A stretch of 64,000 nucleotides of DNA from a virus (taxonomy: Duplodnaviria; Heunggongvirae; Uroviricota; Caudoviricetes). The notes beneath the pieces are model-generated. The model was not told the origin of the DNA, made no database searches, and worked only from the letters and a program-made list of their open reading frames with translations. The DNA lies in IMG/VR virus record IMGVR_UViG_2639762987_000002. One strand, written 5' to 3'. This document shows positions 1 through 64,000 of this stretch, in pieces. The first letter of the stretch is position 1. Each line of letters begins with the position of its first letter. A program made the position numbers and the translations under genes.

Positions 1-1
1 G

Positions 2-1579
2 GATCAATACGGCGATAACTGTGAAGTCTGCGGCGCGACATACAGCCCGACGGAACTGATCGAGCCGAAATCGGTAGTTTCTGGCGCTACGCCGGTAATG
101 CGTGATTCCGAACACTTCTTCTTTGATCTGCCTTCTTTCAGCGAAATGTTGCAGGCATGGACCCGCAGCGGTGCGTTGCAGGAGCAGGTGGCAAACAAAA
201 TGCAGGAGTGGTTTGAATCTGGCCTGCAACAGTGGGATATCTCCCGTGACGCACCTTACTTCGGTTTTGAAATTCCGAACGCACCGGGCAAATACTTCTA
301 CGTCTGGCTGGACGCGCCGATTGGCTACATGGGTTCCTTCAAGAATCTGTGCGACAAACGCGGCGACACTACCAGCTTCGACGAATACTGGAAGAAAGAC
401 TCCACCGCCGAGCTGTACCACTTCATCGGCAAAGATATCGTTTACTTCCACAGCCTGTTCTGGCCTGCCATGCTAGAAGGCAGCAACTTCCGCAAGCCGA
501 CCAACCTGTTTGTTCATGGCTATGTGACGGTGAACGGTGCGAAGATGTCCAAGTCTCGCGGCACCTTTATTAAAGCCAGCACCTGGCTGAATCATTTTGA
601 CGCTGACAGCCTGCGTTACTACTACACTGCGAAACTCTCTTCGCGCATTGATGATATCGATCTCAACCTGGAGGATTTCGTTCAGCGCGTGAATGCCGAT
701 ATCGTGAACAAAGTGGTGAATCTGGCGTCCCGTAACGCGGGCTTTATCAATAAGCGTTTTGACGGTGTGCTGGCAGGCGAACTGGCTGACCCGCAACTGT
801 ACAAAACCTTTACTGATGCCGCTGAAGTGATTGGCGAAGCATGGGAAAGCCGCGAATTTGGTAAAGCTATCCGTGAAATCATGGCACTGGCTGACCTGGC
901 TAACCGCTATGTCGATGAACAGGCTCCGTGGGTGGTGGCGAAGCAGGAAGGTCGCGATGCCGATCTGCAGGCGATTTGCTCTATGGGCATTAACCTGTTC
1001 CGCGTGCTGATGACGTACCTGAAACCGGTACTGCCAAAACTGACTGAACGTGCAGAGGCATTCCTCAATACGGAACTGACCTGGGATGGTATCCAGCAAC
1101 CGCTGTTGGGCCATAAAGTGAATCCGTTCAAAGCTCTGTATAACCGTATCGATATGAAGCAGGTTGAAGCACTGGTGGAAGCGTCTAAAGAAGAAGTCAA
1201 AGCCGCTGCCGCACCGGTAACTGGCCCGCTGGCAGACGATCCGATTCAGGAAACCATCACCTTTGACGACTTCGCCAAAGTTGACCTGCGCGTGGTACTG
1301 ATTGAAAACGCGGAGTTTGTCGAAGGTTCTGACAAACTGCTGCGCCTGACACTGGATCTCGGCGGAGAAAAACGTAATGTCTTCTCAGGCATTCGTTCCG
1401 CTTATCCAGATCCACAGGCACTGATTGGTCGTCACACCATTATGGTGGCTAACCTGGCACCGCGTAAAATGCGCTTCGGTATCTCCGAAGGCATGGTGAT
1501 GGCTGCTGGCCCTGGCGGAAAAGATATCTTCCTGTTAAGCCCGGATGCTGGTGCTAAACCAGGCCACCAAGTTAAGTAA
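2..1579 (+). CDS. metG: methionyl-tRNA synthetase, C-terminal ~526 codons (5'-truncated by window edge)
   Basis: Frame is open from the window start and in frame with the listed ORF 98..1579; translation [18 protein letters not shown]...KMSKSRGTF...GAKPGHQVK matches the class I MetRS zinc-knuckle, KMSKS motif and C-terminal tRNA-binding domain. Confidence 0.95.
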
Positions 1580-1601
1580 CTAAACAACCATTTTTCACAA
1601 T

Positions 1602-1626
1602 GCCCGGCAACACGCTGGGCATTTTC
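1602..1626 (+). terminator. Rho-independent terminator of metG
   Basis: Hairpin gcccggcaacacgctgggc followed by atttt, 23 nt after the metG stop. Confidence 0.6.
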
Positions 1627-1740
1627 ATATAGACACAATCCCTCCTGATTTACACAAGCCCTAAAACAATTTGTTTTCTACCTTTTGTTGATTGAGATAA
1701 TAAGCCACATAAGAAAACAACTTGTTTTGGAGTAGTTGAA

Positions 1741-2040
1741 ATGTTGAACATTACCCAAGCCTACCAGGTGGCATTGATCAGTTCATCTCATACATCAGAG
1801 GAAGATGCTCGCCGATTCATGATCGCAAGCAATGAGCTGGATTGGGTTTCACAAATTGATGGCGGTTGTATTGTTCACGCCGGGTTACAGAATGATGTCT
1901 GGAAAGACGACTTGCGTCGATATGGTATATCCGAAGGCGCGATTGCTAACATTCAGAAAGTACTTGATGTAGGCTTTGACTCTGTACATTTTGATTGTGG
2001 TGCGCCGGTCGTTGAAGGGCTTGAGTGCTGGAACTGGTAA
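1741..2040 (+). CDS. hypothetical early protein (99 aa)
   Basis: ORF with GGAG-type RBS; motif-1 palindrome 13 nt upstream. Confidence 0.55.
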   Translation: MLNITQAYQVALISSSHTSEEDARRFMIASNELDWVSQIDGGCIVHAGLQNDVWKDDLRRYGISEGAIANIQKVLDVGFDSVHFDCGAPVVEGLECWNW

Positions 2041-2085
2041 CAGATATTAAAGCATTGGTAGTTTGTTTTTAGGATTATCAAAGAA

Positions 2086-2820
2086 ATGAAAAAGTTGAAA
2101 AGTTTAGAAATCCCTGGGACTGGTTATAAATTCTTTATGGACAACGCGGAGTGTGCGCCTAACGCGTTGGAAAAAATACAAAGTCTTATCAACAGCCTTA
2201 CTGAAGAAGCGAAAGAACTGAAGAGCGAGGCGACAAAGGACAATACAGCTAAAATCCAATGCTTAAATCTCGTTTCTTATTGTTTATATCAAGTGTCCAA
2301 GACACTGATTAAAGGCAATATCTATTACGACGATGAAGACACCTCGACACCTGAAGAAAAAGATAGCGATGAAGAACTCTATGAAGATATCTCTACCAGT
2401 GCGGGTCATGCTGCCTTCGATGCTATGGGTGAATCGTCAGGCATCAGATCGTTTGTTGAACAGAACAATTCGACAATAATGATTGAGTACTGTGAACAAA
2501 CAAGCTCCAAGGCCATACATGTTCTTCACGATGTTGCTGCAGGGGTTCGCTGTGAGGCTGAAGCGGTCAGAAAAGATGTATTTGGTGCAGACAGTAATAC
2601 CGTGAAAGCGTTCATCAACAGTGCTCTGCTAAATTCTTACTCAAACCTTATCGTCAATGCGGCACTATGCGCGAATTCAGGTGAAGAACACATTGTCATA
2701 ACTGAAACCAAACATGAGCATCAACAGTCACCAACCATAGAAGAGGTAACTGCATTGGCTATCAAACAGGCGAGTGAAATTAGTGATGAAATTCTCTCTC
2801 TGCTAAACAAAACTATGTAA
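2086..2820 (+). CDS. hypothetical acidic early protein (244 aa)
   Basis: ORF; Asp/Glu-rich stretch (YYDDEDTSTPEEKDSDEELYED). Confidence 0.55.
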   Translation: MKKLKSLEIPGTGYKFFMDNAECAPNALEKIQSLINSLTEEAKELKSEATKDNTAKIQCLNLVSYCLYQVSKTLIKGNIYYDDEDTSTPEEKDSDEELYEDISTSAGHAAFDAMGESSGIRSFVEQNNSTIMIEYCEQTSSKAIHVLHDVAAGVRCEAEAVRKDVFGADSNTVKAFINSALLNSYSNLIVNAALCANSGEEHIVITETKHEHQQSPTIEEVTALAIKQASEISDEILSLLNKTM

Positions 2821-2930
2821 AACATTGATAATGGCGGTCACAATTTGATTCTTTTCTATAAGAATCCGTTGATCGCCACTACTCCCCTTCCATAGCTGCA
2901 ATCATATCTTTAAATATCAATAGGTTATGG

Positions 2931-3700
2931 TTGTTTATACAAATAAGAAAACAACTAAATAACAGATCAACGAAACGTCAACGCTTTCACCCGATTTGGT
3001 CTAAAAAATTGACGTTTTCACACATCACTTCTTATACCCGTAACTCTACGCAGCAGACAGCGCCACAGCGTCCAATTTTCACCACAGACGACCCAACACA
3101 CTACCAACAAAAACACACGCTCAAAATCGCTCCCGTTGCGTTACACAACCATATAAACAACTTATTTTCAGGCATAACAAAACAACTAAATAACACACAT
3201 GCCATTCCCAAAAACAACCAACCTCTTTATGGCAGGCTACCGAAAAGACCCACCTCTTCTCCCCAGGCTACCGGACAACCAACCTAACTTTCACAGGCAA
3301 TCCGAAAACATTCATACGCGCGATACCCACGACACGCCATTCCCCAAACAGCGAAGAAACACCAGAATCACTGAAACCCCAACGAAGCCTGTAACCGCAA
3401 GGATTCTCTCAATCCCAAAAGACACGAAACATAACAATCACGGGAAATGCCATTACCCAATACACGAATAACTACAAAAGCCTTTCACACACTCCAGACA
3501 AACAACTCAAACACAATAACGAAAGGAATCGCCCACCTGCCATTACTCCATACACGGAGAAGAACAATCACCAAAACGACGAGAACACCCCATAGAAGAA
3601 CCACCGCAAAACGAACGAAACCACATACACCGACAGAGAAAACAACACACCCAATTCACCAACAGAAATAGTCGCCGTATAGAACATTCTGGAAGGAGTG
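2931..3700. repeat. Non-coding CA-rich, G- and T-depleted region with four GCCATTMCC-type direct repeats
   Basis: Top strand roughly 40% A, 40% C, 10% G, 10% T by hand count of one 60-nt line; only low-complexity ORFs; repeats near 3200, 3337, 3448, 3539. Confidence 0.6.
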
Positions 3701-3870
3701 AGCATTAACGCCTATAGAGAGGTTGAGACAGATAAAACACAACATGTATAGCGAAGAAGCCAGGTATGTATAAGTGGGGAGGGAAGGAGGGGTGTCGCCT
3801 CCTTTTTCGTATTTATTCAACTCCTGATTTTATCCCCCCGTAACACCCCTACGGTCAGCCTTCGGTCCAT

Positions 3871-4012
3871 ACAGGGAAAAGGCTGCATCCCGCTACAGAA
3901 ACGGCTGGGTTGCCTTCGGGGAACGGCTGGAGGTTTTCAGGGAAACGGTCGAGTTACCTGTGTGGATTTCGGGAAAAGGCTCGATGCCGGTTCAGGAACG
4001 GTGGCGTACCGG
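3871..4012. repeat. Six tandem iteron-like direct repeats, ~22 bp period, core GGGAAA(A/C)GG(C/T)
   Basis: acagggaaaaggctg / acagaaacggctgg / ttcggggaacggctgg / ttcagggaaacggtcg / tttcgggaaaaggctcg / ttcaggaacggtggcg read directly. Confidence 0.6.
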
Positions 4013-4363
4013 TATAGCGAGAGGAAGAGTTGCGGCTACCCACCTGTAATGTGCGGGAAGAAGAGAGGCGCTCACGTAGGCGGACTTGCTTACCGCTGGA
4101 TTCCCTCTGAATGCCCAGCTACAGCGTAATTGTGCCAGACAGCCAACGGGTCACAATCGATTTCAGTAGGTTTTCGGGGAGAGGATTATTCTGCCCACCA
4201 GCCACTTTCGGCCACTAAATCAGAATAATGTAAAAAGTGTACTCGGTGCTGAACCTGAAAACTCACTGCCAAAACCACATTCACCGGAATAAAATCCTTT
4301 TTCGCCTGTGTGTTATTGCGATAATAACACCATCAAGAAAACATGTTGTTTAAGGATTGCTTT

Positions 4364-4693
4364 ATGTTTGCAAATATCGACATCAACCAAATCAAGAAAA
4401 TGACTCAAAAAGAGTTTGACCAGTTTTATGAGCTGGAAGGTTGGTCTTCCACTCTGATTAATTCAAGATGGGTGCTGGAACTGATGACTCGTGATGACGC
4501 ACCTGCTTTGATGATCAGCGACCTGGGTGAAGATGCTGACTTTATGGATATGAGCGAATTTTGTGTGGACACATACAACCGCAGCCAGAAGTACTACTTC
4601 ACATGCGATAGCGAAAATGACGTGATTTCTAAGGTCTATCTTCACCTCGTCCAGCATTGGGACGTTCAGGAGTTTCTTGAAGTATTCGAGTAA
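4364..4693 (+). CDS. hypothetical early protein (109 aa)
   Basis: ORF; start moved to ATG 4364 after RBS aaggat; the listed 4343 start lies inside the motif-1 palindrome. Confidence 0.55.
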   Translation: MFANIDINQIKKMTQKEFDQFYELEGWSSTLINSRWVLELMTRDDAPALMISDLGEDADFMDMSEFCVDTYNRSQKYYFTCDSENDVISKVYLHLVQHWDVQEFLEVFE

Positions 4694-4846
4694 CCCCAAC
4701 CAAAGCCAGCATTGCTGGCTTAATTTCTCTATAGCCGCAGGGAAGAACCTGCATATAGCTCATGCACCTGATCAATATGCTTTGTAGCCGTTTTCTTACT
4801 GGTATTATTTACGCCATTGAGAAAACAAGTTGTTTACGGAGTTGTG

Positions 4847-5158
4847 ATGAAAAAATCATTGGTTCTTGGTCTGGACAAAGACCAGAAGAGAAAAGAGAAG
4901 CCTGCGCTGGTTGCTCAATTAACTTTGCTGGACATCGTTGCCAATGGAACCTCTATTCGTCTGTTCCGTGAAACAGCGGTGTCTTTCGATAAAAACACCT
5001 TTACTCGTTATGTAATGAATGTTCGTCGCCAGCGTGGAAAAGGCTGGATGGCATATCAAAGAATGTGGCCGGAACATCAGCTCGAACTGGCTTTGATGGA
5101 AGTTAACCGCGTGGCCCAGCAAGAAATTCAGAGAGCATCAGTGATGGCAATAGCCTGA
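4847..5158 (+). CDS. hypothetical early protein (103 aa)
   Basis: ORF; ATG 4847 follows motif-1 and RBS acggag. Confidence 0.55.
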   Translation: MKKSLVLGLDKDQKRKEKPALVAQLTLLDIVANGTSIRLFRETAVSFDKNTFTRYVMNVRRQRGKGWMAYQRMWPEHQLELALMEVNRVAQQEIQRASVMAIA

Positions 5159-5194
5159 TAATGTGCAAGTGGTAATTAGTCGACAGTACGACAG

Positions 5195-5221
5195 CCCCGC
5201 CATCCTTACGGGGTTTTTTTG
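5195..5221 (+). terminator. Rho-independent terminator
   Basis: Hairpin ccccgccatccttacgggg followed by a run of T. Confidence 0.7.
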
Positions 5222-5284
5222 TATTGTAAGTACATACTTATGATCATAGAATATCAAAATAACCAATACACTATGGAGGGTGAA

Positions 5285-5680
5285 ATGACCGTTAAACGCG
5301 AAAAACTGACAGTTGATGTTTACTATGCCTCTGAAACTGCCGAAGGTAAGAATGTGGCAAAAATCACCGTTGTTACGTACAACACCGAAACTGGTGCCGA
5401 AGTCCAGGCCAGTACGATCGTGCGTAAAGGTGATGCCTCCGGCGGCGAGTACGCGACTCAATACCAGTCTATTCTCGATGCAACTGACCCGCTGCTGCTG
5501 AAAATCGAGAACTACTTCCGCCAGGTTGATGAAGAGGTGTTTGAAACCATGATGAGTATGGTTAATTCCGTATTCGCCTCCAGCCTGAACACCAGCACCA
5601 CCTGGATTGGCCAGTATGGTCTGCGCATTACCTCCGGCATTCCTGCTGACACCTTAATCCCTGAAAGCGTATTCGCTTAA
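5285..5680 (+). CDS. hypothetical protein (131 aa)
   Basis: ORF; ATG 5285 preceded by RBS ggaggg; motif-2 palindrome taagtacatactta at 5228-5241. Confidence 0.6.
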   Translation: MTVKREKLTVDVYYASETAEGKNVAKITVVTYNTETGAEVQASTIVRKGDASGGEYATQYQSILDATDPLLLKIENYFRQVDEEVFETMMSMVNSVFASSLNTSTTWIGQYGLRITSGIPADTLIPESVFA

Positions 5681-5691
5681 TCCTCTTTAAA

Positions 5692-5717
5692 TGGCGCGTA
5701 AACCGCGCCATTTTCTT
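5692..5717 (+). terminator. Rho-independent terminator
   Basis: Hairpin tggcgcgtaaaccgcgcca followed by ttttctt. Confidence 0.7.
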
Positions 5718-5797
5718 ATACCCGATAACAATTTGTTTTCTGCCTTATCTGATTTGTGAAAATGATTTCACTGAAGCAAGTTAATAAGGAAACCATC

Positions 5798-6172
5798 ATG
5801 GGACTTGATATCTATATCGAGACACAGCCTAAAAACGATCTGAATAACGAGGCATCCAGAAAGCAGGTTGCTTACTTCCGTAAGTTCAATGCGCTCGTTG
5901 GGTGGATGGAGCGCAACGTAGGTGAAGTCGAAAATTGTGAGCTTTTAGAATTAACGATGAATGACATTTGTTTTCTGAAGGCTCATTTGATGCACATAAA
6001 CGAAAGTAATTGCGAAGAGTACTTGCCTACCCGGGAAGGTTTTTTCTTCGGCAGTCAGGAGTACGATGAAGGTTACTGGCATGATGTGGGGGAGTTGAAA
6101 GAGCTTGTGGAAGATCTGATTAAGAACCACGACTTTCACAATAACAGACTGACCTTCTGCGCCTGGTGGTAA
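5798..6172 (+). CDS. hypothetical protein (124 aa; alternative start GTG 5756)
   Basis: ORF; ATG 5798 has RBS aagga at 7-nt spacing; motif-1 at 5725-5740. Confidence 0.5.
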   Translation: MGLDIYIETQPKNDLNNEASRKQVAYFRKFNALVGWMERNVGEVENCELLELTMNDICFLKAHLMHINESNCEEYLPTREGFFFGSQEYDEGYWHDVGELKELVEDLIKNHDFHNNRLTFCAWW

Positions 6173-6174
6173 AT

Positions 6175-6318
6175 ATGGGCGATTTCAAGAAAACCCTGAA
6201 GGAAAGAGCCGAGATGGTCAGAAAGCAAAACGCCTCTTCTGTCATCAGATACGCAAGGCAGTTTAGTCGCAACAACAAATCAGTTGAGGAAAAGATCCTT
6301 AGCGTAATCGGTCGATAA
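6175..6318 (+). CDS. small hypothetical protein (47 aa)
   Basis: Short ORF hand-translated MGDFKKTLKERAEMVRKQNAS...; starts 2 nt after previous stop with ggtgg upstream; below the ORF-track cutoff. Confidence 0.3.
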   Translation: MGDFKKTLKERAEMVRKQNASSVIRYARQFSRNNKSVEEKILSVIGR

Positions 6319-6522
6319 TTATTAAGGCCATCAGCATTGGTGGCCTTAAATGACCATCCTGTTTCCCGTAGGCTAAAAACACCAACCTCTTACCTCCAGG
6401 CAACCGACAAACCCACCTGTTCCCGTCCGGCTACCGCAACTTTCCACTTTGACGCCTTATTCGTACAACGATAATTAACACCAACAAGAAAACAATTTGT
6501 TATTTACGATAAGGAATTAATC

Positions 6523-7005
6523 ATGAATTTTATCGCTACTGTAAACGCACCCGCACATGGCAATATCGCTGTAACGTTCTCTGACATTGAAAAACGAGTA
6601 CTTGGTGCATGGCGCGACAATGAGACGGTAGAACTGTCAGCACAAGAAAAATGCATTATTGCACGCGACATCATTGGCAATCGTCGTTACTCGCGGGTAT
6701 TTGAGAAAGCGTATGTGGTAAATTCTGGATTCGGAACGTTCGTCTTTCCGGTGCGCTCCGGGCGATTCTGCCAGTCCAAGCTGATTGAGTTCGCTACGCA
6801 GATTTCTGTCTGGATTAAAACTCAATCGTCGTTCAAATTTTCCGACGATGAAGCAGTATCGCAGGGGATGCGGATCGCCAACAATGCAATTAAATGCAAA
6901 AACATTACGTATACCGCTGGCGTTGATACATGGAAACTGTTTTGCGCTAACTTTATGCTGAATGTATACGCAAGCAACCGCATCCACATCCTTGATGGCG
7001 TGTAA
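6523..7005 (+). CDS. hypothetical protein (160 aa)
   Basis: ORF with RBS aaggaa; motif-1 at 6485-6502. Confidence 0.6.
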   Translation: MNFIATVNAPAHGNIAVTFSDIEKRVLGAWRDNETVELSAQEKCIIARDIIGNRRYSRVFEKAYVVNSGFGTFVFPVRSGRFCQSKLIEFATQISVWIKTQSSFKFSDDEAVSQGMRIANNAIKCKNITYTAGVDTWKLFCANFMLNVYASNRIHILDGV

Positions 7006-7012
7006 CTGAGAA

Positions 7013-7036
7013 GAGGGCCAGAAACGGCCCTTTCTC
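7013..7036 (+). terminator. Rho-independent terminator
   Basis: Hairpin agggccagaaacggccct followed by ttctct. Confidence 0.55.
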
Positions 7037-7050
7037 TATAGCCACCAGCT

Positions 7051-7141
7051 GCCGCAGGGAAATTTTCAGAAACGGCAAGGAACGCATTCATGAGCCGATG
7101 GGAAACGGCCAGGATTTTTTCGGGAAACGGCTGCATTCGCC
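7051..7141. repeat. Second array of GGGAAACGGC-type direct repeats (3-4 copies)
   Basis: gcagggaaatttt / cagaaacggcaagg / gatgggaaacggccagg / ttcgggaaacggctgc; same family as 3871-4012. Confidence 0.55.
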
Positions 7142-7259
7142 TTTATGTAGAAAAAACATCGGGAAGCTGGTGGAATCCAACCAGCGGTTGTCGGACAGGT
7201 GAGCGGGGAAAATCATGATGACTTTCGTCGCCTGAGACATCCAGATTTCTTTCGTAGCG

Positions 7260-7315
7260 TAATCACATATGTGATTAAGTGGTGTGATTATGTGAAAAAT
7301 CACGCGCACATAATA
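7260..7315. promoter_or_regulatory. Operator-like nested palindromes, including a perfect 18-bp palindrome
   Basis: taatcacatatgtgatta (7260-7277) is its own reverse complement; followed by gtgattatgtg...cacataat inverted repeats. Confidence 0.5.
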
Positions 7316-7620
7316 CGCGAGCGGATACGGAACAAAACAAAATGCCGATCCGCGCCGACAAATAAACGCGGATCATAAAGCAAGACTAAAAGCCAATGAT
7401 TAACCATACTCTATAGCGCAATATAACGCGTTTTAAGCGCGTTAATGTGTTAAGTAATGGGTATGTACTGGCAAGGATATAAAAGCGCGTCTATGGCGTT
7501 ATTTTGGCGCTTATTTTTATGTTGTTGGAGTGAGTTAAAGACAATAAAAACGCGCCATCATTGGCGCGTTATGGTAGGTGTATTGGAAACGAAAAAAGCG
7601 CCCATAGTGGGCGCTCGATT

Positions 7621-7851
7621 TTATTTGTGTAAACTGATTTTAAATCCCATTTCTACAAACGCTTTTAACATTAAAAATATATCAGCGTCGTTCACGTCTG
7701 CTTTTTTTCGCTCCTGGTCGCTCAATAAGTCAATTTTGCGCGTCGTTTCATCTATAAGCTCGACTGCGCGCCCAGCGTAACCAGCGATCCCAGCGATGCG
7801 ATTAACATAATATTCATTATGGACGTTAACGCCAGCGATAAGAACAAACAT
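7621..7851 (-). CDS. hypothetical protein (76 aa)
   Basis: ORF in AT-rich minus-strand block; two tandem hairpin plus T-run terminators downstream on the minus strand (7548-7576, 7594-7622). Confidence 0.45.
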   Translation of the reverse strand: MFVLIAGVNVHNEYYVNRIAGIAGYAGRAVELIDETTRKIDLLSDQERKKADVNDADIFLMLKAFVEMGFKISLHK

Positions 7852-7872
7852 GATTAAGCTCCTTAAAAAAAA

Positions 7873-8121
7873 TTAAATAGAATTTTGAAGTTTTCCGATT
7901 AATGCGCTTAAACGTAAGTATTCACGTTTGCGCTTGCAATCTCGCTTGCTGTTAAGCAAATCAGAAAACGTAAAATTTAATTGGTCGCGTTGCGCGATCA
8001 AATCATCGATTAATTCCAGTTTATAAGCGCGATACTTTGCGCGATACTTTGCGCGGATCTTGTCATAGCTGACCATTTTTAAAGCTCCTTTAAAGCGCCC
8101 ATAGTGGGCGCTTGATTCCAT
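7873..8121 (-). CDS. hypothetical protein (82 aa; alternative internal start)
   Basis: ORF; contains a tandem 12-nt duplication encoding AKYRAKYRA. Confidence 0.4.
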   Translation of the reverse strand: MESSAHYGRFKGALKMVSYDKIRAKYRAKYRAYKLELIDDLIAQRDQLNFTFSDLLNSKRDCKRKREYLRLSALIGKLQNSI

Positions 8122-8124
8122 TAA

Positions 8125-8775
8125 TTACGCTTTAAAAGCATCAGCTAAATAATTGTAGAAATCATTCTTGATAAAGCGATATTGCTGTGTACCAGCTTTT
8201 GCGCTTCCCATTCCTTTGACTTTCTCAACAAGTCCAAGACGTTCGCAAAGATTGATCAACTGGTTGGCTTGAGTATAGCCAGCGTCCAATTTAATTTCGC
8301 ACGCTTTTTTAGCTTCATTCATTAAATCGAAAACAGCGCCATTGGTGAACGTGTCGATCTCGTCGTTAATCATATCGATTAAAGCGAATACACGAGATCC
8401 TGACATATCAGCGACGGAATAAACGCATTTACCAGCTTTAATGGATTTAACCAGATAAACCAGTTTTTCCAGTGAATAACTATTAGTCATAGCATCACGG
8501 AAAAATACTTCTGGCGCTTGTTTGCTTGCTTTAATCGCATAGTAGAAAACAGAGCATAATTTTTCGTCTTCTACTGCGTTTACGACGTTGTTGATGAAGT
8601 AAGCAAGTTTAGTGGTCGCAGCTTGCATATTTGCTTTGTCTGCTTTAGTGTGCGTACCATTTTTATAATGTTCGTTGTATGTTTGAGTTGCCAGATCTGC
8701 TTTTTCGCGCAGTTCATCGGATACAATGGAAGCAGCTTCAACGATGGATTTTTTAGAAATGATAATGTTAGCCAT
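8125..8775 (-). CDS. hypothetical protein (216 aa)
   Basis: ORF; no motif recognised. Confidence 0.55.
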   Translation of the reverse strand: MANIIISKKSIVEAASIVSDELREKADLATQTYNEHYKNGTHTKADKANMQAATTKLAYFINNVVNAVEDEKLCSVFYYAIKASKQAPEVFFRDAMTNSYSLEKLVYLVKSIKAGKCVYSVADMSGSRVFALIDMINDEIDTFTNGAVFDLMNEAKKACEIKLDAGYTQANQLINLCERLGLVEKVKGMGSAKAGTQQYRFIKNDFYNYLADAFKA

Positions 8776-9058
8776 GATGATTTTTCCTTATGTAAATTTA
8801 AAATTTATTGTCGTTAGCGTCTTCGCTTTCGACGAGTTCAATTATCGATACGCGAAAAAAGATTGCAAGTGTTTTTTTAAAATTTTTTGCAGGGATGAAA
8901 GTCCTAGAAATAAAAGCGAGATCGTCGAAGGTGTTCCCTAAATAAATAATCGATTCCGGCTTTCGACCTTATATATATTTAGGTTATTTGATTTATAGAT
9001 ATAAAGAAGTGATGTGAAAAATAATAACCGGACTTAGCCGGTTATTAACCTTATAGAT

Positions 9059-9367
9059 TTATTGAACAGACTCTACAGCCTTACGATTGGTGTCAAATAG
9101 CGCATCAACGAACTGTGCCGATGACTCGCTAGATTCGCAATCCAACATTGCCCGTTCTTCATTTGCCACTTTCTTACACAGTTCCACATTCTCGCCTATC
9201 GCTTTTCCTGCTTTTACGGCTGCCGAAAATTGATACATGCAAACTGATACATTCTGAGACGTTGAGCACACGTCATTCATCAGCGACTGAATGACAGGCT
9301 TATAGTCCATTGCATTTGCCGCAACTGAGCAAAGTAAAAATAATGGTGGTAACAATATCGATTTCAT
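9059..9367 (-). CDS. secreted Cys-rich protein with signal peptide (102 aa)
   Basis: N-terminus MKSILLPPLFLLCSVAANA is a classical Sec signal; six Cys in the mature part; terminator hairpin downstream on the minus strand (9029-9052). Confidence 0.6.
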   Translation of the reverse strand: MKSILLPPLFLLCSVAANAMDYKPVIQSLMNDVCSTSQNVSVCMYQFSAAVKAGKAIGENVELCKKVANEERAMLDCESSESSAQFVDALFDTNRKAVESVQ

Positions 9368-9370
9368 AAC

Positions 9371-9895
9371 TCAAAAAGGCAAAATTCGTTCAACCCAATC
9401 GAACAAAACAACTATTTTTCTACCGTTCTCGACACGTAGTGTAACCTGACAAGCATCTGCGCCTGCTGACACCCCCTCAATTTCACGGCCATCCGCCATG
9501 TACACCCTTATAGATTTGTTTGCTTTGTAGGCTTGGTTGCAAATTGCAAAAAAATCGCGGCGTGATGGCCGATTATCGACATAATCAGGGTGAACTGTTA
9601 GTCGACCTTTGAAATCGTGAGCGATACTGTCAACCACACCTGATTCAATTGTACTAATGCGTTCAAGTGGGAGCCTTATACGATTTTCTTTGTCAAAAGG
9701 GGCTGGGCAAAGGTCAACTTTGTTACGAGATGGCATGAGGCCATAAACGTACATGCAAAACGCCTGGCCATCTTCGAGAGTGACCCTTACAGGAATTTGT
9801 TCTCTGCGCCAGAACATCAGTAGTTTTTCAACGTTAGTGTAATCTCGCGGCCAGAGTTCAGCTTGGATACCGTAGGTAATATCTTTGGTTGTCAT
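9371..9895 (-). CDS. hypothetical protein (174 aa; the listed ORF extends to 9973)
   Basis: ORF; start at internal Met (MTTKDITYG) avoids a 74-nt overlap with the upstream gene. Confidence 0.5.
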   Translation of the reverse strand: MTTKDITYGIQAELWPRDYTNVEKLLMFWRREQIPVRVTLEDGQAFCMYVYGLMPSRNKVDLCPAPFDKENRIRLPLERISTIESGVVDSIAHDFKGRLTVHPDYVDNRPSRRDFFAICNQAYKANKSIRVYMADGREIEGVSAGADACQVTLRVENGRKIVVLFDWVERILPF

Positions 9896-9899
9896 GTCA

Positions 9900-10364
9900 T
9901 CACAGAGTTGTTGGCAGAATGTCGATGTCACCAGAATTGCTGGTGAACACCCTGAACGCTTTTGTGTCTCCATTCTTCAGAGTCGTTTCTCGCTCTTGAC
10001 GAGCGTGGTTTAGAGCACATAAACCTGCACCTTCAAGAGATGCACCCACAATTAATTCTCCGGCATTTAAATGGAAAGTCGCTTTTTCGCCTGTAGCCAG
10101 TTTTGCGACAGTTTCGCCGTTGATGAAAATGGAAGCATCACATCCAGCTCCTACAAAACCTGTGTCTCTCATTACCACCAACGTAGCTGGCGCTGCGCTT
10201 TGATACTTGAACACTTTGGCCTGCGGTGCTGGTTTGGCGTCATGGATTGATATTGGGCGTGATTGGCACGCGGTAAGCATCAACACTGGTAACGTTAGTA
10301 GAGGGAGAAGCGAGTATTTCATGATAGTTTTAGAACAGAAAGTGAACAGTATGGGAGACTTCAT
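9900..10364 (-). CDS. lipoprotein (154 aa)
   Basis: Lipobox LTAC after hydrophobic stretch LLPLLTLPVLM; strong RBS agggag before ATG at 10364. Confidence 0.6.
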   Translation of the reverse strand: MKSPILFTFCSKTIMKYSLLPLLTLPVLMLTACQSRPISIHDAKPAPQAKVFKYQSAAPATLVVMRDTGFVGAGCDASIFINGETVAKLATGEKATFHLNAGELIVGASLEGAGLCALNHARQERETTLKNGDTKAFRVFTSNSGDIDILPTTL

Positions 10365-10390
10365 CTTTGTCTCCCTAATTGATAGCGTGA

Positions 10391-10669
10391 TTATTTTAAT
10401 CTGCTTAATAGCGTTTCGAGATCTTCCTTTGTCATATTAGAGTTCTCATAGATACGCATGATTTTCTCACGAGTCTTAGCGGAAGCCCCGACAGAAGATA
10501 TAACCTTGTCAAAGTCGGCCATTGTCAATTGTTCCAGAATGGTATTTATGACTTCAGCCTTAGACATTTTGATATTTTTTTCTTTTAGTTTCACTTGAAA
10601 CTTTCCAAGTTTGTCATTGGCCTTATCAGACAATGCTACCTGACAATAAGTTGTTTTCTTTTCGCTCAT
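10391..10669 (-). CDS. hypothetical protein (92 aa)
   Basis: ORF directly downstream of the helicase gene. Confidence 0.5.
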   Translation of the reverse strand: MSEKKTTYCQVALSDKANDKLGKFQVKLKEKNIKMSKAEVINTILEQLTMADFDKVISSVGASAKTREKIMRIYENSNMTKEDLETLLSRLK

Positions 10670-10671
10670 AA

Positions 10672-12231
10672 CTAATCTCGTTTCAGAACTCCAAAATCGA
10701 ATGCTCCATCAATAGGCAATACACCTTCTGCAAAGCCAGGTGTGGTGTCGATGATGTGTTTTCGCTCATAAGAGTGAGACAACAGGTATTTGTTGCTAAT
10801 GTCAATGAAATCAGTGATAAAACACACGTTTGCCTGATTTTTTTTGGCTCGTAAGCCACGACCGACACGCTGCCTCATTTCAACTTCTGCTTTCCCACCA
10901 CCAGCAAGAATGACCGCACCAACGCTTGGCACATCAACACCGACATCCAGAATAGTCGAGCCTATTAAAACATCTATTTCTCCAGACGCTAAACTGTTCA
11001 GCTTTGCTTGCCTTGTCGCCTGGTTAGATTCCCCATAGATGAAGTCAACTCTAAGGCCGGACTCTTTCATCATTTCCATCAGGATTTGCCCGTGGCGTTT
11101 AAGACGAACCAGAGTCATACAATTGAGAGAATGTTGCTTATAGAGCAATGCTTCGCGAACAATGGCCTCGTTACGTCCCAAATTATACACGATCCCCAAC
11201 TGATAAGCCTTTTGGTAGGCGGTGCTCATACCAACTCTAAAATTGAGGTGTTTGTTGGCAAGTTCGGCCTTGATTCTGGCCTCGTCTGGCTTGTAGGCAA
11301 CTTTATGATAAAGAAAGTACGGCTTTGCCAGAATGCCTCGATCAATCAGGTACTTTTCTGTGACTTTAATTTCAATTCGCCCGGCCACCGCCATCAGGCG
11401 CATGTTGGCTTCCGTCGAATCCTTCATGAACGGCGTGGCTGTAAGCGCCAGACGATAGTCTGCGTTCACACATAATCTGGCGATGTCATAGAAATTTGAG
11501 CCTGAAGACTCATGCGCCTCTTCCAGAATAAGAAGAGAGACACTTGAAAGGAAGCGTTTCACCAACTCCCGACGTTTGAGGTGGTAGCTTTTCTTATCTG
11601 GTGTTGCATCGCGTGGTGGTTCTTCGAGGAAACTTGCAAGAGTTTGAACTGTAGCGACGTTGATATGTCGTGATACCTGGAACTCACCCGAGCCAATGAC
11701 TCCAACCTTTTGGTCTTTTAACCACGGTTCGCCATTTTCGGCGCGGTAGTCGATGGATCTCTGGAAGTTTTCGGCCATTTGAAACATCAGAACAGAGCGG
11801 GTTGTTAAAAATAATGTCATTCGACCGATACGTGCAGCTGCTTTGCAGGCAACGTTAGATTTCCCGCCACCAGTAGCGATCTGCGCAATCATCATTCCCT
11901 CTCGAACCAGTGTTTCCACAGTCTGATCCTGATACGCATAATCAGGATTGTATGGGAATGGGTTAACCGCAGGATTTGGTTTACCAAGCGCCGGGGCTTT
12001 GTCTTTGCGGATATGAACACATTTGATGCCCGCCTTGTTCAAGTTCGCCGCTACAGGCTTGGCAAAGCCAGCAGGGAACGAGTTTTTACTCCAGTTGAAC
12101 ATCGTGCTTGTGCCCTTCCAGTCGCCAGTCTCGACTTCGTAGCTCAACATCTGTTGCACCATTTGCTTTACCTTGTCATCTGCGCCAGAAATAAGCGCAT
12201 TAACTGCGTTAGATACAATCCGAACAGTCAT
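10672..12231 (-). CDS. superfamily 2 DNA helicase (519 aa)
   Basis: Walker A TGGGKSN, motif II LILEEAHE (DEAH-like), C-terminal helicase region QRVGRGLR. Confidence 0.8.
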   Translation of the reverse strand: MTVRIVSNAVNALISGADDKVKQMVQQMLSYEVETGDWKGTSTMFNWSKNSFPAGFAKPVAANLNKAGIKCVHIRKDKAPALGKPNPAVNPFPYNPDYAYQDQTVETLVREGMMIAQIATGGGKSNVACKAAARIGRMTLFLTTRSVLMFQMAENFQRSIDYRAENGEPWLKDQKVGVIGSGEFQVSRHINVATVQTLASFLEEPPRDATPDKKSYHLKRRELVKRFLSSVSLLILEEAHESSGSNFYDIARLCVNADYRLALTATPFMKDSTEANMRLMAVAGRIEIKVTEKYLIDRGILAKPYFLYHKVAYKPDEARIKAELANKHLNFRVGMSTAYQKAYQLGIVYNLGRNEAIVREALLYKQHSLNCMTLVRLKRHGQILMEMMKESGLRVDFIYGESNQATRQAKLNSLASGEIDVLIGSTILDVGVDVPSVGAVILAGGGKAEVEMRQRVGRGLRAKKNQANVCFITDFIDISNKYLLSHSYERKHIIDTTPGFAEGVLPIDGAFDFGVLKRD

Positions 12232-12313
12232 AAACCTCTTTCCTTAGTGCCTTTTGTATGTTATTTGGCTATTATAATAAGTAAGTGATTACTTAGTGGA
12301 TTGTAGCAATAAA

Positions 12314-12994
12314 ATGGATGTAAAAATCACGATTTTGCAGGTTGATGTTGCCAACCTTCGCCCGAATACCTGGAACACCAATTCGGTTGGTGCGCAGAAT
12401 TTTGAAAAACTGAAAGGTTCTATCGAAAAATTGGGCTTTTTTAAGCCAATTTTGGCTCGTGAACTTGAAGATGGATTTTTTGAAATCCTCGGCGGCGAAC
12501 ATCGCTGGCGTGCTGCTATTGAGCAAGGAATTTCAACGGTTCCGGTGCTTTCTGTGGGCAAAATTAGCGATGTCGTAGCTAAACAGATGTCACTGGTGGA
12601 CAACGAGCGATACGGTGAAGACGACCAAATCGCATTGCAACGCTTCATTGAAGAAATTCAGTCAGAACTTGACTATCAACTGTCTGAAATCGCCCCGTAT
12701 GACGACGAAATCTCGATGGTTTTAGCAAAAGAGGCGGCAATCGACCTTGAAGCACTGGAGGCGTTGTCTCGTGGTAGTGATGAGCCTGTCGATACCGACA
12801 AACGAGAGAAAACCGAACGTGTGGGTGCGGAACATCAGACCATGCGCTTCAAAGTAACTTTCGATGCGTCAGATCGTGTTGCAGAAACCATAAAAAACAT
12901 CATCAAAGAGCAGGCTATTAACACCGGTAATGAAATGGAGAACGCTGGTGAGGCTCTGGTGTGGCTGGTCGACTACTACAAGGAGCGTATGTAA
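12314..12994 (+). CDS. ParB-like nuclease-domain protein (226 aa)
   Basis: ILGGEHRWRAA matches the ParB/Srx-fold GxxR box; motif-2 palindrome at 12279-12296. Confidence 0.65.
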   Translation: MDVKITILQVDVANLRPNTWNTNSVGAQNFEKLKGSIEKLGFFKPILARELEDGFFEILGGEHRWRAAIEQGISTVPVLSVGKISDVVAKQMSLVDNERYGEDDQIALQRFIEEIQSELDYQLSEIAPYDDEISMVLAKEAAIDLEALEALSRGSDEPVDTDKREKTERVGAEHQTMRFKVTFDASDRVAETIKNIIKEQAINTGNEMENAGEALVWLVDYYKERM

Positions 12995-13662
12995 TGACCA
13001 AAAAGTTTGAAATCGTATATCGCGACCCGGCAGATCTTATTCCCTATGAGATGAATGCCAAAAAGCATGATGAACAGCAGATCCGAGATCTGGCCGCAGC
13101 CATTAAAAAGCGCGGATTTGACCAGCCAATTACGGTCGATAAGAACGACGTAATTATTACTGGCCACGGCCGCCGTGAGGCTGCAATTTTTGCTGGACTT
13201 GAGCGCGTACCGGTTATTGTTCGCGATGATCTCAGTGATGACGAGGTTCGTGCGAAGCGCCTTGAAGATAACCGACTTGCCAGCATTGATTACGATGCAA
13301 TTAAGCTACAGAAAGAGCTTGAGTCGCTCGTTCTGGACGATATCGAGGTTTTCGGCTTTGAAGAGCGTGAGTTGAATGTTCTCGTTGGCAGTATGACAGA
13401 AGAAATGGACACCGACTCGCTAGTTATCGATCTTGGCGAAGAAACTAAACGACAGAAGGATGAACACACCGAGATCAGTCGTGAAGTTGCAGCGGAAGAA
13501 GTACGTGTTGTCGACGTATTGGGCTTTAAAACGCTCCCTGCTGGCTCTGCCATTGTTGTTGGTGATTTGCTTGCCCACATGGAAGAAATGACGGGAGAAA
13601 GCGGGGTAGACGCATTTGTGGCATATGCGGAGAAGATCTCTTCCGGGGAGATGGCTGCATGA
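12994..13662 (+). CDS. ParB-like nuclease-domain protein, second copy (222 aa)
   Basis: ITGHGRREAAIFAG motif; start overlaps the previous stop (TAATG). Confidence 0.65.
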   Translation: MTKKFEIVYRDPADLIPYEMNAKKHDEQQIRDLAAAIKKRGFDQPITVDKNDVIITGHGRREAAIFAGLERVPVIVRDDLSDDEVRAKRLEDNRLASIDYDAIKLQKELESLVLDDIEVFGFEERELNVLVGSMTEEMDTDSLVIDLGEETKRQKDEHTEISREVAAEEVRVVDVLGFKTLPAGSAIVVGDLLAHMEEMTGESGVDAFVAYAEKISSGEMAA

Positions 13663-14324
13663 GCAAATACATCATCAACGTATCGTTTCAGACACGCGTA
13701 AATAAAACCACGCGCACGTTGGAAATCGCTGAGTCGTTCGGGCTTGGCCTGGACGAAAAAGAGTGGACGCTTTACGACAATCTGGAGCTGGAAGTGAAGC
13801 AGGGCGATGTGGTGTACATCACCGGCCAATCCGGTTCCGGCAAATCCGTTGTGCTGCGCGAGTTGCAACGACAGATGAAGGATGAAGGGCTGTCTGTAGC
13901 CTCCATCGATGATTTTACCTTCGATAATGAGGTTAACGTCATCGATCAGTTGGGCAAAACGACCAGTGATGCGCTTGGGTTGTTATCTATGGCTGGTCTG
14001 AACGATGCATATCTGTTTGTTCGCAAGCCTTCTGAAATGTCAGACGGCCAGAAATATCGTCTCAAGATTGCCAAACTGATTGAGTCAGGCGCTAAAGTGT
14101 GGGCTGCTGACGAGTTCGGCGCTGTTCTCGACCGTGTAACCGCTCAGGTTGTGGCGTCTAACCTCCAGCGTGCCGCGCGAAAGGTTGGTGCGACGGTAAT
14201 GGTGGCGACGACTCACGAAGACCTGAAGAACGCGCTGCGCCCGGATATGCAGATCACCAAGCACTACAAAGAACGCGTGAAGGTGGAATATCACAATGGT
14301 AGTCATGATGAGGTCCATTCATGA
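13659..14324 (+). CDS. ABC-type P-loop ATPase (221 aa)
   Basis: Walker A GQSGSGKS, signature-like SDGQKYRL, Walker B VWAADEF, H-loop ATTHED. Confidence 0.7.
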   Translation: MSKYIINVSFQTRVNKTTRTLEIAESFGLGLDEKEWTLYDNLELEVKQGDVVYITGQSGSGKSVVLRELQRQMKDEGLSVASIDDFTFDNEVNVIDQLGKTTSDALGLLSMAGLNDAYLFVRKPSEMSDGQKYRLKIAKLIESGAKVWAADEFGAVLDRVTAQVVASNLQRAARKVGATVMVATTHEDLKNALRPDMQITKHYKERVKVEYHNGSHDEVHS

Positions 14325-15211
14325 CGGACATCATCATTAAACGCTACCGCCCTGAAGAGTTTCCGCGTCATCTGGACTTTCTGGAGCGAATGACTGTTAC
14401 AAAGGGAACTGTAGAGGACTGGCACGCTCTTAAGTCGCTTCACTACAAAACAGACGGCAAACCTTTCGCGCCAACTTACTATCGCTGCGAACTTGATGAC
14501 CGTCTGGTGGGCGTCGTGGTTATGGCTTACCCGAAACTACTGTTGGCACCTCGCCACCGCATGTTTCCTAAGTTGAAACCAACCACTAATACCACCGTGG
14601 CTAACCAGTACTGGGGTCGGTACGTGAATAACAACTTTGCGGTGATCAGTCGCTCAGTTGTGGATACTCAGTATCGTGGCGTAGGCGTCTCTTATCGAAT
14701 GATTAACCTGGTTAGCAGGATGCATGACCGGCCAATCATTGAGATCCAGTCCTCGATGAGCAAATACAATCCCTTCGCCATGAAAGCAGGGTTTAAGTTC
14801 ATCCGCCCTGAGCGACCGAAGAGCTATGAAAGTGCACTGCGTGTATTCCAGCGCCATTTCCGTTCCGACCCGGGTGATAACGAGGCGATCGTCAAAGAGT
14901 TGTTCGCAATGAGCGAGTCTCGTCGTCGCCGTGCACTGCGTGATCTGGTGGCGGACTACCACAAGAACAGTTCCCTGGCAAAAGCTGGGCGGAATCGTGG
15001 CACGACGATTCAGGACATTGCCGACAGTCTGGTGGACGAGGCCAGCATTGTGAAGCTGCTCAAGGACATTCACAACCTGAGCTTTACGTCTCCGTTGTAT
15101 GGTGTGTACCGAAACCCTGACTTTGGCCGTCGACTGCCTGACACGCTGCCACTGCTGGCATTCGACAAACAACCTTTGGATAAACCGTTAGAAATTGCTT
15201 TACCGGCATAA
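14321..15211 (+). CDS. hypothetical protein with GNAT-like acetyltransferase motif (296 aa)
   Basis: RSVVDTQYRGVGVSYRMINLV resembles GNAT motif A; 4-nt overlap with the upstream ATPase gene. Confidence 0.45.
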   Translation: MTDIIIKRYRPEEFPRHLDFLERMTVTKGTVEDWHALKSLHYKTDGKPFAPTYYRCELDDRLVGVVVMAYPKLLLAPRHRMFPKLKPTTNTTVANQYWGRYVNNNFAVISRSVVDTQYRGVGVSYRMINLVSRMHDRPIIEIQSSMSKYNPFAMKAGFKFIRPERPKSYESALRVFQRHFRSDPGDNEAIVKELFAMSESRRRRALRDLVADYHKNSSLAKAGRNRGTTIQDIADSLVDEASIVKLLKDIHNLSFTSPLYGVYRNPDFGRRLPDTLPLLAFDKQPLDKPLEIALPA

Positions 15212-15220
15212 GGATTTGCC

Positions 15221-15487
15221 ATGACGTTAACCGACAAACAAAAGGACATCATCAAAACGCTCAATCTCGGTTATGAGCGAGGTCATCTACTTGATCTGGA
15301 CGAATTGCTTGAAGTTTTGCCGTACAAGACAACCAAGCAAAGTATCCAGTTCTCAATTCGCGCTCTGATAAAAAAGGGGCTGGTGGAGAAAGGGCATACG
15401 CGCCAACGCAGTGACAATCGCTATCACCGCCGGACTCTTGGGTTAACCACTTTAGGTCGAGCCAAAGCGAAGTTACTGGTGATGTAA
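15221..15487 (+). CDS. small basic putative DNA-binding protein (88 aa)
   Basis: ORF with RBS aagga; basic C-terminus. Confidence 0.5.
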   Translation: MTLTDKQKDIIKTLNLGYERGHLLDLDELLEVLPYKTTKQSIQFSIRALIKKGLVEKGHTRQRSDNRYHRRTLGLTTLGRAKAKLLVM

Positions 15488-15511
15488 TCGGTCTGGGAGC
15501 TTATTTAAAGA

Positions 15512-15567
15512 CCTGCTTCTGTATATATAAATAATAAGTAACTTATTAAATATATACGGAAGCAGGC
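15512..15567. repeat. 56-bp near-perfect palindrome, copy A
   Basis: cctgcttctgtatatataaataataagtaacttattaaatatatacggaagcagg; a second copy differing at one position lies at 47759-47813. Confidence 0.85.
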
Positions 15568-15682
15568 TTAGTAAGACATGCCAGACCTAATTAAACACCC
15601 CAGAAAACAAGTTGGTTAGCAGATGCAGTAAACAAGTTGTTTTAGAGCGCATGGACGCGCTCTGTGTGTTTTAGAGGGATCT

Positions 15683-16315
15683 ATGACGGTCGAAAAAGAC
15701 GAGGTAAAAACTCGCCTGACACCAGCGGAGTGGGCCGAAGCTGAAGCCAAATGGACGTCAGGCGAATATACACTCTCAAAGCTGGAGGAAGAGTACGGCA
15801 TTCGTCGTGAAACACTCTCCAGACATTTCAAAAAGCGAGGATTAGAGAAAGGCGCGGACTCTGTTGGGAAGATGGTTCGTGAGTCTCTTAAATCTGACGC
15901 AGAGCTTCGCGCTAAAGCCCGTGCGGAAAAGATAGAAGAACGTCGTACACGTTATGACGGCTGGGCGTATGCGTTGGGGCAGATGGTGATGGTCGAAGTC
16001 ACTACGGCCAAACGTGAGGGTAAGCCTTTAGGGGCGATTGAGGATTCTCTCAAGAGCTTACAGAGAGCCAGTAATACCCTTGCAAAATGCTTTGAAGTTT
16101 CGTCCAAAGCATTGGGCATGGATCATGCGGAAAATGACGAGGAAGAAATTCCGAACCTGGTATTTGGTGAGCTTACGCCTTCCCAGGTGGCGAAATTACG
16201 TCAGGAAGACGACGAGCCTGAAATCATCGATGACGAATTGCTTGAGACGTTGGAAGAAGAAGCTCTAAGCGAATTTGATGCGACAGATGATGGAAGTGAA
16301 GGGGAGGACGAATAA
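15683..16315 (+). CDS. terminase small subunit (210 aa)
   Basis: N-terminal HTH-like EYGIRRETLSRHFKKRG, acidic C-terminus, immediately upstream of the large terminase. Confidence 0.6.
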   Translation: MTVEKDEVKTRLTPAEWAEAEAKWTSGEYTLSKLEEEYGIRRETLSRHFKKRGLEKGADSVGKMVRESLKSDAELRAKARAEKIEERRTRYDGWAYALGQMVMVEVTTAKREGKPLGAIEDSLKSLQRASNTLAKCFEVSSKALGMDHAENDEEEIPNLVFGELTPSQVAKLRQEDDEPEIIDDELLETLEEEALSEFDATDDGSEGEDE

Positions 16316-17571
16316 TGGCAATCCCGTCCTCGCTCAGTCTTGTGCAACTGCATTCTGGACAGATGAAAGTCTTCCAGTCTCCGCATCGATTTAAAGTTGT
16401 TTGTGCTGGTCGACGCTGGGGAAAATCCCGGTTGTCGATCTCCACTATTATTCGTGCGGCGGCAAAGGAAAAAAAGCAAAGGGTCTGGTATGTCGCTCCT
16501 ACTTACCAGATGGCTCGCCAGATTTTGTGGGACGATCTACAGGAAGTTCTGCCTCGTAAGTGGGTTAGGAAAAAGAACGACACCACGATGACAATCGTGT
16601 TGAAGAACGGTTCGGAGATCGCCCTCAAAGGTGCTGATAAGCCTGACACTCTGCGCGGCGTAGCGTTGCATTTTGTAGTGCTTGATGAATTTCAGGATAT
16701 GAAGGCTGACACCTGGTACAAGGTGTTACGACCTACTCTTTCATCGACACGCGGCGGTGCACTGATCATTGGTACGCCAAAAGGCTTCTCGGAATTTCAC
16801 AAACTGTGGACTATAGGCCAGAACGTAGAGCTGCAAAGAAAGGGACAGTGGAAGAGCTGGCAGTTTGTAACTGCCGATTCTCCGTTTGTGCCTACGGCGG
16901 AAATTGAAGCTGCTAAGAACGATATGGACCCGAAATCGTTCGCTCAGGAGTACCTGGCGAGCTTTGAGAACATGTCCGGGCGCGTTTACTACCCGTTCGA
17001 TCGTAACGTGCATGTAAAACCGCTTCAGTTCAACCCTCGGTTGCCTATATGGGTAGGGCAGGACTTCAACATTGACCCGATGTCTTCAGTAATTTTGCAA
17101 CCTCAGCCAAATGGTGAGCTATGGGCAATTGATGAATTGGTGCTCTTTTCCTCTAACACGGCAGAGGTTTGTGATGAGCTTGAGAGACGCTTCTGGCGCT
17201 GGAAATCACAGATAACGGTATTTCCAGATCCGGCAGGTGCTTATCGCCAACATGCTCGCGGGGAGTCTGACGTCGACATATTCAAAGAGAAGGGATTCTT
17301 ACGTGTCGATTATTCGAAAAAGCACCCGCCAATTGCGGATCGTGTTAATGCTGTTAACCGAATGCTGATGACCGCATCTGGAGATATCCGGTTGTATATC
17401 GATCCGAAGTGCAAGCATTTGATTGATTCACTGGAAAAAGTCATCTACAAGCCTGGAACACGAGATATGGATAAGACAGGTGGCATTGAGCATAGTGCAG
17501 ACGCATTGGGCTATCCAGTACATCGTAGGTATCCAGTCAAAAACCGTGTTATTCTTGGTGGTTCTCGATAG
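16315..17571 (+). CDS. terminase large subunit (418 aa)
   Basis: Walker A-like VVCAGRRWGKS and Walker B VVLDEF; position before portal. Confidence 0.75.
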   Translation: MAIPSSLSLVQLHSGQMKVFQSPHRFKVVCAGRRWGKSRLSISTIIRAAAKEKKQRVWYVAPTYQMARQILWDDLQEVLPRKWVRKKNDTTMTIVLKNGSEIALKGADKPDTLRGVALHFVVLDEFQDMKADTWYKVLRPTLSSTRGGALIIGTPKGFSEFHKLWTIGQNVELQRKGQWKSWQFVTADSPFVPTAEIEAAKNDMDPKSFAQEYLASFENMSGRVYYPFDRNVHVKPLQFNPRLPIWVGQDFNIDPMSSVILQPQPNGELWAIDELVLFSSNTAEVCDELERRFWRWKSQITVFPDPAGAYRQHARGESDVDIFKEKGFLRVDYSKKHPPIADRVNAVNRMLMTASGDIRLYIDPKCKHLIDSLEKVIYKPGTRDMDKTGGIEHSADALGYPVHRRYPVKNRVILGGSR

Positions 17572-17597
17572 GTAAGTAATTATCTAAGGTTATTCAA

Positions 17598-19172
17598 ATG
17601 GAATTGAACGACAAACAAATTAAGGATCTGGTGGCGCGACGCCACCCGGAATACGAAAAGAAAAAAGAACATTGGGACTTCCTCGCCAGCACTTACGCTG
17701 GCGGGCGTGGTTGGTTTACAGACAATATCTTTCGTTACTTTAAAGAGGGAGATCAGGAGTTTAAGGAGCGAGTTGAGCGTGCTTATCGCTTCAACCACAC
17801 TCGTGAGGTGGTAAACCTCATCAACAAATATCTCTTTAAAGAAGACATTCATAGAAATATCGAAGAGGCACCAGAGCAGATCCGCAATTTCTGGAAACGT
17901 GCGACTCGCCAGAATGCCTCTATTGACTCATTTATGGCCGCTATTGATTTGCAGTCGTCTATTTACGGTCGCATATGGGTTGTTGTCGATAGCACGATGA
18001 GTGGTGATGTTGAGTCAGTAGCTGACGAGAAAAAGAAAGATGCTCGCGCCTACGCCTACTGGATTTCACCTCAGCAAATGCTGGATGTGGCATGGGACGA
18101 CGACGGGAATATGTTGTGGGCGTTAATTGTGGAAGTCGCTCGTGATGACGCAGATCCTTTTACTTCTACAGGTCAGGAATACCAACGTTATCGTCTGTGG
18201 ACACAAAACGAGTGGTATCTGTTCCGTGAGGAAGTGAAGAAGGGCGCTGGTGGAGCAGGTCGCCGTCAGGCTAAAGTTATTTTAGAGGATAGCGGTGAGC
18301 ATAATCTCGGCGTAGTTCCTGTGTTTCCTGTTGATTGTATTGGAGAAAGTGAATCACCGTATTTCAGCCCATCGTTGATCGATGATATCGCTTATCTTGA
18401 TCGTGCGGTTGCAAACTATCTGTCAAACCTTGATGCCATTATTCAGGATCAGACATTTAGCCAGTTGGCTATACCGGTACAGTCGCTTTTACCTGGTGAT
18501 GAAAACCACACTAAAGTGCTTGAAATGGGCACAAAGCGAGTCTTCACCTACGATTCTGAAGGTGGAAACCAGCCGTTTTATCTGTCACCAGACCCGAAAC
18601 AAGCTCAGATGATCATCACTACGATTAAGACGGTGATTAACGAAATCTACCATTCAGTTGGTGTAGCTGGTGAGCGAACGAAGCAGGACAACGCACAGGG
18701 AATCGATAATTCATCTGGTGCCGCAAAAATGTATGACTTCCAGCGTGTAAATAGCTTGCTTGTCACAAAAGCAGAGCGTCTGGAAAGGGCTGAACGCCAA
18801 ATCATGCTACTGGTTGCGAAATGGATGGGGGCAGATCTGGACGAAGACCACTCTTTAATTGCGTATCCAGAAAGTTTCGATATTCGTGGCCTTACTGATG
18901 AATTTTCTGTTGCCGAGAAACTGTCATTACTTCAGGCACCGGACTCTGTACGTCGTCACCAGATGGAAATGCTTATTGAGAAGATTTTCCCGAACATTAC
19001 TGAGGCGATGAAAAAGGAATTTGATAAAGATCTCTTGAATTTTCCTCCAAAAAATGATCTAAATACCCTTGAAAATAAGTCAGTACTTACTTATGATCGT
19101 GGTGCAGCCCAAGAAAGCGGGCAAGATCAACCCCGAGGGAATGGGGACTCATCTACTCAAGAGAACGAGTGA
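17598..19172 (+). CDS. portal protein (524 aa)
   Basis: Size and position between terminase and scaffold; motif-2 upstream. Confidence 0.65.
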   Translation: MELNDKQIKDLVARRHPEYEKKKEHWDFLASTYAGGRGWFTDNIFRYFKEGDQEFKERVERAYRFNHTREVVNLINKYLFKEDIHRNIEEAPEQIRNFWKRATRQNASIDSFMAAIDLQSSIYGRIWVVVDSTMSGDVESVADEKKKDARAYAYWISPQQMLDVAWDDDGNMLWALIVEVARDDADPFTSTGQEYQRYRLWTQNEWYLFREEVKKGAGGAGRRQAKVILEDSGEHNLGVVPVFPVDCIGESESPYFSPSLIDDIAYLDRAVANYLSNLDAIIQDQTFSQLAIPVQSLLPGDENHTKVLEMGTKRVFTYDSEGGNQPFYLSPDPKQAQMIITTIKTVINEIYHSVGVAGERTKQDNAQGIDNSSGAAKMYDFQRVNSLLVTKAERLERAERQIMLLVAKWMGADLDEDHSLIAYPESFDIRGLTDEFSVAEKLSLLQAPDSVRRHQMEMLIEKIFPNITEAMKKEFDKDLLNFPPKNDLNTLENKSVLTYDRGAAQESGQDQPRGNGDSSTQENE

Positions 19173-19193
19173 TAAGTAACAAAAGGAATTTTT

Positions 19194-20081
19194 ATGAATC
19201 TGTGGCAAATGCTTTTGGCCCGTCGTGGTCTGATGGATGTCGCTGAAGCGCATGAGCGTGGAGGCGCTGGCGGTGTAGCTGCTGATAATGAGCAGAGTAC
19301 ACAAGATCCTGACAAACAGGGTGAACAAAAAGAGCAGCCGAAGGGCGATGACGAATACGCTGGCATGACTCAGGAAGAGTTACTGGCCGAACTTCGTAAA
19401 ACCAAGAAAGCTGGTGCTGAACTGCTGAAGGAGAACATGAAGCGCAAAGAGAAAGAGCGCACATTGGCCGATCAGCTTGCTCAGTACGGTGATATCGATC
19501 CGGCTCGTGCTCGCCAGCTTTTAGAAGCTGAACAGGCCGCAGAAAACGCACGTCGTGAGGCGGAGCAAGCTGAACTGGAGCGTCGTGGTGAGTTCGATGC
19601 TGTTAAAAAACAGATGATCGAAGCACACCAGGCAGAGCTGGCACAGCGTGACGAACGTTATGCAGCACTGGAAAGTGAAAACGCATCACTGAAATCTCAA
19701 TTAGTCGAGATGACCGTGGGCGCTTCCTTCAGTAACTCTCTCTTCCTACGTGACAAAGTTCTGATGACCCCGGCAAAAGCCCGCGTGATCTACGGTTCTC
19801 ATTTTGAAGTGGGTGAAGACGGTAGCGTAGTGGGTTATGACAAACCGGCAGGTCATAAAGAACGAGCTGTTCTGGTTGACGGTGAAGGTAAGCCGTTGCC
19901 GTTTGAATCCGCGATTGAACGCATTGTGCGGGCAGATCCGGAAGCTGACGCATTGATGCGTAGCGAAGCCAAGCAGGGTGTAGGCTCACATTCCAAATCG
20001 ACCTACACAATATCCCAACCGAAGAACAAGTCGACTATGGATAAGTTGGCCTCCGGTCTGGGGAAAATTGGACTTAAGTAA
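19194..20081 (+). CDS. scaffolding protein (295 aa)
   Basis: Highly charged, predicted coiled-coil, directly upstream of the capsid gene. Confidence 0.6.
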   Translation: MNLWQMLLARRGLMDVAEAHERGGAGGVAADNEQSTQDPDKQGEQKEQPKGDDEYAGMTQEELLAELRKTKKAGAELLKENMKRKEKERTLADQLAQYGDIDPARARQLLEAEQAAENARREAEQAELERRGEFDAVKKQMIEAHQAELAQRDERYAALESENASLKSQLVEMTVGASFSNSLFLRDKVLMTPAKARVIYGSHFEVGEDGSVVGYDKPAGHKERAVLVDGEGKPLPFESAIERIVRADPEADALMRSEAKQGVGSHSKSTYTISQPKNKSTMDKLASGLGKIGLK

Positions 20082-20106
20082 CATCTAAATCAAAGGGAAT
20101 TGATAG

Positions 20107-20982
20107 ATGCCATTACTGCGTGAAGAAGCTGAAAAGCTGTCTAACAACGAACTTGAACAGGGTGTGATCGAAACTATCATCGATCGCGATGACCTGTTTG
20201 CCATCCTGCCTTTTATGAAAATTAATTCAAAGGCATATCTGTACAACCGTGAAAAAACGCTGAGTGAAGCTACCTTCATCGACGTTAACGACACCATCCC
20301 TGAAGGTGCAGCAACCTTCGAAGAATGCGTTGCGAAACTGCGTATTCTGGCTGGTGACGTAGACGTTGATAAATTCCTGGCGACCACTATGGCCGACACC
20401 AACAACCAGTTGGCTATTCAGGTTCGTCAGAAAGTTAAAGGTCTGGCTCGTGCGTTCCGTCGCAACCTGATTTTGGGTGACTCCAGCTCCAACAACAAGG
20501 CGTTTGACGGCATTCCACGCCTGATGCACGCAGATCAGAAGATCGATATCGCCGGTGCATCTATGACTTTCTCTATGTTCGACGAACTGGTCGATGCGGT
20601 GAAAGATCTTGGTGCTGACTGCATCATGATGCGTTCAGAGCACCTGCGTGCTTACCGTGCGCTGCTGCGTACAGTAAACGTAGGTCCGTCTGAAATCATG
20701 ATGGAGAACTTCGGTCGTCCGATGCTGTGTCATAACGGCGTTCCGTTCATCATCAACGACTTCATCCCGACCGATTCTGGCAAAGCAAGCATCTACTGCC
20801 TGCATCTGTCAGAAGAGAACGGCGTTACTGGTCTGTATGGCGGCGACAACGCAGGTATCGTTGTTGAAAACATTGGTACTGTACAGAACAAAGACGCAGT
20901 ACGTACCCGTGTGAAGTGGTACTGCTCTCTGGCGAATAAGCACGATAAGGCTATCGCTGCACTGACCAATGTAAAAATTTAA
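20107..20982 (+). CDS. major capsid protein (291 aa)
   Basis: Position after scaffold, typical size, strong terminator downstream. Confidence 0.65.
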   Translation: MPLLREEAEKLSNNELEQGVIETIIDRDDLFAILPFMKINSKAYLYNREKTLSEATFIDVNDTIPEGAATFEECVAKLRILAGDVDVDKFLATTMADTNNQLAIQVRQKVKGLARAFRRNLILGDSSSNNKAFDGIPRLMHADQKIDIAGASMTFSMFDELVDAVKDLGADCIMMRSEHLRAYRALLRTVNVGPSEIMMENFGRPMLCHNGVPFIINDFIPTDSGKASIYCLHLSEENGVTGLYGGDNAGIVVENIGTVQNKDAVRTRVKWYCSLANKHDKAIAALTNVKI

Positions 20983-21016
20983 TCAGTGTAGTAGATAAGT
21001 AGTTATCTATGTTAAA

Positions 21017-21043
21017 GGGTGGGCTATACGCCCACCCTTTTTG
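21017..21043 (+). terminator. Rho-independent terminator
   Basis: Hairpin gggtgggctatacgcccaccc followed by ttttt. Confidence 0.8.
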
Positions 21044-21055
21044 TAGGAGCGAGAA

Positions 21056-21976
21056 ATGCCAGAACAAAAGATGAAGATTACGGAAGAGGCATTTTCGGAT
21101 TTTACGGGGCATATGTGCCGTGCCGGATTTACCAATTCTATCTCCGATGAACCTTTAACCGAGCGGCAACAAAGTCAGCTATCTGCTTGTTTGCAGGCGG
21201 TTCCCCTCTCCCAATCCGTAAACATAACCCCGGCTTCACCGTCAGTTTTGGTTGGGAAAACTGTTCAACTTAGTGCAGGTATTAGTATGGGTAAGAGTGC
21301 CAGTTCATTCACCTGGAAGTCAGCCAATGACCAAATTGCAACCGTTAACGGCACTGGATTAGTAACTGGCGTAGCCCCAGGCAAAGTAAAAATTACTGCA
21401 ACTGATCAGGAAACCCAGCTTTCCGCTTCAGTGGAAGTCACCGTAAATCCGGTAGCCGTTCAATCCGTAACGGTAACGCCAGACTCAACCTCTGTTGAGA
21501 AAGGAAAATCAGTCAGTCTGAAAGCGAATGTTCAGCCGTCAAATGCGACGAATAAGGCTGTTACCTGGTCTTCCAAAAATGAAGATAAGGCAACGGTAGA
21601 CCAGAGCGGGAACGTAACTGGTGTAGAAGTTGGCACTGCGACGATTGAGATCGTTTCCCAAGATGGTAGCAAAAAGGCAACTGCAACGGTGGAAGTAACT
21701 GCGCCTGTTGTGGCTGTTACCGGCGTCGAAATCGGCCCAAATAGCACAACCGTTGAGGCAAACAAAACTGTTCAGCTGACAGCAAATGTCGAGCCGGCAG
21801 GAGCCACAAATAAAACCGTTACTTGGGAATCTAAAAATACCGAGTTTGCAACGGTTGACAGCGAAACCGGTGTTGTAACTGGTGTTGCGGCTGGTACTGC
21901 CACAATCGAGGTTACTACCCAAGATGGTAGCCACAAAGCGACAGCGACCGTACAAGTCACTGCTGCACAGGAATAA
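21056..21976 (+). CDS. Ig-like (Big_2-type) repeat protein, likely head decoration (306 aa)
   Basis: Three repeats of the pattern KAVTWSSKN...ATV...GTATIEIVSQDGSKKATATVEVTA. Confidence 0.6.
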   Translation: MPEQKMKITEEAFSDFTGHMCRAGFTNSISDEPLTERQQSQLSACLQAVPLSQSVNITPASPSVLVGKTVQLSAGISMGKSASSFTWKSANDQIATVNGTGLVTGVAPGKVKITATDQETQLSASVEVTVNPVAVQSVTVTPDSTSVEKGKSVSLKANVQPSNATNKAVTWSSKNEDKATVDQSGNVTGVEVGTATIEIVSQDGSKKATATVEVTAPVVAVTGVEIGPNSTTVEANKTVQLTANVEPAGATNKTVTWESKNTEFATVDSETGVVTGVAAGTATIEVTTQDGSHKATATVQVTAAQE

Positions 21977-22020
21977 TCAATATTGGGCGGCGAAAGCCGC
22001 CCATGTAGAGAGAATGCGTT

Positions 22021-22455
22021 ATGAAACCAGCAAAAATTGTTTTATTAGAACCGCAATTTTCCGGTTATTCGGGAATGTTGTGCGGCGTTCAGTTCGAGAA
22101 CGGGGTGTCCGTAGCGGAGTTGCCTTTTATCGATCAGCAAAGGATTTGTGCCTCAATGCGAGCATCAACAGTCGAGGGCAAAAATGTTTCTCCGTCTGCC
22201 GCATACAGTGATCGTGGCGAGTTGACCGCAGACCTGATTACCGAGCCAGCAGCACCTGACATTGTGCCAATGAAACGTGGGACACCAGATGAACCGGCCA
22301 AACAGATCCAGACTTTCACACGAGAAGAGTTGGAGTCAATTGCAGACAATGAAGGCATTGCCGGTCTACGTGTGATTGGTAATCAGGTTGGTGTCAAAGC
22401 GAAAGGAATTGTCGAGATGATTGAAGGCATCCTGAAAGCACAAGGCGGTGAGTAA
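22021..22455 (+). CDS. hypothetical head-tail module protein (144 aa)
   Basis: ORF in structural operon. Confidence 0.5.
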   Translation: MKPAKIVLLEPQFSGYSGMLCGVQFENGVSVAELPFIDQQRICASMRASTVEGKNVSPSAAYSDRGELTADLITEPAAPDIVPMKRGTPDEPAKQIQTFTREELESIADNEGIAGLRVIGNQVGVKAKGIVEMIEGILKAQGGE

Positions 22456-23288
22456 TGGCGCAGATCGACTCGTATCGCAGCGGTGAAGCTGTTTCCCTTT
22501 CATTTGCCTTCAACGTGCTGGATATCGAATCTGCTACCTACACAGTAAAGGACAGCACCGGGGCTATTCTCGTTGATGGCGAGCCGCTAGAAATTACCAG
22601 CGGTCAAATGTCGATTCCGGTTGTCGTGTCGGCTGAATATAACCAGCTCTCTGAGAAAGAGCGAGATCTGCGGTACGTCATTGTGAAGGCTGTTGCATCG
22701 GGTCTGACGCATGAAGAGCGGCAAATGTATGTTCTGCTGAATAGTTTTGAACTGTCGATACCAGAACAGTCGTTTGCAACTGTCGCTGATGCTCAAATGC
22801 AGGCGATCGATATGCTGAATGGGGACACTTTGCTGTCGGATGGTGAAGGCTTAATGCGCAAGCGTCTCATTGAGGCTACCAGACGAATTAAAACTTTACC
22901 GTTCTCAATCCGCAAAATTCTACGTATCGACTTTGACCGATACGATCGCCCTCAAAATATGCTGAATGTGTATGACATTCCGTGGGGAGCAGATGGAGCG
23001 TACCGGCATGATTTAGTCGATTGGGAAAAGATGACGCAGGAGAAGTTTGAAGAGTTCCCTGACCACTTCAAAGAAGCGTTGATGCTTGCCGTTGTCAACG
23101 AAGCGTGTGAGATCGCAAATGGCAATGATGTAGCCGCAGCACGAGAGGATGGCATTTTGTCAGAGTCCATCGGTGAAACAACCAACATGTACCGTACCGG
23201 TAAAGCTGCAAACGTGCATGTGGCTCGTAGTACCTGGCGCTTGCTGGTCAGTTACATCAACAACCGTATGATTGTTCGCCGTGCGTAA
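22455..23288 (+). CDS. hypothetical head-tail module protein (277 aa)
   Basis: ORF; start overlaps previous stop. Confidence 0.5.
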   Translation: MAQIDSYRSGEAVSLSFAFNVLDIESATYTVKDSTGAILVDGEPLEITSGQMSIPVVVSAEYNQLSEKERDLRYVIVKAVASGLTHEERQMYVLLNSFELSIPEQSFATVADAQMQAIDMLNGDTLLSDGEGLMRKRLIEATRRIKTLPFSIRKILRIDFDRYDRPQNMLNVYDIPWGADGAYRHDLVDWEKMTQEKFEEFPDHFKEALMLAVVNEACEIANGNDVAAAREDGILSESIGETTNMYRTGKAANVHVARSTWRLLVSYINNRMIVRRA

Positions 23289-23367
23289 CGCCAGTCGCAT
23301 TATTTACTTTTGGTCTAAAGGGTTTTTGGCCAGTAATGAGAGCGACCGACAACAACAGGGAGAGAGC

Positions 23368-23712
23368 ATGAATATTTCATGGCAAACAGAAATTGCGATC
23401 TACCGCTTTGGCGCAAAGAACGTTTACGGTGAGGCGCAATTACAATTCGTCAGGAAGACGAATGTCGGCGTGGTTAAGTTCGAACAGAGTAATGAGAAAT
23501 CGTCAGTTCGTGCTGATAGCTCTGGTAGTCGTGGTAAGGCGAGTCTGGAGCTGTTTGATGCTGTGTTAGTTGTCCCTTTAGAAGCGGCTGTACAACTTGA
23601 TGATGTACTGATCCTTGAAGGTCAAAAATTAAAGGTGTCCAGTGTTCATCGCCGCTGGGGGCTACGAGGAAGACCTGGGCATCTTGAAGTAGGGGCGAAT
23701 ATATGGGTCTGA
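23368..23712 (+). CDS. hypothetical head-tail joining protein (114 aa)
   Basis: ORF; ATG 23368 after RBS gggagagag (the listed ORF starts at 23272). Confidence 0.5.
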   Translation: MNISWQTEIAIYRFGAKNVYGEAQLQFVRKTNVGVVKFEQSNEKSSVRADSSGSRGKASLELFDAVLVVPLEAAVQLDDVLILEGQKLKVSSVHRRWGLRGRPGHLEVGANIWV

Positions 23713-24176
23713 AATACGATGCGCATCAGTTCAAACGTGCGGGGAATAGACTCAATAACAGCCAGAAAGCATTTAAGCGATATCTTATTCGGGACATGGA
23801 AAAGCTGGCGCGTTTGGTTGAGCGTCTCAGCCGTGCAATGGCCCCGCTGGAAACCGGATCTCTGGAGACAGCCATCTTTGCCAGGGTGATTAAAGAAGGT
23901 TATTCAGGGCTGCGCATTGAGCTTTCTGTGTCTGGAGCAAAACCACGTCAGGGGCATCCGGGCGTAGAAGTCGGTGACTATGCTAAGTACATGGAGCTGG
24001 GTAAATACCGACTCGGTTATCTTTCTCGAATGAAGAACGTGACAAACCCACCAATTGCCGGTGTTAAACCCCGTGTTGGGCCACACTTTCTGGAAAGAGC
24101 GGTGGAAATTAGCGAGAAGCAGTTCTCAGAAGCGATTCTTGAGGCTGCCAGAAAAGCCGGATTTACGAGAGGTTAA
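23703..24176 (+). CDS. hypothetical head-tail module protein (157 aa)
   Basis: ORF. Confidence 0.5.
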   Translation: MGLKYDAHQFKRAGNRLNNSQKAFKRYLIRDMEKLARLVERLSRAMAPLETGSLETAIFARVIKEGYSGLRIELSVSGAKPRQGHPGVEVGDYAKYMELGKYRLGYLSRMKNVTNPPIAGVKPRVGPHFLERAVEISEKQFSEAILEAARKAGFTRG

Positions 24177-24177
24177 T

Positions 24178-24561
24178 GTGTTTATTGAAGCGTTTGCAAG
24201 TTTGATGCAGAAGGCAAAGATTGGCACGGTCGGGACTGACATTTTCTGTCACTACTTGCCTGCCAATGTGAAATCTGGCGTCCTGCTTATTAACCCAAAT
24301 ACCGGTATCAGCATCGATCATGAGCTACAGGGCTTTTATCACGAATCATTCACAATCATTGTGCGTGGTTCGTCAATTACTACGACGGTTGAGAAAGCCA
24401 ATAAAATCATTGAGATGTTTCCAGTAGAGGAAACGGAATCTGGTGGTGTTTATTTTCGACTTGTACGACCGATGGCGATGCCAATCATTTATCCCAAAAA
24501 TGATGGAGCATTAATAGAAGCAGGCATTCCTGTTGAATTTGCTGGCTATTTATTGAATTAG
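24178..24561 (+). CDS. hypothetical tail completion-like protein (127 aa)
   Basis: GTG 24178 after RBS agagg; the listed 24055 start would overlap the upstream gene by 120 nt. Confidence 0.45.
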   Translation: MFIEAFASLMQKAKIGTVGTDIFCHYLPANVKSGVLLINPNTGISIDHELQGFYHESFTIIVRGSSITTTVEKANKIIEMFPVEETESGGVYFRLVRPMAMPIIYPKNDGALIEAGIPVEFAGYLLN

Positions 24562-24635
24562 GTTAATCGGTAAGTATATACTTACTGTTAGCGCAATGAA
24601 TGCGTAGAATTAACGGAAAAAGGAGTTTTCCATCA

Positions 24636-25382
24636 ATGTCTAATACCCATGTAAAAAACATCAAACTTGGTGCCTGTAAGGTGTCGTTTGGTGGTGTGGA
24701 TTTGGGTTACACCAAAGGTGGTGTTCAGGTTGAAGTAGCCACTGAAACGCTGAAAGTCACCGTCGATCAGTTGGGGCAGACCGTAATTTCCGAATTAGTT
24801 CAGGGGCGCAACATTACCATCACCGCGCCTCTGGCTGAGTCTGTACTCCAAAACATGGTTGACCTGATGCCTGGTTCTACTCTGAGCGAAGATGACAGCT
24901 CTGTCACGATCACATCTGCACAGGGCGTTAACCTGATTGATGTGGCGAAGGAGCTGGTTCTGACTCCGCAGGACACCACCGACTATGTGTTGACCATCCC
25001 GAAAGCGGCAACCGCGGGCAACTTCACTATGACCTACCAGTCTGATGATGTTCGTGTGTTCTCTGTTCAGTTCAGCGCATACCCGGATGATGAAGGCGTT
25101 CTGGGCAAAATGAGCGGTCCTAAACCGGTAAAAACCGTGTCGATCAAACCGGAATCTCCAACTGTAAAAGCAGGGGAGACTGTGCAACTGACAGCCGAAA
25201 TCACTCCAGCTGATGCCGCAGACAAAACCGGTGTTTGGGAATCCGAAGACCAGGAAAAGGCCACGGTAGATCAAACTGGTCTGGTACGTGGTGTGGCGCA
25301 GGGTTCTACAAATATCTCCTTCACCAGCAATAGCGGTGGTAAGAAGGCTACTAAGTCAGTAACGATTAACTCCGCAGGTTAA
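24636..25382 (+). CDS. major tail protein with C-terminal Ig-like domain (248 aa)
   Basis: C-terminal Big_2-like segment as in lambda gpV; position before the chaperone pair and tape measure; perfect 16-bp palindrome gtaagtatatacttac upstream. Confidence 0.65.
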   Translation: MSNTHVKNIKLGACKVSFGGVDLGYTKGGVQVEVATETLKVTVDQLGQTVISELVQGRNITITAPLAESVLQNMVDLMPGSTLSEDDSSVTITSAQGVNLIDVAKELVLTPQDTTDYVLTIPKAATAGNFTMTYQSDDVRVFSVQFSAYPDDEGVLGKMSGPKPVKTVSIKPESPTVKAGETVQLTAEITPADAADKTGVWESEDQEKATVDQTGLVRGVAQGSTNISFTSNSGGKKATKSVTINSAG

Positions 25383-25395
25383 TCAGTAATTAAGC

Positions 25396-25421
25396 AGAGG
25401 CTCAGGATGAGCCTCTCTTTT
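25396..25421 (+). terminator. Rho-independent terminator or attenuator
   Basis: Hairpin agaggctcaggatgagcctct followed by ctttt. Confidence 0.6.
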
Positions 25422-25437
25422 AAAAGGATTTTAACCA

Positions 25438-25755
25438 ATGACCAAATTACTCGATCTCGATTCCATTCTGCCTCCGAAGAAAAGCATCAAATTTGGCGGT
25501 CAGGAATATCCCATCGTTGAAATGACGGTAGGTCTGTTCGTTTCCATCAAGCAGATGGAAGGCAAAGATCTCATGAACATGTCTCCTGTTGAGCAAGTGA
25601 CAGCTTATGCAGATCTGGTTCGTAAGGTTATCCCTTCAGTACCTGACGAAGTTCTTGAAAAACTGACTGTTCCGCAACTCCAGCAGATCTTCACCTTCGC
25701 TATGGAAGTGATTGATGAAGAAAACGAAAAAGCGGCTGGCGAAGGGGCAAAGTAA
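25438..25755 (+). CDS. tail assembly chaperone (G-like, 105 aa)
   Basis: Acidic small protein immediately upstream of the tape measure gene. Confidence 0.6.
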   Translation: MTKLLDLDSILPPKKSIKFGGQEYPIVEMTVGLFVSIKQMEGKDLMNMSPVEQVTAYADLVRKVIPSVPDEVLEKLTVPQLQQIFTFAMEVIDEENEKAAGEGAK

Positions 25756-26105
25756 TTTCCCGCGATGAATCCGGGACAAGGACCGTCTCAATAGATCTCG
25801 GATTCTATTTCAGTCGTGTAGTTGCTCACTACGCCGTGTCGCCATTAGAGCTACTGAACGTTCCTCTCACGATGTTCTGGATGCTCAGTCGCAATATAGA
25901 CCGTCTGCGTGCGGAAGAGGATGTCCGCAACTTACAAGTCGCTCGTGCGTCCCAGGCGGATGGCGAGGCTGTGAAGGCGTTCATGGAGGGTTTGCAACTC
26001 AGGATTGGAAGACCAGTCGTAACAGATAAAGTCTACGATCCAAGCCAGGATAAGGCAGACCCTGACGCCAAAGAGCAACTGATGCAAATATTTGGCAGAG
26101 GATGA
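25719..26105 (+). CDS. tail assembly chaperone extension (GT-like), putatively reached by -1 frameshift
   Basis: The -1 frame is open from 25719 and overlaps the last ~35 nt of the upstream gene; the listed ORF 25836 starts with GTG and has no RBS. Confidence 0.45.
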   Translation, partial: RKRKSGWRRGKVISRDESGTRTVSIDLGFYFSRVVAHYAVSPLELLNVPLTMFWMLSRNIDRLRAEEDVRNLQVARASQADGEAVKAFMEGLQLRIGRPVVTDKVYDPSQDKADPDAKEQLMQIFGRG

Positions 26106-29100
26106 CAAGGGAATGTCACAAAACGTAGAGTTTATCCTGTCGCTGGAAGACAAACAGTTTACAGCGTCAATCGATCGTGCGGGGAAACTGCTTACTCGAT
26201 TTGGTGAGCAGGTAACAAAGCCTGCTCAAAAAATCCAAACCTTTGAACGCTCTTTGGGTTCGGTCGCCCGTATCATTGGCGTTCTGGAAAGCAAGCTCGA
26301 TTCTACGGCAGATAAACTACAGGATGTAGCTGCCGGTTTTGAGCTTGCTTCAGATGCTACGCGTAAAATGCGTGGCAACATCACCAGCCTCAATTCTGGT
26401 CTTAAAGCCCTGATTGAGCGCGTCGATACGACAACTTCTTCAGTAGATAAACTCACCGCGTCATTACGTAAAGTGCAATCAGAGCTAAATGATTTCTCTG
26501 ATTGGGCGACCTATGCAAGCAAAAGCGCAAGCCGCTTTGGTACGGAGGTCAAAGAAGCCTCTGCGTCCGTGAGTGGCATGAATACGCGCCTTAATACCAC
26601 GACGAAGCGACTCAGTAATTGGGGTGTCACAACGAGTCAGGCTGCCGAGGGACTGAAAAAGGTTCGTGAGCAGATGGACGAAGTTATCGGACGTCAGCAA
26701 CTGATTAGCAAGCCGGTACGCGTTCGTACATCTGGAAGTGGTGATGGTGGTAGCGGGCGGCGTAGCGGCGCTTCTGGCCATAGCGGTAAAAGTAACGAAG
26801 GAGGTATGTTCTCTGGCCTGCGTGGCAACATTTTCCTGCTTGGCGAGATCGGAGATGCAGCCAGAACGGTTACTGACATCATGTTTGGGTGGCAGAAGCC
26901 TATTGTTGAAGCTGCGGCCGAAATGGAACGTATGCGGGTGATGCTTCGAGGGTTGAATAAGGAGAAGTCCAACCCGGGCCAGGCTGCCGCTGATGATATG
27001 AAGTACATCGTAGACATGGCTCAAAATGCGCCGTTCGCGATGCAGGCGTTAACAGACTCCTTCGTGAAGTTTCGTTCTGCTGGCTTAGATCCAACCGATG
27101 GTTCTCTGAAGGCGCTGGTGGACTCCGTTGCTCGTTTTGGTGGTGATAGTGAGCTGTTGAAACGTGCGGCTGTGGCCGTTCAGCAGATGTCCGGTAAGGG
27201 CGTCGTGTCAATGGAAGAGCTACGTCAGCAATTAGGTGAAGCCGTTCCTAACGCGATGCAGGCAATGGCAGACGCCGCAGGCATCACTATGGGGGAACTG
27301 ACTAAAGCCGTTGCCAGCGGTACGGTTGAGGCAAAGCAGGCGTTGTCTCTGATGTTTGTTGGTCTGCGTGCGGAGAACGAGAACGCAGCGAAAGACATGA
27401 TGCAAACCTACACAGGTGCGCTGGCGCAACTTCAGACGTCATTCACGTTATTTGCTGATCGGGTTGGTCAGGCCGGATATCTGGATTCTCTATCGAAGGG
27501 GATGAAAGAACTGGCTTCAATCATGAATAGCGCCGAAGGGATTTCGTTTGCCAATTCTTTAGGTTCGGGGTTAACAACGGCAATCGATGGGTTGCGTCAG
27601 CTTGCTCAATGGTTAGCAAAGAACCAAGAGTTGGTAATTAATCTCGGTAAGGTCGTGGCCGCGATGGTTGCGTTCAAACTGATGCGAGCAGGGATCATGG
27701 GGGTAGTTGGCGCTGGGAGCCAGATGGTTAGCACCTTTGCCACGATGGCGACCGCCATACAGACTCCATTTAACCTCGGCGCTACAGCAGTAACTCGATT
27801 CAATCGTGCGGCACGTATGGGGCTGGCTCCGATCCCCTCTCTTATTTTCGCCATCCGTGGGGCGATTACGGGGCTTAAAGGCGCTTTTGCTGGATTAACG
27901 GCGTTCATTGCAGCAAACCCTATAGGGGCAGCATTTACAGTTGCCACTGTAGCTGTTGCTGGCCTAATCACGTACATGACCATGCTCCGCAGCGAAACTT
28001 CAAAGGTCGTTGACGAGATTAGGAAAATACCAGAAGCGATGACAGCGGCCAAACGTGCACAAATGGCCGACCGCGCAGAAAAGCTCGAAAAGCAGATTCT
28101 TGCTGATCAACGAGCATTAAAAACTGGTGAGGGTGTTAATTACGTATCTAACTCTGCCGGTGTTATTACTCACAAAGAGTCGAAGGCTGACATCGAAGCA
28201 CGCCTGAAAAAAAATCAGGAAGAGTATCAAAAGATAACCGGCACGATAGCTCTTGGTGACGGCGCTGTAGCAAAGCGTTTGGCTAAAGAGGCTGCCGAAT
28301 CTCAGATTGAGAAAATTCGAGCGGAAAACCAGATTTTCGCGGCAACATTCGTGAAAGCCCGGCAGGAGGCTCTGGATAAGATCCAGAAAATCAATGATGA
28401 CGGTTCACTTTCAGATGACGAAAAGAACAAGCTATTGGCACCGTTACGTGAAACGGTAAACAAAAGCTATCTGGAGCCTGCGCAAAAACTGGTTGATTCA
28501 CTTTCTTCTCGTAAGAATGCGACCGAGAAGCAAATCGCGACTCTTAATGATCAGCTTGAAAAAGCCAAAAAGGATGGCAATACCGAGCAAATCCAGAAAC
28601 TGCAAGGCAGTATTCGTGGTTATCAGGAGCATTTGGAAGCCGTTGCTCAGGAGCTGACTCAGGCAGAGTTCGAGAGAGATAACGCGGCCAAAACTGGTAA
28701 GGGCGTAATGTCAAACCAGGGGACTGTTCTTGGGTTAGGTACAACTGATAAAGCTGCTCAGAAGGCGCTGGCGCAATATATGCGAAACCAGATGGATTCT
28801 GCGACTTATCAACGTACTTTGCCTGACGGCACTCCGATGATGGACTTCGAAGGTAAGCCGATTATTGGGCCTAAACAACTCAAGACGCAGCTTAATTTGC
28901 AGAAAGCATCCAGCGCCAGCTCTCTAGAGAAAATGAGCGATGAAGAGCGTGCCGCAGCCATTGCTGCACTGACTAAAGCTCGTGAACAGGATGCAGCAGC
29001 TGCCGAGAAAGCAGCCCAACGATCAGCTAACGCCTCGCAGCGTGCGGCCAAGAAGGAACAGGCAGCGCAACAGAAACTGGCAGCCGGATACCAGAAGGCT

Positions 29101-30684
29101 CTGGACAAAGCCGATCAGCTTATGGGGCAAATGGGTGAAAGCTCTAAGGCTACGGTATCGTTTGATCAGTCTCTTCGCGATACAACGAAATCGCTGACAG
29201 ATTTGGCTAATGCGGTACCTAACGAGTTCATCACTCAAGAGATGATCGACAAGGCGAAAAAACGTCTTGAAGACCTCAAAAATGCGACACCTGAATATCG
29301 CGAGATGTTTAATCGCCGCAATGTTGAGCAGATGATCTCCACTTGGGCACCGGAGGCGGATTCCATTATTAGTGCTGGCTATACGCCGTCTCGCGAAGAG
29401 AAAGTTGCTGATTTCGAAGACACCTACAACCGCAATCTCAAAGCGTTGATAGAACTTCGTGATAAGGCGTCTGATCCTAAAGTTGTGGCGTTTTATACAA
29501 AGAAAATCAATCAACTGATTGCTGCTGGCAATACCGCGCTTATTAAAGAGACGGGGACTGCGACGCAGAAGTTGGCACTGGAATACGAAAACCTGGCAGA
29601 GCAGATCGAAAGCACTTGGACTGATTTGTTTAGTGGCTTAACTGATGTCCTGACTGATTTCGTTATTAACGGGAAGATGAGCTTCTCCAGCCTATCTCAG
29701 TCCATTTTGAAAGATATCACCAATATGGTCGTGAAGTCGCAGATCACGCTGCCTCTAATGAACATGTTGGGGATGGGAACCACCGCTGCTGGTAGTTCAC
29801 AGAGTGGTAATTTGCTGACCGGGGTTGCTTCCGCCGTTGCCAATCAAGGGGTACGAATGGGCAACACTGTTAACGGCGACAAGTCTGTAGGAGAAGCCAC
29901 GAAGGAGACGTCCAGTTCGGTAACTGGATTGGGGCAAACAACACAGCAGACCACCAGCGCAATTGGCACAGCAACAAATGCGATTGGTAGCTGGGTATCG
30001 GGGCTATTTGATAGCACCGAAGCCAAAGATGCTGAGACAAAAGCAGTGAAGGACTCCATCTTCTCGATGCAGAACCTCAGCTCTGTTACCGGCGCGCTGT
30101 CTGCCGCGTTTGCAATGCTTGGAGCTAATGCTTCCGGCTCTGGTAATAAGTGGTTGAGTTTTGGAGCAACGGTTGCATCTGGTCTTGTTTCAGCTTGGGC
30201 TGGCGGTGGATTCGATGGATTGATGTCCGGTTCTTCTGGCTCAACTTCCGGGTTCAACAATCTGACCAGTTCTGCTGCCGATGGCACGAATGGTATTCCT
30301 GCAATTCCGAAGTTTGCAAATGGTGGCATATTCGGAAAAGACGGCGTGATCCCGCTCCGGGCATACCAGAAAGGCGGTATCGCCAACTCACCTCAATTGG
30401 CGTTGTTTGGGGAAGGCGATATGAATGAGGCGTATGTTCCATTGCCTGATGGCCGAACAATCCCTGTAACGCTCAGTACCGATGGTATGAGTGGAGGCGG
30501 AAATGTTCTTTCTCCTGTATCAATTGAGATCAACGTCCATAGTGACGGTAGCACGACAGAATCCGGCGATACAGAAAGCATATGGAACAATGCCGCTCAA
30601 CGGATGAAAGCAATCGCGCTTGAGACTATCGCTCAAGAGAAACGCCCTGGCGGATCACTCAACCCAAACACTCAACGTAACTAA
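26092..30684 (+). CDS. tail tape measure protein (1530 aa)
   Basis: Very long, coiled-coil and Gly/Ala/Ser-rich hydrophobic segments, position after the chaperone pair. Confidence 0.85.
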   Translation: MAEDDKGMSQNVEFILSLEDKQFTASIDRAGKLLTRFGEQVTKPAQKIQTFERSLGSVARIIGVLESKLDSTADKLQDVAAGFELASDATRKMRGNITSLNSGLKALIERVDTTTSSVDKLTASLRKVQSELNDFSDWATYASKSASRFGTEVKEASASVSGMNTRLNTTTKRLSNWGVTTSQAAEGLKKVREQMDEVIGRQQLISKPVRVRTSGSGDGGSGRRSGASGHSGKSNEGGMFSGLRGNIFLLGEIGDAARTVTDIMFGWQKPIVEAAAEMERMRVMLRGLNKEKSNPGQAAADDMKYIVDMAQNAPFAMQALTDSFVKFRSAGLDPTDGSLKALVDSVARFGGDSELLKRAAVAVQQMSGKGVVSMEELRQQLGEAVPNAMQAMADAAGITMGELTKAVASGTVEAKQALSLMFVGLRAENENAAKDMMQTYTGALAQLQTSFTLFADRVGQAGYLDSLSKGMKELASIMNSAEGISFANSLGSGLTTAIDGLRQLAQWLAKNQELVINLGKVVAAMVAFKLMRAGIMGVVGAGSQMVSTFATMATAIQTPFNLGATAVTRFNRAARMGLAPIPSLIFAIRGAITGLKGAFAGLTAFIAANPIGAAFTVATVAVAGLITYMTMLRSETSKVVDEIRKIPEAMTAAKRAQMADRAEKLEKQILADQRALKTGEGVNYVSNSAGVITHKESKADIEARLKKNQEEYQKITGTIALGDGAVAKRLAKEAAESQIEKIRAENQIFAATFVKARQEALDKIQKINDDGSLSDDEKNKLLAPLRETVNKSYLEPAQKLVDSLSSRKNATEKQIATLNDQLEKAKKDGNTEQIQKLQGSIRGYQEHLEAVAQELTQAEFERDNAAKTGKGVMSNQGTVLGLGTTDKAAQKALAQYMRNQMDSATYQRTLPDGTPMMDFEGKPIIGPKQLKTQLNLQKASSASSLEKMSDEERAAAIAALTKAREQDAAAAEKAAQRSANASQRAAKKEQAAQQKLAAGYQKALDKADQLMGQMGESSKATVSFDQSLRDTTKSLTDLANAVPNEFITQEMIDKAKKRLEDLKNATPEYREMFNRRNVEQMISTWAPEADSIISAGYTPSREEKVADFEDTYNRNLKALIELRDKASDPKVVAFYTKKINQLIAAGNTALIKETGTATQKLALEYENLAEQIESTWTDLFSGLTDVLTDFVINGKMSFSSLSQSILKDITNMVVKSQITLPLMNMLGMGTTAAGSSQSGNLLTGVASAVANQGVRMGNTVNGDKSVGEATKETSSSVTGLGQTTQQTTSAIGTATNAIGSWVSGLFDSTEAKDAETKAVKDSIFSMQNLSSVTGALSAAFAMLGANASGSGNKWLSFGATVASGLVSAWAGGGFDGLMSGSSGSTSGFNNLTSSAADGTNGIPAIPKFANGGIFGKDGVIPLRAYQKGGIANSPQLALFGEGDMNEAYVPLPDGRTIPVTLSTDGMSGGGNVLSPVSIEINVHSDGSTTESGDTESIWNNAAQRMKAIALETIAQEKRPGGSLNPNTQRN

Positions 30685-30726
30685 CTATCGACTGCCCCGA
30701 CCGGGGCAGTCTCACAAGGATGTGAG

Positions 30727-31062
30727 ATGGAAAGACAAACGTTTAATTGGTATCCAGATTACGAATCTGAAAAGAGCGTAAAACCGAATGTAACGGTACT
30801 TAATTTTGGTGATGACTACGAGCAGCGACAGGCTCAAGGTCTTAATCGTATTAAAGAAGAATGGTCGTTAACCTTTACCAGATCATACAACGAAATTAAT
30901 GCAATCGATGATTTCCTGACTGAGCGATCAGGTGTTGAATCGTTCTATTGGGTTAATCCAAGAGGCAAGCAGATTGTAGTTGTATGTGACAGTCATACGG
31001 TCAAGCGATATCAGGGGTACTGTGTCTTAACTGCTACATTCAGACAAGTATTTGAGGCTTAA
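30727..31062 (+). CDS. minor tail protein, lambda M-like (111 aa)
   Basis: Size and position in the H-M-L-K-I-J order. Confidence 0.6.
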   Translation: MERQTFNWYPDYESEKSVKPNVTVLNFGDDYEQRQAQGLNRIKEEWSLTFTRSYNEINAIDDFLTERSGVESFYWVNPRGKQIVVVCDSHTVKRYQGYCVLTATFRQVFEA

Positions 31063-31144
31063 GCATCTGGATAAGTAAGTACTAATTTACTATCATTGTG
31101 GCGCTGACAGGATGTTAGCGCCTACTTATTTCAAGGATGAAACA

Positions 31145-31843
31145 ATGGGAATTAAAGCTGATATTCAGAGCTTATCTCCCTCTGCACTCATTGAGTTGTT
31201 CGTACTGGATATGTCGAACACAACTTCAGGGGGGAAGCTATTCTTCCACGCCGGAACAAACGAACTGATGCAACCGGTCGTCTGGCAAGGAGTAACATAC
31301 GAGCCGTGGCCAATCAAAGCATCAGGCTTTGACAAAACTGGCCAGGGAACGTTGCCACGTCCAAAAATTCAGGTATCGAACTTTGCCGGAACCGTCTCTG
31401 CGGAAGTTCAGGCGAACGACGATCTTGTTGGCTGCCGCATTATTCGCAAGATGACGCTGGCTCGCTTCCTCGATGCCGTTAATTTTAAAGACGGTAATCC
31501 AACAGCAGATCCAAACCAACATTTCCCGGATGAAATGTGGTTTATCGAACAGAAAACGCTCGAAACTCATCAGGTTGTCGAGTTTGAGTTGTCCAGTGTG
31601 TTCGATTTGATGGGGGTGCAACTGCCGTATCGTCAGATCATTAAAAACACCTGCCCGTGGAAATACCGAGGGCCAGAATGCGGCTATACCGGTCCATATT
31701 TCGACAAAAATAACCAGCAGACGTCTATGTCTGGTGCTGATTACTGCACAAAACGTTATGACGCCTGTAATGCGCGTCGGAATTATTTTGCCAACGGAGT
31801 GATCCATTTTGGCGGGTTTATTGGAGCTACGCGATATGGGTAA
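31145..31843 (+). CDS. minor tail protein, lambda L-like (232 aa)
   Basis: ARFLDAVNF and Cys cluster CPWKYRGPECGYTG as recalled for lambda gpL; ATG 31145 after RBS aagga. Confidence 0.75.
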   Translation: MGIKADIQSLSPSALIELFVLDMSNTTSGGKLFFHAGTNELMQPVVWQGVTYEPWPIKASGFDKTGQGTLPRPKIQVSNFAGTVSAEVQANDDLVGCRIIRKMTLARFLDAVNFKDGNPTADPNQHFPDEMWFIEQKTLETHQVVEFELSSVFDLMGVQLPYRQIIKNTCPWKYRGPECGYTGPYFDKNNQQTSMSGADYCTKRYDACNARRNYFANGVIHFGGFIGATRYG

Positions 31844-32633
31844 TAAAGCAATCCCTGAGCTTGGCTCTGATGTTATGCAGCAAATCTATCTCTGCGCCAT
31901 AAATCGCTACCCTAATGAAGCGTGTGGCTTTCTGGTGAGAACTAATGGCGACAAATATCGCTTTATGGAAGCGCGGAATGTTTCGGAGAACCCGCAGAAC
32001 ACTTTTGTAATGCACGTTGACGACATTATGGCGGCAGAGGATGCGGGTGATGTTATCGCAATCTGGCATTCACATACTGATGAATCAGCAGAAGCATCTG
32101 ATGCCGATCGTGCAGGCTGTGAAGCGACGGAAGTTCCGTGGATGATTCTGGCTATTCGCAAGAATGTTGAGGGAGATGCCCCTTTCCATTTTAGCGAGAT
32201 GAATGTGATCACACCTGATGGTTTCGAAATGCCATACCTGGGTAGACCGTATGTATTTGGCGTATTCGATTGCTGGATGTTGTGTCGGGACTATTTGAAG
32301 CGTGAGTTTAACGTCGAACTAAACCCGAACGCACACCTGCATATTCCATCGTGGTACACCGGCGATAACGACATTCTCGATCAGAACTACCGTAACGAGG
32401 GATTGGTGCGTCTTGCGCCCGGAACAGAGCCTCAACGTGGGGACGTATTCTTTATCCAATACGGGAAAATGCCTGACCACTGCGCGGTTTATATCGGCGA
32501 TGGAATGATTCTTCATCACCAGATCGACCGCCTAAGTTGTCGTGCTTATTACGGCGGAATGTATCAGAAACATACGACGCATCACTTGCGTCACAGAGAC
32601 TTGCTCAAGGGAGATGAGACGTGTCTGAGTTAG
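31836..32633 (+). CDS. tail protein, lambda K-like with JAMM/MPN motif (265 aa)
   Basis: IWHSHTDESAEASDAD fits the JAMM HxHx7Sx2D motif; start overlaps the L stop. Confidence 0.75.
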   Translation: MGNKAIPELGSDVMQQIYLCAINRYPNEACGFLVRTNGDKYRFMEARNVSENPQNTFVMHVDDIMAAEDAGDVIAIWHSHTDESAEASDADRAGCEATEVPWMILAIRKNVEGDAPFHFSEMNVITPDGFEMPYLGRPYVFGVFDCWMLCRDYLKREFNVELNPNAHLHIPSWYTGDNDILDQNYRNEGLVRLAPGTEPQRGDVFFIQYGKMPDHCAVYIGDGMILHHQIDRLSCRAYYGGMYQKHTTHHLRHRDLLKGDETCLS

Positions 32634-33211
32634 TTCATGTGCAGCTTGGCGGCCCTATGGCCAAACATTTTGGCCGCCACTGGCATCTAAAGGTGCGTAA
32701 TACAAAACAGGCTCTGGATTTAATTGAGGCCAACAAGCCTGGGTTTAAAGCATGGATGAAGCGCAATATCAAAACCTATGACAGATACCACATCCAGATC
32801 ACCAATAAACAGGGCCACAAGTGGTCTGTGGACGAGAGTGAATATCAGATGATGGGGCAGTCTGACAATATTGCAAAAATCCGCATTACACCTGTTCCGC
32901 GAGGAAGCGGTGGATCTGCTTTTGGATGGTTTCAGACGGTTGTTGGAGCAGTATTAATGGTTGCCTCGATATGGGTGCCCGCTCTTGCGCCTCTCGGTTT
33001 GTCACTGATGATGGGCGGTATAGCGCAAATCATATCTCCGCAAGCCACTAACGAAAGTGTGAGGCAGGCGGATAACTCGAACTCTTATTACTTTGATGGA
33101 CCTCAAAACACAACAAACCAGGGGAACCCTGTACAGCTTATCTATGGCGAGGAAATTTTAGTTGGCTCACAGGTCGTGAGTTCTTCTATCACCATCGACC
33201 AGCTTATGTAA
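32621..33211 (+). CDS. tail assembly protein, lambda I-like (196 aa)
   Basis: Position; hydrophobic segment VVGAVLMVASIWVPALAPLGLSLMMGG. Confidence 0.65.
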   Translation: MSELVHVQLGGPMAKHFGRHWHLKVRNTKQALDLIEANKPGFKAWMKRNIKTYDRYHIQITNKQGHKWSVDESEYQMMGQSDNIAKIRITPVPRGSGGSAFGWFQTVVGAVLMVASIWVPALAPLGLSLMMGGIAQIISPQATNESVRQADNSNSYYFDGPQNTTNQGNPVQLIYGEEILVGSQVVSSSITIDQLM

Positions 33212-33222
33212 TCAAGGATTTT

Positions 33223-36200
33223 TTGGACATGGAACAGTTCAAGAAGAAAAAATTACCGCTTCTTATTGCCGGTGCTGGTGGCAAGAAAAGTAAAAGCTCC
33301 AGCCGTACCCCGGTTGAAGCTGATGATACTGTCAATTCTCGTGCTATGGCAGCCATCCTCGACCTTCTTGGCGAGGGGGTTATCGGTGGCCTGGTAAATG
33401 GCGCAAAGTCGATCTTCATCGACGATTTACCGATCTTGAATGAAGATGGCTCTTCCAACTTCAGCGGTATTACATGGGATTTTCGTGACGGCTCACAAGA
33501 CCAGACGCCAATGGCTGGTTTTGATTTTGTTGAAACGCCTAAGTCCGTAAATATTCAGCTTAAAAAAACACACGACGTTACGGTTTCAATCGATAACGAT
33601 GAAGCTGATCGCGTTCGTGTCATCATGAAATTCCCCTCTTTACGTAGCGTTGATAAAAGCTCTGGCGATACAAATGGCACTACGGTGAAGTACAAATTCC
33701 AGATCGCCAACGCAGACGCAACATTTTCTGATGTAGTGGCAGAAGGTGAGAAAAGCGTTGATATCACGCTAACGGCAAAGAAAACAGGCGTGTATTACCG
33801 TAGCTATGAGCTGAAACTACCTAAGCCTGGTCGTGCATACAAGGTTAGGGTGATTCGTCTTACGGATGATAACAGTAGCCAGTACCTCTACAACGATACC
33901 TGGGTTGATTCCATCGGTGAGATTGTAGATACCCCCATGAACTACCCTAACTCTGCACTTGTTGGCTTAAAGGTCAATTCAGAGCAGTTTGGTAGCACAA
34001 TGCCTTCCCGTTCGTATTTGGTGCGCGGTATCAAAATTCGAGTGCCGTCAAACTACAACGAATACACCAATACTTATGTCGGCGTATGGGACGGTACTTT
34101 TAAGCTGTTGTCTTCTTCAAACCCTGCGTGGATTCTCTACGATTTGCTTACCAATACTCGGTATGGTCTTGGGCAATTTGTGTCGGAGTCCATGATTGAC
34201 CTCGGCCAGCTCTACCAGATTGGTCGATATTGTGACGAAGAGGTCGATGATGGCTTTGGGGGTAAAGAGAAACGCTTTGCAATCAATACGCAGATCACCA
34301 GTCGACAGGACGCATACCGATTAATTCAGGATATTGCCGGTGCATTCCGCGGCATGGTGTTTTGGGCTGGTGGCATGGTTAACATCATGCAGGATAGCCC
34401 ATCAGATCCGGTAATGATGTTTACCAACTCCAACGTCAAAGATGGACTGTTTACCTATAAAGGTTCTGCGCGTAAAGATCGCCCATCCGTTGCGCTCGTG
34501 ACCTACAACAACAAGGAGGACGGTTATAAGCAAAACATCGAGTACGTTGAAGATCAGGACGCAATGCGCCGTTATGGTGAGCGTAAAACAGAAGTCGTAG
34601 CATTTGGATGTACAAGCCGAGGCCAGGCCCACCGAGTTGGTTTGTGGCTTTTGTATACCGCCAGAATGGAGTCGGATGTAATTACATTTACTGCCGGCTT
34701 AGACGCCTCATTTCTGATGCCCGGTGAAACCGTTCTGATTCAGAACAAATATCGTGCAGGTAAACGTAACTCCGGTCGAATTGTGGAGTTTACCAAAAAC
34801 AGCATCACTCTCGATGCGCCTGTGTCGTTAGCTAAAAGCGGCAGCTTTATTCGGATATTGAATCAGGAAGGCAAAATCGTTGAACGCGATGTTCTTGAAA
34901 CTGGCGAAAACATAACAAAGGTTACGTTTTCAAAAGCCCTGTCGTCAGCGGAAACGCCTGTTTTGAACGGTGTCTGGACAATTACAGAACCAGATCTTGA
35001 ACCTATGCGCGTTCGCATCGTTAACATCGCGCAGGGGGAAACGCCGGGTAGCTTTGACATCACCGCTGTTGAGAACAATCCGTCTAAATATGAGGCAATC
35101 GACAATGGTGCAACGCTTATCCCGCAGAATACGACGGTATTGGACCCGACTTACTCCAAGCCGTCTAATTTGCAAATCACTGAAGGGACTTACCTCTCAA
35201 GCCCGGGCAACCTGTCAGTAAAACTGACTGCAACATGGGAAGGGAAATCTCCAGAGTATTGGATCAGTTGGCGACGTTCTGATGAAAACAATGTATCGAA
35301 CTGGCAATCGGCGCGTGTAACCGAAGAACAATACGAAATCGTTAATGTCGCGGAGAATGGACGCTACGACTTCCAACTGTATGCGGTTTCATTCAACGGT
35401 AAAAAAACAGAAATTATCAGTACCGTTTATCAGGTGCTGGGAACAATGACACCGCCGGATGCACCAACGTCATTAACGGCCGTTGGAGACTATCGTAATG
35501 TGATACTGAATTGGGTTAATCCAGATTCGGTAGACCTTGATCACATTAATGTTTACGCATCCCAGACCAACAATCTGGATACGGCGAAACTGATCGCAGA
35601 GTCTGCAAGCACCACCTTTACACATGCTGGTCTTGGGGATAGCGAAACGTGGTATTACTGGGTTCGAGCATCGAACAAGCGAGGTATGTTAAGCCCTCCG
35701 AACTCAAACTTGGGTACAGAGGCGACAACTCGCGATGTACTGTCGTTCCTGGCTGGCAAAATTACATCTTCCGAGCTTGGTCAGGCTCTGCTTGAGGACA
35801 TCAACAGCAAAGCCTCTCAAGAAGCAGTTGACGAGTTAAATGAGCATATCAACCAGAGCGTCGAATCTTTGGAGGGGTCGGTAAACGACGTTAAGGAAGA
35901 TATAGCTGAATTAGATAAGCAGTTCAGCGATAACCTCGCGGGTTTTGAAATAAAATTCAACGAGCGTAGCGATGCTTTGGAGAACGCACAAACCGAGCTT
36001 AAAGGTGAGGTTTCGGCAACGATCGACAAGGTCAATGAAGCGTTTGAAAAAATTGATGCTACTGATGCTGCAATTGTTGAAATCGAAAACACCGTATCTG
36101 AACACGATAAAGCTCTCGCTAATACAGTCGAGGCAATAAAGGCTGCAAGAGACGAAGCGGCGGCTCTTATTGCTAAGGAAAGCGAGGCTCGTGTTGAAGG

Positions 36201-37953
36201 TGATGCCGCAAACGCTAAACAACTGGAAGTGTTGCAGTCGACGGTAGAGGAAAGTTCCGCAGCCGTTGAAGAAATGAAAAAGACGGTTGCAGAGGTCGAT
36301 CGTGCCAGTGCAGAACTGACTACGAACATTGAGGCGTTAGCTAAAACAAATATTGACCTGGCTCTTCGTCAAGATGAAGACCAGCACAAGCAGATGGTCA
36401 ATAACGCGAAGATCGCAACAACACAGAAAACCTTTGCTGATGATATGTCTGCAATGGCCACGAAGGTTGAGGAAATTCGCGTAGAAATTGGCGAAGACAT
36501 TAAGGCCAGTATTCTGGAAGAGTCCACCGCTCGTGCCGATGGCGATGAAGCGTTGGCAAAGCGTGTCACTCAGCTGCAATCTAAGTTTGAAGGAGATATC
36601 AGCGCGGCGATTAGTACAGAACAGGAGGCTCGTACATCTGCCGATGAAGCTTTGACGAAACAAATAACTCAGCTTGAGTCGAAAGTAAGCAACGATATTG
36701 TCGCAGCCATTAAGGAAGAGCAAGAAGCCCGAGCAACGGAAGATTCGGCTCTGGCAAGCCAGATCACCCAACTTCAGGCAAAAGTTGATGATGATATTTC
36801 TGCTGCAATACGCAGTGAGCAGGAGGCGCGTGCGAGCGGAGACTCTGCGTTAGCTAAACAAATAAACCAGCTTCAAGCAAAGGTTGACGGTGATATATCC
36901 GCTGCCATCACTCAGGAGCAGGAGGCCAGAGCAAGTGCTGACCAGGCGCTCTCACGAGAAATTAACAGCCTGCGAGCACAAACCGGAACTGATATTGCCG
37001 CAGCGGTTGCTGTAGAGACAAAGGCAAGGACTGATGCCGATAGTGCATTGTCCACTCAGATTTCGTCTCTTACAGCAAAAGCTAATGATCTCGAGGCATC
37101 TCTTGCCAGAGAAACAACGGCTCGTGCTGATGGTGATACCGCTTTAACAAAAGAGGTTTCAAGTTTAAAAGCACAGACAGCGAAAGATATTAGTGCGGCC
37201 GTTGCAGTTGAAACGCAGGCTCGAACTGATGCTGACTCGGCGTTGTCGTCTCAGATCACCAAGCTGACCTCTCAATACAAAGAGGATATTAAAGCGGCTG
37301 TAGCAACCGAAACGAAAACGCGTACAGAGCAAGATGCTGCATTGGCGACTCAAATCACAAACTTAGAGTCTCAAACGGCAGCCAACATTTCCGCGGCGGT
37401 AACAACTGAAACGACAGCGAGAACGCAGGCAGATAATGCTCTGAGTGGGCGAATCGATACTCTGAAAGCAGAGGTGGATGGAAATACCGCGACAATTCAA
37501 CAGCAGGCAACAGCTATTGCTAATACCAACAAAAAAGTGTCAACCGCGTGGACGTTGAAAATGGAAACTTCAACGAGCGGAGGGCAGAAGTATGTTGCTG
37601 GTATTGCGCTTGGTATCGACACCACTGGCCTTTCTCAGTTTTTGGTGCAGGCTGACAGGTTTGGTTTGGTCAACTCTGTTAACGGGAAGATCACCACGCC
37701 ATTTGTTATCGAAAACAGTATCGCCTATATGAATGGTGCGTATATCAAGGATGGCACAATCACCAATGCAAAAGTAGGCGATCTGCAATCTACCAATTTT
37801 GTTAGCGGTAGATCTGGATGGCGGTTCGGCAAAAATGGAACGCTTGAGATCAACGGTAATAGCGGGGGTAATGGGCGACTGGTCATAAATGGTCAGCGGA
37901 TTGACGTTTATGACGATAACAACGTCTTACGAGTAAGAATTGGCCTTCTGTGA
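33223..37953 (+). CDS. central tail fibre / host specificity protein, lambda J-like (1576 aa)
   Basis: Blocks AFGCTSRGQAHRVGLWL, NPAWILYDLLTNTRYG and KYVAGIALGIDTTGLSQFLV match lambda J from memory; contains ~10 tandem 33-aa coiled-coil repeats. Confidence 0.85.
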   Translation: MDMEQFKKKKLPLLIAGAGGKKSKSSSRTPVEADDTVNSRAMAAILDLLGEGVIGGLVNGAKSIFIDDLPILNEDGSSNFSGITWDFRDGSQDQTPMAGFDFVETPKSVNIQLKKTHDVTVSIDNDEADRVRVIMKFPSLRSVDKSSGDTNGTTVKYKFQIANADATFSDVVAEGEKSVDITLTAKKTGVYYRSYELKLPKPGRAYKVRVIRLTDDNSSQYLYNDTWVDSIGEIVDTPMNYPNSALVGLKVNSEQFGSTMPSRSYLVRGIKIRVPSNYNEYTNTYVGVWDGTFKLLSSSNPAWILYDLLTNTRYGLGQFVSESMIDLGQLYQIGRYCDEEVDDGFGGKEKRFAINTQITSRQDAYRLIQDIAGAFRGMVFWAGGMVNIMQDSPSDPVMMFTNSNVKDGLFTYKGSARKDRPSVALVTYNNKEDGYKQNIEYVEDQDAMRRYGERKTEVVAFGCTSRGQAHRVGLWLLYTARMESDVITFTAGLDASFLMPGETVLIQNKYRAGKRNSGRIVEFTKNSITLDAPVSLAKSGSFIRILNQEGKIVERDVLETGENITKVTFSKALSSAETPVLNGVWTITEPDLEPMRVRIVNIAQGETPGSFDITAVENNPSKYEAIDNGATLIPQNTTVLDPTYSKPSNLQITEGTYLSSPGNLSVKLTATWEGKSPEYWISWRRSDENNVSNWQSARVTEEQYEIVNVAENGRYDFQLYAVSFNGKKTEIISTVYQVLGTMTPPDAPTSLTAVGDYRNVILNWVNPDSVDLDHINVYASQTNNLDTAKLIAESASTTFTHAGLGDSETWYYWVRASNKRGMLSPPNSNLGTEATTRDVLSFLAGKITSSELGQALLEDINSKASQEAVDELNEHINQSVESLEGSVNDVKEDIAELDKQFSDNLAGFEIKFNERSDALENAQTELKGEVSATIDKVNEAFEKIDATDAAIVEIENTVSEHDKALANTVEAIKAARDEAAALIAKESEARVEGDAANAKQLEVLQSTVEESSAAVEEMKKTVAEVDRASAELTTNIEALAKTNIDLALRQDEDQHKQMVNNAKIATTQKTFADDMSAMATKVEEIRVEIGEDIKASILEESTARADGDEALAKRVTQLQSKFEGDISAAISTEQEARTSADEALTKQITQLESKVSNDIVAAIKEEQEARATEDSALASQITQLQAKVDDDISAAIRSEQEARASGDSALAKQINQLQAKVDGDISAAITQEQEARASADQALSREINSLRAQTGTDIAAAVAVETKARTDADSALSTQISSLTAKANDLEASLARETTARADGDTALTKEVSSLKAQTAKDISAAVAVETQARTDADSALSSQITKLTSQYKEDIKAAVATETKTRTEQDAALATQITNLESQTAANISAAVTTETTARTQADNALSGRIDTLKAEVDGNTATIQQQATAIANTNKKVSTAWTLKMETSTSGGQKYVAGIALGIDTTGLSQFLVQADRFGLVNSVNGKITTPFVIENSIAYMNGAYIKDGTITNAKVGDLQSTNFVSGRSGWRFGKNGTLEINGNSGGNGRLVINGQRIDVYDDNNVLRVRIGLL

Positions 37954-38046
37954 TGGTAGAAAAAAATATTTATATCGGTAAAAATAAGTAGGTACTTACT
38001 TAATGGTGGGCAAGGATAGCCCACCAAATCAAGGAGCATATTCAAC

Positions 38047-41000
38047 ATGTGGTACAGGGAAGGTACTATCACATTTACACAGGGCAGCAATACTCTGGTT
38101 GGGGCAGGTACAGCCTGGAACGTAACAGCTAATGGTGTGTTGCCGGGGATGATCGTCATTGGCCCCGACAATAAGCTGTATGAGATCAAGCGCGTAACCA
38201 GTGATACGAACATTGTTCTCTCAGAACCTTATACCGGCGAAACTCAGTCTGAAGTTCCGTGCCGAATCATTACGACCTATGAAGGCGACTTAACACAGTT
38301 TAGCGCGCGCTTTACAGCACTAATGTCGCGTATGTCGGCTGATTCCAAGTCCATGCGCAGTTGGTTGACTGCTCTGGATGAGGTGACAATCGAGCGTGAA
38401 GACGGTACAGAAGTGACCGTTAAGCCGCTAATGCAGATCGTCAACGAGCACAACGAAAACGTTGAGTGGTATAAAAATAACACTGACGCGATTGATGCTG
38501 CTGGCGACAAAGCTCGTGAGGCGGCGGCCAGTGCTGCCGCAGCAGCAAAAAGCGCCAATGCCGCTGGAGAAAAAGCCTCTCAAGCGTCTCAAAGTGCATC
38601 CGCTGCGGCATCCTCACAAAGTGCCGCAAGTGCGAGTGCAACTGCTGCGAAAAAATCTGAAACGAATGCTGCAGCGTCACAAAAATCTGCAGCCACTTCT
38701 GCATCCACCGCGACCACGAAGGCGTCAGAAGCTGCCACCTCAGCCCGGGATGCGGCGGCCTCAAAAGAGGCAGCAAAATCATCAGAAACGAGCGCAGCCT
38801 CGAGCGCCAGTAATGCCGCTTCCTCGGCAACGGCGGCTGGAAATTCCGCGAAGGCGGCAAAAACGTCCGAGACGAACGCCAGGTCTTCTGAAACGGCAGC
38901 GGGACAGAGCGCCTCGGCTGCGGCAGGCTCAAAAACAGCGGCTGCGTCGTCTGCCAGTGCCGCGTCAACAAGTGCCGGGCAGGCCTCAGCCAGTGCCACC
39001 GCCGCCGGAAAATCGGCAGAAAGTGCCGCATCGTCTGCTTCAACGGCCACAACGAAGGCTGGCGAAGCCACTGAACAGGCCAGCGCAGCAGCGAGGTCTG
39101 CTTCCGCAGCGAAGACATCCGAAACGAACGCGAAAGCGTCGGAAACCCGTGCAGAATCCTCAAAAACGGCAGCCGCATCGTCCGCCAGTTCGGCAGCGTC
39201 ATCGGCATCATCTGCGTCTGCTTCAAAAGATGAGGCGACCAGACAGGCGTCAGCAGCGAAGGGCAGCGCCACGACGGCATCCACGAAAGCAACAGAGGCG
39301 GCAGGCAGTGCGACGGCTGCATCTCAGAGCAAAACTGCTGCCGAATCTGCTGCGACTCGTGCAGAAGCTGCCGCTGATCGTGCTGAAGAGATTGCCGGTG
39401 CAGTTGCGATGGAAGACGCAAGCCTTACAACTAAAGGTGTTGTGAAACTTAGCAGTGCTGTCGATAGCACCAGTGAATCGCTGGCTGCAACGCCAAAGGC
39501 AGTTAAAACTGTTAAAGATAGTTCAGTTCAAAAAACTGGCGACACAATGGGAGGGCAGTTAAAAATCGGCACGATAAATGCTCTTCGAATATTCAACCAA
39601 GCCTTTGGCCTTATTTTTAGGCGTTCCGAAGATTATATTCATCTTATCCCGACTAATGAAGGGGAGGGAGAAAATGGAGACATCGGTTCATTAAGACCAT
39701 TCTCTATAAACTTAAGATCAGGGTTGGTGTCCATCGGTAATGGACTAAAAGTTGGTGGTAGTGTTACTGGTAATTTGACCGGAAACGCAGATACTGCGAC
39801 CAAGATCAAGACAGCACGTAAGATTGGGGGCGTGGCATTTGATGGATCGGCAGATATCAACTTGCCTGGAGTCAACGCTACCGGTAATCAAAACACTACA
39901 GGTAATGCTGCGACCGCCACGAAACTTCAGGCAGCCAGAACGATTAACGGTGTGTCATTTGATGGTAGTGCAAATATCACATTGACCCCTTCAAATATTG
40001 GGGCGTTGGCATTAACTGGAGGGACTCTTTCAGGTGGTTTAACTGCTGCTGGTGAGATTATTTCAAAGTCAGCAAATGGTCTGCGTATTGCCTATGGCAA
40101 CTATGGATTCTTTATCCGAAATGATGGCTCAAATACATATTTTATGTTGACAGATTCGGGTAACAGTCTTGGTACGTACAATAGCTTAAGGCCGTTTATA
40201 ATTAGTAACTCTACTGGCAATGTTACAATTGCAACTAAATTAAACGCGAGTAGTGGTATCACTGGATCTTTATCGGGTAATGCAAGCACAGCAACCAAAT
40301 TGCAGACAGCAAGAACCATCGGTGGTGTTAGCTTCGATGGCACTGCGAATATTAATTTGCCTGGTGTTAATGCTGCCGGTAATCAGAACACTACCGGTAA
40401 CGCGGCCACAGCGACCAAGTTGCAAACAGCTAGAACTATTAACGGGGTGTCGTTTAACGGCTCTGCGAATATTTCAATACCAACAATTACGTCCAGAGGG
40501 CGCGTTACTGCGCTCACCGGTACAACACAAGGTGCTGCGACTGGATTGCAGATGTACGAGGCATATAACAATGGCTACCCTTCGTCTTACGGGAATGTGC
40601 TTCATCTTAAGGGCGCAACGGCCGTTGGTGAAGGTGAGTTGTTCATAGGTTGGAGCGGTACAAGTGGTGCTCATGCACCTGTACATGTACGTTCGCGACG
40701 AGATACGGATACATCCAGTTGGTCTGAATGGGCGCAAGTTTATACGTCCAAAGACTCAATTCCAGGTGTCAATGCCACCGGTAATCAGAACACTACTGGC
40801 AACGCAGCCTCTGCAACGAAGTTGCAGACAGCCAGAACAATTGGAGGTGTGTCGTTTAATGGCACCGCCAATATTAACTTGCCGGGTGTTAATATAGCGG
40901 GTAATCAGAATACGACTGGTAACGCAGCTTCAGCCACGAAGTTACAAACGGCTCGTACTATCGGTGGTGTTAGTTTTAACGGCACAGCCAATATTAACTT

Positions 41001-41571
41001 ACCTGGTGTGAATACGACCGGTAATCAGAACACTACTGGTAATGCTGCAACCGCCACAAAATTGCAGACAGCAAGGAAAATTGCTGGTGTGGCGTTTGAT
41101 GGCTCTGCCGATATAACTTTGACTGCGGCTAACCTTAATGCTTATACGAAAACAGAGGTAACAAACCTTCTCAGTTCCTATGTGAAGAGTAGTTCTCTTC
41201 CAAGCATGACTGTGCGAACTTCCTCTGTTTCTGGTGGGGATATGGGCATGAGTTTGTCCACATTCATTAGCCACCTTAAATCAAATGGGGCATTTAGCAA
41301 AAGTTATTGGATTGGCTTTGGCGATGCTATGGGATTCAATGCTGGCAGTATCAACAATATAACGGGATTTGGTGCTGTAGAATTAGCAGAATCTATAATC
41401 GAAGTTTTTAATCTACCTAACGGTGATTATACAATTCGTTTAACAACGTCACATAAAGCTGACTACGGTGGAGTGACAAACGCAATCCTCGTTTATCACT
41501 ACCGTAGTAATAGAAGTCCGTCAGGTCAATGGCTGAAATTTGCCGGTACTGTTGGGGCAACAAGCAACTGA
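38047..41571 (+). CDS. side tail fibre protein (1174 aa)
   Basis: Ala/Ser-rich low-complexity segment with KTSETNA repeats, then ~7 copies of GNQNTTGNAATATKLQTARTIGGVSFDG phage tail-fibre repeats. Confidence 0.8.
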   Translation: MWYREGTITFTQGSNTLVGAGTAWNVTANGVLPGMIVIGPDNKLYEIKRVTSDTNIVLSEPYTGETQSEVPCRIITTYEGDLTQFSARFTALMSRMSADSKSMRSWLTALDEVTIEREDGTEVTVKPLMQIVNEHNENVEWYKNNTDAIDAAGDKAREAAASAAAAAKSANAAGEKASQASQSASAAASSQSAASASATAAKKSETNAAASQKSAATSASTATTKASEAATSARDAAASKEAAKSSETSAASSASNAASSATAAGNSAKAAKTSETNARSSETAAGQSASAAAGSKTAAASSASAASTSAGQASASATAAGKSAESAASSASTATTKAGEATEQASAAARSASAAKTSETNAKASETRAESSKTAAASSASSAASSASSASASKDEATRQASAAKGSATTASTKATEAAGSATAASQSKTAAESAATRAEAAADRAEEIAGAVAMEDASLTTKGVVKLSSAVDSTSESLAATPKAVKTVKDSSVQKTGDTMGGQLKIGTINALRIFNQAFGLIFRRSEDYIHLIPTNEGEGENGDIGSLRPFSINLRSGLVSIGNGLKVGGSVTGNLTGNADTATKIKTARKIGGVAFDGSADINLPGVNATGNQNTTGNAATATKLQAARTINGVSFDGSANITLTPSNIGALALTGGTLSGGLTAAGEIISKSANGLRIAYGNYGFFIRNDGSNTYFMLTDSGNSLGTYNSLRPFIISNSTGNVTIATKLNASSGITGSLSGNASTATKLQTARTIGGVSFDGTANINLPGVNAAGNQNTTGNAATATKLQTARTINGVSFNGSANISIPTITSRGRVTALTGTTQGAATGLQMYEAYNNGYPSSYGNVLHLKGATAVGEGELFIGWSGTSGAHAPVHVRSRRDTDTSSWSEWAQVYTSKDSIPGVNATGNQNTTGNAASATKLQTARTIGGVSFNGTANINLPGVNIAGNQNTTGNAASATKLQTARTIGGVSFNGTANINLPGVNTTGNQNTTGNAATATKLQTARKIAGVAFDGSADITLTAANLNAYTKTEVTNLLSSYVKSSSLPSMTVRTSSVSGGDMGMSLSTFISHLKSNGAFSKSYWIGFGDAMGFNAGSINNITGFGAVELAESIIEVFNLPNGDYTIRLTTSHKADYGGVTNAILVYHYRSNRSPSGQWLKFAGTVGATSN

Positions 41572-41661
41572 TTTAGACATTATTTCTAATAAGGATAATT
41601 TATAAGATGGTTGTGAGGTCGATAAATATGGCCTCACAACCGCAGTTATAAGGATATATTT

Positions 41662-41916
41662 ATGAGCTATGGTGCACAGGTTTGGTCGCCATCAAGACAG
41701 GAGATGGTCGATGCGTTGGCCCCTGTTTATTACCTCGATTATTTTACTCCCTCTGGTTCAGGAAGTAGAACATATGAGGTTGAGGCGGGATTGGGAATCG
41801 ACTATTACATAATGGACGTAACCAATGGAAAATACACAAGTCTTACGGTTTCTGGAAATACCATTTCGTGGTCTGGAGCTAGTGGCAATTTAAACATATT
41901 GGTTTTTCAAAAATAA
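41662..41916 (+). CDS. hypothetical protein (84 aa)
   Basis: ORF downstream of tail fibre. Confidence 0.45.
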   Translation: MSYGAQVWSPSRQEMVDALAPVYYLDYFTPSGSGSRTYEVEAGLGIDYYIMDVTNGKYTSLTVSGNTISWSGASGNLNILVFQK

Positions 41917-42524
41917 TGTACGGAAGCAAGATATATCGATCTGACGGGAAGGTCTGGATGTCTCCTTCTTTGTCTCCTATCGTTTTTCAGAGAAAGCAGG
42001 TTGTTTCTTTGTCTGGCGGGACAGAGTTTAACACCCAAATATCTCCAGATCGTTCACCGATGATTTTTGTTGCCTATTCGAAAGCTGTTTCATTAATAGC
42101 CAACAGAATAGTGCGTAATAACCAGGTGATTTACAGTTTCGGAGGTCAGGGTAGCGACTCTAGTGCCACGATATACGTATTTTCGAAAGGTATAGCCAAA
42201 AAAGAAACTTGGGGCATGAGTTTTTTCAATGCGCGAGGAGAGGAGATCTATAATACGGCAAATATCCCACTTTCATTTACCTTTCTTAATAATACGGAGT
42301 GGAACAGTTCTGGAGGGCATGTTTTTGATTACCCGCCAGCGATAATCCCAACATATGCAAATGTGTTCGCGGTTCCAGTACCGGGCGGGGCCATGACAAT
42401 GGTTTATGGATATGCGGCATATGGAAATACTGTTAGTTCCATATTCGTAAACCAACTTAATGGCGGCCATAGTTTTAGCGTAAATGGCAGAGTACCGGTA
42501 ATAAATAGAAATCTGTATAACTGA
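41916..42524 (+). CDS. hypothetical protein, possible tail-fibre accessory (202 aa)
   Basis: ORF; no similarity to lambda Tfa recognised. Confidence 0.45.
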   Translation: MYGSKIYRSDGKVWMSPSLSPIVFQRKQVVSLSGGTEFNTQISPDRSPMIFVAYSKAVSLIANRIVRNNQVIYSFGGQGSDSSATIYVFSKGIAKKETWGMSFFNARGEEIYNTANIPLSFTFLNNTEWNSSGGHVFDYPPAIIPTYANVFAVPVPGGAMTMVYGYAAYGNTVSSIFVNQLNGGHSFSVNGRVPVINRNLYN

Positions 42525-42534
42525 TGAGTAAACG

Positions 42535-42765
42535 ATGAAAAGATTATTTCTAACAATAGCTGTTGTTCTCTCTCTTACTGGCTGTCAGAAATTGCCGACA
42601 CCCATATGTTATGGTGAGGCTATCATTGGTGGACAGGAGACAGTCATACCTATATATGCTGTTAAAAAGGTTAACGGCTATACCTTATACAAAGCGGGTA
42701 GCATCTATAACTGGCGATGGGTTGGAGTAGGTGCTTTCTCATCAGTGCGTTGCAATGCTGAATGA
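42535..42765 (+). CDS. small lipoprotein (76 aa)
   Basis: Signal MKRLFLTIAVVLSLTGC with lipobox LTGC. Confidence 0.6.
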   Translation: MKRLFLTIAVVLSLTGCQKLPTPICYGEAIIGGQETVIPIYAVKKVNGYTLYKAGSIYNWRWVGVGAFSSVRCNAE

Positions 42766-42846
42766 TAAGTAAGTACACACCTACAACAAAAGGGTGAAAT
42801 GTGATATAAATCCGCCATCCCGATTTGACTTTTCATGGAGGAAAAC

Positions 42847-43170
42847 ATGTCGAACGAGATGGCGGGCGTTACAACAGAGCAAGTTGAGCGTATTGCCGCG
42901 ATCGTTGCTAGGGAGGTTGTTGGCAAATTAGGTAAAGAGCTACGTGAAGAAATTGGCCAGGAGGTCAATAATCAGCTGAAAACCTACTTTGGTGATATGA
43001 CCCCGGCGCAACATAGTATTCAACACTCCAATCTGGACAAACTCCTTAACCGGTTAGATTCCATCTCCAGTGGGTTCTTTGGCGGCATTGTTTCTAAAAT
43101 AACGTCGTTCATTATTACTGCACTGCTTTTGGGGTTAGCCGCGTATGGCGTAAAAAATGGACTGCAATAA
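42847..43170 (+). CDS. membrane protein, possible holin (107 aa)
   Basis: Single C-terminal TM helix ITSFIITALLLGLAAYGV; ATG 42847 after RBS ggagg; first gene of putative lysis cassette. Confidence 0.4.
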   Translation: MSNEMAGVTTEQVERIAAIVAREVVGKLGKELREEIGQEVNNQLKTYFGDMTPAQHSIQHSNLDKLLNRLDSISSGFFGGIVSKITSFIITALLLGLAAYGVKNGLQ

Positions 43171-43183
43171 CAGGAGATCAAGG

Positions 43184-43876
43184 ATGAAGACTCCGAGAGG
43201 CATTCGTAATAATAACCCCGGTAATCTTGATAAAGGATCACCGTGGCAAGGTCTGGTTGCGAATCCAGGCGAACCGCGCTTTTGCACGTTTAAAGACCCT
43301 GTTTGGGGAATTCGTGCGCTGGCGGTGACTCTAATTACCTACCACGACAAACGTCGCGCAAAAGACGGCTCAAGTATCGATACCATTCGTGAAGTTATTG
43401 AACGTTGGGCACCGCCGAATGAAAACAATACTGACGCCTACATTAATGAGGTGTCTAAAGCCGTTGGTGTAACCGCAGACATGATCATCGATCTGCATGA
43501 TTACGACATCCTTCGACCTTTGGTTGAGGCAATCATTCGCCACGAGAATGGCCGAGGCCCGCTAAAAACGCTGAACACCTGGTATGCGGCAGAAGTAATT
43601 GAGGAAGGTCTGCGTCGAGCTGGCGTTGTTAAGCCGGTGAAAACCGTGAAGGCTGTTCCTGTAACTAAAGAAACCGCAGGCGCAACTGTTACAGCAGGTA
43701 TTGGTCTGGCGCAGCTGGCCGATGTTATGCCGCAGGTTTCCGCTGCTATGGATAAAGCACAAGGTCATATCTCTAGCGGGGATACAGTACGCATCATCTT
43801 CGGTATTGCCACTATTGTTGTGGCAGGATTCATTGCCTGGTCGCAGGTAAGAAAACACCAGAAAGGGATGGTCTAA
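43184..43876 (+). CDS. putative endolysin / cell-wall hydrolase with C-terminal membrane anchor (230 aa)
   Basis: Position between holin-like and spanin-like genes; conserved-looking RNNNPGNL motif; C-terminal hydrophobic helix; family not assigned. Confidence 0.4.
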   Translation: MKTPRGIRNNNPGNLDKGSPWQGLVANPGEPRFCTFKDPVWGIRALAVTLITYHDKRRAKDGSSIDTIREVIERWAPPNENNTDAYINEVSKAVGVTADMIIDLHDYDILRPLVEAIIRHENGRGPLKTLNTWYAAEVIEEGLRRAGVVKPVKTVKAVPVTKETAGATVTAGIGLAQLADVMPQVSAAMDKAQGHISSGDTVRIIFGIATIVVAGFIAWSQVRKHQKGMV

Positions 43877-43877
43877 T

Positions 43878-44129
43878 ATGCTAGGCAGCCTGATGACAAA
43901 GCTAAAAGTTGCTTTGATTACGCTGGCTGCCGTTCTTTTCGTTCTTGTCGGCGCTTACACGATGGGCGGGAATGCGGCGCGACGAGCAATGGAAGAGAAG
44001 GCAAAACAGGAAGACAGAAAACGACTTCAAAGCACAGTGGATGTCAAAAATGAAACGGTTAATGAAGTGCGGCAAAAAGATGCCTCTGGTGTTCATCGCG
44101 AGCTGTTTGATAAATGGGTGCGTGATTAA
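43878..44129 (+). CDS. i-spanin, Rz-like (83 aa)
   Basis: N-terminal TM helix then charged coiled-coil periplasmic domain. Confidence 0.55.
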   Translation: MLGSLMTKLKVALITLAAVLFVLVGAYTMGGNAARRAMEEKAKQEDRKRLQSTVDVKNETVNEVRQKDASGVHRELFDKWVRD

Positions 44130-44286
44130 GACGCAGGCTCCAGGCGTGCTATTCTGCGATGCTGCAAATCCTATTTATGTGAGTAGAGAGGATTTTATGA
44201 CTGAGGAAACGGAGCGACAGTTGCTTATCCACAATACGATAGGTGAAAGGCTGTGTGAGTGGGGGGCACCTGAACTGAGTCGATGA
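44041..44286 (+). CDS. putative o-spanin, Rz1-like lipoprotein, overlapping Rz in another frame
   Basis: Within the listed ORF 43945..44286: KRLMKCGKKMPLVFIASC gives a lipobox (IASC); start codon uncertain (44041, 44050 or 44062). Confidence 0.4.
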   Translation: MSKMKRLMKCGKKMPLVFIASCLINGCVIKTQAPGVLFCDAANPIYVSREDFMTEETERQLLIHNTIGERLCEWGAPELSR

Positions 44287-44502
44287 TTGATGAGTGGTCT
44301 CAGTTTACCTTTTATCCTAAAGATGGCATCTTCACTCATATACACGCCTGTTCACTCAAGCTCATGTTGAATCATTTAGTAATTTGATGTAGATTTATTA
44401 GGCATCCACGTAAGTGGGCACATACAGGCTACGCATCCTCGTAGCCTTCAACCCCGAGAGGGGTGCCGCAATGACACTTGTGTTAACGGCTAAGGTGGAC
44501 AC

Positions 44503-44886
44503 ATGCTGAACGAGAAACGTTCTATACAAACTATTCGCGATTGCACGAGTATTATCGAGACTCATGTGCTGAATCAGCACAAGCTTGAAGTACGTAAGCT
44601 CAATAATGACGCTATTGAACCGGAAGACTCACGCTTCATCGTTACCTTCAAAGACGATGTTGAGCGCGCTGGTGCAAGCGTGAAGCCATTAGCTGAAGCA
44701 ATTTACCTGAATGGTCGTGTTCGTTTTGTAGTCAAGCCAGCTAAACAGTACCCTGAGCTGTCTCGTTTTATCGAGGCTTTTTCGGAGGTTATTGAACATT
44801 CTATTCGCCGCTTCTTACGCAATCATGGTAGCATTGTCAGCACGGTTAAGGCTGATGATTCTGCTACAAAATGGCTCCTACACTAG
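44503..44886 (+). CDS. hypothetical protein (127 aa)
   Basis: ORF with RBS aaggtgg. Confidence 0.55.
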   Translation: MLNEKRSIQTIRDCTSIIETHVLNQHKLEVRKLNNDAIEPEDSRFIVTFKDDVERAGASVKPLAEAIYLNGRVRFVVKPAKQYPELSRFIEAFSEVIEHSIRRFLRNHGSIVSTVKADDSATKWLLH

Positions 44887-45623
44887 ATAGCGCATATTCA
44901 AAAGATCTAAGCGAGTTTCCTCATAAAGGGGAGACTCGTGTTGTTCGTTTTGGCTTTCTTATCAATGAAGCCTCCCTCTATAAAATCTCAGAAATTGAAA
45001 TCATTGAACCAGAAGATGACATTTGCCTGTATGTCTCTATGGAACTTGTAGGTGCGCGCGACCAAGGCGACCTGAGCGAATTCATCTTAGATCGAGCGGA
45101 TGAAGATGCCCCTGAAGAAGAGATTATCAAAGAGGTGCTCCAGTCCGGGCTTCTGGACGAAAACAAAAATACGATCGCTGGTAGGATAGCTCTGCGTGAA
45201 TATAGTTTTGTTGAAGACGGTAATGAGATCGAATGTTACCAGGTAGCCGGTGTCGAAACTGTCAGAGAGCGTCGTCAGCGAGGATTGTGTCACCGTACCT
45301 ATCTCTTTCTTCTTCATTGGTATGAGCATTTAGTCTGCGACGATACACAAACCATTCCTGGTGCTAAGATCTGGGCAGGGCCTCTCATGCGAACCGGCGA
45401 TGTGCGTATATACAATGCCAAAACAGAAACGTTCGAGGATGTGTTAGGTGAGTACGGGATGGGGAAAGAAACCGGATTTTTGCCGTGGAACAGAGGATTG
45501 TTGCTTGATGCAGAGTTAAGCTCTTGGCTCCCAAACAAAGTGCAAGTTAACGTTCAGAAATTTATCGTACTTATCATCTCCCGCAAAACAAGAACTCCAG
45601 TAGGTTTATACCTAAAAGATTAA
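44871..45623 (+). CDS. hypothetical protein (250 aa)
   Basis: ORF overlapping the upstream gene by 16 nt. Confidence 0.55.
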   Translation: MAPTLDSAYSKDLSEFPHKGETRVVRFGFLINEASLYKISEIEIIEPEDDICLYVSMELVGARDQGDLSEFILDRADEDAPEEEIIKEVLQSGLLDENKNTIAGRIALREYSFVEDGNEIECYQVAGVETVRERRQRGLCHRTYLFLLHWYEHLVCDDTQTIPGAKIWAGPLMRTGDVRIYNAKTETFEDVLGEYGMGKETGFLPWNRGLLLDAELSSWLPNKVQVNVQKFIVLIISRKTRTPVGLYLKD

Positions 45624-45628
45624 AAATC

Positions 45629-45652
45629 AGGCGACTTTGGTCGCCTTTTTTG
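45629..45652 (+). terminator. Rho-independent terminator
   Basis: Hairpin ggcgactttggtcgcc followed by tttttt. Confidence 0.8.
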
Positions 45653-45799
45653 TTAACAGCCATTGATTCTCGCCTAAAAATTCTAAGGCAGCACCTACCA
45701 TTTAACCTTTACACCACAGCCGTAGGCATTTAGGCTATATCACATATAAGAAAACAAGTTGTTTCAGACGATAATTATATACGCAAAGGGAACTCTCCA

Positions 45800-46468
45800 A
45801 TGACCAAGATCTTTGTGGTTGGCGGCACAAAGGGCGGGCCTGGCAAATCCACCGTTGCCCAGCAAATTGCCGTTTGCCTGAAAGTCAAAAAGAAGAAGAA
45901 GGTTTATATCACTGATATAGATATTCAGCGCACGACAACAAGCTGGTGTGAAGACCGTCGACAGAACGAAGACCTTGAGCTGATTCCTTTTGCATACGTT
46001 CAGGATGACATCATTAAGCACCTAAAATCGCTTCAGGGTAGAGCTGAGTTTGTAGTGGTAGATGCTGGTGGCTTCGACTCCGAAATTCAGCGACAAGCGA
46101 TGCTGATGGCTGACGTTATCATTATCCCGCTGCGTCCTAAGCGTCGTGATTTGAAATCTTTACGTGACATCGATCCTATTATCGACAATGTTCGCAATGT
46201 AAACGATAAAGTGAAGGTCCGCGCGGTCATGAACCAGTGCCCGGCTTTGCCATCACAAGTGTCTCGCATTCTGGCGGCTAAAGAGATTGTTGAGACGTTT
46301 GGCATCGAGTCTGCGCCAGTCAATCTATATAACCGCAACGTCTATGATGATGCGGAAGAGTCTGGTCGTTCTATCTTTGAAATGACCGGTAGCGAGCGCG
46401 ACAAAAAGGCGGAAGCCGAGTTTGAAGAATTTGTAGATTATCTGTTGAGTCTGGAGGAAGAAGAATAA
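45800..46468 (+). CDS. parA: ParA/ParF-type partition ATPase (222 aa)
   Basis: Deviant Walker A GGTKGGPGKST; followed by a small RHH protein; motif-1 upstream. Confidence 0.8.
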   Translation: MTKIFVVGGTKGGPGKSTVAQQIAVCLKVKKKKKVYITDIDIQRTTTSWCEDRRQNEDLELIPFAYVQDDIIKHLKSLQGRAEFVVVDAGGFDSEIQRQAMLMADVIIIPLRPKRRDLKSLRDIDPIIDNVRNVNDKVKVRAVMNQCPALPSQVSRILAAKEIVETFGIESAPVNLYNRNVYDDAEESGRSIFEMTGSERDKKAEAEFEEFVDYLLSLEEEE

Positions 46469-46827
46469 TGTCCATGAAAATGGGTGACCTAGCAAAGCGC
46501 AAAGAGCCTGATGCACCGGCTAAGAACACAACTCCTTTGCGCCAACCAGTCAGACCACAGGGACGCCCGACTCGTGGCAAAGAGAAAATTAAAAGCCGCA
46601 CAATGTCACTGGAGGACGAATACTTCGAACTGCTGGAGATGATGAAGTTCATCCCTCGCTTCGAGAAGTTCACTCGTTCTGACGTGATTCGAGCAGCCAT
46701 TTTCCATCTGGCAGAGAAGTCACCGCAGGAAATCGAGGACATCGTGAAATTGAATGAGGCGATCACCGCTGCCGATGTCACGATGCGTACCGATGAAATT
46801 AAACGAGAGTTGATGAAGAAAGGTTAA
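46468..46827 (+). CDS. ParG-like ribbon-helix-helix centromere-binding protein (119 aa)
   Basis: C-terminal RHH-like segment, basic disordered N-terminus, start overlaps parA stop. Confidence 0.65.
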   Translation: MSMKMGDLAKRKEPDAPAKNTTPLRQPVRPQGRPTRGKEKIKSRTMSLEDEYFELLEMMKFIPRFEKFTRSDVIRAAIFHLAEKSPQEIEDIVKLNEAITAADVTMRTDEIKRELMKKG

Positions 46828-46828
46828 A

Positions 46829-46868
46829 AGTTATGCATTGGCGCAATGTACGCGCCAATGCATAACTA
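46829..46868. terminator. Perfect 15-bp-arm inverted repeat, probable bidirectional terminator
   Basis: gttatgcattggcgc aatgtac gcgccaatgcataac between convergent genes. Confidence 0.55.
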
Positions 46869-46879
46869 CAGTGTCAGCT

Positions 46880-47647
46880 TTATGCCGCGCTAACACTATG
46901 TTCAGTCCTAACCACCCCAACCTTCACAAAAGGGCTACCGTAGCTTGGTGGCTTCTTGATTAATTTGCCTACATACAGTTTTCTAATATGCTCATCGGCT
47001 ATTCTGCCAACAAATTCATAACGTTTTGTGTCGGGGCCAAGAGCTATATCCCTTGTAAAGTACTGCTGAGAACCGGCTTTGACCCAGCATTCAATCTGAT
47101 AAACTTCCATTATCAGCCCACCATATGTAGCGTAGGCATATTTGAGATTCTCGTCTCTTGGAACCTTTGCCCATACGCCACGCGTAGCTTCATATAATGC
47201 CAGAGCGGACATTCCTGACTTGTAGGTGCTGTTTAGCAGGAAGGCAAGACCGGCGTGCTCAGGAGCAATTTCAGTTTCCTCTTGCAGCACTAAGTGATGG
47301 TAGGCGTCCAGTGATATTCTGCCCATCATGGAACCACTTCCTCGTACCTTATTCGTAAGCTCTCCGACCCCCATAAGGTCGATGCATGTCGCCTCAACAA
47401 GTTTGGCTGTGGTTTCATCCATACCATGACGAAGTATATCTATGCCTAATTTTTTATTAGCCAAAAGTTCTTTGATCCGCATGGATTTGGGAGAGTCATC
47501 GGGATACTTGATGTGATCGAGACAACGAGTCGATTTGCCTTTTCCTATGTAAAACGGTCTTTTCATCTTGTCTTCTGTATCATAGAGACAGTAAACATAG
47601 TATTTAGCCTTATCCAATGATCTCGCGTATACCGATAAATCGTCCAT
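46880..47647 (-). CDS. GIY-YIG domain protein, free-standing endonuclease-like (255 aa)
   Basis: N-terminal YVYCLYD...(11 aa)...FYIGKGK fits the GIY-(x9-11)-YIG motif; lone minus-strand gene between large palindromes. Confidence 0.6.
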   Translation of the reverse strand: MDDLSVYARSLDKAKYYVYCLYDTEDKMKRPFYIGKGKSTRCLDHIKYPDDSPKSMRIKELLANKKLGIDILRHGMDETTAKLVEATCIDLMGVGELTNKVRGSGSMMGRISLDAYHHLVLQEETEIAPEHAGLAFLLNSTYKSGMSALALYEATRGVWAKVPRDENLKYAYATYGGLIMEVYQIECWVKAGSQQYFTRDIALGPDTKRYEFVGRIADEHIRKLYVGKLIKKPPSYGSPFVKVGVVRTEHSVSAA

Positions 47648-47758
47648 TATTGCATCTCTTTGCTACTGACTAATGCGTTCTATTTTACACATAAGTTTTT
47701 AATCAATTTAACAGGCTCAAAGTGTAGAGCTTCTGGGCGTCTAAGACGACAAGTTATG

Positions 47759-47813
47759 CCTGTTTCTGTATATATAAATAATAAGTAACTTATTAAATAT
47801 ATACGGAAGCAGG
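47759..47813. repeat. 55-bp near-perfect palindrome, copy B
   Basis: cctgtttctgtatatataaataataagtaacttattaaatatatacggaagcagg; one difference from copy A. Confidence 0.85.
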
Positions 47814-47920
47814 TCTTTTAAAAGACACCACCAGAACAACTCCCTTCCGTTTCCACTTCCAAAAACTGCCACCAGTCGCTATCATCCGCTCATTGTGATA
47901 AGTAAGTAACTACCTACCAG

Positions 47921-48670
47921 GTGAGCCACATGAGCCAAATCTTTTTCGATACCATCGACAACGACCAGTACGACTTCATGACAGAGTGGAATACCGCTGT
48001 TATGGACAAGTGGGTCGCTGAAAACATTGGTTTGTCGCGCTGTAAAGACGAGGCTGAACTCTTCGAGACGAAGTGGTTTGATTACCGCGACATGCATCCT
48101 CTCATGGCCACCTGTCTTTTTACGGAGGCATACAAACGTCAGTACTCAAATATCATGCTGACGCACGGTCGCGAACACTTTGAAACAGCTCCGTTCACCA
48201 CCGGGTTAAAACGCCTGCCTTATCAGGAGTTGTCGACTGCCAATAAAACGTCGCTATGGAAAGCACGCCAGTTTGCGGATCGCTATTGCTGCTCATACGA
48301 CTACTTTATCTCCACCGTTCTTTCCGCAGCTGCACGACGGCTGTGGGACAAGCTGCCGCGCCCACAGCATTTGTGGCAGCCAGAACTGATTGAGATATTT
48401 GAAGAGAAATTAGCCAGACGCGCAACAACCCGTCTGGATGACTCTCTGGTTAGCTTTAAGCATATGGGAGACATGCAGTTCAACCCGATTCAGGAAAGCT
48501 ATTTTGAGTGGATTCTGGAGCGTTTGCGCACCATCCCTCGCAGCAAGCGCATACGCGCAATTTTCTCCGCTATCTGGCTAATGGAAATCGTTCCAGAGCG
48601 CCTTATTTCCGCCCACTTTCCAGAAGAACTGGAAGAAGCACGGCGGTTTATTGATCCCCTATCTAATTAA
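47921..48670 (+). CDS. hypothetical protein, first gene of replication module (249 aa)
   Basis: ORF; motif-2 upstream. Confidence 0.55.
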   Translation: MSHMSQIFFDTIDNDQYDFMTEWNTAVMDKWVAENIGLSRCKDEAELFETKWFDYRDMHPLMATCLFTEAYKRQYSNIMLTHGREHFETAPFTTGLKRLPYQELSTANKTSLWKARQFADRYCCSYDYFISTVLSAAARRLWDKLPRPQHLWQPELIEIFEEKLARRATTRLDDSLVSFKHMGDMQFNPIQESYFEWILERLRTIPRSKRIRAIFSAIWLMEIVPERLISAHFPEELEEARRFIDPLSN

Positions 48671-48713
48671 CTAATACTAGAAAACAATTTGTTTAAAAAA
48701 CAAAGGAAAGCAC

Positions 48714-50054
48714 ATGACCGAACTTTGCCATACAGGACGCGGGCTGTCCGAAGAGTTTGATGAAGATTTCCAGAACAGACTGACGGCATATTTTTGTCGT
48801 GATCACGAGTTTCTTACTCGTGCGGGAGATCTGGTTGTGCCTAGCCAGTTTGCCAATGCGGCCAATGCCATATTGGTTAATATGGTTTCGGGCTATTACC
48901 GTATGTACAAGAGCGCGCCCTCTTCATCTGCAATTCTGGATATGCTTAAGCGTGCGAAACGCGATAAGACTATCCGTGAGGAACTATTCGCCGATGTTGT
49001 TGCTGCGTTTAAGCGCATTCTTGCAGAAAAATTGTCCGATACCTCGTACATGGTTGACCAGGTATCAACCTTCGCAAAAAGTGTAGCGTTTGATGATGCT
49101 CTGATTAAGGCTGCTGAACTGAAAGAGAAAGGCGACTTTCAGGGGGCGATGGCAATCATGGCCAAGGTTCAGCAGATTGGATCGAACGAAGCGACCGGAA
49201 TCTATGACTACTACACCTCCGCAAGTGAGCGATTGAAAGCGCGTGAATATGAGGCTTCAGAGGAGTATGTACCAAACAGTATTACAACTGGACTCCCTCT
49301 TCTCGATAGGTTGCTGTACCAAAAAGGCTGGGCAAAGCGCGAAATGGTGCTCTTCATGGGGTTCGCTAAATCCGGTAAATCGACCGCAATGGGTGAGTTT
49401 TCCATAAACGCAACGCTTGCTGGCTACAATGTTCTGTATCTCTCGCTGGAGGTTCACACCACCATTTTATCCGACCGTTTTGATGCAAGATTGTCGGAGA
49501 CAGAAATGTCCAAGCTGGTGGAACGGCGCGATGAGGTTCATCGTAAGTTGGCAGAGTTGGGAGCCACGAAGGGGATTGGTAGTTTGTGGGTGGTTGAGCG
49601 TCCGTCAGGAAGTATGTCACCGGCAGATCTGGACCGTATGCTTAACAGCATGAAAGCCAACGGCATGGTACCTGACATGGTTGTTGTCGACTACGCAGAT
49701 TTGATGCGTGCCAGTTATGACCTTCGTGATGATCGCGCCAACATTCGTAGTATCTACACCGATTTACGTGCTCTTTATGACAAGCATAACGTTGCTGGGA
49801 TCACGGCATCGCAGACAAACCGTGAAGGTGGCGCGTCAGAAGTTGCCACAATGATGCACGCTGCCGACAACATCGAAAAAGTACGTATTGCTGACCTGGT
49901 AATAACGATCAACAAAACCGAAGAAGAAGAAGCGAAAGGAGAGGCTCGTCTCTACTTTGCCGGTTCACGTAACCAGCAGGGAGGGATCAGCATTCGCGTT
50001 AAACAAAACCTCGAACAAATGCGCTTCATTGAGCGAATCTTAGACGTTACCTAA
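48714..50054 (+). CDS. DnaB-like replicative helicase (446 aa)
   Basis: C-terminal RecA-like core: Walker A GFAKSGKST, Walker B MVVVDYADLM; motif-1 18 nt upstream. Confidence 0.75.
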   Translation: MTELCHTGRGLSEEFDEDFQNRLTAYFCRDHEFLTRAGDLVVPSQFANAANAILVNMVSGYYRMYKSAPSSSAILDMLKRAKRDKTIREELFADVVAAFKRILAEKLSDTSYMVDQVSTFAKSVAFDDALIKAAELKEKGDFQGAMAIMAKVQQIGSNEATGIYDYYTSASERLKAREYEASEEYVPNSITTGLPLLDRLLYQKGWAKREMVLFMGFAKSGKSTAMGEFSINATLAGYNVLYLSLEVHTTILSDRFDARLSETEMSKLVERRDEVHRKLAELGATKGIGSLWVVERPSGSMSPADLDRMLNSMKANGMVPDMVVVDYADLMRASYDLRDDRANIRSIYTDLRALYDKHNVAGITASQTNREGGASEVATMMHAADNIEKVRIADLVITINKTEEEEAKGEARLYFAGSRNQQGGISIRVKQNLEQMRFIERILDVT

Positions 50055-50060
50055 AAAATA

Positions 50061-50083
50061 AGCGTGGAGAACACCTCCACGCT
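50061..50083 (+). terminator. stem-loop, weak terminator or attenuator
   Basis: 8-bp stem gcgtggag/ctccacgc; no clean T-run. Confidence 0.35.
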
Positions 50084-50135
50084 TGATTCATTGGTGAAAC
50101 AACTTTTCTTTTGCCAAACCACAAAAGAAAAACAC

Positions 50136-51317
50136 ATGAGCCTTTATGTTATATCAACATTTAGGTTGGTCACAATATTGCCTGTTAAAAGTGGAATTAT
50201 CGTGAGCGAGCTGAAAGAGCTAATTACCGAATTAGATTTTGAACAATGGTTGGATACTGAAGGTATCGTTTATCGACGTGGAGGCGTGAGTACTCGCGGT
50301 CGTGAAGTGAATATCAAGGAGTGTCCGGTATGCGGCAGCTCCAACTGGAAGGTATATTTCAATCTGACCAGTGGCGTCGGTAAATGCTTCGCTGGTGATC
50401 ATCCCGAAGAGATTCAGTTCAATAAGCTGGTCTTCCTCAAGCACTACAGCGGCAAATCACGACGACAGTTCGAGGAATATGTGCAGAACGCCCTTCTTTC
50501 CCAGGGGTGGGCACCAAAGAAAGAAGAGCTAGTGCTTGCAAGCACAGTCGAGTTAGAGGAGCCAGTTGCACTCCCTCGTCATTACGAGCTTCCTATAGAT
50601 GGCCGTCTTCCAGACTATCTGGTTGAACGAAACATATCGCCTGAAATGGCAAAGTATTTTGACCTACGATACTGCGTCGAAGGCAAGCACGCCTATGTAG
50701 ATCCGTATACAGATCAGGTTAAAGGACAGATATTCGATATGCGAATACTGATACCGGTTTACGATCTGGATGGGGTAATGAAGACATTTCAGGGACGAGA
50801 CATTACCGGTACAGCAGAACGCCGCTACCTCTTTCCTATGCAACTTCCAGCTTCAGGTAAGTTTCTCTACAACGGCCATAATGCAGTCGGCAAACAGACT
50901 GTAGTTGTCTGTGAGGGGGCGTTCGATGTTATGGGGGTTAAACGAGCTATTTTTGACGAAGAAACATTACGTGATTACGTGGAACCAATAGGAACGTTCG
51001 GGATGCATCTATCTGGTAACACCACTCAGGATGCAGAAGATCAGTTAGGCGCGTTCCTGACGCTCAAGGCGCGTGGATTACGTAATGTGATCATGATGTG
51101 GGATAGTGAAAAGCAAGCTATACGCAACACGATGGCCGCAGCCAGGCGACTGACCAGTATCGGTCTTAATGTCAAAGTTGCGTGTTTGGGTGAGGAAGGA
51201 CTCGACCCGGGCGGTGCAACGCCAGAACAAATTATCAAAGCCTATTATCGGGCAAAACCGTATACCAAACAGTTGGAGTTGCAAAGCAAGGTTTTGGGCA
51301 TTAAGGCTCTATCATAA
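50136..51317 (+). CDS. DNA primase, zinc-binding plus TOPRIM (393 aa)
   Basis: CPVCGSSNWKVYFNLTSGVGKCFAGDH zinc-ribbon and TOPRIM VVVCEGAFDVMG; start moved to ATG 50136 because the listed 50064 start lies in the upstream hairpin. Confidence 0.75.
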   Translation: MSLYVISTFRLVTILPVKSGIIVSELKELITELDFEQWLDTEGIVYRRGGVSTRGREVNIKECPVCGSSNWKVYFNLTSGVGKCFAGDHPEEIQFNKLVFLKHYSGKSRRQFEEYVQNALLSQGWAPKKEELVLASTVELEEPVALPRHYELPIDGRLPDYLVERNISPEMAKYFDLRYCVEGKHAYVDPYTDQVKGQIFDMRILIPVYDLDGVMKTFQGRDITGTAERRYLFPMQLPASGKFLYNGHNAVGKQTVVVCEGAFDVMGVKRAIFDEETLRDYVEPIGTFGMHLSGNTTQDAEDQLGAFLTLKARGLRNVIMMWDSEKQAIRNTMAAARRLTSIGLNVKVACLGEEGLDPGGATPEQIIKAYYRAKPYTKQLELQSKVLGIKALS

Positions 51318-51392
51318 CAATCACCTTTAAAATAAGTAGATGATTACTTATCTTTCTGTGAGAATACTTTCATCTGTTAGCTAGGAGTTGGT

Positions 51393-52169
51393 ATGAAAGA
51401 CGAAATTCAGAAATTAGCCTGCGACATCATTGATAAAACTGGTTTAGAAATCAGCGAGAGCAATCGACTAGACATCATTGAAAAAGCGGTAAAAACAGCA
51501 ATGGATCATATCGCCACTCGTTTGGTCGAGATCCCGCTACCGGGGCTACCTTATCTGAAGGTTAAGTTACACGTATGGGGTGAACCTTCTTGTGCACGAC
51601 GTTCTGCATTAGTTGTTTTTATTAGCAAAGAAAACCCGCTCAGTCTTAAAGTGCAGGTTGGAGCATGGCTTGATGGCAGAGTGATCTACACAAATACCGT
51701 TTTTTGTCTTTCAAACGATGAAACTATTGAAGCGGCCATTCAAGAAGCAGTTCTAGCAATGCGCAGCAGCGGTTTGATGAAGAATAACTACGAAGAGTAC
51801 TTGCGTTCGATAAGTGGTGAAAAGACATTATCTCTGAAAGCAGATTTCGTTACCCCGAAAAATCTGTTGGAAGTCTTGCTTAATAAAGGGGCTAATGATG
51901 CCGTAAATGTAATCAGAGAGAGTGAGTATGCGTCTCTTTGCGACATGTGCAAAAGCCAGTTGGATCTGGTGCATATCGTTATTGATGCTGGGAAGGCATG
52001 TGATGGCGTAATGGCGGAATTTGCTTGGAAGGTGGTCAGGATTGCTAACGAATTACCGATGATAGAGCAAGAGGCTAAATCATACGCCACCAATCATGTC
52101 ACAGAGCTTCTTGCCCCCTATCGCTTAGAAAGCAATCAGCGCAAGATGATTAGCTGGGGAAGTTGGTAA
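51393..52169 (+). CDS. hypothetical protein (258 aa)
   Basis: ORF; motif-2 palindrome upstream. Confidence 0.55.
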   Translation: MKDEIQKLACDIIDKTGLEISESNRLDIIEKAVKTAMDHIATRLVEIPLPGLPYLKVKLHVWGEPSCARRSALVVFISKENPLSLKVQVGAWLDGRVIYTNTVFCLSNDETIEAAIQEAVLAMRSSGLMKNNYEEYLRSISGEKTLSLKADFVTPKNLLEVLLNKGANDAVNVIRESEYASLCDMCKSQLDLVHIVIDAGKACDGVMAEFAWKVVRIANELPMIEQEAKSYATNHVTELLAPYRLESNQRKMISWGSW

Positions 52170-52224
52170 TCTCTCCGCGCGTCGTTTTTTACGCAAATAA
52201 CGATAGGTAAGTACAAGATTATTT

Positions 52225-52707
52225 ATGGCGGTAGTTGTGAAAGCTGACTTGTCAAAAATCCCCTCTATTTCAGGAAATAATGGTTATTCACTTCGTTGTG
52301 AGGAAGTAAAGATAAACGGTGAGTCGGCATATTGCAGCTACTCCGTTTGCCAGCACACCATTCTTGCCTTCAAAGAAAACCGTCTTCCTCGAACTTCATT
52401 CCAGTCGTGCGCAACCGCTATCAAAGCAGGCAAATGCAAGGCGTTAAAAATGATGGTTGAAGAGATTCGTAAAGGAGAATCTCTGTATTTCGAAGATATG
52501 ACCGTGCTCATTAAGGAGGTTGAAGAACGGAATAAACAAGCCAGAACTTTAAAACGAAAACGTGACAGTGTAACGATTAATGGCATGGTTAAGAAGAGCA
52601 CCACATCACAAACAGCGATCACTGACGTGTATGCGGCGTTGCTTGAAGAAACAACAAAAGAAACACATGAGCAAATCGATCAACATATGGAGGTAAAACA
52701 ACAATGA
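52225..52707 (+). CDS. hypothetical Cys-rich protein (160 aa)
   Basis: ORF. Confidence 0.5.
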   Translation: MAVVVKADLSKIPSISGNNGYSLRCEEVKINGESAYCSYSVCQHTILAFKENRLPRTSFQSCATAIKAGKCKALKMMVEEIRKGESLYFEDMTVLIKEVEERNKQARTLKRKRDSVTINGMVKKSTTSQTAITDVYAALLEETTKETHEQIDQHMEVKQQ

Positions 52708-54026
52708 AAAAGTTGATCGCACTTAAGCATAAGCTGGACGAAATGAAAGCTATGGGAACCAATGCAAAAAAAGAGGCATTGGCCAACATGGATGACTTCG
52801 AGCAAAGCATGGTTTCATTGATGCTCAACCCTTTCATCCGTTTTGGGGTAAAGAAATACAAAGTGGCAGAGCCGCTTAGTGAGTCCATCCCAAGTGACGA
52901 AAAAGCCATTGATGTACTGAATAAGCTGGCCTCTCGCGAGCTAACGGGGAACGCAGCAATAGCAGCTGTTGAGTCTATCGTGGCGTCAATGTGCGCCGAT
53001 GGGCAGGACGTGTTCCGTCGTTTCCTCTTAAAAGACCCGAAAGCAGGTGTTGGGATTAGCCTATGCAACAAGGTTTTTGAAAATCCCATTCCGAAATTCG
53101 AGGTGCAGCTGGCGTCACCGTATAAAGAAAAAGGCGACAAATACCCCTTCAAGCCAAATCCTAAAGCAAAATGGCCGATGATTGGCAGTCTTAAGCTCGA
53201 TGGTTTGCGAGTAATTTGCGAGGTTATTGTTGACGAGGAAGAGGTTAACTTCCTTTCTCGTACTGGTAATCCAATCACGTCTCTCGATCACCTAAAGCCA
53301 GCAATGCTCGAATTAGGCAAACTTTCAGGCCACAAACACATCTTCTTCGATGGTGAAGGAACTGCCGGTTCATTTAACCAGTCCGTATCTGCATTGCGCA
53401 AAAAGAACGTGCAGGCAATTGGCGCTATTTATCATGTTTTCGACTTCTTCCTACCGGAATGGCGAGCACAGGCTAAATCCAAAGAGTATGCAAAGACAGG
53501 TATGAAGCTGAAAGAGCGCCTGGCTATGCTGGTGGCGTTGTTCAAAAACGATCGCAGTGAAGGCTACACACAAGACATTCACCTGCATCCGTTCTATATC
53601 ATCCATAGCCACGAAGACTTCATCGAACGCTTCATGAAACGCCTGGACGATAACGAAGAAGGGGAGATGGGCAAAGATCCGAACTCTGTTTACGAGTTTA
53701 AACGTACCCGCAGCTGGTGGAAGTTAAAAGACGAAGATTCAGAAGATGGTGAAATTATCGACTTTGAGCCGGGCGACCCGGACTCTGGTTTTGCCAACAC
53801 ACTTGGAAAAATTGTTATTCGTCTTGAAAACGGCGTCATCGTTCGTGCGAGCGGCATTAAGCATAAATATCTGGATGAGTTCTGGAACAACAAAGAGAAG
53901 TACCGTGGTCGTATTGTCGAGGTTCATTGTCACGAGAAAACACCGGACGGCAGCTTACGCCACCCACGACTGAAATGGCCGCGTTGCTTACGCGATACAG
54001 AAGATCGAATCGGAGATAAAGAATGA
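52704..54026 (+). CDS. ATP-dependent DNA ligase (440 aa)
   Basis: Adenylation motif I KLDG in IGSLKLDGLRVI. Confidence 0.75.
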   Translation: MKKLIALKHKLDEMKAMGTNAKKEALANMDDFEQSMVSLMLNPFIRFGVKKYKVAEPLSESIPSDEKAIDVLNKLASRELTGNAAIAAVESIVASMCADGQDVFRRFLLKDPKAGVGISLCNKVFENPIPKFEVQLASPYKEKGDKYPFKPNPKAKWPMIGSLKLDGLRVICEVIVDEEEVNFLSRTGNPITSLDHLKPAMLELGKLSGHKHIFFDGEGTAGSFNQSVSALRKKNVQAIGAIYHVFDFFLPEWRAQAKSKEYAKTGMKLKERLAMLVALFKNDRSEGYTQDIHLHPFYIIHSHEDFIERFMKRLDDNEEGEMGKDPNSVYEFKRTRSWWKLKDEDSEDGEIIDFEPGDPDSGFANTLGKIVIRLENGVIVRASGIKHKYLDEFWNNKEKYRGRIVEVHCHEKTPDGSLRHPRLKWPRCLRDTEDRIGDKE

Positions 54027-54202
54027 TGCTCGGCTGGATGATTGCATTTTTAGCAGTTGGTTTTTTCATAGGTATTGTGGTGATGTCCAGTTGCATCAAT
54101 GACTACATTAAAAGCGGTGTTATAGAAAGACGCGGTCGTATTTATCGCATTGTAGAAATAACCAACACCCTGAAGGAGATTAAGGATGATCGTATTAAGT
54201 AA
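54023..54202 (+). CDS. small membrane protein (59 aa)
   Basis: Hand-translated MMLGWMIAFLAVGFFIGIVVMSSCINDYIKSGVIERRGRIYRIVEITN...; paralogous to 54398..54550. Confidence 0.4.
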   Translation: MMLGWMIAFLAVGFFIGIVVMSSCINDYIKSGVIERRGRIYRIVEITNTLKEIKDDRIK

Positions 54203-54401
54203 ACGGGAGAAGGAAACGCTTCATGAAATCAGTAAGTGGCCGGAGTTCCCTGAGTACTGGAAGCCTAAAACGCGAGCTAAGTTAGAGCGTTTAGGGTTGG
54301 TTGCAAACGTTTCTGAAACGTGGTGTTCGGCCAACTACCAGTTAACTGATAAAGGGAAAGTATTGCTACAGCAATTAGTAGAATCAGGAGTGTTAAAATG
54401 A
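54186..54401 (+). CDS. hypothetical protein (71 aa)
   Basis: ORF with RBS ggagat. Confidence 0.45.
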   Translation: MIVLSKREKETLHEISKWPEFPEYWKPKTRAKLERLGLVANVSETWCSANYQLTDKGKVLLQQLVESGVLK

Positions 54402-54550
54402 TTCCATACATCTCATTAGCTTTTATGGGTGGCTTCCTTATCGGCTTCGGCATCTGTCGTGATTTAATTAAGCAGGAACTTAAAACCAAAACACTGTGCA
54501 TCGGAAAGCGTGTGTATCGGGTAGTTCATGAAACAAAGGTGAAAAAATGA
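54398..54550 (+). CDS. small membrane protein, paralogue of 54023..54202 (50 aa)
   Basis: Hand-translated MIPYISLAFMGGFLIGFGICRDLIKQELKTKTLCIGKRVYRVVHETKVKK. Confidence 0.4.
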   Translation: MIPYISLAFMGGFLIGFGICRDLIKQELKTKTLCIGKRVYRVVHETKVKK

Positions 54551-54837
54551 GCAATTTAACTTCTTGGGAATGGTGGTTGGCCACCTATTTCTTAGCGGCC
54601 GGAGTCGCATTCGCCTTTTACGTAGGTCAGTTAGTCGTAAAACTGTTGCTGATTAAATTTGCTAGTCATAAACGTATCGATGATGGTCTGTGGCGTCTTG
54701 GCACCCTAGTGGAAACTCGCTACGGGCAACTTAAGGAGAACGAAACCATTACTATCCAAGCGAAACGATTCACTGCCACCATTACAAGAACACCTAGTCG
54801 TAGAGTGGCCTTGATCAAAAAAGTCACAACCGAATAA
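54547..54837 (+). CDS. membrane protein (96 aa)
   Basis: N-terminal TM helix WWLATYFLAAGVAFAFYVGQLVV. Confidence 0.5.
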   Translation: MSNLTSWEWWLATYFLAAGVAFAFYVGQLVVKLLLIKFASHKRIDDGLWRLGTLVETRYGQLKENETITIQAKRFTATITRTPSRRVALIKKVTTE

Positions 54838-55615
54838 AAACATATTGATAAGTATTTACTTACTTATCTTTTGTGTATAAGATGACTTTGTTTTCGTTGA
54901 GACGCGACTGTTTGAACTTAAATACAAGTGCAAACGAAGAAGTCTATCTGGCAGTAGCCTAATAAGCCAAACACCAGCGAGGTCAGTTTCCAGCCTCGTT
55001 ACCGAAATGGGACACACTGAGCGAGTGTGATTGCAGAACGCAGGAGGGAACATTCATGTTCCCTCCGATGAAGTAACAGAATGGGCGGTTGGTATATTTT
55101 CAACTCCATATGACTCCCGGATTCTTAGCCACTGACCGCCCATCCTGTTACGTCATTTTGTTCAATTATGTCGTTTATACTGGGTTAAAAAGCGGCGACG
55201 TAGCCCGGCTGGTATGGTTAGCCAGCACACAACGTTGAGGCCATTACATTTTTATCAATTCTAAGGTTCTATTCACAGAGATACCGGCGAGCGTTGATAT
55301 GTAACATGTTGGGCAAACATTCAATCGGAGTAGTGGCCTCAACGTTGTGAAGACGGGATTGTTGTGTAGGTTTAACCACTGTTGCCATTGGTGCCTGTTT
55401 TCACAACAAATGATTCCATACATCACATTGTATAAATTACAAAGTAGGTGCTGTCCTCAGAAACATCATCTACTTAAAGATTTTGCCTTCTACTATTGAG
55501 CGAAGTCGAAAGCGTCTGGCACTAACGAAAAGTGCAAGTAGCGGTGCGTTTCCTGGCAGAAACTAAACCGTCGCGATTGGCACTGTTGAGTAATAAATAC
55601 TGGCAGTGCTGAATT

Positions 55616-55690
55616 GATGGTGTAGCTCAGCGGTAGAGCAGTTGGCTGTTAACCAACTGGTCGGTGGTTCGAATCCACCCACCATCGCCA
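55616..55690 (+). tRNA. tRNA-Asn (anticodon GTT)
   Basis: Hand-folded cloverleaf: acceptor gatggtg/caccatc, anticodon loop ctGTTaa, T-loop ttcgaat, encoded CCA. Confidence 0.85.
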
Positions 55691-55695
55691 ATTTA

Positions 55696-55782
55696 GGGGA
55701 GTTAGTCCGTAGAGGTAGCGGTGTAGACTGTAAATCTACTGTCATGGCGACTCGGGTGGTTCGACTCCATCACTCCCCACCA
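55696..55782 (+). tRNA. tRNA-Tyr (anticodon GTA), long variable arm
   Basis: Acceptor ggggagt/actcccc, anticodon stem-loop gtaga-ctGTAaa-tctac, 87 nt, encoded CCA. Confidence 0.8.
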
Positions 55783-55786
55783 AATT

Positions 55787-55862
55787 GCCGGTTTAGCTCA
55801 GTTGGTAGAGCGCCTGCCTTGTAAGCAGGATGTCAGCGGTTCGAGTCCGTTAACCGGCACCA
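55787..55862 (+). tRNA. tRNA-Thr (anticodon TGT)
   Basis: Acceptor gccggtt/aaccggc, D-arm gctcagttggtagagc, anticodon loop ctTGTaa, encoded CCA. Confidence 0.85.
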
Positions 55863-56079
55863 ACACAACAGGAAAGAGCATTGAAAACCGCCGAGACTGC
55901 CCTGTTTTAAGCGTAAGTCCGTGCAAACGTCATACAGTGCTCTTTTCGTTGTGGTTGATGCGCAGACTGATGCGCGGAAAGAAATGCCCCAGCGACACAC
56001 GAGGCGAGTTCACACACTGCAATGCAGTCAGTAGCCGGGGTCGCTAAGCCGGAGATCAGTACCGGTAACCACAACAATT

Positions 56080-56166
56080 GGAGAGTAGGGAGCATGGTGC
56101 TCAAGCGGTCTTGAAAACCGTCCCATTGTGCAAACGATGATGGTTCGATTCCATTACTCTCCGCCA
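56080..56166 (+). tRNA. tRNA-Ser (anticodon TGA), long variable arm
   Basis: Acceptor ggagagt/actctcc, anticodon loop ctTGAaa, 87 nt, encoded CCA. Confidence 0.8.
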
Positions 56167-56278
56167 GACACAGCGTTGAGCGGTTTGGCCTTTTAATCAA
56201 CTCGATTAAGACTCCGCTAACATAAACCAGACCGCTCAACGCTGTGATAGATAATTACGGCAGACGTTCTTAACCATA

Positions 56279-56346
56279 GCTTGCTAACATCCTAGCAACA
56301 CTTTTTTCAGCGCAAAATTCAAAGGGGCTTCGGCCCCTTTTTTGTT
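56279..56346 (+). terminator. Two tandem Rho-independent terminators after the tRNA cluster
   Basis: ttgctaacatcctagcaa plus cactttttt, then ggggcttcggcccc plus ttttttt. Confidence 0.8.
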
Positions 56347-56358
56347 GAACAGTGCAAT

Positions 56359-57621
56359 TTACTTTGCATAGTCGCCCAATTTTAATATTTCGCGCTTATA
56401 TTCATTAACCATGCTACTGGATTCAGTATAAATTCGATTTAAAAGATTATCGTTATCTTTATTTTCATTTATCTTAATTAGTGCTAATTTATATTCATAG
56501 TCATCAAATGCCACAATTAAATGGTGGCCTGGGATTATATCTTCGTCACTCTTAAAGTATATATCTTCAAGTATGTAATCTAGTTGATTAGATTTTCTTT
56601 TCTCGATGTAATCTTCAGCCATAGCTATTACATCATTCCTGTCATTTAACCTGTTTTTTTCGGAAGGCACATCTTCGTAATGTTGCACGATTGAACAACC
56701 AATAAGGCGTGGGATGTAAACGTCAAAATGAGTAACTCTATCATTCGCGGTTTTAAGTAGTTCCTCAAAGTAGTTTCTTACATGTAAAGGCAACTTCTCA
56801 AAGTAATCATTAATTATAGGAGAACAAGGAGTTTTATAATTCATAAGAACCGACGGTACGAGCTTTGGGTGTCGAAACATCCAGTCCCTTTTAACGTCCG
56901 ATGGAACATAATAACTTTTAATGATATTATCAAAATAATTTATCATTCGAGATTTGAATATTTTGTTGAATCTAAGGTTTATGAATGTATCCAGATAAGG
57001 CATATTTGAATAAGCATCATCAAAAAATATTTCTTCATTGAAGAAATCATATTTATTTAATAAATAAAACAGTTTTTCCGAATTAATATGTTCACAATAA
57101 TCGATTTTTAATCCAAAGATAGCAATGATCAACTTCATCTGAGGTGGGATTTTAAAAATTAATTGTGACACATACGCTCTTTTTTCCTTGAGACATTCCC
57201 CATCAATATAAAATGAACCATCCACATACTCAAATATATTAATAATATGCTTCACATACTGTATTACCTCATGCTGTCTTACCAATGGATAATATAGTCT
57301 ATGTAACTCATCGCTGTTTAAATTAATTTTGTGTTTATCGATAATTTGTTTTGCAAGAAGACATAACTCATCATGTTGATTTAATAAGGAATCAAACCAT
57401 TGTTTAAATGCACTCTTTCGCATTTCGAACAATGATTCAGTTGTTAATTGAAGGGCTGAAAAAGCCGCTTTTGCACTTTTTCTCGCTTCGTAGGCATTCC
57501 ATGCTGTTGCTATAAAAGCAAATGCTGTAGCCAATGTTCCAACAGTTTGACCATTTAAAACAACCCAATCCCAAAAAATGACGGTGAGCAGTAGTATAAT
57601 AATGAAAATTAAAAAAGGCAT
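56359..57621 (-). CDS. AT-rich membrane-anchored protein of unknown function (420 aa)
   Basis: Visibly AT-rich versus neighbours; N-terminal hydrophobic helices (FLIFIIILLLTVIFWDWVV, TLATAFAFIATAW); no catalytic motif recognised. Confidence 0.7.
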   Translation of the reverse strand: MPFLIFIIILLLTVIFWDWVVLNGQTVGTLATAFAFIATAWNAYEARKSAKAAFSALQLTTESLFEMRKSAFKQWFDSLLNQHDELCLLAKQIIDKHKINLNSDELHRLYYPLVRQHEVIQYVKHIINIFEYVDGSFYIDGECLKEKRAYVSQLIFKIPPQMKLIIAIFGLKIDYCEHINSEKLFYLLNKYDFFNEEIFFDDAYSNMPYLDTFINLRFNKIFKSRMINYFDNIIKSYYVPSDVKRDWMFRHPKLVPSVLMNYKTPCSPIINDYFEKLPLHVRNYFEELLKTANDRVTHFDVYIPRLIGCSIVQHYEDVPSEKNRLNDRNDVIAMAEDYIEKRKSNQLDYILEDIYFKSDEDIIPGHHLIVAFDDYEYKLALIKINENKDNDNLLNRIYTESSSMVNEYKREILKLGDYAK

Positions 57622-57729
57622 GTATGTATTTCACTCTACTAACTATAAAATATTAGGCTAATGTTAACCAAACAATGCCTTAATTAATAGATTGATCGAG
57701 GCTTTAATAGCTTTATAATGCAGACCGCA

Positions 57730-57755
57730 AAGATAGGTATGCACATACCTATCTT
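57730..57755. promoter_or_regulatory. 26-bp operator-like palindrome with 11-bp perfect arms
   Basis: aagataggtat gcac atacctatctt, followed by gtaagtaaagttac. Confidence 0.5.
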
Positions 57756-57795
57756 CTTTGTAAGTAAAGTTACATATCAATTCTACGAGGTCACA

Positions 57796-58041
57796 ATGAC
57801 GATCACTATCTACGGACGAGATAACTGCTCATACTGCAAACGTGCGGTCGAGCTGGCGAAGCAACTAAAGGGACATGGCTACGGTGATTATGAGTACATC
57901 GACATCACCACTGCCGGTATCGACAAGGAAAAACTAAGTGAAATTGTTGGTAAACCGGTAGAGACTATCCCCCAAGTGCTGATCGATGGCCAACCGATTG
58001 GCGGATACACAGAACTGGCTGCATACGTCAGCACCCTCTGA
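57796..58041 (+). CDS. grxA: glutaredoxin 1-like protein (81 aa)
   Basis: CSYC active site and GKPVETIPQVLIDGQPIGGYTELAAYV, closely resembling E. coli GrxA from memory. Confidence 0.8.
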   Translation: MTITIYGRDNCSYCKRAVELAKQLKGHGYGDYEYIDITTAGIDKEKLSEIVGKPVETIPQVLIDGQPIGGYTELAAYVSTL

Positions 58042-58046
58042 TTTTA

Positions 58047-58070
58047 ACGGCTCACAGGAGCCGTTTTTAT
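58047..58070 (+). terminator. Rho-independent terminator
   Basis: Hairpin acggctcacaggagccgt followed by ttttt. Confidence 0.75.
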
Positions 58071-58251
58071 TCCCACCAAACTCACTCCCGTTTCCCTTAA
58101 AATTCAAAAAACAACGTCAAAATGATTCCATACCTACTATGTATGGAATCATTGCTGAAAATGAGTTACTTTTACTCTTGATCCTATAAGAATCTATGCC
58201 TAATATACTGTTTACTTATACAGTGCATCGGCGTAACTCGGTGATTGTCAT

Positions 58252-59355
58252 ATGAAAAATAGCTTTGACAGAGCACGCGCTGCGGAGAACACCTCAAAAG
58301 AGGCGATAGAGTATCTCGAAAGAGCATCTCAAATGCAGGCCGTTATGATCTCGCAGGTTAGCAATGACATGAGATTCTCGGACGCATTCATGTTATTCAC
58401 TCGCTTATCTCTGCTGATAACCAGACGTCGGCCAGAGATCGCTGTTCATTGTATTTTGATACATGTTTTGCCGCACATTGCCGATGTAAAAGTAAGTGAC
58501 ATTAATAGGTTCATGGTGAACCAACTGGTCAACCCACTAATACTGGATGGCAAAATTGTTATGGGCCGCCGCGTTTTCTCTCTGATGAAGCAGTTCCTTA
58601 GCTGGTGCGCCTTCCAGGGGATGATAGACGTGTCACCGTTAAACGATATGTCACTAAACAAAGTTGCCGGTGGCGCAAAGCCCACACCTCGCGAGCGGAA
58701 GCTGACCGACGCAGAGGTATGGGTGTTCTGGAATATATGGGACTACTTCAATGTGTGCGCTGGTACAAAATGGGCGGCCAGGCTGTGTCTTGTATCCGCA
58801 AGACGACCTGACGAAGTACTGCGGGCTAAAAAAAGTGAGTTCAATCTTAAGCGTGGGGTTTGGAATCAAGGCAAGAGGAACAAATCTGCCCGTGAGCATT
58901 CGCTGCCTTTAAGCACATTAATGCGCACATGTATTGAAGAGTTGTTCGAATACGGTAAAGGCAGCCAGTGGCTCGTGCCTTCGAATAAAAAAATCGGGAA
59001 AGACCTTCCTATGTCTAAAGTGGCAATAGCCCAGGCATTACGTCGTATCCTGGAACGACCAGAACTGATGGAGCTTGAGCCATTTACACCCCGAGACTTG
59101 CGCCGTACTGCGCGTAGTTACTTCCCAGCATTAGGCATAAGCCAGGAGGTATCACGTAAAATCATGAACCACAGTCTTGAGGGGATAGATCGAGTCTACG
59201 ACCGGCACGATTATATGGACGAGATGCGAGACGCCTTAGAAAGTTTCTCGACGTACATCGCATCAATCGTAGAGCAACCGGATTTAGACGAAATTGACCA
59301 CAAATTTAAGGGAGATCGTCTATCAACAGAGCTTATTCGTGTAAATTTTTCATAG
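58252..59355 (+). CDS. int: tyrosine recombinase / integrase (367 aa)
   Basis: C-terminal catalytic region with conserved R (PRDLRRTARS), HxxR-like and Y (VYDRHDY) residues. Confidence 0.8.
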   Translation: MKNSFDRARAAENTSKEAIEYLERASQMQAVMISQVSNDMRFSDAFMLFTRLSLLITRRRPEIAVHCILIHVLPHIADVKVSDINRFMVNQLVNPLILDGKIVMGRRVFSLMKQFLSWCAFQGMIDVSPLNDMSLNKVAGGAKPTPRERKLTDAEVWVFWNIWDYFNVCAGTKWAARLCLVSARRPDEVLRAKKSEFNLKRGVWNQGKRNKSAREHSLPLSTLMRTCIEELFEYGKGSQWLVPSNKKIGKDLPMSKVAIAQALRRILERPELMELEPFTPRDLRRTARSYFPALGISQEVSRKIMNHSLEGIDRVYDRHDYMDEMRDALESFSTYIASIVEQPDLDEIDHKFKGDRLSTELIRVNFS

Positions 59356-59736
59356 AGACTTTATGGCCTCAACAACCTTTTGTGATGCGCCTTTCTCTTT
59401 ACCGAATCGCTCGTTATATGCAGCAAGAACCTGTTTTTCGTCCTCGTTAAGAGGAGCAGTGCCTTCTTTGTATAAAAATGCTGCGAGTTCGGGTTGGCGT
59501 TCTTCCAGCACCATCATCATAAGACGACTTGGCTCAATACCCAGTGCCAGCGCCAGCGGACGAACCTTATCGATAGGCAAAGGAATTTTGCCGCTTTTAA
59601 TTAAAGAAAGGTTGTTGGCGTTTTTATACCCAATTGTTTTGGCTATCTGGGCCTGGCTCATAGGTGAGGATTCAATCAACCCTGCGATAAAAGCAGCGTA
59701 GCGACTTTCTATAAATTCAATCTTGTTATCAGACAT
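59350..59736 (-). CDS. XRE-family HTH transcriptional regulator, repressor-like (128 aa)
   Basis: HTH SQAQIAKTIGYKNANNLSLIKSGK; divergent from the downstream + strand genes. Confidence 0.7.
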   Translation of the reverse strand: MSDNKIEFIESRYAAFIAGLIESSPMSQAQIAKTIGYKNANNLSLIKSGKIPLPIDKVRPLALALGIEPSRLMMMVLEERQPELAAFLYKEGTAPLNEDEKQVLAAYNERFGKEKGASQKVVEAIKSL

Positions 59737-59987
59737 GGTTACAACCTTTGCGCGTTCAATTCTCTCTGGTAAGTGCTTACCGATATTACATCAAAGGTTA
59801 GGGTTGTAAAGCTATTATCATTTTTTTCGATAGGCACTTAAAAGACCGGTTAAAGGCCATTGCACGGAGAAAAATTAGCCCAAAATAGGTAAGAAAATTA
59901 ACTTGCATATGATATGAATGTATTCAGTATTGATACAAATTTTAGTAGTATTCCTTACCATAGTATAAGTTAGAATGGATTGATTGA

Positions 59988-60200
59988 ATGAACACCACTA
60001 TTTCCAGCCTAATCGCTCTTGAGATCGGACACGTACAGAAATTAGCTGATGAGTGTGTAGCTGACATCCTCACCGATCTACCGAATGAGCAGATTCAGGT
60101 TGGTGTGAATGACACAACTGGCTTTATATTCGAACTTAACAACAAACGCTTCACGCTTCTCAATACCGGCTCCGAGTCTTTAGCCGTCAGAATCTGTTAA
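59988..60200 (+). CDS. hypothetical protein (70 aa)
   Basis: ORF. Confidence 0.4.
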   Translation: MNTTISSLIALEIGHVQKLADECVADILTDLPNEQIQVGVNDTTGFIFELNNKRFTLLNTGSESLAVRIC

Positions 60201-60298
60201 CCCCTCTTCTCCCTGCGCGAATGGCTTAGTTCCCTGTTCGCGCAGTGCTACATTAAACACACTAGTAAATAATTTGTTTTCATAACAAAGGATTAGCC

Positions 60299-62407
60299 AT
60301 GTCTAAAAAACGTTCCATCAAAGAGGTTCAGGACTTCCGTGACAGTGTAAAACGAGTAGTCGCTCTCCTTTCAGGTAAAAACATCCCTGTTGCAGAACGA
60401 GGAGACGACGCTTATGTACGCTATAACGATGATGGAGAGCCAATTCTCGTAAACATCCCATCAATCCCGGATAACGCAACACCGGCATTGATGAATGCTG
60501 TGCGCGGATTTCTCGATCATGAGGTTGCTCACATTTTGTTTACCGATATTCGTGTGTCCAACAAAATGAGAGAAAAAGAACGCGTTCCTTCTTGGTCGCT
60601 ATGGAATGCCTTAGAAGACGTGTTCATCGAGCGAAAAATGGGGCAGGTCTTTAACGGAACAAGACGTAATCTGATGGCAACTCAGCGCCTTATAATCGAA
60701 AAAGTCTTTAAACCAAAGGCTTCAGAGGCTATTGCTTATTGTGGCAAAGATCAGCGCGCGCTTTTTCTAAACTTCTTTCTCTGTCCGGTTGTAAGAGCCT
60801 GGGATGGCCAAGCACCGTTCGTAGATTTCATGGATGAATACTGGCCTGTCATTGAGAAACCAATTTCATTATTAAAAGAACATGGTATCGATGTGGCCGT
60901 GCGTAACATGTCTTGCACCGAGGATTGTGTAAAGGTGGCTGCGACCATAGCTAAGATCCTCAAAGACACTGAAAGTGAAAGCAAAGGTAAGGAGTCAGCT
61001 CCGGGAAAAACTTCCGATCCTTCAGACGCTGACCAGACGGATGCCTCTGGAGAAAACAGTGAAGACAACGAAGATCATGAGACACCCTCAGCGTTAGATA
61101 ATCACAAATCTATCAAATCAGAATCACATAGTAGGTACAAACATGATAATAACGACAGTGATGATTCAGATAATTCTGAATCATCAGAAACAATATTCGA
61201 TGATACAGAAAATGATAAAGAGGTATCAGATTCTGATGCTTCTGATAACGCGGCGTCAGAATCATTAACCGCTGACCACGAAAAAAGAAAAACGACAGAA
61301 GACGGCTCTTCAGATATCCCAACTCCGTCAAAAATGAGTCTGGAAGAGGCTTTAGAGGAGTTGGATAGCATGGAAGATGAAGTCGGAGGCATGACAGAAG
61401 ATGCGCTATCCGAAACGATTAAAAGCGAGTTAACAGAAAGCTCGAAAAGCGAATACAGGCCATACAATCGCTCATACGACTTCATCGGCTCGATTGATCA
61501 GGCAGAAGCCCATATCAAACGGCTTATTAAAACATTCTCCGATATTGATTTGGGAGGATATCCAATCAGCCGCTATCGCATCGTTCCTGAAGGCAACCAG
61601 CTCTTCGACAAATATATTGAAAAGCACCTTTCGTCAGGTGTTTCGTCGACGCTGGCAAAAGACCTGGAACGTGCAATAGCAAGCAGAAACAGAGTTCAGT
61701 TTATACCTGGCCAGCGTCGGGGGCGCATTCATGGTTCAAGTATCTACAGATTAACAATGAATGATGATCGCGTGTTTCGTAAAAAAGAAGAATCTAAAGC
61801 CGTTAACGCCTGTGTTCAACAAGTGATTGATTTATCGGGTTCAATGAGTGGCGAAACGATAAAACTAGCTCTTGCAAGTGCATATACCATCGCCGATGCA
61901 CTTGATCGAATAAATGTTCCCAACATTATCACCGGCTTCACTACATTTGGCAGTCATATGGCAGCAGGAGAACTTAAGGCTATCAAATATGAGTTCTCTC
62001 GCTTTGAATCTTTAATGCTACCTATCATCAAAAATTGGAATGAAAAAGCAAATTCTCGCGAAGTTCGCTCACGTATGGGGTGCGTAGGCTACACATTCCC
62101 ACTTCTTAATAACGTGGATGGTGAAAGCATAGCCAGCCTTGCATCGTTATTTTCCGGTCGCATGGAGGACAGGAAGATCATGCTTGTTCTGAGTGATGGC
62201 GCGCCGTGGGCTGTTGGGAGAGGTTTTGACGCTCATTTGCGTTCAGTTGCGAAGCAAATTGAAACGCAGACTGATATTGATTTGATGGCAATTGGCATCA
62301 TGACTGACGCACCGGAGAGATTTTACTCAAATCATGCCCTGGTAACGAGCGTTGATAGTCTTGGTTCATCTGTAGTTACTGAACTATCTCGTATCATTTT
62401 AAAGTGA
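60299..62407 (+). CDS. vWA-domain protein, CobT-like (702 aa)
   Basis: C-terminal MIDAS motif VIDLSGSMSG; central Asp/Ser/Glu-rich low-complexity linker; motif-1 upstream. Confidence 0.7.
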   Translation: MSKKRSIKEVQDFRDSVKRVVALLSGKNIPVAERGDDAYVRYNDDGEPILVNIPSIPDNATPALMNAVRGFLDHEVAHILFTDIRVSNKMREKERVPSWSLWNALEDVFIERKMGQVFNGTRRNLMATQRLIIEKVFKPKASEAIAYCGKDQRALFLNFFLCPVVRAWDGQAPFVDFMDEYWPVIEKPISLLKEHGIDVAVRNMSCTEDCVKVAATIAKILKDTESESKGKESAPGKTSDPSDADQTDASGENSEDNEDHETPSALDNHKSIKSESHSRYKHDNNDSDDSDNSESSETIFDDTENDKEVSDSDASDNAASESLTADHEKRKTTEDGSSDIPTPSKMSLEEALEELDSMEDEVGGMTEDALSETIKSELTESSKSEYRPYNRSYDFIGSIDQAEAHIKRLIKTFSDIDLGGYPISRYRIVPEGNQLFDKYIEKHLSSGVSSTLAKDLERAIASRNRVQFIPGQRRGRIHGSSIYRLTMNDDRVFRKKEESKAVNACVQQVIDLSGSMSGETIKLALASAYTIADALDRINVPNIITGFTTFGSHMAAGELKAIKYEFSRFESLMLPIIKNWNEKANSREVRSRMGCVGYTFPLLNNVDGESIASLASLFSGRMEDRKIMLVLSDGAPWAVGRGFDAHLRSVAKQIETQTDIDLMAIGIMTDAPERFYSNHALVTSVDSLGSSVVTELSRIILK

Positions 62408-62502
62408 ACAAAACAGCCTTAACGATAAGTAACCACTTACGATAGATAATGATATATTTATATAAGAAGTTGAACGCTCATTAGAAAACAAAGGAAAAAC
62501 GC

Positions 62503-63738
62503 ATGACTACTACTGCACTGCAAAATGAAAAAAATCCTTCTGATTACCTTGTTTGCAAGTGGTGCGGAAAATCATTTCACTATTTTAAGTCCCATGTAGC
62601 CAATGGTAATTGCGAGGGCATTCCTGAGTCAGTAAAAGATGCCGATCCTGACACCGTACTGAAAATGTACACAACACAGTTTCCAGATGAGCCAACGCTA
62701 TCGAAAAAGGCACTTGATGCAATTCAAGCTAAACGTGCCGAGCAAAAAAGCGAAATGGCCAAATCATCTGGCGTGACCAGTAGCCCAGGCTACACAGGCA
62801 CAGTTGAGTACAAGACAGATCTGGTCGCAGCTCACGAACTGCTAAATGTAACGGTGAAAGAACTCGGAACAAAACGTGGGACGCCGCTCATGGTTAGCGT
62901 CAACGTCAATACGCCGTTTCCAGAGTTCGTTCCAGAAGTGAAGAAGGGATACGTATATGGCGACTTCGAACTGATCAAAGACATTTTCATGATGCTTGAA
63001 CTTGGCATACCTGGCTATTTGTGGGGTCATGCAGGAACAGGCAAATCTTCATTGCCTACACAACTATGTGCTTTGCTCAATCGTCCGTTAATCCGTGCCC
63101 AACATACAGCATCAATGGAAGAGGCTCATGTTACGGGACAAATTCTGGCGCGTGATGGCTCTACGTATTTCGAGCCTGGCTTGCTTGCGCTCGCAATGAA
63201 GCATGGCTGGGTTTACCTCGCGGATGAATACGACTTTGCGTTTCCACAGATTCTTGGCGTGTATCAGCCAGTGCTGGAAGGTGAAGCGTTGGTCATCAAA
63301 GAGGCGACTCCAGAATGGCGTCGCATTACTCCGCATGAACGGTTTGCTTTCATTGGCACTGGCAACACGAACGGATCTGGTGATGAAACCGGCTTGTACC
63401 AGGGTACAAACATCCAGAACGCCGCGAACTTTTCGCGTTTTGGCATCGTTTCGAATGTGAAATACATGAGCAAAGAGGCAGAGATCAACATGTTGATAAA
63501 TGCCGGTATCGTGGATGAATACGCAGAAAAGATGGTTAAGTTTGCCGGTATCGTTCGCGATGGATACGAAGAACACCTTATCAGTCAGCCAATTGGCCCT
63601 CGTGAACTTTTGTTGTCGGCCAAGATTGGAATGATGCGAGGCGACTTTGTGACAGGTATTGAGCGTTCTTTCATTAACAAACTCCCTTCAGCTTCTGCAC
63701 AAGCGGCTCGTGAAGTTGTTCAAAAAATATTTGGTTAA
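62503..63738 (+). CDS. AAA+ ATPase, CobS/MoxR-like (411 aa)
   Basis: Walker A GHAGTGKSS, Walker B VYLADEYD; paired with the upstream vWA protein. Confidence 0.7.
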   Translation: MTTTALQNEKNPSDYLVCKWCGKSFHYFKSHVANGNCEGIPESVKDADPDTVLKMYTTQFPDEPTLSKKALDAIQAKRAEQKSEMAKSSGVTSSPGYTGTVEYKTDLVAAHELLNVTVKELGTKRGTPLMVSVNVNTPFPEFVPEVKKGYVYGDFELIKDIFMMLELGIPGYLWGHAGTGKSSLPTQLCALLNRPLIRAQHTASMEEAHVTGQILARDGSTYFEPGLLALAMKHGWVYLADEYDFAFPQILGVYQPVLEGEALVIKEATPEWRRITPHERFAFIGTGNTNGSGDETGLYQGTNIQNAANFSRFGIVSNVKYMSKEAEINMLINAGIVDEYAEKMVKFAGIVRDGYEEHLISQPIGPRELLLSAKIGMMRGDFVTGIERSFINKLPSASAQAAREVVQKIFG

Positions 63739-63740
63739 TC

Positions 63741-63944
63741 GTGCGTAAAGGATGTTTCGGCTCTCTTATCGCTGCTTCTGAAACTGGTAAGGCTTGTCTG
63801 GTGTGTCCAGACAAGCCCGATTGTCACCAATCAGCAAAAGAAGTTGCGATTTCGATGCATGGGAAGTTCGTAGGCTTCCCCAATGACAAAATCAAAAAAA
63901 CCAGAAAGGTAAAAACACATGAAGGCACTGATGGTTCGAACTGA
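63741..63944 (+). CDS. small Cys-containing hypothetical protein (67 aa)
   Basis: ORF 2 nt after the AAA gene stop. Confidence 0.35.
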   Translation: MRKGCFGSLIAASETGKACLVCPDKPDCHQSAKEVAISMHGKFVGFPNDKIKKTRKVKTHEGTDGSN

Positions 63945-64000
63945 CTTCTCACTTGGGGAGTCGGCTCTAAAAGCAGAAAACGCGGTGAAGATTGCCAGAG

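What the first reader, a model, noticed from the sequence alone, without database searches (positions are those of the whole stretch)
60299..63738. vWA plus AAA+ (CobT/CobS-like) pair with a long acidic Ser/Asp-rich linker
A MIDAS-containing vWA protein and a MoxR-like AAA+ ATPase are adjacent, each preceded by motif 1. The vWA protein carries a ~150-aa Asp/Ser/Glu-rich low-complexity segment (~61000-61450). Such pairs recur in large phages without an established role; chaperone-like remodelling is one possibility.
Basis: partly seen in the sequence, partly recalled or inferred. Interest (0 to 1): 0.45.

Follow-up and report, generated by a model that had tools for sequence, protein, structure and literature searches.

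The report
Phage-plasmid CobT/CobS-like motor pair
Two adjacent genes of an E. coli phage-plasmid encode a virus-type copy of the CobS/CobT ATP-driven motor that has no cobalt-chelatase partner, keeps an intact protease-like zinc site and sits among the DNA-replication genes, so it is a known gene pair whose usual "vitamin B12" label is almost certainly wrong and whose real job is still open.

Summary
ORF 60299-62407 (702 aa) is a CobT-like protein with a complete MIDAS vWA domain. ORF 62503-63738 (411 aa) is a CobS-like AAA+ ATPase with all ATPase motifs. A 166-aa acidic Ser/Asp/Glu linker lies at 60956-61453. The window is an SSU5-type phage-plasmid, 98% identical to Escherichia phage Cyrano. 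The pair occurs on plasmids in 219 of 5,426 complete E. coli genomes. It is the already described phage "cobST" cluster. It is not a cobaltochelatase here: scores are far below the CobS/CobT equivalog cut-offs, and a near-identical complete genome has no CobN or other cob gene. Two features were missed. The CobT-like N-domain is an M48-like zincin whose HExxH...E motif is invariant in 126/126 representatives and absent from the solved cellular CobT. The CobS-like protein has an extra N-terminal C2HC zinc finger related by sequence to Ros/MucR. The acidic linker is an inherited, fast-evolving family trait. The palindrome ("motif 1") precedes cobT but not cobS. The genes lie in the early/replication block, directly upstream of dnaE. 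Best reading: an ATP-driven remodeller/protease with an unknown client. Known object, unresolved function, moderate interest.

The parts
59350..59736 (-). HTH repressor-like gene (128 aa), divergent from the rightward block that carries cobT/cobS. Context, not part of the pair.
   Evidence: Pfam HTH_19 (weak) and phrog_8 'transcriptional regulator'. Annotated 'putative repressor' in Cyrano. The same integrase + HTH arrangement lies upstream of the CobT-like gene in divergent metagenomic relatives.
59988..60200 (+). Small conserved ORF (70 aa), first gene of the rightward block.
   Evidence: phrog_2627, 9e-40, unknown function. Annotated as a hypothetical protein in Cyrano.
60213..60245 (+). 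G+C-rich hairpin (stem of about 10-12 bp, no U-tract) between the small ORF and cobT.
   Evidence: RNA fold of 60198-60302: -22.8 kcal/mol, z = -2.3 against shuffles. Sequence. Function not tested.
60267..60279 (+). Palindromic operator-like motif (AAATAATTTGTTT, one mismatch to AAACAANTTGTTT), 20 nt before the cobT ATG.
   Evidence: 12 sites in the window against 0.46 expected. The same spacing occurs before the helicase ATG (48682-48694). Both sites are conserved in SSU5 and Cyrano.
60299..62407 (+). CobT-like gene (702 aa): zincin N-domain, acidic linker, middle/'shaft' segment, vWA-MIDAS domain.
   Evidence: Pfam CobT + CobT_C. TIGR01651 scores 66.6 bits against a cut-off of 759. PDB CobT chains 21vt/9uka match at E 3e-16 and 8e-14. 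phrog_1576.
60299..60955 (+). N-domain (aa 1-219): M48-like gluzincin fold with HEVAH (nt 60518-60532) and E106-D107...E111 (nt 60614-60631).
60956..61453 (+). Acidic Ser/Asp/Glu-rich segment (aa 220-385). Its last ~42 aa (nt 61328-61453) form a conserved acidic stretch. The rest (nt 60956-61327) is low-complexity and hypervariable.
   Evidence: Composition and net charge -36. Identity is 36% here against 76-77% in the flanking domains, and length ranges 151-255 aa in 119 SSU5-type homologues. It aligns with the acidic linker of cellular CobT, which is disordered in cryo-EM.
61454..61771 (+). Middle segment (aa 386-491). By position it is the counterpart of the CobT 'shaft' and helical extension that enter the CobS ring.
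   Evidence: 77% identity among SSU5-type homologues. It aligns to residues ~300-405 of PDB 9uka_G. The correspondence is inferred and was not modelled.
61772..62404 (+). vWA domain with complete MIDAS: D511-x-S513-x-S515 (nt 61829-61843), N605 (62111-62113), D633 (62195-62197).
   Evidence: Pfam CobT_C 3e-83. These columns are invariant in phage homologues. They are equivalent to D422/S424/S426/N518/D546 of solved CobT.
62482..62495 (+). Half-site plus Shine-Dalgarno (TAGAAAACAAAGGA) before cobS. No full palindrome.
62503..63738 (+). CobS-like AAA+ ATPase gene (411 aa).
   Evidence: Pfam AAA_5. TIGR01650 scores 84.8 bits against a cut-off of 558.55. PDB CobS 9ujv matches at E 2e-25 over aa 141-411. 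phrog_249.
62539..62712 (+). N-terminal extension with a C2HC zinc-finger motif (C18, C21, H31, C37; nt 62548-62613) and a Y..FP.(A/E)P.LS motif. Absent from cellular CobS.
   Evidence: C18, C21, H31, Y56 and S67 are invariant in 81 homologues. 106 of the 120 top hits carry the motif. The fourth ligand switches from His to Cys in the enterobacterial clade. A profile of 40 N-termini has Ros87 (PDB 2JSP) as its top PDB hit, E 4.5e-4. AF2 gives pLDDT >90 for aa 21-60, with a beta-beta-alpha start.
62923..63735 (+). AAA+ module (aa 141-411): Walker A 63025-63048, Walker B 63217-63234, sensor-1 N288, Arg finger R312, sensor-2 R367.
   Evidence: Alignment to solved CobS. Invariant columns. Motif assignment in CobS. 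Coordinates checked.
63741..63944 (+). Small Cys-rich ORF (67 aa) between cobS and dnaE. Conserved in SSU5-type elements.
   Evidence: phrog_6337, 3e-45. SSU5_051 occupies the same place.
63919..64000 (+). Start of dnaE (DNA polymerase III alpha), which runs off the window. Context.
   Evidence: The translation is identical to the N-terminus of Cyrano CYRAN_49. The Cyrano protein has PHP, DNA_pol3_alpha, finger and HHH_6 domains.

Best explanation
The two genes encode the virus-type version of the CobS-CobT motor, used for something other than cobalt insertion. Shown: the CobS-like protein has every ATPase motif of solved CobS. The CobT-like protein has the same four-part build as solved CobT (M48-like N-domain, disordered acidic linker, middle segment, vWA with all five MIDAS residues). 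The replicon has no CobN. The N-domain keeps an invariant HExxH...E that the solved cellular CobT lacks. The ATPase carries an extra N-terminal Zn-finger module. The genes sit in the early/replication block directly upstream of dnaE, behind an operator-like palindrome shared with the helicase gene. Inferred by analogy with the cryo-EM model of CobSTN: the ATPase forms a hexameric ring and the middle segment of the CobT-like protein enters the ring as a shaft. A protein client would be held where CobN sits in the chelatase, between the vWA-MIDAS face and the beta-sheet and cleft of the zincin domain. ATP turnover would rotate or pull the adaptor. The zincin site would then cut, or possibly metal-load, the client. 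The Zn finger and the acidic linker would serve client or partner recruitment. Inferred from gene position only: the client belongs to the early programme, meaning a phage or host replication or nucleoid protein, or an early host-takeover target. In short, it works like a split AAA+ protease/remodeller (FtsH-like logic with a MIDAS adaptor), not like a B12 enzyme.
Confidence: 0.42

Rival explanations
1. Metal-cofactor insertion or activation chaperone for a phage metalloenzyme. The pair would work like NorQ/NorD (iron into NorB), CoxD/CoxE, CbbQ/CbbO or the chelatase motor itself. It would load or repair the metal site of a co-encoded enzyme such as NrdB (di-iron), the PHP domain of DnaE or the epsilon-like exonuclease. 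The HExxH site would act as a metal-holding site rather than a protease.
For: The whole CobS/BchI/MoxR-vWA group is known for metal-centre maturation (background summarised). In the holoenzyme the MIDAS lies next to the CobN region and a metal-related role is suggested for it. The replicon encodes NrdAB, DnaE with a PHP domain and an epsilon-like exonuclease. The pair lies directly upstream of dnaE in many genomes.
Against: An invariant HExxH plus a Glu on the next helix in an M48-like fold is the signature of a peptidase, not of known metallochaperones. CobS-like genes also occur in phages with other polymerase types, including ICP2, T4-like cyanophages and Kayvirus, so there is no strict link to DnaE. 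No client was identified.
Confidence: 0.2
2. Virion-assembly chaperone plus processing protease. The pair would help fold and cut structural proteins. This was proposed for the MoxR-vWA-metallopeptidase pair of T4-like jumbo phages and shown for a MoxR-vWA system in tail development of the archaeal virus ATV.
For: Proposal and precedent in Iyer et al. 2021. phrog_459 'peptidase' of T4-like phages matches the HExxH region.
Against: Here the genes lie about 19 kb from the end of the structural block (15.6-41.6 kb of the window). They sit inside the block of helicase, primase, ligase, DnaE, SSB and recombinase, behind the lysogeny-switch region. In ICP2 they also sit next to replication genes. 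The proposal itself was an inference without experiments.
Confidence: 0.15
3. Host-takeover or counter-defence device. The motor-protease would remove a host protein, such as a defence factor or a nucleoid or replication protein. The hypervariable, strongly acidic linker would act as a DNA mimic or decoy and evolve in an arms race.
For: The linker is far more variable than the rest of the protein: 36% vs 76% identity, lengths 151-255 aa, net charge -22 to -79. The genes have an early position behind the repressor region. The Zn finger could be a target-recognition module.
Against: Disordered linkers evolve fast without any arms race. The cellular enzyme has the same acidic linker, so it is ancestral. 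There were no meaningful PADLOC hits. The folded domains are well conserved, not diversifying.
Confidence: 0.12
4. True auxiliary cobaltochelatase. Viral CobS/CobT would dock onto the host's CobN to raise vitamin B12 synthesis during infection. This is the usual annotation and the proposal of Liu et al. 2021.
For: Clear homology to CobS/CobT with all motor motifs. Some hosts of related phages (Rhizobium, Pseudomonas, Roseobacter, haloarchaea, cyanobacteria) do have CobN or ChlH.
Against: No cobN or any other cob gene on the replicon. This element lives in E. coli, which by general knowledge lacks CobN and de novo corrin synthesis. Salmonella and Klebsiella use the anaerobic CbiK route. Scores are far below the equivalog cut-offs. 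The catalytic zincin motif is retained and an extra Zn finger is present, both absent from the solved enzyme. The phage RNR is class Ia, so it has no obvious B12 demand. NCBI itself names the proteins 'CobT-related protein' and 'AAA family ATPase'.
Confidence: 0.04

Closest known systems
Aerobic cobaltochelatase motor CobS-CobT of CobNST (PDB 9UJV, 9UKA, 21VT, 21VU; Zhou et al., bioRxiv 10.64898/2026.07.21.739949)
   Same: Same two-gene logic and the same domain order. The AAA+ protein has identical Walker A/B, sensor-1, Arg-finger and sensor-2 positions. The adaptor has an M48-like N-domain, a disordered acidic linker, a middle segment and a vWA domain with the five MIDAS residues.
   Different: About 25-30% identity, with scores 7-11 times below the equivalog cut-offs. 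No CobN or cob pathway. The N-domain keeps HExxH...E, which the solved CobT lacks. The ATPase has a ~100-aa N-terminal extension with a Zn finger. The linker is longer (about 125-165 aa here against ~90). The genes are embedded in a replication module.
Phage 'cobST' cluster, equivalent to the MoxR-vWA pair with N-terminal metallopeptidase of T4-like jumbo and cyanophages (Liu et al. 2021, PMC8651126; Iyer et al. 2021, PMC7824862)
   Same: The same family of adjacent genes in tailed viruses. Its function is not established experimentally. The peptidase-like N-domain has already been noted.
   Different: Cyanophage and Kayvirus CobS-like proteins align only from about aa 115-160 onward and so lack the Zn-finger extension. 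The published proposals (B12 supply; virion assembly) do not fit the host or the gene position of this element.
Mg-chelatase BchI/BchD (ChlI/ChlD)
   Same: An AAA+ ring plus an adaptor with an acidic linker and a C-terminal integrin-I/vWA MIDAS domain. ATP-driven action on a large third subunit.
   Different: The BchD N-domain is AAA+-like, not zincin-like. It needs BchH. The comparison with BchD rests on general knowledge and on the background, not on a test here.
MoxR-vWA chaperone pairs (RavA-ViaA, NorQ-NorD, CbbQ-CbbO, CoxD-CoxE) and midasin/Rea1
   Same: An AAA_5/CbbQ_C-type ATPase partnered with a MIDAS domain that grips a client. PDB hits to midasin, CbbQ and NorQ.
   Different: Those systems have identified clients (NorB, Rubisco, ribosome-assembly factors). 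None has a zincin domain on the vWA protein or a Ros-like finger on the ATPase.
M48/M56 gluzincin peptidases (Ste24/ZMPSTE24, BepA, BlaR1). Functional analogues: FtsH (AAA+ fused to HExxH) and Spartan with p97
Ros/MucR prokaryotic C2H2 zinc finger (Ros87, PDB 2JSP)
   Same: C-x2-C-x9-H-x4-H spacing (x5-C in the enterobacterial clade), followed by a helix with a conserved Tyr and an aromatic-Pro motif. Top PDB profile hit at E 4.5e-4. Weak Pfam ROS_MUCR hits in 6/19 members.
   Different: Fused to an AAA+ ATPase instead of being a stand-alone DNA-binding regulator. The core is slightly acidic. The fold searches gave no match.

Membership tests
Aerobic cobaltochelatase CobS (TIGR01650 equivalog) | Whole-protein score at or above the curated equivalog cut-off | tested here: not met
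   84.8 bits against a cut-off of 558.55.
Aerobic cobaltochelatase CobS | AAA+ motifs of solved CobS (Walker A/B, sensor-1 N, Arg finger, sensor-2 R) | tested here: met
   G175-S182, D241-E242, N288, R312 and R367 align to G71-S78, D141-E142, N186, R210 and R271. They are invariant in homologues.
Aerobic cobaltochelatase CobT (TIGR01651 equivalog) | Whole-protein score at or above the curated equivalog cut-off | tested here: not met
   66.6 bits against a cut-off of 759.05.
Aerobic cobaltochelatase CobT | Domain order: M48C-like N-domain, disordered linker, shaft/extension, vWA with MIDAS | tested here: met
Aerobic cobaltochelatase CobNST holoenzyme | A CobN subunit available, on the replicon or in the host | tested here: not met
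   Replicon: no CobN-like gene among the 126 annotated features of the 98%-identical phage Cyrano, and the three >1,000-aa window ORFs are tail proteins. Host: absence of CobN from E. coli rests on general knowledge and could not be tested with these tools.
Aerobic cobaltochelatase CobNST holoenzyme | Embedded in, or accompanied by, a cobalamin pathway | tested here: not met
   No other cob or cbi gene on the replicon. The neighbours are replication and recombination genes.
Aerobic cobaltochelatase CobNST holoenzyme | Cobalt insertion into hydrogenobyrinic acid a,c-diamide | not testable with these tools
   Needs an enzyme assay or complementation.
MoxR/AAA_5-vWA chaperone pair (generic) | Adjacent, co-oriented AAA+ gene of the MoxR/dynein-midasin/chelatase group and a vWA-MIDAS gene | tested here: met
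   95-nt gap and the same strand. AAA_5 and CbbQ_C hits and PDB hits to midasin, CbbQ and NorQ. vWA-MIDAS.
Phage MoxR-vWA-metallopeptidase pair (Iyer et al. 2021) | vWA protein fused to an N-terminal metallopeptidase domain | tested here: met
   Invariant HExxH...E, zincin-like model, phrog_459 'peptidase' match at aa 72-128.
Phage MoxR-vWA-metallopeptidase pair (Iyer et al. 2021) | Role in virion assembly (the proposed function) | tested here: inconclusive
   The gene position argues against it (replication block). No expression or interaction data.
Gluzincin metallopeptidase | HExxH on a helix plus a downstream Glu ligand, zincin fold | tested here: met
Gluzincin metallopeptidase | Zinc binding and peptide-bond hydrolysis | not testable with these tools
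   Needs biochemistry.
Ros/MucR zinc-finger domain | C-x2-C-x9-H-x3-5-H(C) ligand spacing with conserved ligands | tested here: met
   C18, C21 and H31 invariant in 81 sequences. The fourth ligand is H (x4) or C (x5) depending on clade.
Ros/MucR zinc-finger domain | Significant sequence or fold similarity to Ros87/MucR | tested here: inconclusive
Ros/MucR zinc-finger domain | Basic DNA-binding surface or DNA binding | tested here: not met
   Mean net charge of the finger core is -1.7, and of the next 25 aa +1.3. DNA binding itself was not tested.

The most novel reading that the evidence does not exclude
The phage-type CobS/CobT pair is an active, split AAA+ protease. A hexameric motor drives a MIDAS-plus-zincin adaptor that captures and cuts a specific protein of the replication or early-takeover programme, with the Ros-like Zn finger acting as a targeting module. 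It would also represent the ancestral state from which the cobaltochelatase motor arose by loss of the HExxH site and capture of CobN. If so, the 'cobS' gene that is core to marine cyanophages and hundreds of other phages has been misread as a B12 gene for two decades.
Probability: 0.2. Interest if true: 0.75.

Novelty: already known. Interest (0 to 1): 0.42.

Why it matters
The cobS/cobT genes of phages are routinely counted as auxiliary metabolic genes for vitamin B12 in viromics. They are core genes of T4-like cyanophages, yet no experiment has shown what they do. This window places a full member of the family in a genetically tractable setting: an E. coli phage-plasmid, one close relative of which was propagated on K-12 MG1655. 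The host has no CobN, so the B12 reading can be excluded cleanly. The conserved HExxH, Walker, MIDAS and Cys/His residues give immediate point-mutant tests. If the protease-motor reading is right, it would change a widespread annotation. It would add a new kind of AAA+-coupled protease to phage biology. It would also suggest how the class I chelatase motor evolved. If it is wrong, the pair remains an ordinary, already catalogued gene pair of unknown function.

Tried and rejected
(1) The third homologous-protein search, with the N-domain profile, returned only 26 proteins, mostly fragments of close relatives. It added nothing. The diverse set came from the representatives search.

(3) PADLOC gave only a negligible DrmE hit for the CobT-like protein (16 bits) and none for the CobS-like protein. 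I do not read the pair as part of a known defence system.

(4) The promoter and terminator consensus scan of 59300-64000 found no more sites than shuffles do. The direct and inverted repeats inside the two genes are short two-copy matches at chance level.

(5) The 9-mer AACAAAGGA before both genes is mostly the ribosome-binding site. It has 3 copies, and 5 of 100 shuffles reach that count. I rejected it as 'motif 1' in favour of the palindrome.

(6) The neighbourhoods of the CobS-like genes in Staphylococcus phage ISP and Prochlorococcus phage P-SSM2 are mostly hypothetical proteins and gave no functional clue.

(7) Literature searches for functional work on SSU5/pHCM2 cobT/cobS or on phage cobST found annotation-level statements only.

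(8) I considered that the window might be a prophage next to the host metG. I rejected this because Cyrano itself encodes the MetRS and all E. coli matches of the pair are on plasmids.

(9) The ORFs on the opposite strand inside the linker (for example 61102-61485) were taken as by-products of the low-complexity repeat and not pursued.

Full report
WHAT THE WINDOW IS. Megablast of 58000-64000 finds 98% identity over 98% of the query to Escherichia phage Cyrano (OV696614). It finds 96-98% to phages CMS-2020a and PhiR41_1, and about 75% over the cobT-cobS-dnaE part to Salmonella phage SSU5. The window carries a siphovirus structural block, ParA, a DnaB helicase, primase, ligase, four tRNAs, glutaredoxin and an integrase. 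It is therefore an SSU5-type phage-plasmid. The 3.4-kb stretch of the finding occurs at >=95% identity in 219 of 5,426 complete E. coli genomes. It is always on plasmids of about 106-114 kb and never on a chromosome. PGAP names the products 'cobaltochelatase CobT-related protein' and 'AAA family ATPase'.

CHECK OF THE OBSERVATION. The two ORFs have exactly the stated limits.
- ORF1 (702 aa) matches Pfam CobT (aa 9-294) and CobT_C/vWA (aa 492-701, 3e-83).
- ORF2 (411 aa) matches AAA_5.
- Against solved structures, ORF2 aligns over aa 141-411 to cobaltochelatase CobS (9UJV, 2e-25).
- ORF1 aligns to CobT (21VT and 9UKA_G, 3e-16 and 8e-14).
- All ATPase motifs defined in the CobS structure paper have conserved counterparts: Walker A, Walker B, sensor-1 N186, R-finger R210 and sensor-2 R271 correspond to G175-S182, D241-E242, N288, R312 and R367.
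- The five MIDAS residues of CobT (D422, S424, S426, N518, D546) correspond to D511, S513, S515, N605 and D633. These are invariant across phage homologues.
- The acidic segment spans aa 220-385 (nt 60956-61453). It has 32 Ser, 26 Glu and 25 Asp of 166 residues, and net charge -36.

'MOTIF 1'. The only clearly non-random upstream element is the palindrome AAACAANTTGTTT.
- It has 12 sites with <=1 mismatch against 0.46 expected, and no shuffle reaches 12.
- A copy lies 20 nt before the cobT ATG and another 20 nt before the helicase ATG. Both share a longer context, ACTAGWAAAYAATTTGTTT...AACAAAGGA.
- Both placements are conserved in SSU5 and Cyrano.
- cobS is preceded only by a half-site merged with its Shine-Dalgarno sequence.

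NOT A COBALTOCHELATASE HERE.
- The NCBIfam equivalog models score 84.8 bits (cut-off 558.55) for CobS and 66.6 bits (cut-off 759.05) for CobT.
- The complete genome of the 98%-identical phage Cyrano has no CobN and no other cob gene.
- Its ribonucleotide reductase is the B12-independent class Ia NrdAB.
- The three >1,000-aa ORFs of the window are the tape measure, gpJ and a tail fibre.
- By established knowledge, E. coli has no CobN and makes no corrin ring de novo. This was not tested here.
- Relatives of the ATPase are also found in 234 Staphylococcus and 68 Listeria phage records and in Vibrio cholerae phage ICP2.
The published idea that viral CobST hijacks the host CobN cannot apply to this element.

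- The N-domain of the CobT-like protein carries HEVAH (aa 74-78) followed by N103..E106-D107..E111.
- A search of 1.84 billion cluster representatives with aa 1-225 gave 1,108 hits at E<=1e-3. All 126 full-length proteins among the best 150 have H-E-x-x-H, and D73, H74, E75, H78, E106, D107 and E111 are invariant.
- The motif is also kept in ICP2, Roseobacter phage CRP-810, Gordonia phage Jams and Rhizobium phage RHEph10. Pseudomonas phage nickie has a degenerate SEISK.
- An AlphaFold2 model of the domain is confident (pLDDT 93.9, pTM 0.89). Its topology is a helix, three strands, the HExxH helix and the Glu-bearing helix.
- The structure preprint on the cellular enzyme independently calls CobT_N 'M48C-like'.
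- In that solved CobT_N, the stretch aligned to DHEVAHILFTD reads GDSMALRQARHN, so the catalytic motif is gone.
The virus-type protein therefore keeps what looks like an active gluzincin site, and the chelatase subunit does not. Iyer et al. 2021 already described the counterpart in T4-like jumbo phages as a MoxR-vWA pair with an N-terminal metallopeptidase, so this point is not new to the literature.

- The CobS-like protein has about 100 extra N-terminal residues compared with cellular CobS.
- In 106 of the 120 best homologues this extension carries C-x2-C-x9-H followed by a fourth ligand. The fourth ligand is His after four residues in most lineages and Cys after five in the enterobacterial clade that includes this window (C18, C21, H31, C37). 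A Y...FP.AP.LS motif follows.
- A profile of 40 such N-termini has Ros87, the prokaryotic C2H2 finger (2JSP), as its best PDB hit at E 4.5e-4. The alignment runs through the second helix.
- Pfam ROS_MUCR hits are weak.
- The AF2 model is confident for aa 21-60, but the fold searches returned nothing.
- The finger core is slightly acidic.
I therefore treat it as a real Zn-binding module of Ros/MucR ancestry whose partner, DNA or protein, is open. Cyanophage, Staphylococcus and Listeria phage homologues align only from about aa 115-160 onward and lack it.

THE ACIDIC LINKER. It aligns with the acidic linker of cellular CobT, which is about 90 residues long and disordered in all cryo-EM maps. Among 119 SSU5-type homologues the folded parts are 76-77% identical to the window protein. 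The linker is 36% identical and ranges from 151 to 255 residues in 16 different lengths, with net charge -22 to -79. Its last ~42 residues are conserved. It is an inherited flexible tether that evolves fast. It is not a peculiarity of this gene.

CONTEXT.
- In Cyrano and SSU5 the order is helicase, primase, ligase, tRNAs, (integrase and HTH repressor in the Cyrano type), small ORF, cobT, cobS, small Cys-rich ORF, dnaE, UvsY-like, gp32-like SSB, exonuclease, RecA.
- dnaE starts at 63919 in the window.
- The same order is found in Rhizobium phage RHEph10, Pseudomonas phage nickie and metagenomic contigs whose CobS-like proteins are only 45-48% identical. In these the integrase and HTH genes again lie just upstream.
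- This is mostly one inherited backbone, so it counts as few independent observations.
- In the unrelated podovirus ICP2 the pair again lies next to primase, helicase and polymerase.
- The shared operator-like palindrome suggests co-regulation of cobT with the helicase, parA and other operons.

MECHANISM. The cryo-EM work on CobSTN gives the template.
- CobS forms a hexameric ring.
- A 'shaft' preceding the vWA domain of CobT enters the ring.
- CobT_N binds the small subdomain of CobS.
All motor parts are conserved in the window proteins, CobN is absent and the zincin site is intact. The most economical inference is that another protein occupies the CobN position. It would be gripped by the MIDAS face and perhaps by the Zn finger, and it would be remodelled and cut by the zincin site under ATP control. 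From gene position I place the client in the early/replication programme (confidence 0.42 for the whole statement). The domain architecture and motifs are shown. Complex formation, the shaft, proteolysis and the client are inferred.

Rivals:
- a metal-centre maturation chaperone for NrdB, DnaE-PHP or a similar enzyme (0.2);
- the virion-assembly chaperone-protease of Iyer et al. (0.15);
- a host-takeover or counter-defence protease with a decoy linker (0.12);
- a true cobaltochelatase helper (0.04).

COMPARISON AND NOVELTY. The pair works like, and descends from the same stock as, the CobS-CobT motor. It fails the membership tests for cobaltochelatase: equivalog scores, CobN and pathway. It is a member of the generic MoxR/AAA_5-vWA class and of the phage 'cobST' or MoxR-vWA-metallopeptidase group already in the literature, in PHROGs (phrog_1576, phrog_249) and in RefSeq. 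The object is therefore already known. Two things appear under-described: the universal retention of the zincin motif against its loss in the solved chelatase subunit, and the Ros-like finger on the ATPase of the SSU5/Rhizobium/nickie-type lineage. I found no experimental work on function.

VERDICT. A real, correctly delimited and already catalogued gene pair. The cobalamin label is almost certainly wrong for it, and its function is open. Interest is 0.42. This reflects mainly that it offers a tractable E. coli system for the old question of what phage cobS/cobT genes do.

Noticed in passing
window 1664, 1715, 3155, 4339, 4823, 5726, 6490, 15605, 15630, 45752, 48682, 60267 (13-nt sites): The palindrome AAACAANTTGTTT occurs 12 times (0.46 expected). 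Most copies lie 18-41 nt upstream of start codons, before parA, the DnaB helicase, cobT, the terminase block and several small early ORFs. The helicase and cobT sites are conserved in SSU5 and Cyrano. It is a candidate operator of a dimeric regulator of the phage-plasmid. In the mRNA its 3' half can also pair with the AACAAA just before the Shine-Dalgarno sequence.
   Followed up: partly
window 98-1579 (+), ORF runs off the window start: The C-terminal two thirds of a methionyl-tRNA synthetase. It is phage-encoded, not host DNA: Cyrano annotates a complete MetRS (CYRAN_100) at the corresponding place.
   Followed up: partly
window 55616-56166 (+): A cluster of four tRNA genes (Asn-GTT, Tyr-GTA, Thr-TGT, Ser-TGA). 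Cyrano has Asn, Thr and Ser and SSU5 only Asn at this place, so the tRNA set varies between close relatives.
   Followed up: no
window 56359-57621 (-): A 420-aa ORF in the lowest-GC stretch of the window (36%). It starts with a hydrophobic stretch (not analysed). It has no Pfam, NCBIfam or PADLOC hit and matches phrog_18168 (unknown function). This stretch lies outside the aligned part of Cyrano, whose alignment starts at window 58104. It is possibly a variable accessory (moron) gene.
   Followed up: partly
window 58252-59355 (+) and 59350-59736 (-): A tyrosine integrase and an HTH repressor-like gene sit immediately upstream of the cobT block in a plasmid-borne element. SSU5 lacks them at this place. 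Distant metagenomic relatives (L010, L011) have the same integrase + HTH arrangement in front of their CobT-like gene.
   Followed up: partly
window 60213-60245 (+): A G+C-rich hairpin (stem of about 10-12 bp) without a U-tract, between the small ORF 59988-60200 and cobT. The fold energy is -22.8 kcal/mol, z = -2.3. Its role is unknown; it could be an attenuator, a processing site or a protein-binding site.
   Followed up: partly
window 63741-63944 (+): A conserved 67-aa Cys-rich ORF (C5, C19, C22, C28; phrog_6337) lies between cobS and dnaE and overlaps the dnaE start by 26 nt. In Rhizobium phage RHEph10 and in contig L010 the same slot holds a ~210-224-aa protein with a weak sigma-70 region-2 hit.
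   Followed up: no
L001 26125-28464 (Cyrano, downstream of the window): The RecA-like recombinase of the Cyrano-type element is 779 aa because it carries an intein with a LAGLIDADG endonuclease. SSU5 has an uninterrupted 358-aa recombinase.
   Followed up: no
A4 profile against PDB: The segment around N103-E111 of the CobT-like N-domain (LNxxEDxFIE...G..xN) gave a weak match (E 0.015) to the anti-CRISPR AcrIIA26 (9ZQ6_B). It is probably chance but was not examined.
   Followed up: no
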